In this document: positions 1 to 64,000 of the stretch, in pieces
How positions within the stretch are numbered: the stretch's first letter is position 1
Layout: each line of letters begins with the position of its first letter
Assembly (NCBI GenBank): GCA_964531375.1
Contig: CAZHDO010000001.1
Span: forward strand, 196,861 to 260,860
Reading direction: 5' to 3'
From: an uncultured Candidatus Saccharibacteria bacterium
GTDB lineage: Bacteria > Patescibacteriota > Minisyncoccia > Phycocordibacterales > UBA12445
DNA length: 64,000 nt
Made by a program: the position numbers and the translations under genes
The notes under the pieces: model-generated
What the model saw: only the letters and a program-made list of their open reading frames with translations
Told to the model about the DNA's origin: nothing
Databases searched by the model: none

Positions 1-174
1 ATATGTGCATGAAATAAAGAGTCCGAGTAATAAAATATATTTTATTTTATTTTTCATTTAATAAAAATAAGTGCTAATAATAGATGTGTTTATAATTTTA
101 AATATTAACACAAATCCAGCGGTGAAAAAATATTTTATACACAGCGAAACATTAAAATAAAAAGGTCTAAATAA

Positions 175-202
175 TTGCAAAAAGACTTCTTTGTGTTAGA
201 AT
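175..202 (+). promoter_or_regulatory. sigma70-like promoter for tRNA-Leu (TTGCAA -16- tgtTAGAAT)
   Basis: TTGCAA at 175-180, a 16-nt spacer, then the extended -10 TGtTAGAAT at 194-202. The tRNA 5' end lies about 19 nt downstream. Confidence 0.4.
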
Positions 203-220
203 CTTTTTGTTGATGAATTT

Positions 221-304
221 GCCGCGGTGGCGGAATTGGTAGACGCAATAGACTCAAAATCTATCGATCGCAAGGTCATGAGAGTTCGAGTCTCTCCCGC
301 GGCA
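221..304 (+). tRNA. tRNA-Leu(CAA), type II with long variable arm
   Basis: Hand-folded. Acceptor stem GCCGCGG pairs with CCGCGGC, discriminator A. Three-bp D-stem with an 11-nt D-loop. Anticodon arm ATAGA/CTCAAAA/TCTAT gives anticodon CAA. Long variable arm. T-arm GAGAG/TTCGAGT/CTCTC. CCA is not encoded. Confidence 0.85.
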
Positions 305-310
305 CAAAAC

Positions 311-350
311 AACCACCTAAATGTGAAAACATTTAGGTGGTTTTGTTTTT
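311..350 (+). terminator. rho-independent terminator after tRNA-Leu
   Basis: 13-bp stem AACCACCTAAATG pairs with CATTTAGGTGGTT, followed by TTTGTTTTT. Confidence 0.6.
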
Positions 351-466
351 GTAGTCGCGGGAGAGACTCGAAAGACGGAAGCGGGCCCCTTGCTGAAAGC
401 AAGGGAGCTGAGTCAGGGTCGCGCAAAATTTGCTGAAGCAAATTTATGTGTGACCGAGTCTCTCTT
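351..466 (+). repeat. tRNA-trailer structured element, copy L (family also at 17309-17443 and 15817-15961)
   Basis: It starts GGGAGAGACTCG, the reverse complement of the tRNA-Leu T-arm 3' strand, and ends CCGAGTCTCTC, a direct copy of that strand. The core CGAAAGACGGAAGCGGGCCCC, the GAAA-loop hairpin CCTTGCT/AGCAAGG and a second hairpin AAATTTGC-TGAA-GCAAATTT are shared with the other copies. Confidence 0.5.
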
Positions 467-600
467 TTTATAGTATAATTTTTTATTCTGTATTGATATT
501 TCCTCCTAGAACTCTTACCCCCATTTGTGCTAATATATCCCAATGTCTCATTTGTGAGACTTAATGATGTTTTGGCACTTTTATCTTATTTTTGCTGTAA

Positions 601-2172
601 GTGTCAAACCATAAAAATAAAATGCTTTCACCAAATATTAATATAGTTTTAAAGGGTTTGGGGTCGTACAAAGAGGGTGGTATATACGCAAGTAATAATG
701 AACCGATGGTAAGTGTAAACAATCTTACTGGTAAGGTCGGTACTCTTTATGAAAAAATGCGTTATCTTGTTGATTACAAGGAGGAGCATTCTATTAGGAG
801 AAATGCAATTGAGCGTATTCTTAAAAGGAATATTCTGATGGAAGATAATTCTGAAATTGGTCTTTCTTTGTTACGCGAACTGGTTAGTAGTGGATATTTG
901 CCTGACAAAAGTGTACCTGAGAGTGTTGCGGGTAAGATTCAATTGATTGCAAATAAATATCTTATTTTAGGAATTGCTTGTGGTATTGAGAAAAAACGAG
1001 TAGTTAGTTTAATGGCTAGTGAGATAGAGAGATTTCTTTTTCCGCAACTTATAAATGATTTGGTTCTGGATTGGTTTTATTCGACAATCTCTGTTGGTAT
1101 TAATTATTCCGAAAAGATTCCTGTTGAAGAGCTTAATATTCAAACTTATATAGCATGTAGGCATAGTTTTTTACAGGATGATCGAGAGACTTTGCTTTAT
1201 GCAGTCTTGATAAAAAATCTTCCAGAATTACCCAAGATTATAGATGAAACTGAAATAAAAAATATTGCATTAAGGTTTTCAGAAATATTAACCGCTTCAG
1301 AAAAGGATATTAAGGATCCATTAGCCTGGAAAATATCTTCAAAACTTAAAAATTACTCTGTCTATTTTTCTGTTTTAAAGGAGATTGTTGAGAAATATGG
1401 ATTAGTTTCAGAGTCTTTGTTTAATGATAAAGCTCGACTCGCAGAAGAAATTAAAAAAATATTAGAAGATAAATATAAGAGGCATGGAGATATTATTAGT
1501 AAGAGTGGTACAAGAGCCATTGAGTATATTTTATTAACAAAAATTGGCCTCGCTTTTTTATTAGAACTTCCATACGAAAAAATATTTCTTGCGTCCGTTG
1601 ATTATTTCGCCCTTGGTGTGAATGTAATTTTTCATCCACTTTTGCTTTTTCTAATGGTGAAGACAATTAGACCACCATCATTAGGTAATACAAGCTTAAT
1701 TGTTAGCGGTATTAACTCTATTGTTGAAAACGAAGATATAAAAACAATACACATCAAATCTTCGAGTGATGGTATTTTTATGCAAATTGTATTTGGTTTG
1801 CTTTATTTTGCGTTGTGTACGATAAGTTTTGGTCTTATTTTTGGAATTCTTAAAACTCTTAATTTTAGTATAATAAGTATGTTTTTGTTCTTATTATTCT
1901 TGACGCTCGTAAGTTATTTTGGTTTTCGTATACGCCACAATGCCAGAAAGTGGATTATATATATTGAAGATGATCGAATTTTAACATTATTATGGAACTT
2001 TTTTACCTTTCCAATTATTAATGTGGGTAGGTGGTTAAGCAGAAAATTCTCATCAATAAATATCTTTGTTTTTGCATTAGATATTATTCTGGAGACCCCA
2101 TTTAAGCTTATTCTTAGTACATTTGATTCATTCATTTATTTCTTAAAAGAAAAAGGGGAAGATTCCTATTAA
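601..2172 (+). CDS. hypothetical protein: about 330-aa soluble helical N-terminal region plus a C-terminal polytopic membrane region
   Basis: 523-aa ORF. The C-terminal 180 aa contain several hydrophobic segments. No motif recognised. The start is GTG at 601 or ATG at 622. A candidate TAGTATAAT -10 lies at 471-479. Confidence 0.55.
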   Translation: MSNHKNKMLSPNINIVLKGLGSYKEGGIYASNNEPMVSVNNLTGKVGTLYEKMRYLVDYKEEHSIRRNAIERILKRNILMEDNSEIGLSLLRELVSSGYLPDKSVPESVAGKIQLIANKYLILGIACGIEKKRVVSLMASEIERFLFPQLINDLVLDWFYSTISVGINYSEKIPVEELNIQTYIACRHSFLQDDRETLLYAVLIKNLPELPKIIDETEIKNIALRFSEILTASEKDIKDPLAWKISSKLKNYSVYFSVLKEIVEKYGLVSESLFNDKARLAEEIKKILEDKYKRHGDIISKSGTRAIEYILLTKIGLAFLLELPYEKIFLASVDYFALGVNVIFHPLLLFLMVKTIRPPSLGNTSLIVSGINSIVENEDIKTIHIKSSSDGIFMQIVFGLLYFALCTISFGLIFGILKTLNFSIISMFLFLLFLTLVSYFGFRIRHNARKWIIYIEDDRILTLLWNFFTFPIINVGRWLSRKFSSINIFVFALDIILETPFKLILSTFDSFIYFLKEKGEDSY

Positions 2173-2232
2173 TTTTTTTATTTTTAGAAGAATAATTTTT
2201 GTTTATAAATAACAAAAAACTGTTCCTCGTTT

Positions 2233-2258
2233 TTGTAAATTTTTTTTTGTGCTAGAAT
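2233..2258 (+). promoter_or_regulatory. extended -10 promoter TGcTAGAAT upstream of parB
   Basis: TGCTAGAAT at 2250-2258, with TTGTAA at 2233-2238. The ATG is at 2297. Confidence 0.4.
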
Positions 2259-2296
2259 TAGTCTACAAAATTTAATAATTAAGTTTTAAATTACAC

Positions 2297-3289
2297 ATGG
2301 ACCCGCTTGAAAGTAAAAATAATATAAGTAATTCCATTTTCTGGATAGATACAGATAAAATAAAACCAAACCCTTTTCAGCCAAGAAGAGAGTTTGATGA
2401 TAAAACACTCCACGAACTTGCTGATTCAATTAAGCAGTACGGTATTCTTCAGCCTCTTGTCGCAACAAGAAAAGAGTATGAGAAAGAAGATGGTGGTTTG
2501 GGAGTTGAATATGAACTTATCTCAGGAGAGAGAAGATTGAGGGCATCAAAAATCGCAGGGTTACTTCAGGTTCCTGTCGTTATAAGAACAGGGGATCAGT
2601 CTGATACATTAAAGTTTGAATTGGCAATCATTGAGAATCTCCAAAGAGAAGATTTGAATGTTATTGACAGGGCGAAGGCTTTCCAACAGCTTGTAGAAAA
2701 GTTTAATTATAAACATGTTGAAATTGCAGCCAAGGTTGGCAAGAGTAGGGAGTATGTTTCTAATAGTATTAGAATATTGTCGCTTTGTCCTGAAATTCAA
2801 GATGCAATCATTGCTCGTAAAATAACAGAAGGTCATTGTAGGCCCCTTCTTATGCTTTGTGATAAGCCAGCAGAGCAGATAACCTTGTTTAAAGAGATAA
2901 TATATAAGAAGCTTACTGTTAGAGAGGCTGAGTCAATTTCAAGACATATTGCCACTGACAAGGTTAGGAAGAAAGAATACATTATCGATCCAGATATTTT
3001 AGATATGGAATCGAGGCTTACAGAAAAATTAGGAACTCGTGTTCATATAGAAAAAAGAGATTTTGGTGGAAAAGTTACGATAGATTTCTTTTCAAAAGAC
3101 GACTTGCGAAGTCTTCTCGATTTGGTGTCAAAGGGTAAAATTTCCATTCCAGCCGGCACTGCAGCGTCAATTGAAAACGCACTACAAACAACAGATTCTC
3201 TCTCTGGAGATGAGGCTCCTATTGACGACAGTACTCCTGAAGAATATGAAGACCCAGACCTGTACTCTATGAAAAATTTTAGTCTATAA
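2297..3289 (+). CDS. parB: ParB/Spo0J chromosome-partitioning protein (ParB N-terminal domain, HTH, acidic C-terminal tail)
   Basis: IDKIKPNPFQPRREFD, ELADSIKQYGILQPLV and GERRLRASKIAGL are ParB-box signatures. Confidence 0.85.
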   Translation: MDPLESKNNISNSIFWIDTDKIKPNPFQPRREFDDKTLHELADSIKQYGILQPLVATRKEYEKEDGGLGVEYELISGERRLRASKIAGLLQVPVVIRTGDQSDTLKFELAIIENLQREDLNVIDRAKAFQQLVEKFNYKHVEIAAKVGKSREYVSNSIRILSLCPEIQDAIIARKITEGHCRPLLMLCDKPAEQITLFKEIIYKKLTVREAESISRHIATDKVRKKEYIIDPDILDMESRLTEKLGTRVHIEKRDFGGKVTIDFFSKDDLRSLLDLVSKGKISIPAGTAASIENALQTTDSLSGDEAPIDDSTPEEYEDPDLYSMKNFSL

Positions 3290-3331
3290 TTAAAAACATC
3301 GCTCTTGATTGAGCGATGTTTTTTGAGTCTT

Positions 3332-4861
3332 TTATTTTTTGTCTTTTTTTCTGGCGTTCTCATTTGTTCCTGTTGCCATTTTTATGCGCTTTATTGCTTC
3401 GGTCGTTTTTGCAAATTCAAGCCACTTGTAGCTTGGAGTACTATTTTCTCTTGTGATTATATCTACAATGTCTCCATTTTTAAGAACAGTGTCGAAGGAG
3501 ACAAATTTGTTATTAACTTTCGCTCCGAAAGCGTGATTTCCGATATCTGAATGAATAATATAAGCAAAATCTATTGGACTTGCACCTTCTGGCAGCTCTA
3601 TAACATCTCCCTTGGGTGTAAAGACGAAAATCTGATCTGTAAAAAAGTCCGTCTTTAAATTATCTAAGAAATTTTCCGATTCATCTAGGTTTTTTTGCCA
3701 CTCAATTAGTCTATTTATCCACCTGATTTTTTTGGTCAAAACACCTCCGCTTTTTGGTTTTCCTTGTTCGTCGTAGGCAATGTGTGAAGTGATACCAAAT
3801 TCAGCCTCTTCGTGCATTTTCTCGCTTCTAATCTGTATCTCAACCATACCGCCGTCGCCAGTGAATATGACTGTGTGAATACTTTGATATCCGTTTGGTT
3901 TTGGTACGGCAATATAATCTTTAAGTTTATCAGGAAGTGGTCTCCATGTGTTGTGAATAATTCCAAGCACCCTGTAACAATCTTCTGTACTTGGGACAAT
4001 TATTCGCAGGGCCGAAATATCATAAACCTTGTCTATGTCCATATTGGAACGCAGGAGCTTTTTGTACAGGCTGTATATATGTTTTACCCTGAAGTCAGTT
4101 TTGAATTTTGTTATACCAGCCTTAACGAGCCGTTTGCAGAGAACCCTATTAATTTTGGATAATTTATTTGTGAATTCTTTTGATTTTGATTGAACCAGTT
4201 TTTGTGTTTGTTTGTATTCGTCGGGATATAAAAAGGGGAAAGAGTTATCTTCGAGCTTTCCTTTCATTTGGCCCATTCCAAGACGATTCGCTATTGGCGC
4301 GTATATTTCTATTGTTTCAAGAGCGATCCTTTTTGCGTTTTCCGGCTTAACATCATGTAAATTTTTCAGAGTTTCAACATTATTTAATCTATCTGCAAGT
4401 TTAATTAATAAAACTCTGATATCTTTTGCCGTTGCAATAAAAAGCTTACGGAGACTTTCCGCGTGCCTTTCAAGTCCATGATATTTAATTTTTCCTAGTT
4501 TAGTGACCCCTTCTACCATGAAGAAAATATCTTCACTAAAGTTTTTTACAATATCTTCTTTTGTCGTTTTGGTGTCTTCGAGCGTGTCGTGAAGTAGTCC
4601 AGCTGCGATCGTTTCCGTATCTGCTCTTAGTTTGGCCAGATTTTTAGCTGTGCTGACAAGGTGTACTAAATATGGTTCGCCAGATAGTCTTTTGTGTTCA
4701 TGATGAGCTTCTTTGGCAAAATCGTAAGCTTTTTGAATTAATTTATTATCTGAATCGTTTGGGTGTGCCATCAAGCCTAAAATATCCTGAACATCTTTTG
4801 AGCAGTCATAACATATGTTTATATTGTTGGAAATTTTTTCTTCCATATGTGAATTATACAT
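3332..4861 (-). CDS. rel: (p)ppGpp synthetase/hydrolase Rel/SpoT homolog, truncated form (HD + synthetase + TGS only)
   Basis: HD motif HHEHKRLSGEPYLVHLV...LLHDTLEDT. A RelA/SpoT synthetase region. A TGS domain (FVFTPKGDVIELPEGASPIDFAYIIHSDIG). Only 509 aa, with no C-terminal ZFD/ACT region. Confidence 0.85.
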   Translation of the reverse strand: MYNSHMEEKISNNINICYDCSKDVQDILGLMAHPNDSDNKLIQKAYDFAKEAHHEHKRLSGEPYLVHLVSTAKNLAKLRADTETIAAGLLHDTLEDTKTTKEDIVKNFSEDIFFMVEGVTKLGKIKYHGLERHAESLRKLFIATAKDIRVLLIKLADRLNNVETLKNLHDVKPENAKRIALETIEIYAPIANRLGMGQMKGKLEDNSFPFLYPDEYKQTQKLVQSKSKEFTNKLSKINRVLCKRLVKAGITKFKTDFRVKHIYSLYKKLLRSNMDIDKVYDISALRIIVPSTEDCYRVLGIIHNTWRPLPDKLKDYIAVPKPNGYQSIHTVIFTGDGGMVEIQIRSEKMHEEAEFGITSHIAYDEQGKPKSGGVLTKKIRWINRLIEWQKNLDESENFLDNLKTDFFTDQIFVFTPKGDVIELPEGASPIDFAYIIHSDIGNHAFGAKVNNKFVSFDTVLKNGDIVDIITRENSTPSYKWLEFAKTTEAIKRIKMATGTNENARKKDKK

Positions 4862-4916
4862 TTTTTGATTTTAAAAATGTACTTGCTAATTAGTGTAAAT
4901 AGATATTGTTGTGATT

Positions 4917-7079
4917 TTATTTTTTTAGTCCAGGTCGGAAATTCTCACATTCTCTTTTGCTGCATCTTTCTGGGATGGTTTTTGTTCCCTCCATCATTAA
5001 GGAACCACACTTGTCGCAAATTCTTCCTGTTGGCTTTGCTTTCATTGCGAATTTACATTTTGGATAATTTGAACAGCTAAAGAATACCCCGAACCTACCT
5101 TTTCTTTCTGAGATTTCTCCTTCTTTGCATTCTGGACATTTTATTCCCGTACCTCTTGTGTCTTCAACTCCTTCTTCTTTTTTTATAAATTTACATTTAG
5201 GATAATTGTTGCAAGCTGTAAATTTTCCGAATTTACCCTCTCTTTCTACAAGCATTCCATCTTTGCATTCCGTGCATTTTTCTCCAGTTTCCTTTGGCCC
5301 CTCCATTATTTCACCTGTTATTTTCCTTGCACCAGTACATTCTGGAAATTTTTCACAACTCAGGAATTTTCCACTGCGTCCAAGTTTTATAACCATACCT
5401 GCTTCGCATAAAGGACACTTAATATCTTTATCTGCGTTTCCAAGTGTCGTTATTTTGTCTACCTTATCTTTTGCCTTAACCTCTTTTTTGAATGGAGTAT
5501 AAAAATCTCCTAAAACTTTTTCGTATACTTTTGTGCCGTTTGCAATTTCATCCAGATCTTCTTCCATTTGCGCTGTAAAAGTATCGCTTATTACATTTCC
5601 GAAATGTTCTTCAAGGAAGCTACTTACAACATCTCCGGTGTCTGTGGGTTTTAGAGATTTATTGTCTTTTTCAACGTAGTTTCTAGAAATAAGGGTTTGA
5701 ATGATTGCAGCATATGTACTTGGTCTACCAATTCCTCTTTTTTCAAGTTCTTTAACTAGGCCCGCTTCGGAATATCTAGCTGGTGGTTCTGTTTGTTTGC
5801 CCTCTGAATTTATGTCGACAATGTTTAATTTTTCGTCTTTTTGTAGTTCTGGCAAAAGAGTATCTTCTCCTTTGGAATAATCATCGCATAGTAACCAGCC
5901 TGGGGACACTAATCTTGAGCCATTTGTTCCGTATGGTTTAACTGTTTTGTCTCCTACTTCAGCAAGAACCTTTGTTCGAATGAATTCGGCGTCTGGCATT
6001 TGACTTGATACTGTTCTGCGCCAAATCAATTCATATAGCTTAGTTTCTTCTGGTTGCCCGGAAATAGTCTTCTTATCCATCTTTGTTGGCCTTATTGCTT
6101 CGTGTGCTTCCTGTGCGTTTTTAACTTTTGTTTTGTATTCTTTTGGGCTCCAGAATTTTTCTCCGTATTCTTTAGTTATAACATTTTTGATTCCAGATAA
6201 AGCTTCTTGGCTTAGGTTCGTGCTGTCTGTTCTCATGTATGATATATGACCAGCTTCGTAGAGTTTCTGTGCAACTTTCATTGTTCGCGAGGGGGAGAAG
6301 CCAAGGGCGGAGCTTGCTGTTTGTTGAATTGTTGAGGTTGTAAATGGAGCCCTGGCTTTTCTCGAATAATTACTTTCTTCGATACTAGAGATTCTTAAGT
6401 CTAATTTTTTAGAAATTTCAACAACCCTATTTGCTTCTTCCTCTGTCTTTGGTTCTTCTGAATATGTAAATTCAATAGAAATATTTTTTTCAGTTTTTGT
6501 GTCTGCTTTTATTACCCAGTATTTTTCTGGAATGAAAGCTCTTATCTCTCTTTCGCGCTCCATTATTATTCTAAGAGCAGGGGATTGAACTCGTCCTGCA
6601 GACAGGCCGTAACGAACCTTTTTCCAAATAAGACCAGAGAGGTCGTATCCAACAAGTCTATCTAATACACGTCTTGCTTCTTGTGCTTTTCTTAAATTTT
6701 GGTCGATTTCTCTTGGGTGCGTTACAGCCTCTTTCACGGCTCTTTCTGTAATCTCGTGGAAAGTAACTCTTTTTGGATTTTTAAGTTTTAATGCTTCAGC
6801 CACGTGCCACGCGATAGCTTCTCCTTCTCGATCGGGGTCGGTTGCGAGTAGTATTTCGTCAGCTTTTTTTGATAGCTCTTTAAGCTCGGAAACTACTTTT
6901 TCCTTTCCTTTTGAGATCTCATAACGAGGAATAAAACCGCCATCAATATCAATGGCTTCTTTGTTGCTTTTTGGTAAATCTCTAATGTGTCCGACACTTG
7001 CCTTAACTGTATATTTATTGTCTAGGTATTTAGAAATTGTTTTCGCTTTTGCTGGTGACTCAACAATTAATAGTTTCAT
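4917..7079 (-). CDS. topA: DNA topoisomerase I
   Basis: TOPRIM N-terminus MKLLIVESPAKAKTISKYL...GHIRDLP. A topoisomerase IA core. Several C-terminal C4 zinc ribbons (CPxC...CxxC). Confidence 0.95.
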   Translation of the reverse strand: MKLLIVESPAKAKTISKYLDNKYTVKASVGHIRDLPKSNKEAIDIDGGFIPRYEISKGKEKVVSELKELSKKADEILLATDPDREGEAIAWHVAEALKLKNPKRVTFHEITERAVKEAVTHPREIDQNLRKAQEARRVLDRLVGYDLSGLIWKKVRYGLSAGRVQSPALRIIMEREREIRAFIPEKYWVIKADTKTEKNISIEFTYSEEPKTEEEANRVVEISKKLDLRISSIEESNYSRKARAPFTTSTIQQTASSALGFSPSRTMKVAQKLYEAGHISYMRTDSTNLSQEALSGIKNVITKEYGEKFWSPKEYKTKVKNAQEAHEAIRPTKMDKKTISGQPEETKLYELIWRRTVSSQMPDAEFIRTKVLAEVGDKTVKPYGTNGSRLVSPGWLLCDDYSKGEDTLLPELQKDEKLNIVDINSEGKQTEPPARYSEAGLVKELEKRGIGRPSTYAAIIQTLISRNYVEKDNKSLKPTDTGDVVSSFLEEHFGNVISDTFTAQMEEDLDEIANGTKVYEKVLGDFYTPFKKEVKAKDKVDKITTLGNADKDIKCPLCEAGMVIKLGRSGKFLSCEKFPECTGARKITGEIMEGPKETGEKCTECKDGMLVEREGKFGKFTACNNYPKCKFIKKEEGVEDTRGTGIKCPECKEGEISERKGRFGVFFSCSNYPKCKFAMKAKPTGRICDKCGSLMMEGTKTIPERCSKRECENFRPGLKK

Positions 7080-7160
7080 ATTTGGCTAATAGTAATGTGT
7101 TTTTATAGATAATGTCAAATACCGCTTTTTAAAATCTAAATTTTAATCCAAAACAATATT

Positions 7161-8036
7161 TTATAAGTTGATTCTAATTTCACCAAGCGATTCAGTAATA
7201 AGTCCCTTAATCTCCATTATAGATAAGAGAGTGTTGGCTTCGCTTATCGGTAATTCTATTTTTCTAAGCAATTCGTCTCTGATTAGTGGTTCTGTGGTAA
7301 GGATTTTCAACACCATTTTCTCATTGTCAGAAAAATCATCACTTTCTAAATCTAAGCTTTTTTGCTTTGTTTCTGTATCTATTCCAAGTGATTTTAATAC
7401 TTCTTCTCCTGAAGATACCGGCGTTGCTCCTAGGTTTATGAGCTTATTAGATCCAACTGAATTAGGAGAAAAAATTGAACCAGGAATGACGAGAAGATCT
7501 CTATTGTATTCAGTCGCCAATCTAGCTGTTATTAATGTGCCAGATTTCTCCCCAGCCTCTATGACAAGTATGGCTTTTGAAAGACCGGCCATAATTCTGT
7601 TTCTTTGTGGAAAAGTATACAGAGTTGCAGTTTGGTCTAGGTCGAATTCAGAAAGAAGAGCTCCGTCTTTTTCGATTATTTCATCTGCGAGTTTTCTGTT
7701 TAAGGACGGATACAAAACTTTTCTATCTAGTCCTGAGCCGGGAACTGCGACTGTTTTTAGACCAACTTCCATTGCTTTTTTATGCGCGATTGTATCAATG
7801 CCGTAAGCTAAACCTGAAACAATTACTATATTTTGGCCCGCAAGTTCGGAGATAATTTTTTCACAAGCATCTTTTCCATAGTTAGAACATTTTCTGGAAC
7901 CGACTACTGTTAGAAAAATGTAATCATCTAGGCTTGGAAGTGTGCCTTCTGTAAAAAGTTGTTTTGGTGGTTGTGGTATTTCGAGAAGTGGTTTAGGAAA
8001 ATTTTCAGGTAGAATTTTATTGAAAATATTTTTCAT
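7161..8036 (-). CDS. dprA: DNA processing protein DprA (Smf)
   Basis: VVGSRKCSNYG...IVSGLAYGIDTIAHKKA...QRNRIMAGLS is the DprA Rossmann-like signature. C-terminal DML1-like HTH. Confidence 0.85.
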   Translation of the reverse strand: MKNIFNKILPENFPKPLLEIPQPPKQLFTEGTLPSLDDYIFLTVVGSRKCSNYGKDACEKIISELAGQNIVIVSGLAYGIDTIAHKKAMEVGLKTVAVPGSGLDRKVLYPSLNRKLADEIIEKDGALLSEFDLDQTATLYTFPQRNRIMAGLSKAILVIEAGEKSGTLITARLATEYNRDLLVIPGSIFSPNSVGSNKLINLGATPVSSGEEVLKSLGIDTETKQKSLDLESDDFSDNEKMVLKILTTEPLIRDELLRKIELPISEANTLLSIMEIKGLITESLGEIRINL

Positions 8037-8085
8037 TTAATTGAAATACTATCATTTTTTTCACTTTTTTGATAATATTTATTTT

Positions 8086-25764: not shown

Positions 25765-27555
25765 ATGAAAAAAATATTAGAAATTTTTACGAATTCTTTT
25801 AAAATTCTATCTTCTGTTTGGGAGGATTGGGGTTATCGTACTATTGTTTATTATTTTCTTGTTTTGCTTGAGGGGCTTGGTCTTTATTTTGTTTCATATC
25901 TTTCTGGTCAGATTATAAACCAATTAGGTAACCCTCAATTGATAATGGGTTACAACGGGGCTTATTTTTGGATGGTAGTTTTTATATTAACTATTCTCGC
26001 CATCCAGATTTTTTTTGCCGTTTCGTCGTATCTAGATATGGCTTTTTTTCTTTTTCTTCAAGAGAAGTTTGGTATGATGATTGTAGATAAAAAAAGTGAG
26101 CTAGATATCGCATCACAAGAAAATCCCAAATATTCTGATTTAATTGGAAGAGTTACCGAGAACAACTGGAGGGTTAATAATTTTACAGATAGAATTTCCT
26201 TAATTATTTTTAATAATATACCAGCGGTTTTCGCACAAGGTGCTGTACTTTTGTTTGCGAACCCTTTGATTTTTTTAATCTTCATTGCTCTTTCCATTCC
26301 TGAATTTATAGTTCAGACACGGTTTGCAAAAAGGGTTTACAGTATTGAAGCTGATAAATCAGAGGTGAAGAGAAGGTATTGGGAAACAAGAAGTTATTTT
26401 GATAACTTAGAATATTTAACTGAATTTAAGATATATCAAAACGCCAAACATTTTTCTGGTTTAGTAAGGAGGCTTTTGAGAGATTTTAGAGACAAGGAAC
26501 TAAGGAACGATTTAGAAAGGGTTAAGTATGTTCTAGTTTCAAATTTTTTTTCAGTAACTGGTTTAGCTATCGCAGTAGTGTTTTTTGTTAATCAAGTAAT
26601 GAAAGGCGAAATTCCTATTGGTACTTTTGTATTTTATCTGGGGACGATACAGTGGTTAAGGAGGGATTTAACCAATATGTTAAGAAATTTAGGAAAGCAA
26701 ATGGAAGATAGTTCTTTTGTTACCGAACTTTTTAATTTTTTATCTATTGCGCCAGACATAGCCAGTTCTGCTAATTCTATAAAAATTAATCACGATAAAT
26801 CACCTGAAATAATTTTTGAAAATGTAAGTTTTAAATATCCCGGTACAGAAAATTATGTTTTAAATAATCTTAATTTTAAAATAAAAGCAGGAGAAAAGAT
26901 GGCGCTTGTTGGAGTTAATGGTGCAGGGAAGACAACCCTAGTTAAGCTTATCTGTCGATTTTATGATCCGACCGAGGGTAGGATTTTAATAAATGGAATC
27001 GATCTTAAGGAAGTTGATTTACCTTCGTGGTATAAAATGATAGGAATACTTTTTCAGGATTATCCGAGGTACCACTCTTTGGTAAAAGATGCAATTTCTA
27101 TTTCACGGGCAGGGGACAAAACAGATGTTCAAAAAATCAAGGATTCAGCAAAAGCCGCTGAAGCTGATATTTTTATTGACAAATGGGAGAAAAATTATGA
27201 TCAGATGTTGGGAAGACAGTTCGAGGGTGGTGTAGAGCCTTCAGTTGGACAGTGGCAGAAATTGGGTTTGGCAAGGACTTTTTACAGAGATCCGAAAGTA
27301 ATGATACTTGACGAACCAACGTCTTCTATAGATGCGGAATCAGAGGCTAAGATATTCGAAAAAATTGAATCAATTAAAGATGACAGAACCACAATTTTAA
27401 TTTCACACAGATTTTCAACCGTTAGAAAAGCTGATGGAATAATTGTAATTAAAGATGGTAAAATAATAGAGAATGGCACTCATGATGAATTAATAAAAAA
27501 GAAGAAAGTGTATTATAAACTTTTTAATATTCAGGCGAAAGGTTATAAAAAATAA
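25765..27555 (+). CDS. ABC transporter, fused permease/ATP-binding protein (exporter)
   Basis: N-terminal TMD. Walker A GVNGAGKTTL, signature and Walker B ILDEPTSSIDAESE. Confidence 0.85.
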   Translation: MKKILEIFTNSFKILSSVWEDWGYRTIVYYFLVLLEGLGLYFVSYLSGQIINQLGNPQLIMGYNGAYFWMVVFILTILAIQIFFAVSSYLDMAFFLFLQEKFGMMIVDKKSELDIASQENPKYSDLIGRVTENNWRVNNFTDRISLIIFNNIPAVFAQGAVLLFANPLIFLIFIALSIPEFIVQTRFAKRVYSIEADKSEVKRRYWETRSYFDNLEYLTEFKIYQNAKHFSGLVRRLLRDFRDKELRNDLERVKYVLVSNFFSVTGLAIAVVFFVNQVMKGEIPIGTFVFYLGTIQWLRRDLTNMLRNLGKQMEDSSFVTELFNFLSIAPDIASSANSIKINHDKSPEIIFENVSFKYPGTENYVLNNLNFKIKAGEKMALVGVNGAGKTTLVKLICRFYDPTEGRILINGIDLKEVDLPSWYKMIGILFQDYPRYHSLVKDAISISRAGDKTDVQKIKDSAKAAEADIFIDKWEKNYDQMLGRQFEGGVEPSVGQWQKLGLARTFYRDPKVMILDEPTSSIDAESEAKIFEKIESIKDDRTTILISHRFSTVRKADGIIVIKDGKIIENGTHDELIKKKKVYYKLFNIQAKGYKK

Positions 27556-27570
27556 ATTAATAATATAAAT

Positions 27571-28068
27571 ATGGATTACTTAAATTTAATAGATCAACAG
27601 ACTCTAGTTGTTTTTATTCAGTTGATCATAGCTACTTTTTTGGGAATGATGTTGGGGGTTGAAAGAACTGTTGCTAACAAAACTGCGGGAATGAGAACAT
27701 ATGCACTAATAAGTATGGGTTCTGCTCTTTTTGTTATAATTTCTAAAATGGCATCCGTCTTGTTAATTAATTTCCCCTCGGTAAATCCTTTGTATATTCC
27801 AGCTCAAATTGTAGTTGGGATAGGTTTTATTGGTGCTGGTCTTATTTTTGTACACGGAAATACTGTAAACGGTCTTACGACTGCGGCAGGTTTGTGGGTG
27901 GCAGCAGGGATAGGTATGGCTGTGGGTTTTGAATTTTATAGTATTGCTATTTTTGTAACGATATTAACTTTATTTATCTTTTTGGTTTTGTTTCAAGTTG
28001 AAGATAAAATTAAACACATTGCTGGTGTTGGTAACAATGAAAATTATCCGGAATCTGTTGGGAAATAA
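27571..28068 (+). CDS. MgtC/SapB-family membrane protein
   Basis: GVERTVANKTAGMRTYALISMGSALF matches the MgtC-family N-terminal signature. Four to five TM helices. Confidence 0.55.
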   Translation: MDYLNLIDQQTLVVFIQLIIATFLGMMLGVERTVANKTAGMRTYALISMGSALFVIISKMASVLLINFPSVNPLYIPAQIVVGIGFIGAGLIFVHGNTVNGLTTAAGLWVAAGIGMAVGFEFYSIAIFVTILTLFIFLVLFQVEDKIKHIAGVGNNENYPESVGK

Positions 28069-28071
28069 TTT

Positions 28072-31000
28072 TTATTTACTTAGCTCTTTTACTGCATCCG
28101 CGATTACGCTTACGGAATCGTTTCTTAAAGATAGGGCGCCCTTGATTGCAACTATTTTGTCTGGTAAAAGAATATCTTTGAACTGAGCTAGTGTTTTTGG
28201 GAAAACAACAATTTCCATTGAGTCAGAAAAATCGCTTATTTTAACGAAAGCCATTTGCTCGTTCTTCTTTGTGGTTATGTTTTTGATTTCGTTTATTATT
28301 CCGGCCACAACGACAGGTTTTCCATTGCCCAATTTTTTAATATACTGAATGGTGTTTTCTTGTTTCTTGAATTTTTCTTCAAAAGCTTGAAGTGGGTGTC
28401 CAGACAAATAGAGACCTAGTAATTCCTTTTCCCAGTCGAGTCTTTCTTTTAGCGTTGCTGGTGGGAAGTCTTTTAATTTAAAATCAGGGGCACTGCTTTT
28501 GTCTGTTAAGAGACCAAAGAGGGAAGCTTGTGCACCGTTATCTTTCGAAAGCTCTTTGTTATAAGAAAGAGCGTTGTCCATGTTTTGAAGCAACATACCC
28601 CTTTCACCAAAGCTGTCCATTGCGCCCCCCTTAACAAGTGCCTCGAGTGATTTTTTATTTAAGTTTCGATGCTTTACCCTAGAAAGAAAATCGCCATATG
28701 TTTTAAACGGTCCATTGTTTTTTCTCTCCTCAATTATAAAGTTACCAATTTCTGTTCCAAGATTTTTAATTGCATTAAGACCAAAGCGAATCATGTCTTT
28801 GTTCTTTCCGGTGCCATCTTTTTTTATCACGGTAAAACTGATAAAACTTTCATTTACATTTGGTGGTAGAACAGGTGTTCCCATTCTGTTGCATTCATTT
28901 ATGATTTCTCCAATTTTCTCAATGTCGTCAGATTCTGCTGTTAAAACCGCCGCCATGTATTCAGCTGGGTAGTTTGCTTTCATGTATGCAGTTTGGTACG
29001 CGACTCTTCCGTAGCTTGCGGCGTGGGCTTTGTTGAATCCATAAGCAGCAAATGGTTCAATGAGTGTCCATAGTTCTTGAGATTTAGCCTCACTCAATCC
29101 GTTTTTAACAAAACCAGTAAGAAGTTTTTCTTTTTGGGCGGCCATCTCTTCTGGGATTTTTTTACCCATAGCTTTTCTTAACTTGTCAGCTTCAAGCCAC
29201 GAATATCCAGCAAGTTTTATAGCAATTAACATGACATCGTCCTGGTAGGTAATAACACCGAAAGATTTATCAAGAATGGTTTCTAGTCTCTTGTCCATAA
29301 ACTTAACCAATTTTGGGTTATGTTTTCTTTCGATATACATCGGAATGGATTCGATAGGGCCTGGACGATAGAGTGCCACCATCGCGTTTATGTCGTGTAT
29401 GGTGCTTGGTCTGAGCTCTTTGAGGTATTTAGTCATTCCATCGCCGTTCAGTTGAAATAGGCCCATTGTCTCTCCTTTGGCAAGCATTTCAAAAGTCTTC
29501 TTGTCATCCATCGGCATGTTGTCTATGTCGACAAAAATTCCCAAATGCTCTTTAACTAATCGGACCGCATCTCCCAGGATTGCCAGGTTTCTTATACCAA
29601 GGAAGTCAAACTTAAGAAGTCCCATATCCTCAACGACGTGCATGTCATATTGGGTGATGACTTTATTTCCACGAGGTTCTAGCTGTAATGGCGTCCATTC
29701 GATAAGTGGTGTTGGTGCGATGACGACCCCAGCAGCGTGTACGCTGCAGTGTCTTACTGTACCCTCAATTTTCATTGCTAGGTCTAAAATTTCTTTTGCA
29801 TCTTTTTCTTCGTCATAAATCTTTTTAAGTTCAGGAACTTCAACCATCGCTTTCTTGATTGTCATGGGAAAACCTTGCGCGCCCATCGGAATTAATTTTG
29901 AAAGCCTATCTCCGACCTCATAAGGGAAGGCGAGTGCGCGTGCGACGTCTCTTACTGAGCCACGTGCCATCATAGTTCCAAAAGTTCCTATCTGAGCAAC
30001 TTTGTCTGCGCCATATTTTTGTTTGGCATATTCAATAACCTCGTCGCGTCTATTGTCGGCGTAGTCCATGTCGATGTCGGGAGCTGATGGTCTTTCTGGG
30101 TTTAAGAATCTTTCAAATGGTAATCCAAATACAAGCGGATCGACGTTTGTAATAAAGTTTAAATAAGTAACAATAGAACCTGCGACTGAACCTCTAATGT
30201 TTGTAAGAATATCTTTACTTCTGGCAAAACGAAGAAGGTCCGCCACTACAAGAAAATATGGAGAATAACCCTTATCTTTAATAATTTTTAATTCATATTC
30301 GATTCTATTTGTAATCTCGGTTGTGGGTTCAAGACCTCTTCTTTTAATGCCCTCAAAAGTTAATTTTCTTAATTCTTCATCTGCTGTCAATCCTTCTGTA
30401 ATTTCAATTTTTGGGAAAACCCAATTACCGAAAGTAAGATTTAAATCAACCATTTCTCCTATTTTAACTGTACTTTCTAGAGCCGAGGTGTTTTCTTTAA
30501 AAAGCTCATTCGCTTCTTCTGTACTTACAAAAGAAAAGTCTTCGACTATGTTAGACATACGATCTTCATCTGTGATGTCGGTGTTTGTCTGTATTGCAAC
30601 AAGAGTGTCGTGCGCCTTGTTATCATCATGTCTTAGGTAGTGTGAGTCTTGGGTTCCCACCAGCGGTATATTTAGTTCCTTTGAAAGTTTTACTAGTTCA
30701 TCTCTAATTTCCAAAAATCTTTCGAGCTTTGGGTGGTGCATTATTTCTATAAAATAATTTTCCTTTCCAAAGATGTCCTGATATTCAAGAGCAAGAAGTT
30801 TTGCTTTTTCATAATCTTTATTCCATAGCGCCTGAGAAAGCTCGCCACCAAGACACCCAGAAAGACAAATTACACCCTTGTGACAGTCGCGTAGTAATTG
30901 CTTGTCCATTCTTGGTTTATAGTAATAACCCTCGAGATTTGAGAGCGTTACCATTTTTACAATATTATTGTAACCGTCTTTGTCTTTTGCGAGTAACGTA

Positions 31001-31266
31001 AGGTGATATCTTTTATTGTCTAAGTTTGGTCTTTTATCAAAGCGTGTATTGTTTGCAATATATGCTTCAACCCCAATTATTGGTTTTATGCCTTCCTTTT
31101 TTGCTTTTTGATAGAACTCAATGGCACCATACATGTTTCCGTGATCAGTGATTGCAATTGCTGGCATTTCTTCTTTCTTTGCAAACTTTATAATTTCGCT
31201 CGGCTTAGAAAGACCATCAAGTAGGGAGTAATGCGTATGTGTGTGTAGGTGGACAAATTTATTCAT
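28072..31266 (-). CDS. dnaE: DNA polymerase III alpha subunit
   Basis: PHP domain FVHLHTHTHYSLLDG, polymerase core, and OB-fold C-terminus. Confidence 0.95.
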   Translation of the reverse strand: MNKFVHLHTHTHYSLLDGLSKPSEIIKFAKKEEMPAIAITDHGNMYGAIEFYQKAKKEGIKPIIGVEAYIANNTRFDKRPNLDNKRYHLTLLAKDKDGYNNIVKMVTLSNLEGYYYKPRMDKQLLRDCHKGVICLSGCLGGELSQALWNKDYEKAKLLALEYQDIFGKENYFIEIMHHPKLERFLEIRDELVKLSKELNIPLVGTQDSHYLRHDDNKAHDTLVAIQTNTDITDEDRMSNIVEDFSFVSTEEANELFKENTSALESTVKIGEMVDLNLTFGNWVFPKIEITEGLTADEELRKLTFEGIKRRGLEPTTEITNRIEYELKIIKDKGYSPYFLVVADLLRFARSKDILTNIRGSVAGSIVTYLNFITNVDPLVFGLPFERFLNPERPSAPDIDMDYADNRRDEVIEYAKQKYGADKVAQIGTFGTMMARGSVRDVARALAFPYEVGDRLSKLIPMGAQGFPMTIKKAMVEVPELKKIYDEEKDAKEILDLAMKIEGTVRHCSVHAAGVVIAPTPLIEWTPLQLEPRGNKVITQYDMHVVEDMGLLKFDFLGIRNLAILGDAVRLVKEHLGIFVDIDNMPMDDKKTFEMLAKGETMGLFQLNGDGMTKYLKELRPSTIHDINAMVALYRPGPIESIPMYIERKHNPKLVKFMDKRLETILDKSFGVITYQDDVMLIAIKLAGYSWLEADKLRKAMGKKIPEEMAAQKEKLLTGFVKNGLSEAKSQELWTLIEPFAAYGFNKAHAASYGRVAYQTAYMKANYPAEYMAAVLTAESDDIEKIGEIINECNRMGTPVLPPNVNESFISFTVIKKDGTGKNKDMIRFGLNAIKNLGTEIGNFIIEERKNNGPFKTYGDFLSRVKHRNLNKKSLEALVKGGAMDSFGERGMLLQNMDNALSYNKELSKDNGAQASLFGLLTDKSSAPDFKLKDFPPATLKERLDWEKELLGLYLSGHPLQAFEEKFKKQENTIQYIKKLGNGKPVVVAGIINEIKNITTKKNEQMAFVKISDFSDSMEIVVFPKTLAQFKDILLPDKIVAIKGALSLRNDSVSVIADAVKELSK

Positions 31267-31423
31267 GAAAATTTATTATCGTTGCCATTATACCAGGTGA
31301 ATATATTTATATAAGGGTTGATAAAATAAGTTTTTTGTTTTAAAAAATAAAAATCAATATTTAGTAATATTTAATTAATTTTAATAGCTGGATATATTAT
31401 TTTTTGCTGGTATAATCGAATTA

Positions 31424-31912
31424 ATGGAAAATAAAGAATGGAGTTTTCGTAAAAAAATTAGAACAGTCTTAATTACAGCTCTTTCGATTTTATCTTTAGA
31501 TGCTGGCCCTGCTGTTGCGCAAATTAAAGAACGAGCGACCGGTAAAAACAATAAAATTGAGGAAGTATCAGGATTTGATATTGAAAATGGAAAGAAAAAT
31601 TTAAGAATAATTTTTCAGAGTATTTGTCGTGATCGAATTGATCGAGATGGTGACGATTTACTCGTGCATCTAGGTGGACCAGATGGTTTTTTTAGGCTTA
31701 GGCCTGCTTTATTAAAAGAACTTGTTATAATTTGTGATAAAAAAACTGGAGATAATCCTGTTTTGCTAAAAAATCTAAAAATAATTGTTATAGATAAAAT
31801 ACTAACTGTGAGTGAAAAAATAAAAGAAAATGAGTTAACTCAAAAATTTTTAGAAATTAAGAAAAGTGCTGAGCAGGCGACAAGCGATATGAAGCAACCT
31901 ATTATTCAATAA
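31424..31912 (+). CDS. hypothetical secreted protein (162 aa, signal peptide)
   Basis: N-terminal hydrophobic signal-like segment VLITALSILSLDAGPAVA. Confidence 0.45.
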   Translation: MENKEWSFRKKIRTVLITALSILSLDAGPAVAQIKERATGKNNKIEEVSGFDIENGKKNLRIIFQSICRDRIDRDGDDLLVHLGGPDGFFRLRPALLKELVIICDKKTGDNPVLLKNLKIIVIDKILTVSEKIKENELTQKFLEIKKSAEQATSDMKQPIIQ

Positions 31913-31917
31913 AACAA

Positions 31918-32721
31918 ATGAAAATTGGAGTTTTTGATTCAGGTCTGGGAGGATTAATTATTTTTAAGGAGCTTATAAAGAAGTTTCCATTACACGATTT
32001 TGTGTATTTGGGCGATGTTAAAAGATTGCCTTATGGAAGTCGTTCTGACGAAACTATTTTTGAGTACACAAAGCAGGCTGTCGAATATTTATTTGAAAAA
32101 AGAAATTGTAAGTTAATAATTTTGGCTTGTAATACAGCATCGGCACGCGCACTTCGAAGAATTCAGCAAGAATTACTTCCAATTAGGTACCCCGATAGGC
32201 GAGTGCTTGGCGTAATTATTCCGACTGTTGAAGATATTGTGGTCTTAAGTCCTTCTGTTGTTGGCGTCTTGGCGACTTCAGCTACAGTGAGATCTGGCGT
32301 TTATAAAACGGAGTTAAATAAATTAAATAAAAAAATAAAAGTTTTTGAAAAATCAGCGCCTTCCTTGGTGACATTAATTGAAAATGATGAAATTAATTTT
32401 ATTGAACCAATTTTAAAAAATTATCTTAGTTTCTTTTTAAATAAAAAAATAGACACTCTTGTTCTTGGGTGTACACACTACCCAGTATTAAAAAAACAAA
32501 TAAAAAAAATAATAGGAAATAAAATAAAAATTATTTCACAAGAAGAGATTATTCCAAGAAAATTGAAAGATTATTTATTAAGACACCAAGAAATAGAAAA
32601 AGAAATAACTAAGAATGGTGATAGGCAGGTTTTGGTTACAGAGATTACCGATGCTTTTGGTAAACTATCAAAAAAATGGTTAAAAAATAATACTATTTTA
32701 GAAAAAGTCGTTTTAGAATGA
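31918..32721 (+). CDS. murI: glutamate racemase
   Basis: IGVFDSGLGG...YLGDVKRLPYG...ACNTAS are MurI motifs. Confidence 0.85.
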   Translation: MKIGVFDSGLGGLIIFKELIKKFPLHDFVYLGDVKRLPYGSRSDETIFEYTKQAVEYLFEKRNCKLIILACNTASARALRRIQQELLPIRYPDRRVLGVIIPTVEDIVVLSPSVVGVLATSATVRSGVYKTELNKLNKKIKVFEKSAPSLVTLIENDEINFIEPILKNYLSFFLNKKIDTLVLGCTHYPVLKKQIKKIIGNKIKIISQEEIIPRKLKDYLLRHQEIEKEITKNGDRQVLVTEITDAFGKLSKKWLKNNTILEKVVLE

Positions 32722-33311
32722 TAAATAAAATTGAGCGATTTATTGGTATAGACGAAGTTGGAAGAGGTCCGCTCGCCGGGCCAATTACTTTATGTGCAAT
32801 GTCTTTTTCTTCAAGAAATTTGGAGATTTTTAATGGAATTAAGGACTCAAAAAAACTTACAGAAAAAAGTAGAAATGAATGGTATGGAAAAATACATGAA
32901 GAAAAAAATATTGGTAGAATAAATTTTTCTATTTCTTCTGCAAGTAACTTTGATATTGATAAATTTGGTTTATCAAAAGTAATTAAATTGGCTATTGAAA
33001 ATATTTTGAAAGAATTAGAATGCGATCCAGCTGGTTCGTTTATTTTATTGGATGGAAGTCTTTATGCTCCTTCGGAATATAAACAGCAAGAGACGATTAT
33101 AAAAGGTGATGAGAAGGAGCAAGTTATTTCAACCGCATCTGTGGTTGCAAAAGTTTATCGTGATTTATTGATGATTGAATATTCGAAAAAATACCCACAA
33201 TATGGTTTTGAAAAACACAAAGGTTATGGAACAAAGGCTCACTATGAGGCTATTAAAAAATATGGAATTTGTGAAATCCACCGTAAAAGTTTTCTTAAGG
33301 ACATTATTTAA
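32718..33311 (+). CDS. rnhB: ribonuclease HII
   Basis: GIDEVGRGPLAGP catalytic DE motif. Overlaps the murI stop by 4 nt. Confidence 0.85.
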   Translation: MINKIERFIGIDEVGRGPLAGPITLCAMSFSSRNLEIFNGIKDSKKLTEKSRNEWYGKIHEEKNIGRINFSISSASNFDIDKFGLSKVIKLAIENILKELECDPAGSFILLDGSLYAPSEYKQQETIIKGDEKEQVISTASVVAKVYRDLLMIEYSKKYPQYGFEKHKGYGTKAHYEAIKKYGICEIHRKSFLKDII

Positions 33312-33321
33312 TGCACGCTTC

Positions 33322-33330
33322 ATGTCTTTT
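33322..33330 (+). promoter_or_regulatory. extended -10 TGgTAGAAT
   Basis: TGGTAGAAT lies 41 nt upstream of the dCMP deaminase ATG. Confidence 0.3.
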
Positions 33331-33370
33331 TGGTAGAATATAAAATATATTATAAAGATAAGGAACAATA

Positions 33371-33832
33371 ATGGTAAAACCAAGAGAAAACGCTATATCG
33401 TGGGATGAATGTATGATGAGAATCGCAAAGATTATCGCAGAAAGGTCAAAAGACCCGCAAACCCAAGCTGGATCGGTTGTTGTGACTCAAGATAATGTTG
33501 TCGTTGGGGTAGGCTATAACGGTCTTCCTAGGGGCCTTAAAAACGAAGATTTTCCATGGGAAAGAGAAGGGGATTTTTTGAATGTAAAATATTCATATAT
33601 TTGCCATGCGGAGGAAAATGCAATTTATAATTCAAATAGTTCTACAAAAGGTTGTAAAATTTACGCAACACTTTTTCCTTGTAATGAGTGTACAAAAACG
33701 ATAATTCAGAATGGGATTATAGAGGTTGTTTATGAAAGCGATAAATATCATGACACACCGTCTGTAATTGCTTCTAGAAAAATGCTAGATGCGGCTGGAA
33801 TAAAATGTAGACAATATATAAGTAAAAACTAA
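33371..33832 (+). CDS. dCMP deaminase (cytidine/deoxycytidylate deaminase family)
   Basis: Zinc-binding CHAEENAI...PCNECTK motifs. Confidence 0.8.
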   Translation: MVKPRENAISWDECMMRIAKIIAERSKDPQTQAGSVVVTQDNVVVGVGYNGLPRGLKNEDFPWEREGDFLNVKYSYICHAEENAIYNSNSSTKGCKIYATLFPCNECTKTIIQNGIIEVVYESDKYHDTPSVIASRKMLDAAGIKCRQYISKN

Positions 33833-33842
33833 AATTTAAAAC

Positions 33843-35570
33843 ATGGCATTAGGAAATAATTTTATGATCAATAAAAAAAGCATTATTCTATTTCTAATAT
33901 TCTTTTTATTACCATTTTTTTCTAACGCAGAAGAGCGTATAAATAATTTTGATGTTACTGTTGGGGTAAATAATGACTCAACTATCAATGTTATCGAAAA
34001 TATTAAATATGATTATGATAACCTCCAGAATGGGATTGAGAGACACGGTCTTTATAGGGATATTCCTTATACTTACCAGGCATCGTATGGTACTTTTAAT
34101 TTTGATTTTTCTGATGTAAAAGTTAACACAGATAATTTTGAATCATATGATTATGGGGATTATTTGAGAATAGACACCAATCCAGACCCAGATATCCATG
34201 TTTCAGGTGTCAAAGATTACTCTTTTGAATATAAAGTTGGTGGAGCAGTTGGTTATTTTGAAGATTTTGATGAGATTTATTGGAATTCTACAGGTAATGA
34301 ATGGAACGTTCCAATCGACATTGCTACTGCTAAAATTATCTTACCAAAGCCACTTCCAAAAGATAAAATTAAGGTATCTTGTTACGAAGGCTATTCAGGT
34401 AGCGTAGAAAATTGCACAAGCAATTTTGTTGAAAATAACGGACTTGTAGAAGCGGTGATTTTTTCTGCGACTAGAAATTTGGGCCCACAGGAAGGAATAA
34501 CTGTTGCAGTTGGTTTTCCAAAGGGAATTGTTTATGAACCAACTGCAATGGAGAGAACCACTAAGGCAATAAAGGATAATTTGATTTTTACTCTTCCTGT
34601 TTTTGTATTTCTTATAATGTTTTATCTTTGGTACACAAAGGGGCGTGATCCAAAGGGGAGTGGTGTGATTGTTCCTCAGTATGATGTGCCAGACGGACTT
34701 ATACCGATGGAGATGTCCGTTATTGTTCATCAGAGAGTAAGGAGTGAGGATATTTCTGCTGAGATAATAAACTTGGCAATAAAAGGTTTGATTAAGATAA
34801 ATAAGATAGAAACCCAAGGTATTATTTTTAAAAGCACGGATTATGTTTTTGAATTATTAAATAGACCTTCTGGTGTTAAAATTAGCAAAATTCAAGAAAA
34901 GTTGCTTGATTCTTTATTTGGTATTAAGACAGAGGTCAAGTTATCTGATTTAACAGAAAAATTTTACAAAAAATCTGAAGTAATAATGGAGGAGGTTATT
35001 GATAAGGTCGTTTCCGATGGTTATTATGTTAGTAATCCGCAAGACGCAAGGGCGAAATATGCAATTATTGCGATAATATTGTTTTTTGTATCAATATATT
35101 CATCTATTCTTATTGGTTCAGGTTTTATACTTGTATCAATAATTTCTTTTATAATAATCTTTTCTTTTTCTTTTCTTATGTCAAAAAAGACAGAGAAGGG
35201 AGTCTTGGTCTACGAGTATATTTTAGGATTAAAAGACTATCTGCAAATCGCAGAGAAGGATAGAATTAATTTCCACAACGCTCCAGATAAAAGACCAGAA
35301 ATTTTTGAGAAATTATTACCTTACGCAATGGTGCTCGGCGTAGAAAAAGCTTGGGCTAAAGAATTTGAGGATATCTATACAACTCCACCTAATTGGTATC
35401 ATGACACAAGTGGTGGCAGTTTTAATTCGGTACTTTTTACTAATAGTATGAGTTCATTCAGTTCATATGCCAGCAGTACTCTTACGTCAGCTCCCGGCGG
35501 TCATAGCGGTTCAGGAGGAGGTGGATCGTCTGGGGGTGGGGGCGGTGGAGGAGGGGGAGGGAGCCATTAA
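33843..35570 (+). CDS. DUF2207-family membrane protein with a Gly-rich C-terminal tail
   Basis: Signal peptide and large extracytoplasmic domain. Two TM segments near residues 245 and 400-440. Tail GGHSGSGGGGSSGGGGGGGGGGSH is typical of DUF2207. Confidence 0.5.
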   Translation: MALGNNFMINKKSIILFLIFFLLPFFSNAEERINNFDVTVGVNNDSTINVIENIKYDYDNLQNGIERHGLYRDIPYTYQASYGTFNFDFSDVKVNTDNFESYDYGDYLRIDTNPDPDIHVSGVKDYSFEYKVGGAVGYFEDFDEIYWNSTGNEWNVPIDIATAKIILPKPLPKDKIKVSCYEGYSGSVENCTSNFVENNGLVEAVIFSATRNLGPQEGITVAVGFPKGIVYEPTAMERTTKAIKDNLIFTLPVFVFLIMFYLWYTKGRDPKGSGVIVPQYDVPDGLIPMEMSVIVHQRVRSEDISAEIINLAIKGLIKINKIETQGIIFKSTDYVFELLNRPSGVKISKIQEKLLDSLFGIKTEVKLSDLTEKFYKKSEVIMEEVIDKVVSDGYYVSNPQDARAKYAIIAIILFFVSIYSSILIGSGFILVSIISFIIIFSFSFLMSKKTEKGVLVYEYILGLKDYLQIAEKDRINFHNAPDKRPEIFEKLLPYAMVLGVEKAWAKEFEDIYTTPPNWYHDTSGGSFNSVLFTNSMSSFSSYASSTLTSAPGGHSGSGGGGSSGGGGGGGGGGSH

Positions 35571-35644
35571 AATAATTACGAATTTAGACTATACAACAAA
35601 CCATTGACTTGAAATAATGTCAATGGTTTGTTATATTCATATTA

Positions 35645-36286
35645 ATGAACTTTCATGTAATCACATTATTTCCAGAAATGTTTCAGACTTATTTAAATGA
35701 GTCGATTTTAAAGCGTGCAAAAGAAAATGGTTTAATTAATTTTAAAATATACAATCCCCGAGATTATTCTGATGATAAGCACCATAAAGCTGATGACAGG
35801 CCTTATGGCGGGGGGCCGGGGATGGTAATGTATGCCGAACCAATATTAAAAGTTGTGGATGAAATTCGTAATCAAGTTAAAAAAAGTAACGTATTTATTA
35901 TGTCACCTCGTGGTAAGCAGCTCACAAATGAAGTTGCGAAAAATATTGCGAAGGGGAGGGGCGGAATAAAAGATATTATTTTAATATGTGGAAGGTATGA
36001 AGGTATTGATTCTCGCGTTAAGAAAATTTTAAAGGCAGAAGAGATTTCAGTTGGCCCATTCGTTGTGACGGGGGGAGAACTTCCTGCAATGATAATAATT
36101 GATTCAGTCGCAAGGCAAATAAAAGGCGTGTTGGGTAAATTTGAATCTTTGGAAGAAGAAAGAATCTCAAGCGGGGAGATGTATACTCGTCCAGAAGTCT
36201 TAAATTGGAAAGGCAAAAATTATAAAGTTCCGAAAGTTCTTTTGTCTGGAAATCATAAGGATATTGAGGAATACAAGAAGAATTAA
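35645..36286 (+). CDS. trmD: tRNA (guanine37-N1)-methyltransferase
   Basis: ITLFPEMF...DDRPYGGGPGMVM is the TrmD SPOUT signature. Confidence 0.9.
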   Translation: MNFHVITLFPEMFQTYLNESILKRAKENGLINFKIYNPRDYSDDKHHKADDRPYGGGPGMVMYAEPILKVVDEIRNQVKKSNVFIMSPRGKQLTNEVAKNIAKGRGGIKDIILICGRYEGIDSRVKKILKAEEISVGPFVVTGGELPAMIIIDSVARQIKGVLGKFESLEEERISSGEMYTRPEVLNWKGKNYKVPKVLLSGNHKDIEEYKKN

Positions 36287-36387
36287 AATAATGTTATTTT
36301 TGTCTTTGTGGTAAATTAAAGACAAAATTATCTTTATTTGCTAGTATGTTTTTGGTAAAAATCGTACCTTGAAAGGGGAAAGGATGC

Positions 36388-37239
36388 TTGGAAAACATCG
36401 ATAAATACGGTATTTGGAGGCCAGGAATATTTGAACGGTTTTCGTTTGTTAAGTACGGGGGGTCAACTCGAATATTCAAGAAGTATTTGGGCTTGGACCC
36501 TAATCGACCTGTATTGTCTACTTTTCGAGAGCAAGAAAGGCTCAGCTATCCATTGTGTAAAAAAAGAGTGGCGGCGCGTTTTCTTATTTCGCTTTTGAAA
36601 AAGATTGCACCAGGGGCTGATTCTCACCAGGTTATTAAAACAAAACTGGCTCATGGTAATAAAATCCTTGTTGTGGATCATAATTTCTTTAAATTATCCC
36701 AACAAGAAAAAATCGAGGCTTCTCTTGGTTTTGATGGAATGGTAACAAGTGTGTCGGACGCAACGTTGTTCTTATCTGGAGCCGACTGTCCTCCTGTTGC
36801 CTTCTTTGACCCAATTAATGGAGTAATTGGACTAGTTCATTCCGGCTGGAGAGGAACAGTTGCTCGGATTTCTTCCGAATGTGTCAAGATGATGCAAAGG
36901 AATTTTGGCACAGAAGCAAAGCACCTTGTTGTTTCAGTTGGCCCCTCAATTGCCAAAAATGAATTTGAGGTTGGCGGTGATGTTTTTACTGCTTTCAAAA
37001 ACAACGGGTATGCTGAGGATGATCTAAAAAAATACTTTTGGCCGATTTCTCTCCAGAAGTGGTTGTTAGACCTCCCTTTGGTTATAAAAGATCAAGTAAT
37101 CGAGGCAGGTGTTTTGGCGAAGAATATTGAGTGTTCTTCTTTTACAACCAGCGGAAACAGTAATGTTTTTGCCTCCGCAAGGGTCTCTGGGGGTGTTGAG
37201 AAGATTGATTCTAATTTTTTTCTCCTCTCTCTTGTTTGA
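36388..37239 (+). CDS. pgeF: PgeF/YfiH (DUF152) purine nucleoside phosphorylase / peptidoglycan-editing-factor family
   Basis: GADCPPVAFFDPINGVIGLVHSGWRG is conserved in the family. Confidence 0.75.
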   Translation: MENIDKYGIWRPGIFERFSFVKYGGSTRIFKKYLGLDPNRPVLSTFREQERLSYPLCKKRVAARFLISLLKKIAPGADSHQVIKTKLAHGNKILVVDHNFFKLSQQEKIEASLGFDGMVTSVSDATLFLSGADCPPVAFFDPINGVIGLVHSGWRGTVARISSECVKMMQRNFGTEAKHLVVSVGPSIAKNEFEVGGDVFTAFKNNGYAEDDLKKYFWPISLQKWLLDLPLVIKDQVIEAGVLAKNIECSSFTTSGNSNVFASARVSGGVEKIDSNFFLLSLV

Positions 37240-37341
37240 TCATTGGGCGTGCTGTGGCTTTCCGCAAGCACGCCTTTTTCTTTTCTTAAAAAATATAATT
37301 GCTATACTTAAATAATTGGTTTTAATAGTTAATAACACAAT

Positions 37342-37896
37342 ATGAAAGTAATTGGTGTAACTGGAACAAATGCATCTGGAAAGGATGCTGTGGCTGAATA
37401 TTTGAATAAAAAATATGGATATAAGAATTATTCTCTTTCAAACGAAATTAGGTTTGAATTAACAAAATTGGGACTAGAACACTCAAGAGAGAACTTGATT
37501 ATGAAGGGAAATCAAATAAGGGAGAATTTTGACGCAAATGAGTTGGCTATAAGGGCTATCAATAGAATTATAAGCGACGGTATCAGTGAGGTTATCGTAA
37601 CAAGTATAAGAAATCCGGCGGAAATTATAGAATTAAAAAATAATTTTAAGGATTTTAGAATGATATTTGTTGATGCGCCAGTTGCCATAAGATATGAGAG
37701 GTCTCAGAAGAGGGGAAGAATGGGCGACGGAGAAAGTTTAGAGGAATTTATTGAAAAAGAAAGCAGAGAGTTGGATGCAGGTGAAAAAGGACAAAGATTA
37801 ATTGCTTGTAGTAAACTTGCTGATTTTAAAATTTCGAACGATAAAGATTTGAAACATCTTGAAGACGAGATAGAAAAAATAATTTCGCAAATATAA
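37342..37896 (+). CDS. P-loop nucleotide/nucleoside kinase-like protein (dephospho-CoA kinase/AAA-like)
   Basis: Walker A IGVTGTNASGKD at the N-terminus. 184 aa. Confidence 0.5.
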   Translation: MKVIGVTGTNASGKDAVAEYLNKKYGYKNYSLSNEIRFELTKLGLEHSRENLIMKGNQIRENFDANELAIRAINRIISDGISEVIVTSIRNPAEIIELKNNFKDFRMIFVDAPVAIRYERSQKRGRMGDGESLEEFIEKESRELDAGEKGQRLIACSKLADFKISNDKDLKHLEDEIEKIISQI

Positions 37897-37906
37897 AATA
37901 ATTTAA

Positions 37907-37935
37907 AACCCACTAAAAATAAAGTGGGTTTTAAA
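37907..37935 (+). terminator. rho-independent terminator
   Basis: AAAACCCACT-aaaaataa-AGTGGGTTTT. Confidence 0.55.
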
Positions 37936-38283
37936 TTGGTGGGGAGTGTAAGGTTTAAAATACATATCGTGTCGCACAATATATCTTTTGCGACACAGAT
38001 ACACTAAAAATATGGCTATATTATGATTACGGCACCACCCTACCTAATTCTTAATTTTTATGATGTTCAAGAAAAAGAATAATTTATTTTAGTTTATAAC
38101 ATTCATAAAAATTTTTAATCACAAATACATCTCAATAATAATAAAAAAACTACCCCATTGTTAAGGTGTCCTTTTTTTTGATATTTTTTTATTTTTACTT
38201 TTTATTAAAAATTTTTTGTAATTTTTGAATTTTGCAAATATTTAGAGTTTTGCCAATATATAAAGATGACCCATAGTTCATCT

Positions 38284-38532
38284 TTAAATATTAACTCTTC
38301 TTATAAACGATTTTAGGAGCTCGAAAATTGAGCTTGTGATGTTTGGCACATAGCTATCGTAAATATTTCCAAAATATGCTTTTGAGTTTAAAAAATTGTT
38401 TTTAACAATATCTGAATCGAGGATTTTTTTAATATCTTTGCCAAAGTAACCTATAAATATTAAAACAACAATAAATAGTAAAATATTTTTTATAAAACCT
38501 TTTTGGGGATTATTTTTTGGCAATTGTTTCAC
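38284..38532 (-). CDS. small membrane protein (82 aa)
   Basis: One TM helix, ILLFIVVLIFIGYF. Lies immediately downstream of the M23 peptidase gene. Confidence 0.35.
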   Translation of the reverse strand: MKQLPKNNPQKGFIKNILLFIVVLIFIGYFGKDIKKILDSDIVKNNFLNSKAYFGNIYDSYVPNITSSIFELLKSFIRRVNI

Positions 38533-38551
38533 GTAAATTTAATTTAAAAAA

Positions 38552-39874
38552 TTAATCAATCTTTAAATTACTTCCAGTTGCTGGTAAATATACTTGTGGG
38601 TCAAGATACGCATTTAATGGTGCCAGTGGAAGTCTTAAATATGTACCACATGTTTTACTCTTATATTCAGTTGGTCCTGCTATTCTGACTGCATTTCCCA
38701 CAAACACTGTAAAATGAAGATGTGGGGCTTCTGAGTACCCTGTATTTCCGCTGTAGCCTATTATATCGCCAGTGTGAATTTCTTGACCGGCCTTAGCCTT
38801 TATTAATTCCAAGTGACCATATAGTGTTGCTAGTCCGTTTTTGTGCTTAATTAAGACCCATCTGCCATATGAGGCATCTTTGCATGATATGTCTGTATCT
38901 CCAGTGCCCATAACAAACCCATCTGCGGTCGCTCTTAGGGGTGTTCCTTGTCTGGCTCTAAAATCAACACCATTATGCGTGCCTGATGCATAAAGTCTTC
39001 TTGAGTCTGCTGTTTTTCCAAATTTTTGGGTTATAAATGGCACATCAACAGGCCAAGAAAGTACTCTACTACCGGCTCTTGGAAAGCTGTTCGGGTCAAT
39101 CGCAACCTTAAGCTCGGCTTCATAATCAAACATTTCTCTGTCCATGCTTTCCATCTTTTTCTTTCTGTCGGCAAGTATTTTTTTATAGTTAGCTTCCTGG
39201 TTTTTTGTCTGGACAAGAAGATTGTTTTTGTACTTTTTATTTTGACTGGCAATATTTTTTTGGTCTAAAAGTTGCGAGTGTAGTTCGTCTAGGTTTTTTT
39301 TCTGAATATCAATTTCTTTCTTGTTAATTTGAAGTGTTGTTTTTTTATTTTCTAATCCTCTTATTCTTACATTGACATTTTCTTGAAGTTGTTCGAGCGA
39401 ATCTATTTCACTCCATGCTTCAGAAAATTTTGTACTAGATAGGATTGTCTCAATTGAATTTTTGTTCCCGCTTTCGTTTATAATTCTTAGCATCTCAGAG
39501 ACTGATTTTTTATCAGCTGAAATATCATTCTCTTTTTGATTTATGTCAATTATTAAGCTTTGAATGCTCAATTCAGCAGATTTTATCTTGTTTTCAGTAA
39601 TTTTTACTTGATTGTCTAGTTGCGCCATCGTATTAACGAGTATAGAAAGCTCGTTTTTAAGAGACTTAGCTTGACCTTGAGTTTGAAGGATCGATTTGTC
39701 GAGGGCTTCAATTTCTTTTTGTATCTTATCTCGCTCCTCGTTAATATTTTTTATTTGATTTTTAAGCTCGTCGATGGTTGCGCTTTTTGCTCTAAAAATA
39801 CTTACATTAAAAAAACATAATGTAATAAAAAAAATAATGAAAAATTTATTTATTTTTTTATAATTTATTGGCAT
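38552..39874 (-). CDS. M23-family peptidoglycan endopeptidase with N-terminal coiled coil (EnvC-like)
   Basis: Signal/TM segment, about 200-aa coiled coil, and LytM domain HNGVDF...HLHF. Confidence 0.85.
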   Translation of the reverse strand: MPINYKKINKFFIIFFITLCFFNVSIFRAKSATIDELKNQIKNINEERDKIQKEIEALDKSILQTQGQAKSLKNELSILVNTMAQLDNQVKITENKIKSAELSIQSLIIDINQKENDISADKKSVSEMLRIINESGNKNSIETILSSTKFSEAWSEIDSLEQLQENVNVRIRGLENKKTTLQINKKEIDIQKKNLDELHSQLLDQKNIASQNKKYKNNLLVQTKNQEANYKKILADRKKKMESMDREMFDYEAELKVAIDPNSFPRAGSRVLSWPVDVPFITQKFGKTADSRRLYASGTHNGVDFRARQGTPLRATADGFVMGTGDTDISCKDASYGRWVLIKHKNGLATLYGHLELIKAKAGQEIHTGDIIGYSGNTGYSEAPHLHFTVFVGNAVRIAGPTEYKSKTCGTYLRLPLAPLNAYLDPQVYLPATGSNLKID

Positions 39875-41162
39875 AAGACAGACGTTTTAAAGTCTCATCT
39901 TTTCCAAGAATTTCAGCCAAAGTGAATGGATCTGGTGATTTTTCTTTTCCTGAAAGCGCTACTCTCATTGGCCACAGTACTTCCCCTCTCCCCGCCTCTG
40001 TGGCAAAGTCCCAAAGTGAGCTTTTTATTTTTTCATAGAAAAATTCTGAAGAATCAATGTTTTTTAGTAGTTTGATTACCTTGGATAAGTGAATCGTATT
40101 TTTTAGTAAACCGTTTTCGTATTTTGGATCTTCAAAAAAATAATCAAACTCCCCTGAGCTAAATATACCAGTTACATCTGATAGCTTCTCTACCCTGTCT
40201 GAAATTAATCCTAATAATTTTGGATATATTTTTATAAAATTTGAATGGGATTTTTTTTCTGTGGGAATATGTTCCAAAAATATTTCCGATATTTTTTCTT
40301 TAGGAATTTTTTTAATATATTCCCTGTTCATCCAATTTAGTTTTTTAACATCGAAAACCCCACTTGATTTTTGAACCTTATCAAGAGAAAATTCTTTTAT
40401 TAATTCGTCTAGTGTAAAAAATTCTCTGTCATCGCCAGGATTCCAGCCAATAAGTGCTAGGAAGTTTATGAGTGTTTCTGGAAGGTATCCATCGTCTCTG
40501 TATTGAGTTACAGAAACAGCACCATGTCTTTTTGATAATTTGGTCTTGTCTGGGGCCAGGATGAGTGGAATATGTGCATATTTGGGTCTAGGAGCCCCTA
40601 TTGCTTCCTGAATGAGTATTTGTCTGGGTGTGTTCGCAATATGCTCCTGCCCTCTGATTACATGGTTTACTGACATTTCAAAATCGTCAACAACAACCGC
40701 TAAGTGATATAGGGGTGTATCCATATCTTTGGCAATAACAAAATCCCCAAGGTCTGTTGTGTCAACTTCTATGTCTCCAAGTATTAAATCCTTAAAAATA
40801 ATTTTTTTATTTGGATTTTTGAATCTTATAACTTCTGTCCTATCGCCTTCTTCTTTTGGAATTTCTTTAGACAAATATGCATTTCCGTTTTTTACTAATT
40901 TATCTAGGTATTTTTTATAAATTTCAGTTCTTTCTGATTGTCTTATTATGGGAGGAATTTTTATTCCAACCCACGCTAAAGAATCCAAAATATTTTGTTC
41001 ATATTCTTTTTTTGATCTTTCTTTGTCTGTGTCCTCAATTCTAAAAAGCATTTCTCCTCCATTGTTTTTGGCAAAAAGATAATTAAATAGTGCAGTTCTA
41101 AGTCCTCCTACATGAAGATTACCTGTTGGCGATGGTGGAAATCTTGTGATAACTTTTTCCAT
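39858..41162 (-). CDS. gltX: glutamyl-tRNA synthetase
   Basis: HIGH (PSPTGNLHVGG) and KMSKS-like KLSKR motifs. Confidence 0.9.
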   Translation of the reverse strand: MEKVITRFPPSPTGNLHVGGLRTALFNYLFAKNNGGEMLFRIEDTDKERSKKEYEQNILDSLAWVGIKIPPIIRQSERTEIYKKYLDKLVKNGNAYLSKEIPKEEGDRTEVIRFKNPNKKIIFKDLILGDIEVDTTDLGDFVIAKDMDTPLYHLAVVVDDFEMSVNHVIRGQEHIANTPRQILIQEAIGAPRPKYAHIPLILAPDKTKLSKRHGAVSVTQYRDDGYLPETLINFLALIGWNPGDDREFFTLDELIKEFSLDKVQKSSGVFDVKKLNWMNREYIKKIPKEKISEIFLEHIPTEKKSHSNFIKIYPKLLGLISDRVEKLSDVTGIFSSGEFDYFFEDPKYENGLLKNTIHLSKVIKLLKNIDSSEFFYEKIKSSLWDFATEAGRGEVLWPMRVALSGKEKSPDPFTLAEILGKDETLKRLSYANKL

Positions 41163-41163
41163 T

Positions 41164-42300
41164 TTAATTTTCGTGTTCTAGGCTTATTTTAATAATTTCT
41201 GTGGCTATTTTATCAGCGGCATCTTTCGAAGAAAATTTTAAAGCTCCCTTTTTCATTTCTTCTTGTATGTTTGGGTTATTTATAATTCTATTTAATTCCG
41301 AAATTAGTATTGTTGAGTTTAGATTCCTTTCTTCTAGAACGGTGGCTCCGCTGACCCTAGCATAAGCAAATGCATTTTTTCTTTGGTCGCGACTAATTTC
41401 TTCTGGTATTGGTATTATTATACTAGGAAGACCCCAGCATGCAATTTCAAATATTGTGGATCCGGCCCTAGATATTACCACAGAAGAACACCCGGCGGCC
41501 ATTTTAAGGGCTGATTCGTTTAGGTGTGCGATTGGTTTGTATCTATTTTTAAATTCATTTTTTTCAAGAACGAACGATGCTCTGCCAGAGATGTCATTAA
41601 AATTATCTTTGCCGGTGTGGTGGATTATTTGATAATTTTTAGTTAATTCTTCTAGTGAGTCCACAATGACATTATTTATGTTCATTGCTCCCTGAGAACC
41701 ACCTGTTATGAAAATTATAGGCAATTTTTTATCCAATCCAAAATATTCATGCGATCCTTTTGTTATGGGGGTCAGTAATTCTTTCCTGATAGGATTTCCG
41801 GTTACAGCTGTTTTATTTTCTGGAAAATAGTTTAAGGCTTCTGGATATGAAACCGCAATTCTTTTTACAACTCCCCATTTGCTGACAATTAAATTAACTC
41901 TTCCAGGTATTGAATCTGATTCATGTAAGAAAATTGGAATTCTTAGTATTCTTGCAGCGCAAAGGCCCGGAAAACTAGCATACCCTCCTTTTCCAAAAAC
42001 AACATCGGGATATATCCAAAAAAGTTTCCAGGTCGCTGTAATTATCCCCCAAAAAGTTTTGAATGGATCAATAAAATAATTTCTAAATGAAAAATATTTT
42101 CTTAGTTTTCCTGCCAATGCTTTTTTAAAAGTAATTTTGTTTTCAAAAAGAAGTCTTTCGTCATAAGGAGAGTCAGACATGAAATATAACTCAACTCCAA
42201 CAAGTTTTTCCTGTTCTGTTATTTTGTTTATGGATTCTGCAACCGCAATGATTGGGTAAAAATGACCCCCAGTCCCCCCTCCACTAAATAAGATTTTCAT
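41164..42300 (-). CDS. murG: UDP-GlcNAc:undecaprenyl-PP-MurNAc-pentapeptide GlcNAc transferase
   Basis: MKILFSGGGTGGHFYP N-terminal G-loop. Confidence 0.9.
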   Translation of the reverse strand: MKILFSGGGTGGHFYPIIAVAESINKITEQEKLVGVELYFMSDSPYDERLLFENKITFKKALAGKLRKYFSFRNYFIDPFKTFWGIITATWKLFWIYPDVVFGKGGYASFPGLCAARILRIPIFLHESDSIPGRVNLIVSKWGVVKRIAVSYPEALNYFPENKTAVTGNPIRKELLTPITKGSHEYFGLDKKLPIIFITGGSQGAMNINNVIVDSLEELTKNYQIIHHTGKDNFNDISGRASFVLEKNEFKNRYKPIAHLNESALKMAAGCSSVVISRAGSTIFEIACWGLPSIIIPIPEEISRDQRKNAFAYARVSGATVLEERNLNSTILISELNRIINNPNIQEEMKKGALKFSSKDAADKIATEIIKISLEHEN

Positions 42301-42339
42301 AAGGAATATTATAGATAATTTTTATGATAAAGTCATTAT

Positions 42340-43467
42340 TTAAGCACTAATTCTTTGAGTCTCGGTGTTTTGATGTTTTATGTGCTTTGATATGTTTAAG
42401 ATAATACCCATCTCAAAAAGCGTTATAAACAAAGCCGTTCCTCCGTGACTTAAGAATATAAGAGGAACTCCTGTTAGTGGAACTATACCAAGCATTGCAC
42501 CCATGTTTATAAAAGACTGCCAAATAACAAGCGTCATTAAGCCAACTGTGGTTAACCTCCCATAATTTTCATGTGTTTGGTTTGCAATTCTTAGTCCACG
42601 TAGCCCAAAAAATAAAAATAATATTACAATCGCAGAACTACCTATAAAACCAAATTCTTCTCCGGCAACAGCAAAAATAGCATCACTTGTTGCTTCTGGT
42701 AAGAAAGTAAATTTCTGAATACTTTGTCCAAAACCTCTTCCTGTTAGCTTACCGGAGCCTATCGCAATTAGCGACTGCCTTAGTTGATAACCAGCCCCCT
42801 GTGGATCACGTGATGGATCTAGAAAGGTTTTTATTCTTTCCATTGCGTATGGTTTTATATAAATAACAACGACCACCATTAATACAACTAAGCCAATTAA
42901 GGCAATAAAATGTCTCCATCTTCCACCCGCTACAATAAACATAGCTAGGCCCGCAGCAATAATACTGAGCAGTGTTCCTGTGTCGTGTTGTTGGAGAATA
43001 ATAATAACAGGTAAAAGTAAAATTAAAATTGAAGGAAGTAGTCCGTATTTAAAAGTTTTTATTCTGTCTTTGGTGTAGGCTAAAAAAGAAGCATAAAAAA
43101 GAACAAAACCCAGTTTGATAATTTCCGATGGCTGGAAGTTTACGGGTCCAAGGATAATCCATCTTTTGGCTCCGCCAGCTTCTAGTCCCACACCAGGAAT
43201 AAATACACAAAGAGCCAGTATTAATGAACCAATATATATGTATTTAGAAGCAGAGTTCCAGTTCTTGTAATCAATCCGTGACGAAGTGTATAAAAATATC
43301 CAACCTAAAACTAAGCCTTGCATGACCTGCTTTATAATGGTCATTTTAAATTGATTTACGTTTTCTGTAAGTAGGCCCATTGAAGCAGAGGTAAAAATAA
43401 AAATTCCCAATACAGAAAGTATTATAAGTAAGGTTAAAAAAATTTTATCAACCCCAAGTTGTTTCAT
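42340..43467 (-). CDS. ftsW: SEDS-family peptidoglycan glycosyltransferase FtsW/RodA
   Basis: Ten TM helices and conserved SEDS loops. Located between mraY and murG. Confidence 0.85.
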   Translation of the reverse strand: MKQLGVDKIFLTLLIILSVLGIFIFTSASMGLLTENVNQFKMTIIKQVMQGLVLGWIFLYTSSRIDYKNWNSASKYIYIGSLILALCVFIPGVGLEAGGAKRWIILGPVNFQPSEIIKLGFVLFYASFLAYTKDRIKTFKYGLLPSILILLLPVIIILQQHDTGTLLSIIAAGLAMFIVAGGRWRHFIALIGLVVLMVVVVIYIKPYAMERIKTFLDPSRDPQGAGYQLRQSLIAIGSGKLTGRGFGQSIQKFTFLPEATSDAIFAVAGEEFGFIGSSAIVILFLFFGLRGLRIANQTHENYGRLTTVGLMTLVIWQSFINMGAMLGIVPLTGVPLIFLSHGGTALFITLFEMGIILNISKHIKHQNTETQRISA

Positions 43468-43487
43468 TTATTATATTTAGTAAAAGA

Positions 43488-44555
43488 TTATATTTGATTT
43501 GTTATTCCAACAACAGAAATAATCATTCCAATTACAGCAAACACAATACCAATAATCCAGTAGCGCATTGTAACTTTATAAGATGGCCAACCAAGGGCTT
43601 CAAAATGATGGTGAAGCGGGGCCACAAGAAAGACTTTTTTGCCACGTATTTTTTTGGATAAAAATTGAATTATAACCGAGGCGGTTGTCGCAATTAATGG
43701 AAAGGCTATTATTGGTAAAACAGCAACAGAGTTTGTAAGAAAGGCAACAATTGAAAGTGTTACTGTAAGGCCAAGCATGCCTGTTTCTGACATATAAAAT
43801 CTTGCTGGTGGAATATTAAACCACAAAAAAGCCAAAATACCACCAATAATAGCAGCGCAAAAAGTTGCTAAGTCTATTTGGTTTTGGAAAAAAGCAATTA
43901 CCCCATAGGCAGAAAATATAATAGACATAATTCCTCCAGCAAGTCCATCAATTCCGTCGATAACCCCGCCTGAAAAAAGCGCTAGAGTTACTAATATAAA
44001 AAATGGAATAAATAAAAAACCAAGTTCGATTGGACCTGCGAATGGTATTGCTACCGTTGACATACCTAATTTAAAATAAAACCAATATGCACCAATTGCT
44101 CCAATTCCAATGACAAATAAAATTCTTTTTGATAGTGCAAGGCCCCCTGCCACATAACCACCTCCCCCTTTAACTTGAAGTAGGTCATCTACTAATCCAA
44201 TAAGCGAAGAGGAAACAAGGGCAAATAAAGGGAGCCATGTTTGGTTTTTACTTAGAAAATTTAATTTTTGAGTTGCAAAAGACGGAAAAATATCAGACAA
44301 GAGCGATAATATTAAAATTGTAATAAGTGTACTTGCCCAAATTATAATTCCACCCATTCTTGGTGTTCCAACCTCTTTCTCTTTGTGAAGTTGGTTAAAA
44401 ATCGGAGTTTCTCCCCCGCCAAGCGCCTCGTTCCTTGCTTTCTTTTTCCACATTTTATTTGCGTAAAGATAGTTGGAAAGAAAAGGGGCAATAAAAATTC
44501 CCACGATAAAAGTGAGAGAGAATGAAATAAAAACTTTTACAACACTATTTATCAT
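43488..44555 (-). CDS. mraY: phospho-N-acetylmuramoyl-pentapeptide transferase
   Basis: VIDGIDGLAGG and DDLLQV motifs. Polytopic. Confidence 0.9.
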   Translation of the reverse strand: MINSVVKVFISFSLTFIVGIFIAPFLSNYLYANKMWKKKARNEALGGGETPIFNQLHKEKEVGTPRMGGIIIWASTLITILILSLLSDIFPSFATQKLNFLSKNQTWLPLFALVSSSLIGLVDDLLQVKGGGGYVAGGLALSKRILFVIGIGAIGAYWFYFKLGMSTVAIPFAGPIELGFLFIPFFILVTLALFSGGVIDGIDGLAGGIMSIIFSAYGVIAFFQNQIDLATFCAAIIGGILAFLWFNIPPARFYMSETGMLGLTVTLSIVAFLTNSVAVLPIIAFPLIATTASVIIQFLSKKIRGKKVFLVAPLHHHFEALGWPSYKVTMRYWIIGIVFAVIGMIISVVGITNQI

Positions 44556-44573
44556 CTTTTTATTTTAACATAA

Positions 44574-45476
44574 TTAATTCGATAATGATTCTACTGTTGC
44601 TTTTGCAAGTGTTTCGACATCTGTAAATCTATCTTCTGGGGTTGACCCTAGTACAGATATTATAATTGGGTGAGATATTCCAGCGTCAAAGGCAATAACT
44701 AAGTTTCCACCCGCAAGGTCAGTCGTTCCTGTTTTAGAAGCCATTATTGTCGTCATTTTTGAAACATCAATATTTGTATTTTTGGATGCCTTTACCTCTC
44801 CATCCTCCGATGTTATTTTAATTTCTGGGTATTTTGTGGCTTCAAAAACATTAGGATATTTTTTTATTGCATATGCAAACATTTTTGAAGTATCTTCTGC
44901 TGAGCCATAAGCTCCAGCTAAGTGTTCGTTTTGATCAAGTCCAGTTTCATTTAAAAAGAACATGGTTTGTAGCCCCAATTCCTTTGCAATATTATTCATT
45001 TCCCCAACAAAATTAACATTATTTTGGGAATCATTTTTTGCATCCTCTATCTTCGACATGGCCTCAGCGATGTTGGCAATACCACTATTTGAAGAAGAGA
45101 CTAACGCAAATTTCATAAGATCAATAAGATCCCACCACTTTCCAGCAAATTTTACACTTTTATTGTTATCTAGACCTTCTGCAATTCTAAGGGCTGAAAT
45201 ACCACTCATTACTTTTGTAATGGATGCCAAAGGAAGTTGAGAAGACCCATTTTTCGTATAAATAAACTTTCCGCTGGTTGTGTCGTATATAGCCACTGCG
45301 CTTGCTTTTATTTTAATTTTATCGAAAGTCGATTCTTTTTCTGGTATAGATACCGCAATAGTTTGATTAGATTTATTCTTAAAAAAATACAACATTGGTA
45401 ATGCCGAAGAAGTGGTCAAAAAACCAAGGACACATAAAAAACCTATTAATTTTTTTGGATCTTTAAAGTAGCTCAT
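44574..45476 (-). CDS. D-alanyl-D-alanine carboxypeptidase (S11, PBP5-like)
   Basis: SxxK motif ASITKV with SxN and KTG-like motifs. The start is probably MSYFKD. Overlaps the scpB 3' end. Confidence 0.75.
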   Translation of the reverse strand: MSYFKDPKKLIGFLCVLGFLTTSSALPMLYFFKNKSNQTIAVSIPEKESTFDKIKIKASAVAIYDTTSGKFIYTKNGSSQLPLASITKVMSGISALRIAEGLDNNKSVKFAGKWWDLIDLMKFALVSSSNSGIANIAEAMSKIEDAKNDSQNNVNFVGEMNNIAKELGLQTMFFLNETGLDQNEHLAGAYGSAEDTSKMFAYAIKKYPNVFEATKYPEIKITSEDGEVKASKNTNIDVSKMTTIMASKTGTTDLAGGNLVIAFDAGISHPIIISVLGSTPEDRFTDVETLAKATVESLSN

Positions 45477-46047
45477 TTTTTTCTCCCCCTGTTGGAGTTT
45501 CCTCACCTAGTTGCGATTCGTCTTCTGGTGACAGTGTCGCATTAAGTTTGTTTATTACTGTAACATATTCTGGCAAATCTTCAATTCTTTTTATTCCCAA
45601 ATATTGAAGTAGGTTAATGGTTGGTTTGTATAGAAAAGCCCTTTGGTCGTTTGGGTCGATAATTTTTTCGACAAGACCCCTTATGAGTAAATTTCTTAGT
45701 ATAAAACTGGAGTTTACTCCCCTTATATTATCAACGTTGTTGCGACTTATTGGCCCCTTGTATGCGACAATCGTAAGTGTTTCAATACCAGCCTTGCCCA
45801 AGTCCCTGTCTAATTCCTCTTGCGTAAGTTTTTTAATTATTTCACTGGAGTCAGGAGACGTTCCTAAAGATACACTTTCTTCGTTCTCAATAAGAACAAT
45901 ACCCCTTTCTATTAATTTACCTTTTAGGATCAATAAAGAATTTTTTATGGCTTCCGTATCTGTGTTTAATATCTTTGCTAGTTCCTTTTTTGTAACAGGC
46001 TCTCCTTTAAAATATAGTATTGATTCTATTAATACATCTTTTTTCAT
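45463..46047 (-). CDS. scpB: segregation and condensation protein B
   Basis: Tandem winged-helix ScpB pattern (IESILYFKGEPV...). Confidence 0.85.
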   Translation of the reverse strand: MKKDVLIESILYFKGEPVTKKELAKILNTDTEAIKNSLLILKGKLIERGIVLIENEESVSLGTSPDSSEIIKKLTQEELDRDLGKAGIETLTIVAYKGPISRNNVDNIRGVNSSFILRNLLIRGLVEKIIDPNDQRAFLYKPTINLLQYLGIKRIEDLPEYVTVINKLNATLSPEDESQLGEETPTGGEKNELL

Positions 46048-46078
46048 AATAATATTTAAATAATTTTATTTCATATAT

Positions 46079-46846
46079 TTAATTCTCTCCATATCGAGGT
46101 ACCCTTGCCTCTCCTTGCTCTAGACTTATTTCTGAAAAATGCTCATTTTGAGTTACTCGAATCATTCCCCTTTTTACGAGCTCCAGCATTGCTAAAAAAT
46201 TGACAACTACGTTTATTTTATCGTTTTTTATCTCATCTTGCGAATTTAAACCTTTTTTCTTTGCGAATTCACTAAAATTCATTTTTAAACCAGACTGAAT
46301 TCTTGTGCTCAGGTTTTCGATAGCCTCTTCTAGGCTAATAACTTTTTTTACTTTAATTTCTGGAAGTTTTTCTTTTGTGGGTACGTTGTTAATAACCTCC
46401 TTTATAGACGATAGTAAATTACTTAAATTAATTTCATGTGTTGGTAGAAATATTTGTTGATTTTTTTTCTTAAGACCACCAAAGAATATTATTTTTTTAC
46501 CGAGATTGTCTTTTATAAAAATACTTTTCTCTTTTATATCTTTATATGCCTTTAGTCTTGATTCAAGTTCTTCAACGCTTTCTTTTTCTTCTTGTGTCAG
46601 ACTCACTCCAGGTAAAAGTGATATTGATTTTATTAGTATTAAAGTAGAGGCTATTATTATAAAATCAGTACCTTCTGTGAGAGGAAATTCTTCAAATTTT
46701 TCTAAGTATTCAATATAAGCATCAGTGATTTCTGACAATGCGATATCATTTATACAGAGTTTTCTTTTTTCTATGAGTGAAAGTAAAATATCAAGAGGTC
46801 CTTCGAAATCACTTACTTTTATTTTAAAACCAACTTCTTGTTCCAT
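46079..46846 (-). CDS. scpA: segregation and condensation protein A
   Basis: FEGPLDILLSLIEKRKL is the ScpA kleisin N-terminal motif. Confidence 0.85.
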   Translation of the reverse strand: MEQEVGFKIKVSDFEGPLDILLSLIEKRKLCINDIALSEITDAYIEYLEKFEEFPLTEGTDFIIIASTLILIKSISLLPGVSLTQEEKESVEELESRLKAYKDIKEKSIFIKDNLGKKIIFFGGLKKKNQQIFLPTHEINLSNLLSSIKEVINNVPTKEKLPEIKVKKVISLEEAIENLSTRIQSGLKMNFSEFAKKKGLNSQDEIKNDKINVVVNFLAMLELVKRGMIRVTQNEHFSEISLEQGEARVPRYGEN

Positions 46847-46864
46847 TATTTAATTATACTCTTT

Positions 46865-48205
46865 TTATTCTGTTTTGTTAGCAGATAAAAGATTGTCTAT
46901 TCTGTTTAGGTCACGAGGAAACAAAGTTGCTTCTTTTACATTCTCTATTCCAAGTAGCTTTGAGGTCAATCTTTCTAGCCCAAGCCCAAATCCTCCGTGT
47001 GGTGGCATTCCGTATTTGAACGCCTGAAGGTAATAGCTAAATTTTTCAGGATCTAATCCTTTTTCGTTCATTGAGGAGATTAGAGAATCGTAATCATGAA
47101 TACGCTGGGCCCCTGTTGTTATTTCTACCCCCCTAAACAATAAATCAAACCCTTTTGTGTATGTAGGGTCTCTCTCATCTCTGTATGTATAGAATGGCCT
47201 TTTTGCTGTTGGGAAATTTGTAATAAAAATGAAATCAGAATTGTATTCCTTTTCCGCATATGAACATAACCATCTTTCGTGTTCTGGTTCGAGATCTGGC
47301 TCGTTGGTGCAATCCTTTCCCGTTTCTTTTGTTATTAACTGCTGTGCTTCACGCAGTGTCATTTTAGGAATATTCTCGGGAACATTTGGTATTGTTGCGT
47401 TTAGTAAATTAAAATATTCTACGCAGTTATTTTTTAGTTCAGTAGAAAGATATTGAAGAAACTTATTTTCAATATTCATAATATCGTAATGGTCTTTAAT
47501 GAATCCCATTTCAATATCCATGCTTGTGTATTCGTTGAGATGTCTTGTTGTGCTGTGTCTTTCTGCTCTGTAAACATTTCCAATGGTAAAAACCCTTTCA
47601 AGAACACCAACCATTATTTGCTTATAAAGCTGAGGGCTCTGTGCTAGATGTGCGATATGTGAAAAATATTTAACATCAAAAGAATTTGCGCCACCTTCTG
47701 CATCGTCGCCGATCAATTTAGGGGCCTGAAATTCGTAAAAACCTTGCTTAGAAAAGAAATCTCTAAAAGCCCTTGTTATGTGTGATTGAATTTTAAAGAT
47801 TGCTGTACTCTTTTCTTTTCTTAATGTAAGCGGGAGATTATCTAAATAAACATCCATATTTGTATCTGCCTCAACATCAAATGGAAGCTCTTTTGCTTTT
47901 CCGAGTATCGAGATACTTAGTACCTCAATTTCTATATCACCATTAAGGGTATCTTTCTTTACCATTTTTTCCGGACGCTTATTGACCATGCCTGTGACCT
48001 CAACCACCCATTCAGATCTTAATTCGCTAGCAGTAGCCACAGCCTCTTTGTGATTTGGTAAAGCAACCATCTGCACCTTTCCTGTGATATCTCTTAGGTC
48101 TATAAAAATCAATTTTCCCATATCTCGACGCACACTAACCGAGCCGGAAATAGTTACCTCTTTACCAACATGCTCACTTAATTTTTTTATTTGAATTCTT
48201 TCCAT
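46865..48205 (-). CDS. class IIb aspartyl/asparaginyl-tRNA synthetase (compact archaeal-like form)
   Basis: N-terminal OB fold. Class II motifs (FYEFQAPKL, YRAERHSTTRHLNEYTSMD, GMPPHGGFGLGLERL). Asp and Asn specificity cannot be separated by eye. Confidence 0.8.
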   Translation of the reverse strand: MERIQIKKLSEHVGKEVTISGSVSVRRDMGKLIFIDLRDITGKVQMVALPNHKEAVATASELRSEWVVEVTGMVNKRPEKMVKKDTLNGDIEIEVLSISILGKAKELPFDVEADTNMDVYLDNLPLTLRKEKSTAIFKIQSHITRAFRDFFSKQGFYEFQAPKLIGDDAEGGANSFDVKYFSHIAHLAQSPQLYKQIMVGVLERVFTIGNVYRAERHSTTRHLNEYTSMDIEMGFIKDHYDIMNIENKFLQYLSTELKNNCVEYFNLLNATIPNVPENIPKMTLREAQQLITKETGKDCTNEPDLEPEHERWLCSYAEKEYNSDFIFITNFPTAKRPFYTYRDERDPTYTKGFDLLFRGVEITTGAQRIHDYDSLISSMNEKGLDPEKFSYYLQAFKYGMPPHGGFGLGLERLTSKLLGIENVKEATLFPRDLNRIDNLLSANKTE

Positions 48206-48208
48206 TTT

Positions 48209-49219
48209 TTAGTAATTAATTTTCATTGCTTTTTTAACTTCTTCCATTGTCGCGCTTGTTATTTTTCTTGCATTATTACTTCCGCTTTTTAGAATTTCCA
48301 TAATATAATCGGGATTCTTTGAAAGATATTCCCTTCTTTCTCTGATTGGAGAAATTATATTTTCAAGAACATCTGCCAGTCTATTTTTAATTAAAGTGTC
48401 CCCGAGTCCTCCTTTTTTGTAATTATCTTTTAGGTCATTAATTTCGTTTTGGTTAGGATCAAAAATTGTGAGGTAGTCGAACACCACATTACCCTCAACA
48501 TTTCCAGGGTCGCTCACATGAATATGTTTAGGGTCGGTATACATTTGCATCACTTTTTTCTTTATTGTTTCTCTGTCGTCTGCGAGAAAAATCGCATTGT
48601 TTAATGATTTGCTCATCTTCGCCCCTCCATCTATTCCGACAAGTCTTGGTGTTGTTGAAATAATTGGTTCAATTTTTTTGAAAGTTTCTCCGTATAAGGT
48701 ATTGAATTTATGTGATATTTCGTTTGCTTGTTCAATTACAGGAAGTTGGTCTTCTCCGACAGGGACAACATCTGATTTAAAAGAGAGCATATCTGCGGCC
48801 TGACTAATTGGATAGCATAAAAAACCAGCAGGCACATTTGTGGCATATCCTTTTTGTTTCATCTCCCCTTTTACTGTCGGATTTCTTTCGAGCCTTGAGA
48901 CGGTTACAAGGTTCATGAAAAAAATTGTTAGTTCGGCAATTTCAGGAATAAGTGATTGTATAAAAAAAGTTGTTTTTGCTGGATCCAGTCCAATAGCCAA
49001 ATTATCCAAAGCCACCTCTATGACATTATTTCTGACTTTGTCTGGATTGTCGGCGTTGTCTGTGAGTGCCTGGACGTCTGCAATCATTACAAATTGAGCA
49101 TATTCGTCTTGAAGTTTAAGTCTATTTTGAAGTGATCCTATATAGTGGCCCAAATGAAGCTTTCCTGTTGGACGGTCCCCCGTCATTGATATTTTTTTTG
49201 ATTTTGTATTCATTATCAA
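48209..49219 (-). CDS. trpS: tryptophanyl-tRNA synthetase
   Basis: HIGH-type TGKLHLGHY and KMSKS (GAKMSKS). 336 aa. Confidence 0.85.
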   Translation of the reverse strand: MIMNTKSKKISMTGDRPTGKLHLGHYIGSLQNRLKLQDEYAQFVMIADVQALTDNADNPDKVRNNVIEVALDNLAIGLDPAKTTFFIQSLIPEIAELTIFFMNLVTVSRLERNPTVKGEMKQKGYATNVPAGFLCYPISQAADMLSFKSDVVPVGEDQLPVIEQANEISHKFNTLYGETFKKIEPIISTTPRLVGIDGGAKMSKSLNNAIFLADDRETIKKKVMQMYTDPKHIHVSDPGNVEGNVVFDYLTIFDPNQNEINDLKDNYKKGGLGDTLIKNRLADVLENIISPIRERREYLSKNPDYIMEILKSGSNNARKITSATMEEVKKAMKINY

Positions 49220-49263
49220 ATTATCGTATCAAAAATACAGCTTTTTTGAAAGGGAGCGTTTCT

Positions 49264-50130
49264 TTATTTTATATAAACTATAAAATACCAAAGGAAAGCT
49301 GAAAAAATAAGGACTGCTATTTTATCTCTAAGATTATACTTAACAAAAGAAACTACTTTGTTTTCTGTTTCGGTATTTGAGATTTGACAAATACCCATAA
49401 AATTACAAATTTCTTCTTTGAGTTTTTCTTTTCCTGATACGATACTCAATTCATTGTTTCTGGCAATTGTTATAGTACCTCTCTCTTCTGACACCACGAT
49501 GGTCAACGCGTCAGTTCTCTCAGATAAACCTAGACCAGCTCGGTGTCTTGTTCCGATATTTGGATATTTTTTATAATTATCTGCAAGCGGTAAGTGTGCA
49601 CCAAACCTACTTACAACATCTCCTTCTATTAAAACGGCACCATCGTGACCTGGGGTTTTTGGATTAAAAATACTTATCAATAATGCTTCAGAAATTTTTC
49701 CATTAAGCGGTATTCCTCCATCAAGTACTCTTTCGAGATTTTGTGTTCCGGGAAGGACAATAAGCGCGCCGGTTTTTTTCTTTGCTAGTTGAGAGACTAC
49801 ATTTACAATAACATCTATGGAATTTGAGTTAATCGATATATTTTCTTTTGTTTCGGAGTAAATAAAAGATAAGGAAAAATTCTCAAAAAAACGTCTAATT
49901 TCTTTTTGAAAAATAACAACAAGAATAATAATAAAGAAAGAAACAAAAGACTGAAAAAGCGATGTTGTGAGTTTAAGGTTTAAAAATACAGCAAGAATAT
50001 AAAAAACAACTAGCGCAAAAAAGCCTCGTAAAATATATATAGACCTTGTTTTTCTTAGAATTACAAGGGCTGTATATAAGATAAAAGCTGTTGTTAATAC
50101 GTCGACTATTTCTAAAAAAATTGTTACCAT
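49264..50130 (-). CDS. cdaA: diadenylate cyclase CdaA (c-di-AMP synthase)
   Basis: Three N-terminal TM helices and a DAC domain with DGA...RHRAGLG motifs. Confidence 0.85.
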   Translation of the reverse strand: MVTIFLEIVDVLTTAFILYTALVILRKTRSIYILRGFFALVVFYILAVFLNLKLTTSLFQSFVSFFIIILVVIFQKEIRRFFENFSLSFIYSETKENISINSNSIDVIVNVVSQLAKKKTGALIVLPGTQNLERVLDGGIPLNGKISEALLISIFNPKTPGHDGAVLIEGDVVSRFGAHLPLADNYKKYPNIGTRHRAGLGLSERTDALTIVVSEERGTITIARNNELSIVSGKEKLKEEICNFMGICQISNTETENKVVSFVKYNLRDKIAVLIFSAFLWYFIVYIK

Positions 50131-50241
50131 TTTTGTTAAACTTTAATTATGAAATTTAAAAATAAAAATAATAAAAACATCTTATCATAATAAACTATAT
50201 AACTAAAACGCCCGCAGAATAGTTGCAGGCATTTTGGATTA

Positions 50242-51459
50242 TTAGTATCCCAGGAGTTTTTTGGCCTTGTCGTGTTCTCTTATTTTTTCATGCGCCTTAG
50301 CCTCAATTTGTCTGATTCTTTCTCTGGTTACTCCGAATTCTTTTCCGACTTCCTCTAGCGTTCTCATCACACCATCAACCAAGCCGTGTCGCATTTCCAA
50401 AATCTTTCTCTCTTTCGGAGTTAGGTCATCAAGTATTTCTTTGATCTGATCAGAGAGTATTCTTCTTGCTGTTTGATTATCAGGTGAAATAATTTTGTCG
50501 TCAGGAAGGAAATCTCCCAGTGAGGAATTGTCGTCATCGTTTCCAACAGGTGTTTCAAGCGACACTGTTCCTTGGTCTATTTTTTCTATTATGTGAACTT
50601 TTTCTATTTCTATACCCATTTCAGTTGCTATTTCTGACGAGAGAGGTTCTCTTCCTAGATCCTGAGAAAGTCTTCTAACAACCTGTTTATATTTTGCGAT
50701 GGTTTCAACCATGTGAACAGGTATTCTGATTGTCCTCGATTGGTCTGCTAGTGCTCTTGTTATTGCTTGCCTAATCCACCAGGTCGCATATGTAGAGAAT
50801 TTATAACCCTTGGTCCAGTCAAATTTTTCAACAGCTTTAAATAAGCCCAAATTTCCTTCTTGAATAAGATCAAGTAAGGTGAGGTCGGAACTTCTTCCGA
50901 TAAATTTCTTAGCAATGGAGACAACAAGTCTTAGGTTTGCTCGAACAAGGGCGCTAGTTGCTTCCTTATCCCCTGTTTCGATTTTTCTTGCTAGATCTTT
51001 TTCGTCGCTAGCTGAGATTAGTTTGTACTGACCAATTTCTCTTAAATACATTTGAACAGAATCGAGAGCAGGATCACCATGTCCTCCTCTTTTTCTTTCG
51101 TAAAGGTTTTCCTCACCAGCCTCAAGTAAACCACCACTGTCTAAAATATCAATTCCAAATTGAGAAAGTTTTTCGTATAGGTCCTCAAGAAACAAAACAT
51201 TGTCTTCGATTTCCGGAAACTCTTTGATTATTTCGTTGTATGTTACGAAGTGTCTTTTTTTGCCAATTTCAATTAGCTTTTCAGCCTTCTTTTCCCAGCT
51301 TTCTTCTTTTTTAGGAACTTTTTCTTTTTTTACAAATTTAAAATCCTTATTTGTGTTTGGGGAGGTTTTCTTCTTTATTTCTTTTTTGGGAGTGTGCGCG
51401 TTGTTTTTTGGAACAGTTTTTTTCTTCACTTCTTTGGATTTAATATTTTTTTTAATCAT
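50242..51459 (-). CDS. rpoD: RNA polymerase sigma-70 factor RpoD
   Basis: Region 2 ([17 protein letters not shown]...[10 protein letters not shown]) and region 4 HTH ([20 protein letters not shown]). Confidence 0.9.
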
Positions 51460-51564
51460 ATTTCTTAGTGGTGATATTTTAGTTTATTAAATTATATTTT
51501 TGAGGATTTGCTTTAATAAAATATTAGTTAAATTTTATAATAAATACTTTAATAACTAAAATAA

Positions 51565-53295
51565 CTACGTGGCCTTTCTTATGTCCTCCAGCTCCTTGCT
51601 TAGTCTTTGGAACTCCTTAAGGTAAATTGCTGTCTTATCAATTTCATTATTTTTTTCTGCCTTTTTTATTTTTTGCCACTCAGCGTCTCTTTGTTTTCTT
51701 AAAATTTCCTCTTTCAGCGATAAAATTAGATCATTTAACGCCGAGGAAAGATCATTTGAACCCTGGAACGGTATTTCAATTTCCAAAATAAGTGCATCTT
51801 TGCTTAAAGAAAATGTGGTATCGATTTTTTTGTATTCATCTTCTCCTATTAGACTTACAAATGTGGTTTTCTTAAGGGCGATATCTTCTATTGGTTTTGG
51901 TTCCCTTTCTTGCCAAACGATAAATGACCAAATTCTTTTTTTAAGACTATCTTCTTTAGAAAATTCCTGCAGTATCTTTTGTTTGAGTTCTGGCGTTTTT
52001 TCTATATTTTCCTTGCCCAGTTGTGTGTTTATTTTTTTTAATTCATCCCAGATAGCATTTTCTGATATCTTTAAAATTTCTGAAATTTTATTGACAAACT
52101 TGGCCTGCTCGATTTTACTTTTTATGTTTGAAACATATGGCAATACTTGAGTTTCAATTTCTTTCGATAGCTTGCTTTCTGAAATATCAGAGTTTTGTAA
52201 GGAGTCTAGGAAGAAGTCGACAATATGTTTTGAATTACCAACGGTATTTTTCCAGTCTTCTGGGTTTTTTCGCACAACATCCGCTGGGTCTAACTGGTCT
52301 GGTAGGTTGGCGAGTCTAACCTCTATCCCCATAGACAAGGCTAGGTTTATTGCTCTTGCAGAAGCTTTTAGTCCTGCCGAATCGCCATCAAAGGCCATTA
52401 TCATCTTTTCTGCTAATCTATTTATGATAGAAAGGTGCTCTTCGGTTAAAGCTGTTCCAGATACCGCAACTGCATTTTCTACTCCGGCCTGATGGGACAT
52501 TACTAGATCGAATTGTCCCTCTACAAGTATGCACTCATTCTTTTGTCTGATTGGAACTTTCGCTTTATCTATCCCAAACAAAGCTTTTGATTTGTCGTAA
52601 ACTATCGTTTGTGGAGAATTAATGTACTTTGCTGGCGCCGGCTTACTGTCATCTTTTTTTAATTCAAGTATTCTTCCAGAGAATCCAACGGGAGAACCAG
52701 ATGCACTAAAAATCGGAAACATTAAACGACTTCTGAATCTATCGTAATATCCGCTTTCTGATTTTATAATTAAACCAGCTGTCTCCATTTCCTTTTCTGA
52801 ATATCCTAATTTTTTAAGGTTATCGTAAAGCAATCTCCAACCCTCGGGAGCAAAACCTATTTTAAATTTAATTACGGTTTCTCCCTTTAATCCTCTTTCT
52901 TTTAGATAATCTAGTGCGTGTTTGTTTTTTACAAGCTCCTTTCTGTAGAATTCAATGGCGGAGTTTAATAAAGAAAAAATCCTTCCTTTTTCTGATTTTT
53001 CGTATTTCTCTTCACTGTCGATTTTTATGCCAGCTTTTTCTGCGAGTATTTTTAAGGCCCCAATAAAATCAACCCCCTCGATGTCCTCAACAAAGCTTAT
53101 TATATCCCCGCCTTTATCACACCCAAAGCAGTGATAACTCTCTCTCCCTGGCGATACATAAAAAGAAGGGGTTTTTTCGTTATGGAATGGACACTTTGCT
53201 TTGAAGTTTCCTCCTGCTTTTTCAAGTTTCAGGTAAGAGCCAATAACATCAACAACACTCAGTCTTGCTTTGATTTGTTCTACTGCTGAAGACAT
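51565..53295 (-). CDS. dnaG: DNA primase
   Basis: Zinc-binding CPFHNEKTPSF...CFGC and Toprim EGQFD...DGD. Confidence 0.9.
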   Translation of the reverse strand: MSSAVEQIKARLSVVDVIGSYLKLEKAGGNFKAKCPFHNEKTPSFYVSPGRESYHCFGCDKGGDIISFVEDIEGVDFIGALKILAEKAGIKIDSEEKYEKSEKGRIFSLLNSAIEFYRKELVKNKHALDYLKERGLKGETVIKFKIGFAPEGWRLLYDNLKKLGYSEKEMETAGLIIKSESGYYDRFRSRLMFPIFSASGSPVGFSGRILELKKDDSKPAPAKYINSPQTIVYDKSKALFGIDKAKVPIRQKNECILVEGQFDLVMSHQAGVENAVAVSGTALTEEHLSIINRLAEKMIMAFDGDSAGLKASARAINLALSMGIEVRLANLPDQLDPADVVRKNPEDWKNTVGNSKHIVDFFLDSLQNSDISESKLSKEIETQVLPYVSNIKSKIEQAKFVNKISEILKISENAIWDELKKINTQLGKENIEKTPELKQKILQEFSKEDSLKKRIWSFIVWQEREPKPIEDIALKKTTFVSLIGEDEYKKIDTTFSLSKDALILEIEIPFQGSNDLSSALNDLILSLKEEILRKQRDAEWQKIKKAEKNNEIDKTAIYLKEFQRLSKELEDIRKAT

Positions 53296-53353
53296 AATGT
53301 TGTTAAGTTAAAACACATTTAAGTAAGCGCTACTGTTTTATAAAAACAGTTAC

Positions 53354-56300
53354 TTATTCTACGACCTCTGCTTCAGTATTTTCGGTTCTTTTTTTGCTCA
53401 TATTAACAAACCCTGTTCCTGCTGGAATTAGTCTACCGATTATGACGTTTTCTTTTAGGCCCTTAATAACATCAACCTTTCCTTGTGTTGCTGCGTCAAT
53501 GAGTATTCTTGAGGTATTCTGGAAAGATGCTGCTGATAACCAACTTGTAGTAGTCAAAGAAACTTCTGAGATACCTAGGACCAGCTCTTCTGCCTTGGCT
53601 TTTTCTCCGGTTGTTTCGTTGTTTACTTTGTTGAATTCTGAAGATTCAATAACAGATCCCTCAACAAAATCAGTGTCGCCAATGTTTGTAACTCTCTTTC
53701 TTGAAAACATCTGTTTTAAAATAACTTCAATGTGTTTTCTTGAGATTGCGTTGGCCTGCATTGCATATATTTTTGAAATTTCATTCAAAATATAGTCTTC
53801 AGCCGCTTCTTTTCCACCGAGCTTAAACAGTTCGTTAATATTTACAGAACCATCGGTTAGAATGTTTCCCTTTTTAACCTCTTGACCTACTTTTGCCAAA
53901 ATTGTTCTTGGGAATGGAACAGCGTGCTCAACTGAAGTTTTTTCGCCATTAACTTCTCCTGCAATAGTGATTGATTTTTCTTTACTATTGTTTTTGATAT
54001 CAAGAACTTCGCCATCTATTTCTGCAACAACGGCATTGTTCTTCGGTGCTCTTTTTTCAAAGATTTCCTCGACTCTTGGGAGACCCATTGTGATATCTCC
54101 TCCAGCTTCAGAAACACCTCCTGAGTGGAACGTTCTCATTGTAAGCTGTGTTCCTGGTTCACCGATAGCTTGGGCTGCAACAATACCCACAGCCTCTCCT
54201 AGCTTTACTAGGTGATTTCTACCAAGATCCATTCCATAGCATTTCTGACACACACCGTGAAGTGATCTACAGGTTAATGGTGAGAATACTGTAACTTGAC
54301 TGAGCTTAGCTTCTTCTATTATTTTAGCGTCTTTCTTTGTTAATAGGTGGTGTTTTTTGAATATAACATTTCCGTCATTGTCTAATAGGTCTTGTGCCAA
54401 TATTCTACCCCTGACTGCGTTTCCGATGTTTGTTTCAAGAATGTTTTTTGCGTAAAGTATTCTTCCTTTCTCATCTCCACAGTCTTCTTCTGTAACAACA
54501 ACATCCTGGGAAACATCAACAAGCCTTCTTGTTAGATATCCAGCTTTTGAGGTGTTTAGTGCTGTGTCTGCGAGACCCTTTCTTGAGCCGTGTGTTGTAA
54601 TGAAGTATTCAATAGGTGACAGTCCTTCTTTGTATGATGGTATAACTGGGAATTCAAGTGTTTGTCCAGATGTATTAACAATAAGACCTTTCATACCGCA
54701 CATTTGACTAAAAGCCGCGATGTTTCCTCTTGCCTTTGATGCCATCATGTCGTGAACACCTCCATCCTTATCAAATGTTCCTGGAACTAATTTTTGAATA
54801 TCGTCTTTAAATTTACTCCAAGTGGATATTATCATCTTTCTTCTCTCGTCGCTTGTGATAAGACCCTCATCGAAATTATTTTCAATTTCAGATACAACTT
54901 TCTTGGTCTTCTTGACCATTTCAGGTTTTTCGGTTGGAACTCTAAGGTCGCCAATACCCCAAGTAATACCGGACATCGTAATGTATTTGAAACCGAAGTT
55001 TTTAATTCTGTCTAGGATATCGGGTACAGCGTCGGTTCCATATATTTCGATTAAATCTTCAATGAGCGCTTGAATTTCTTTTCCTGTTATCTCGTGGTTT
55101 AGGTATTTAAAATCTGAAGGAAGAACACTGTTAAAAAGAATTCTACCAACTGAAGTTTCAAATATTTTCCCATCAAATTCTCTATATTTTTTACTTTCCC
55201 CACCCATAATCTTGATTTTTGCTCTGAAACCAACCTGTCCATAATCATAAGCTGTAATGGCCGCGTTTGGTGTTGGGAACATTTTTCCCTCACCTTTATC
55301 GCCATCGAGTGTTCTTGTCATCCAGTAACATCCAAGCACAATATCAAGTTTTGGTGTAACAATAGGATCTCCTGTTCCCGGTCTAAGGAGGTTCTTTGCA
55401 GAGCACATAAGCTCTCTTGCTTCTTCTTGTGCTTCGTCAGAAAGTGGGACGTGAACAGCCATTTGGTCTCCGTCGAAGTCGGCGTTAAAAGCCTGACAAA
55501 CTAGAGGATGGAGTCTTATTGCATTTCCTTCAATAAGTATAGGCATAAAAGCTTGTATACCTAGTCTGTGTAATGTAGGTGCTCTGTTTAGAAGTACATA
55601 TTTATTTTTAATAACGTCTTCTAAGATTGCCCAAACTTCTGGTACAGCATCTTCGATAAGTCTACCAGCTCCTCTTATGTTATAAGCAAGTTCTCTTTCA
55701 AGGATTTTTGAGATAACAAATGGCCTGAATAGTTCAAGTGCCATGTGTTTAGGAAGACCGCATTGACCAAGTTTAAGTTCTGGTCCAACAACAATAACGC
55801 TTCTTCCTGAGTAGTCGACTCTTTTTCCAAGAAGGTTTTGTCTAAATCTTCCTTGCTTTCCCTTAAGAATATCAGCTAAAGATTTTAGTGGTCTTCTTTG
55901 AGCAGAGCTCATTGCTCCTGCCGAACCACTTCCGTGTCTGATCGAATTATCTATAAGAGCATCAACCGCCTCTTGTAGAATTCTTTTTTCGTTTCTGAGA
56001 ATTACCTCAGGCGCACTAATTTCTATGAGTTTTTTTAATCTGTTGTTTCTATTTATAACTCTTCTGTAGAGATCGTTTACGTCTGAGGTTGCGTGTCTTC
56101 CTCCCTCAAGAGCCACCATTGGTCTTAATGCTGGAGGGATGATTGGGATGATTTTTAAGAACATCCATTCTGGCCTAATATTGGCCCTAATCATATGCTT
56201 CGCAAGATTTAATCTTTTTTGAATTTTAACAACATCTGCTGTTGTTGTTACTTTTAGTTTTTCTGTAAGTTTTACAACCAAATCGTTAAGATCCAATCTT

Positions 56301-56971
56301 TCAAACATTTTATATACAGCTTCGGCTCCAATATCTGATTCAAAGATTGTCCCGTACTTATAGGTAAATTTAATGTGAGTTGGTTCATCTAATACCAAAC
56401 CTTCTTTTATTGAGTTTATTTCTCTCTTGACCTCAAGTAAAGAGGTTTTTATTTTTTCCTTTGCTTCTTCGGAGTTTACTGTTTTTATTTTCGTTTTAAA
56501 TTCCCTATCAAGATCCTTTAGAACCCTATCTTTTTCTTCATTATTCACCTTTGTGATTATATACCCAGCAAAGTAAATAACTTTTTCAAGGTCAGCAATA
56601 GATAGGTTAAGTAATAGTCCGATTCTTGAAGGAATACCCCTGAGGAACCATATATGTGCAACTGGTGCAGCAAGTTCAATGTGACCCATTCTGTCTCTTC
56701 TTACAATTGACCTTGTTACTTCAACTCCACATTTTTCACAGATAATATCTTTGTATCTAATTCTTCTGTATTTTCCGCAGTAACATTCGTAATCTTTTTC
56801 AGGACCAAAAATTCTCTCATCAAATAACCCACCTCTTTCACTTCTTTGGGTTCTGTAGTTTATTGTTTCTGGTCTTGTGATTTCTCCGTGTGACCATTCG
56901 AGAATTTTTTCTGGTGAGGCAAGACGTATCAGTATCGAATTAAAATCTAATTGTTGTTCTTCGTTTTTCAT
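53354..56971 (-). CDS. rpoC: RNA polymerase beta' subunit
   Basis: NADFDGDQMAVHVP catalytic motif. Zinc-binding CxxC...CxxC N-terminus. Confidence 0.95.
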   Translation of the reverse strand: MKNEEQQLDFNSILIRLASPEKILEWSHGEITRPETINYRTQRSERGGLFDERIFGPEKDYECYCGKYRRIRYKDIICEKCGVEVTRSIVRRDRMGHIELAAPVAHIWFLRGIPSRIGLLLNLSIADLEKVIYFAGYIITKVNNEEKDRVLKDLDREFKTKIKTVNSEEAKEKIKTSLLEVKREINSIKEGLVLDEPTHIKFTYKYGTIFESDIGAEAVYKMFERLDLNDLVVKLTEKLKVTTTADVVKIQKRLNLAKHMIRANIRPEWMFLKIIPIIPPALRPMVALEGGRHATSDVNDLYRRVINRNNRLKKLIEISAPEVILRNEKRILQEAVDALIDNSIRHGSGSAGAMSSAQRRPLKSLADILKGKQGRFRQNLLGKRVDYSGRSVIVVGPELKLGQCGLPKHMALELFRPFVISKILERELAYNIRGAGRLIEDAVPEVWAILEDVIKNKYVLLNRAPTLHRLGIQAFMPILIEGNAIRLHPLVCQAFNADFDGDQMAVHVPLSDEAQEEARELMCSAKNLLRPGTGDPIVTPKLDIVLGCYWMTRTLDGDKGEGKMFPTPNAAITAYDYGQVGFRAKIKIMGGESKKYREFDGKIFETSVGRILFNSVLPSDFKYLNHEITGKEIQALIEDLIEIYGTDAVPDILDRIKNFGFKYITMSGITWGIGDLRVPTEKPEMVKKTKKVVSEIENNFDEGLITSDERRKMIISTWSKFKDDIQKLVPGTFDKDGGVHDMMASKARGNIAAFSQMCGMKGLIVNTSGQTLEFPVIPSYKEGLSPIEYFITTHGSRKGLADTALNTSKAGYLTRRLVDVSQDVVVTEEDCGDEKGRILYAKNILETNIGNAVRGRILAQDLLDNDGNVIFKKHHLLTKKDAKIIEEAKLSQVTVFSPLTCRSLHGVCQKCYGMDLGRNHLVKLGEAVGIVAAQAIGEPGTQLTMRTFHSGGVSEAGGDITMGLPRVEEIFEKRAPKNNAVVAEIDGEVLDIKNNSKEKSITIAGEVNGEKTSVEHAVPFPRTILAKVGQEVKKGNILTDGSVNINELFKLGGKEAAEDYILNEISKIYAMQANAISRKHIEVILKQMFSRKRVTNIGDTDFVEGSVIESSEFNKVNNETTGEKAKAEELVLGISEVSLTTTSWLSAASFQNTSRILIDAATQGKVDVIKGLKENVIIGRLIPAGTGFVNMSKKRTENTEAEVVE

Positions 56972-56985
56972 TTTATTAGATATGA

Positions 56986-64000: not shown

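Follow-up and report, generated by a model that had tools for sequence, protein, structure and literature searches.

The window, by which we mean the whole 64-kb stretch of DNA analysed here, carries a tRNA-Leu(CAA) gene at 221..305 on the plus strand (ARAGORN; Rfam tRNA model, 59.7 bits), and this gene is followed by a structured unit that we call copy 1. The unit starts with a hairpin region (305..353, plus strand), which consists of an A-tract (305-310), a stem-loop with a 14-bp stem and a GAAA loop (311-342), and a U-tract (343-353) with an extra A at 353. Next comes A' (354..370, plus strand, gtcgcgggagagactcg), a 17-nt segment antisense to tRNA-Leu positions 56-72, which matches the tRNA-Leu at 16 of 18 positions and forms the 5' strand of an outer helix, P1. 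The segment that is copied, A, corresponds to tRNA-Leu positions 56-73 (window 287-304, cgagtctctcccgcggca). The conserved core (371..454, plus strand) is recovered by the MFE fold, alifold, covariation and the covariance-model match. On the same strand, it is composed of J1/2 (371-373, AAA), P2 (374-414; GAC/GUC, a GGA/GA loop, AGC/GCU, a purine bulge and an 8-bp hairpin with a GAAA loop), J2/3 (415-416, AG) and P3 (417-455), a variable hairpin with a conserved UA bulge and a GUGACC closure. The unit ends with the distal A, the 3' strand of P1 (455..466, plus strand), a truncated direct copy, cgagtctctc, followed by a U run. This distal A (455-464/466) reproduces the T-loop/T-stem strand of the tRNA-Leu only.

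Two further copies lie on the minus strand. Copy 2 follows a tRNA-Glu(CTC) gene (17444..17516, minus strand; tRNA positions 56-73 at 17461->17444) and starts with an AT-rich terminator-type hairpin (17396..17443, minus strand; terminator-like site 17428-17415). Its A'-core-A part (17290..17395, minus strand) was delimited by the covariance-model match and by direct-repeat comparison: A' is a 7-nt remnant, agaatcg (17395->17389), the core (17388->17308) has a P2 almost the same as in copy 1, and the distal A (17307->17290) repeats 18 nt of the tRNA-Glu 3' end exactly. Copy 3 has a hairpin at 15962..16009 (minus strand), which by alignment is homologous to that of copy 2, with no intact tRNA upstream; its A'-core-A part (15817..15961, minus strand, from the covariance-model match) is laid out as A' (15961->15945), a core with a diverged P2 and a long loop-E-like P3 (15944->15834), and distal A (15833->15817). 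Both A copies of copy 3 are tRNA-Glu-like in the T-arm part. Directly upstream of copy 3 there is no tRNA, and a 373-aa ORF (16109-17230) lies between copies 2 and 3; ARAGORN with introns allowed found no intron-containing tRNA upstream of the tRNA-Glu or of copy 3.

All three copies match a covariance model built from relatives, copy 1 at 359-466 (plus strand, 100.1 bits), copy 3 at 15822-15956 (minus strand, 94.7 bits) and copy 2 at 17296-17400 (minus strand, 83.8 bits), with E-values from 5e-29 to 6e-24, and the model finds nothing else in the 64-kb window. The exact core CGAAAGACGGARGCGGGCCCC occurs twice, at 369-389 on the plus strand and at 17370-17390 on the minus strand, with 0 occurrences expected in shuffles, while the core of copy 3 is the diverged variant CGAAAAGCGGAGGCAGGATCC. 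In alignments, hairpin and core lineages are mixed among the three copies. The preliminary description of this DNA had proposed three loci of one architecture, with P2 loops GAAA, GAAA and AAUA, compensatory changes in P2 and a variable P3, and all of this is confirmed at the places given there. Its statement that the elements sit behind tRNA 3' ends holds for copies 1 and 2, but they do not abut the tRNA, as a 43-49-nt hairpin intervenes, and copy 3 is tRNA-less. Likewise, the T-stem 3' strand is copied as described, but the copied segment is larger and covers tRNA positions 54/56-73.

From all loci, a common architecture emerges. The unit is about 170-200 bp long, lacks genes and lies directly 3' of tRNA and tmRNA genes. 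Reading from the tRNA 3' end, it consists of a terminator-type hairpin, A' (antisense to tRNA positions 54/56-73), a core made of two hairpins whose internal loops are purine-rich, and the distal A, a sense copy of positions 56-73. The copied segment thus comprises the 3' part of the T-loop, the 3' strand of the T-stem, the 3' strand of the acceptor stem and the discriminator. The hairpin of 43-49 nt that separates the tRNA from A' is GNRA-capped and flanked by an A-tract and a U-tract, a layout common to 46 loci, and on sequence criteria it would be a bidirectional intrinsic terminator; the window hairpin 311-342 is predicted to be terminator-like on both strands. Hairpin tips and whole hairpin subfamilies are kept across genomes and tRNA types, and therefore the tRNA trailer is element sequence and the hairpin belongs to the repeated unit. 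The spacing between tRNA and core is constant, 60-68 nt, in 33 loci, and about 27 of 42 loci conserve a single extra A close to the end of the helix. The architecture is shared by at least four other core types, and core and hairpin types are interchangeable between units.

The covariance model identified 80 further copies in 51 loci from at least 34 genomes of Patescibacteria (CPR), which together with the window gives a family of 83 copies. The three copies are thus not just a recent local duplication without matches elsewhere, the outcome that would have spoken against the preliminary description. A same-strand tRNA end lies 43-70 nt upstream in 47 of the 83 copies, while eight follow another copy in tandem and four follow a tmRNA. 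The hosts represent 16 tRNA isoacceptor families in addition to tmRNA.

The fold is strongly supported by covariation. In the covariance-model alignment, standard pairs occupy 92.4% of the pair cells, compared with 67.3% in shuffles, and cells with double changes number 551 against 158. Double changes are found at 27 of the 28 pairs, and the covariation score is 0.62, compared with 0.19 for shuffles and 0.05-0.12 for slid partners. The compensatory changes therefore withstand shuffled and slid controls and go beyond relatedness, so that the idea of a family with a conserved fold, first drawn from three copies, is borne out by 83. In P2 and P3, G-U plus U-G exceeds A-C plus C-A five to one (40 vs 8), and hence the tRNA-sense strand is the folded strand.

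No named RNA family accounts for the element, in agreement with the preliminary description. At the gathering threshold, Rfam detects only tRNA in the window, no Rfam 15 match with E<=10 covers the copies in window 15700-17800, and 18 related loci contain only tRNA, tmRNA and one unrelated LOOT RNA. The families in Rfam 15 include hammerhead, twister, twister-sister, pistol, hatchet, HEARO, tmRNA, Y RNA and group I/II introns. Readings by eye as a hammerhead, a k-turn or a group I intron failed: CUGAGUC falls inside P2 and not at the junction, the bulge of the GGA/GA loop is 1 nt and not 3, and omega-G and P7 are absent. The pairing of the 5' and 3' ends also brought 5S rRNA, SRP, tmRNA and Y RNA into consideration, but sequence and Rfam exclude them. 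A literature search found no description of a tRNA-tail element; the element is undescribed in the sources searched, and none of the described RNA families or mobile elements matches it.

The outer helix P1 tracks the host tRNA, as had been proposed from the window copies. On average 13.7 of 16 positions of A' agree with its own tRNA but only 8.7 of 16 with other tRNAs, and the observed match is reached in 0 of 10,000 permutations. A nearest-neighbour comparison of the cores, which is noisy and based on few aligned columns, gives no grouping by tRNA type. In ten loci, including copy 2 of the window, the unit lies between exact 18/18-nt repeats of the tRNA end. Elsewhere the length of the direct repeat varies, from 10 to 18 nt, with 36 nt in L118 and about 45 nt in L146, and its inner end is fixed at C56 while the outer end is variable. 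This looks more like homology-driven duplication than like a staggered cut or an att core.

The first 12 bp of P1 correspond to the cognate acceptor stem stacked on the T-stem sequence. It can therefore be asked if the unit is a tRNA mimic, i.e. a processing signal of the t-element or mascRNA type, or a decoy for enzymes that recognise the acceptor/T-arm minihelix. However, P1 has no T-loop, it continues for five more pairs into the junction and runs outward beyond the discriminator into the trailer, and in locus L062 the encoded CCA is paired with UGG. Since P1 passes the acceptor end and pairs the CCA, there is no tRNA-like free 3' end. Many copies also have a truncated A or A'. A mimic is thus hardly likely at all, and the T-arm-invading decoy suggested earlier is the least supported of the three explanations in the preliminary description. 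The plant mitochondrial t-elements and mascRNA do share with the unit a helix of acceptor/T-stem sequence that adjoins another transcript, but they differ in that the unit has neither T-loop nor free 3' end and in that its helix is copied from a specific neighbouring tRNA. We do not count it among tRNA-like structures or t-elements.

A' has two potential partners. In the predicted three-way junction it pairs with the distal A, but it can also pair with the tRNA's own 3' end, as the tRNA end (287-304), the hairpin and A' (354-370) form a single palindrome with arms of about 40 bp and its centre at about 325-328. The corresponding long hairpin (-61 kcal/mol) is the predicted MFE structure of a read-through RNA, in which the tRNA would be unfolded. 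The trailer ncRNA that the preliminary description offered as its second explanation may yet apply, but a strong predicted terminator precedes the element and read-through would come at the expense of the tRNA. A -10-like box is found in only 6 of 42 loci, which rules out a universal promoter. In one hairpin subfamily, this box is accompanied by a conserved extra A at the predicted start, and neither occurs in the mirrored arm.

These observations bear on another reading, in which the units form a family of host RNA genes or are 3' modules of tRNA operons. Here, A'-core-A would be a stable small RNA that uses its purine-rich loops to bind a conserved protein. It would serve the cell, for instance in RNA quality control, as a protein sponge, or behind tRNA terminators as an insulator or fail-safe. 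It would be expressed from the right arm of the hairpin or by read-through and be maintained by gene conversion, not by transposition. Across Saccharibacteria, Paceibacteria and Kaiserbacteria, the P2 and P3 helices are 95-99% paired and their unpaired purines invariant, and this strong purifying selection at phylum-level distances could equally well mean a host function. The G-U bias that marks the sense strand, the RNA-type motifs (GNRA loops, a tandem G.A loop and loop-E-like AGUA/UAA), the promoter-like subfamily and the large share of terminal tRNA genes that carry some version of the unit also argue for such an RNA. On the other hand, no promoter is recognisable in the window copies, the tRNA would be misfolded in a read-through transcript, several unrelated cores fill the same slot, and nothing accounts for why such an RNA must copy the end of the neighbouring tRNA. 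Most contexts of an identical tRNA also lack the unit: an identical 23-nt tRNA-Leu end occurs in 100 metagenome loci, and the model matches directly downstream in only three. Finally, many copies are decayed or truncated, and arrays differ between close relatives. We therefore consider a host RNA somewhat unlikely. Regulation of the downstream gene, as by a riboswitch or leader, was rejected, as the ORFs after copies 1 and 2 are unrelated and the neighbours vary across loci.

The presence of the unit varies between genomes. Arrays with decayed distal units are found in L001, L002, L032, L054, L060 and L016. In a single pair of loci, an orthologous tRNA-Arg site is empty in L095 and filled in L060, and after the tRNA-Val gene of the same pair L095 has one unit and L060 two. 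Mobility is thus suggested by one orthologous pair, the arrays and facultative presence across distant genomes. The metagenome scan with the tRNA-Leu end returned no close relative of the window organism, and we found no orthologous empty site for copy 1: homologs of ORF 622-2172 (61% identity) lack synteny, and other contigs encoding the identical protein are from the same strain, being 100% identical over 3.3 kb.

Our search for a linked enzyme was negative. The unit itself lacks an ORF, no protein gene recurs within 8 kb, and in an all-against-all clustering of 823 ORFs from 52 loci no protein family is present in more than seven loci. Pfam detects only ParB and RmuC among the ORFs neighbouring the window copies, with no integrase or recombinase, and no gene for a reverse transcriptase or recombinase (retron, group II intron or IS110) adjoins any copy. 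Neither an excised or circular form nor an autonomous relative nor a candidate enzyme was found. No family member is present in 2.9 million viral contigs; a phage origin was rejected, since the single pattern match in IMG/VR is a chance one without a covariance-model match.

One might still see in the units the scars of larger integrative elements, such that the hairpin side and the A'-core-A side are the ends of prophages or islands whose interior was lost. Direct repeats of the tRNA end and a tmRNA host are the classical signature of integrase insertion, and the 373-aa ORF of the window lies between two units that both have tRNA-Glu-like copies. This is nevertheless very improbable, as the 60-68-nt spacing between tRNA and core in 33 loci is not expected from random internal deletions, no integrase or recurrent gene is found beside or between units, the viral contigs contain no member, and covariation of the RNA type is not expected of integrase arm sites.

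We tentatively favour, at somewhat below even confidence, the reading as an insertion or repeat element that is non-autonomous, site-specific and directed at tRNA 3' ends. Of the three explanations in the preliminary description, the miniature integrative or MITE-like element with its attachment site at the tRNA 3' end fits best because of the direct repeats, the tandem accretion, the empty and filled site, the tmRNA host and the absence of coding capacity. The unit resembles an integrative element in that the 3' segment of the tRNA is repeated at both boundaries and the proximal tRNA is intact. The element would take up the stretch of tRNA-like genes that runs from the T-loop to the 3' end, and leave an intact tRNA and a terminator on the proximal side, so that the duplicate of the tRNA end comes to lie distal to it, as with integrative elements at att sites. 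New units would accrete beside the tRNA while the older ones decay downstream.

In the favoured insertion element, the target address would be held in P1 (A'/A). An unproven extra copying step is needed for the matching of P1, because a simple integrase would give the new tRNA the wrong acceptor strand. We infer that P1 is re-copied from the local tRNA and so stays matched to it, through homogenisation across the palindrome arms and the direct repeats. Selection would act on the conserved fold of the sense strand, which most likely folds as RNA, although folded single-stranded DNA may also be considered. Such an RNA could be made from a promoter in the right arm of the hairpin, in some subfamilies, or by rare read-through, and any enzyme that moves the unit would act in trans.

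Several known systems share features with the unit. Prophages, islands and ICEs that integrate into tRNA and tmRNA genes also insert at the 3' part and leave the tRNA intact, have a duplicate from the T-loop to the 3' end at the far boundary and form tandem insertions beside the tRNA; a T-loop sublocation class of such tyrosine-integrase elements was reportedly described by Williams in 2002. However, the unit is only about 170-200 bp and has no integrase or any other gene, it adds an inverted copy of the target and a conserved folded core, and a single family is found on at least 16 tRNA species with copies matching each. The complete T-arm that a classical T-loop tyrosine-integrase core site requires is also absent from its distal junction. 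With MITEs and REP/BIME repeats the unit shares that it is short, non-coding, multi-copy, bounded by inverted repeats, non-autonomous and often near terminators. Still, its terminal inverted repeats are not constant but have the sequence of the upstream tRNA, its position is strictly fixed to one gene class and no parent transposon is known. We therefore do not classify it as a MITE, since the inverted repeats differ by host tRNA and the direct repeat is not of fixed length.

The CTX-phi attP(+) hairpin used by XerCD and the integron attC sites offer another parallel. In these, as in the unit, inverted copies with about 90 nt between them fold into a mimic of the target duplex, structure is kept over sequence, extrahelical bases are present and tandem arrays exist. 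The unit could accordingly be a folded single-stranded DNA recombination site, in which the A'/A duplex mimics the end of the tRNA gene, a host tyrosine recombinase reads the core arms and the extrahelical A, and one strand exchange followed by replication completes the integration. The inverted target copies (~85-110 nt apart), the single extra A conserved close to the end of the helix, arms that keep structure more than sequence, the tandem arrays and the GCGAAGC mini-hairpins that recur at P3 tips agree with this, and a strand bias that tolerates G.T fits DNA equally. But the unit targets a tRNA end instead of dif or attI and folds as a three-way junction whose internal loops resemble RNA tertiary motifs. 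There is no attached phage genome or cassette ORF, and we see no sign of a single-stranded stage, nor of a replicon or packaging helper; the 2.9 million viral contigs again give 0 matches. The attC boxes R''/L''...L'/R' (RYYYAAC ... GTTRRRY) are absent from the element sequences, R' and R'' included, and no dif-like half-sites were seen. A single-stranded DNA site is thus quite unlikely.

A likeness that is purely functional, and conjectural, exists to the EBS/IBS pairings of group II introns and to the IS110 bridge RNA, which also combine a conserved RNA scaffold with a variable, target-complementary segment. The unit differs from these by having no intron domains, reverse transcriptase or IS110 recombinase, and its two 'guide' segments pair with each other. 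One extension of the insertion element, which we regard as unlikely, is that the three-way-junction RNA or folded DNA serves as a programmable address, so that a chromosomally encoded CPR enzyme reads the core, inserts via the A'/A helix and re-templates this helix. If true, this would be base-pairing-guided, self-retargeting integration at any tRNA-like 3' end, a kind of natural system not yet described.

Patescibacteria genomes are tiny and have little spare DNA. Despite this small size, many of their terminal tRNA genes, and tmRNA, bear the unit, in some cases as arrays. Should the unit prove to be a mobile element, it would be among the smallest site-specific ones known, with an address copied from its target, and it would imply that an uncultured phylum has an unknown, possibly programmable activity for recombination or copying. 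As a host RNA, it would be widespread and strongly conserved, linked to tRNA expression and of unknown function.

The preliminary description had missed the terminator hairpin and the palindrome, as well as the arrays, the other core types and the family's restriction to Patescibacteria. Palindromes with 40-bp arms and duplicated tRNA ends can mislead tRNA annotation, callers of att sites and islands, and the assembly of CPR genomes, and the covariance model built here provides a marker for these units in CPR genomes.

Copy 1 of the element lies on the plus strand behind its host gene, tRNA-Leu(CAA) (221-304/305). An A-tract directly follows the tRNA, and next come a hairpin (311-342), with a stem of 14 bp and a GAAA loop, and a U-tract. 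The antisense copy of the tRNA end, A' (gtcgcgggagagactcg, 354-370), is the reverse complement of tRNA-Leu positions 56-72. It is separated by AAA from the long hairpin P2 (374-414), which AG joins to hairpin P3 (417-455). The distal sense copy A (cgagtctctc, 455-464) repeats the T-loop/T-stem strand of the tRNA directly, and a U run comes after it. Copy 2, on the minus strand behind tRNA-Glu(CTC) (17444-17516), follows the same plan, with the antisense copy shortened to 7 nt and the direct copy present as an exact 18-nt repeat of the tRNA-Glu end (17307->17290). Copy 3 (15961->15817, minus strand) also has this plan, with both A copies long and without an upstream tRNA. Copy 2 has its core in common with copy 1, whose hairpin differs, and its hairpin in common with copy 3, whose core differs. 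The exact core motif is expected to match zero times by chance, and on the tRNA-sense strand all three copies adopt one fold, a three-way junction of P2, P3 and P1, the helix of A' and A (z-scores -6.3, -3.5 and -6.3), more stably than on the opposite strand. The core motif and the shared fold therefore confirm the preliminary description of three loci with a common architecture, with corrections such as the hairpin that lies between tRNA and A'.

A degenerate core pattern searched against one-genome-per-species contigs matched 95 stretches, and about 55 of them contain the full architecture. These are all labelled Patescibacteria (Yonath-, Kaiser- and Paceibacteria, Saccharibacteria and Minisyncoccia) or unclassified 'bacterium' MAGs; the remaining matches are chance or coding matches from other phyla. 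The covariance model R1 finds exactly the three copies in the window and 80 copies in 51 other loci; the three copies are not just a recent local duplication. Rfam has no matching family, in agreement with the first impression that this is not a named RNA, no description was found in the literature searched, and the viral contigs of IMG/VR contain no members. The element is a real, widespread family confined to Patescibacteria and undescribed in the sources searched.

RNAalifold on the 34-member alignment A2 gives 28 pairs, 22 of them with compensatory changes. Covariation statistics were calculated on an 80-sequence alignment, with shuffles and partners slid by 1-3 columns as controls. Standard pairs fill 92.4% of the cells against 67.3% in shuffles, both-side changes are found in 551 cells against 158, and the covariation score is 0.62 against 0.05-0.12 with slid partners. 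Pairing reaches 95-99% in P2 and P3 and 83% in P1. The compensatory changes seen earlier thus do mark a conserved folded unit. In P2 and P3, G-U and U-G together number 40, A-C and C-A together only 8, and the folded strand is therefore the tRNA-sense strand. The conserved unpaired positions are purines (GAAAG, GGA/GA, GGG, GG), and many P3 stems contain an AGUA/UAA loop-E-like loop or a UA bulge. We infer that the folded species is RNA. P3 tips of many loci (e.g. L006, L018, L032 and L046 among the relatives) and decayed units share the heptamer GCGAAGC, which is known to form an unusually stable mini-hairpin.

The position of the element is strict. The distance from the tRNA 3' end to the core CGAAA is 60-68 nt in 33 loci, and 47 of the 83 model matches lie 43-70 nt downstream of a tRNA end on the same strand. 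Another 8 lie directly behind another copy, 6 are at a locus edge and 22 have none of these; upstream of 4 of the 22 is a tmRNA gene, and some others keep the hairpin and follow an apparent decayed tRNA end. Host tRNAs belong to 16 isoacceptor families, and tRNAs without a unit are mostly internal in tRNA clusters. If the elements were scars of larger islands, a spacing this constant would be hard to explain, and so would the missing integrase; we regard this origin as very improbable.

Of 16 positions, A' has 13.7 in common with its own tRNA and 8.7 with tRNAs of other loci. At positions 61-71 only, the values are 8.9 and 4.5 of 11, and none of 10,000 permutations reaches the former. P1 does therefore track the neighbouring tRNA, as proposed. 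The core does not group by tRNA type in a noisy similarity analysis. A role as tRNA mimic or decoy is hardly credible; the element has neither a T-loop nor a free 3' end.

Trailer, hairpin and U-tract are mirrored throughout, so that tRNA positions 56-73 and the left arm pair with the right arm and A' as one hairpin, of -45 to -70 kcal/mol at nearly every locus. Similar hairpin tips (AAUGCG-NNA-GCAUU, loops mostly GNRA or GNNA), and entire hairpin subfamilies, are found in different genomes and behind different tRNA types. What directly follows the tRNA 3' end is therefore part of the unit and not a native trailer. The symmetry is broken by an extra A in the A' strand opposite 73/72 or 72/71 (about 27 of 42 loci) and, in one hairpin subfamily (6 of 42 loci), by a TATAAT-like box 6-7 nt upstream of the extra A; the mirrored left arm has no such box in the 42 loci. 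In the predicted read-through transcript from the tRNA through the element, the long hairpin forms and the tRNA is unfolded (MFE -126 kcal/mol). The unit hairpin scores as a predicted bidirectional terminator.

Units also form tandem arrays with the repeat A - hairpin - A' - core (L001, L002, L003, L032, L054, L060 and L016), in which distal units are more decayed than proximal ones. By analogy with CTX-phi attP or attC, a folded single-stranded DNA site would account for these arrays, the inverted target copies and the extrahelical A; it has no direct support, and we consider it quite improbable.

Decay is of two opposite classes. Either the distal A is exact (18/18) and A' is decayed (L074, L040, L024, L054-Arg and window copy 2), or A' is exact and the distal A is decayed (L058, L066, L065 and window copy 1). 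This suggests that palindrome arms and direct repeats are homogenised separately, with the tRNA as master copy. Both A copies have their inner end fixed in the T-loop, at the palindromic TCGA, and a variable outer end; the direct repeat extends over 36 nt in L118 and, in L146, where it takes in the hairpin, over about 45 nt. In L067 (4965-5078, minus strand), the distal copy of the tRNA-Tyr end is interrupted by a ~110-nt insertion (cgaatccttcc / insert / ttccctgcgcat), and ttcc is repeated; in this locus a 2.2-kb segment with a ~230-aa ORF, a pseudo-tRNA, hairpin and element is duplicated in tandem.

One empty and filled site is seen in the orthologous loci L095 and L060. In L095 only a 22-nt spacer separates tRNA-Arg from tRNA-Val; in L060 the same spacer comes only after a hairpin, a shortened A', a degenerate core and what is left of A. 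Behind tRNA-Val there is one unit in L095 and two in L060. The two tRNA-Arg(TCT) genes (L060 6197-6268, L095 7202-7273) are about 75% identical with compensating acceptor-stem differences, and the adjoining tRNA-Val is identical; from this comparison, the tRNA that adjoins the inserted unit may be a replacement. No direct empty site was found for the window copies, because the other contigs with copy 1 are the same strain and at 61% protein identity synteny is lost. Presence is facultative: an identical 23-nt tRNA-Leu end has a model match directly downstream in 3 of the first 100 metagenome loci among the matches listed.

Behind other tRNAs, an unchanged arrangement of hairpin, A' and A encloses at least four further core types in this slot. 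Types 1b, 2, 3 and 4 are found on the minus strand at L054 5700-5820, L001 560-860 and L008 7580-7770, and on the plus strand at L066 7615-7760, L026 5768-5900, L058 1301-1430, L014 680-820 and L018 7513-7650. The architecture is therefore more general than the window element family. A host small-RNA or terminator module, with copies kept alike through gene conversion, would explain the deep conservation but leaves decay, arrays and alternative cores unaccounted for, as well as why a tRNA end has to be copied; it appears rather unlikely.

We tentatively favour, as the best-supported reading yet short of an even chance, an insertion or repeat element that is non-autonomous and specific to the 3' ends of tRNA and tmRNA genes, with its own terminator and an outer helix copied from the host tRNA. 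A unit inserting at such an end would bring its terminator, P1 would be re-templated from the local tRNA, and a trans-acting enzyme would serve the gene-less unit; we infer the movement, the re-templating and the enzyme alike. Of the MITE-like or integrative element suggested earlier, the tRNA 3' end as insertion site fits, but the constant terminal repeats and fixed short duplication of MITEs and an integrase of its own are lacking. The closest systems are tRNA-targeting integrative elements, which share the target, the intact tRNA, the duplicated 3' end and tandem accretion but are defined by that integrase gene. Folded recombination sites and guide-bearing mobile RNAs are alike by analogy only. 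We would place the units among small non-coding site-specific elements; a categorically new integration system addressed by base pairing is improbable.

There is no ORF inside the unit, no recurrent protein family within 8 kb of it in 52 loci, and no Pfam domain except ParB and RmuC in ORFs flanking the window copies. In copy 1, the conserved GUGACC closure and the 3' end are overlapped by a promoter-like GTGACC-18-TATAAT (10/12 matches; 450-479, plus strand) facing the ORF at 601/622-2172, so that the element may supply the -35 of this next gene. Its product (622-2172, plus strand) is a 516-aa multi-pass membrane protein of an uncharacterised family without a Pfam domain. At E<=1e-10 the protein has 296 homologs, of which all source-named ones are Patescibacteria. 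Between copies 2 and 3, a 373-aa ORF (16109-17230, minus strand) with a C-terminal hydrophobic helix and no Pfam match could be cargo trapped between two units with tRNA-Glu-like end copies. An RmuC-family gene (18220-19263, plus strand) adjoins tRNA-Glu. RmuC, a protein of DNA recombination, is said to keep inversions at short inverted repeats in check; its location here is probably coincidental, though notable next to palindromes with 40-bp arms.

Directly upstream of tRNA-Glu (17530-17800, minus strand), a tRNA-like 5' part (acgacccggttaggacagtgcctc...) is separated by ~210 nt from a 3' part that resembles a T-arm (gcagagttcgagtttgtgttg), and two c(t)cTGTAAg(a)gg stem-loops lie in between. 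The two parts may belong to a tRNA gene that has an intron or has decayed; ARAGORN with introns allowed and Rfam call no tRNA there. In the Saccharibacteria contig L003, which also has two tandem element copies, a LOOT RNA (RF03000, 64.5 bits) is found at 3852-3985 on the plus strand. One short GC-rich palindrome (cttggggccaag / gttggggcccaag) is present twice, upstream of copy 3 (16040-16052) and in the tRNA-like region (17636-17650).
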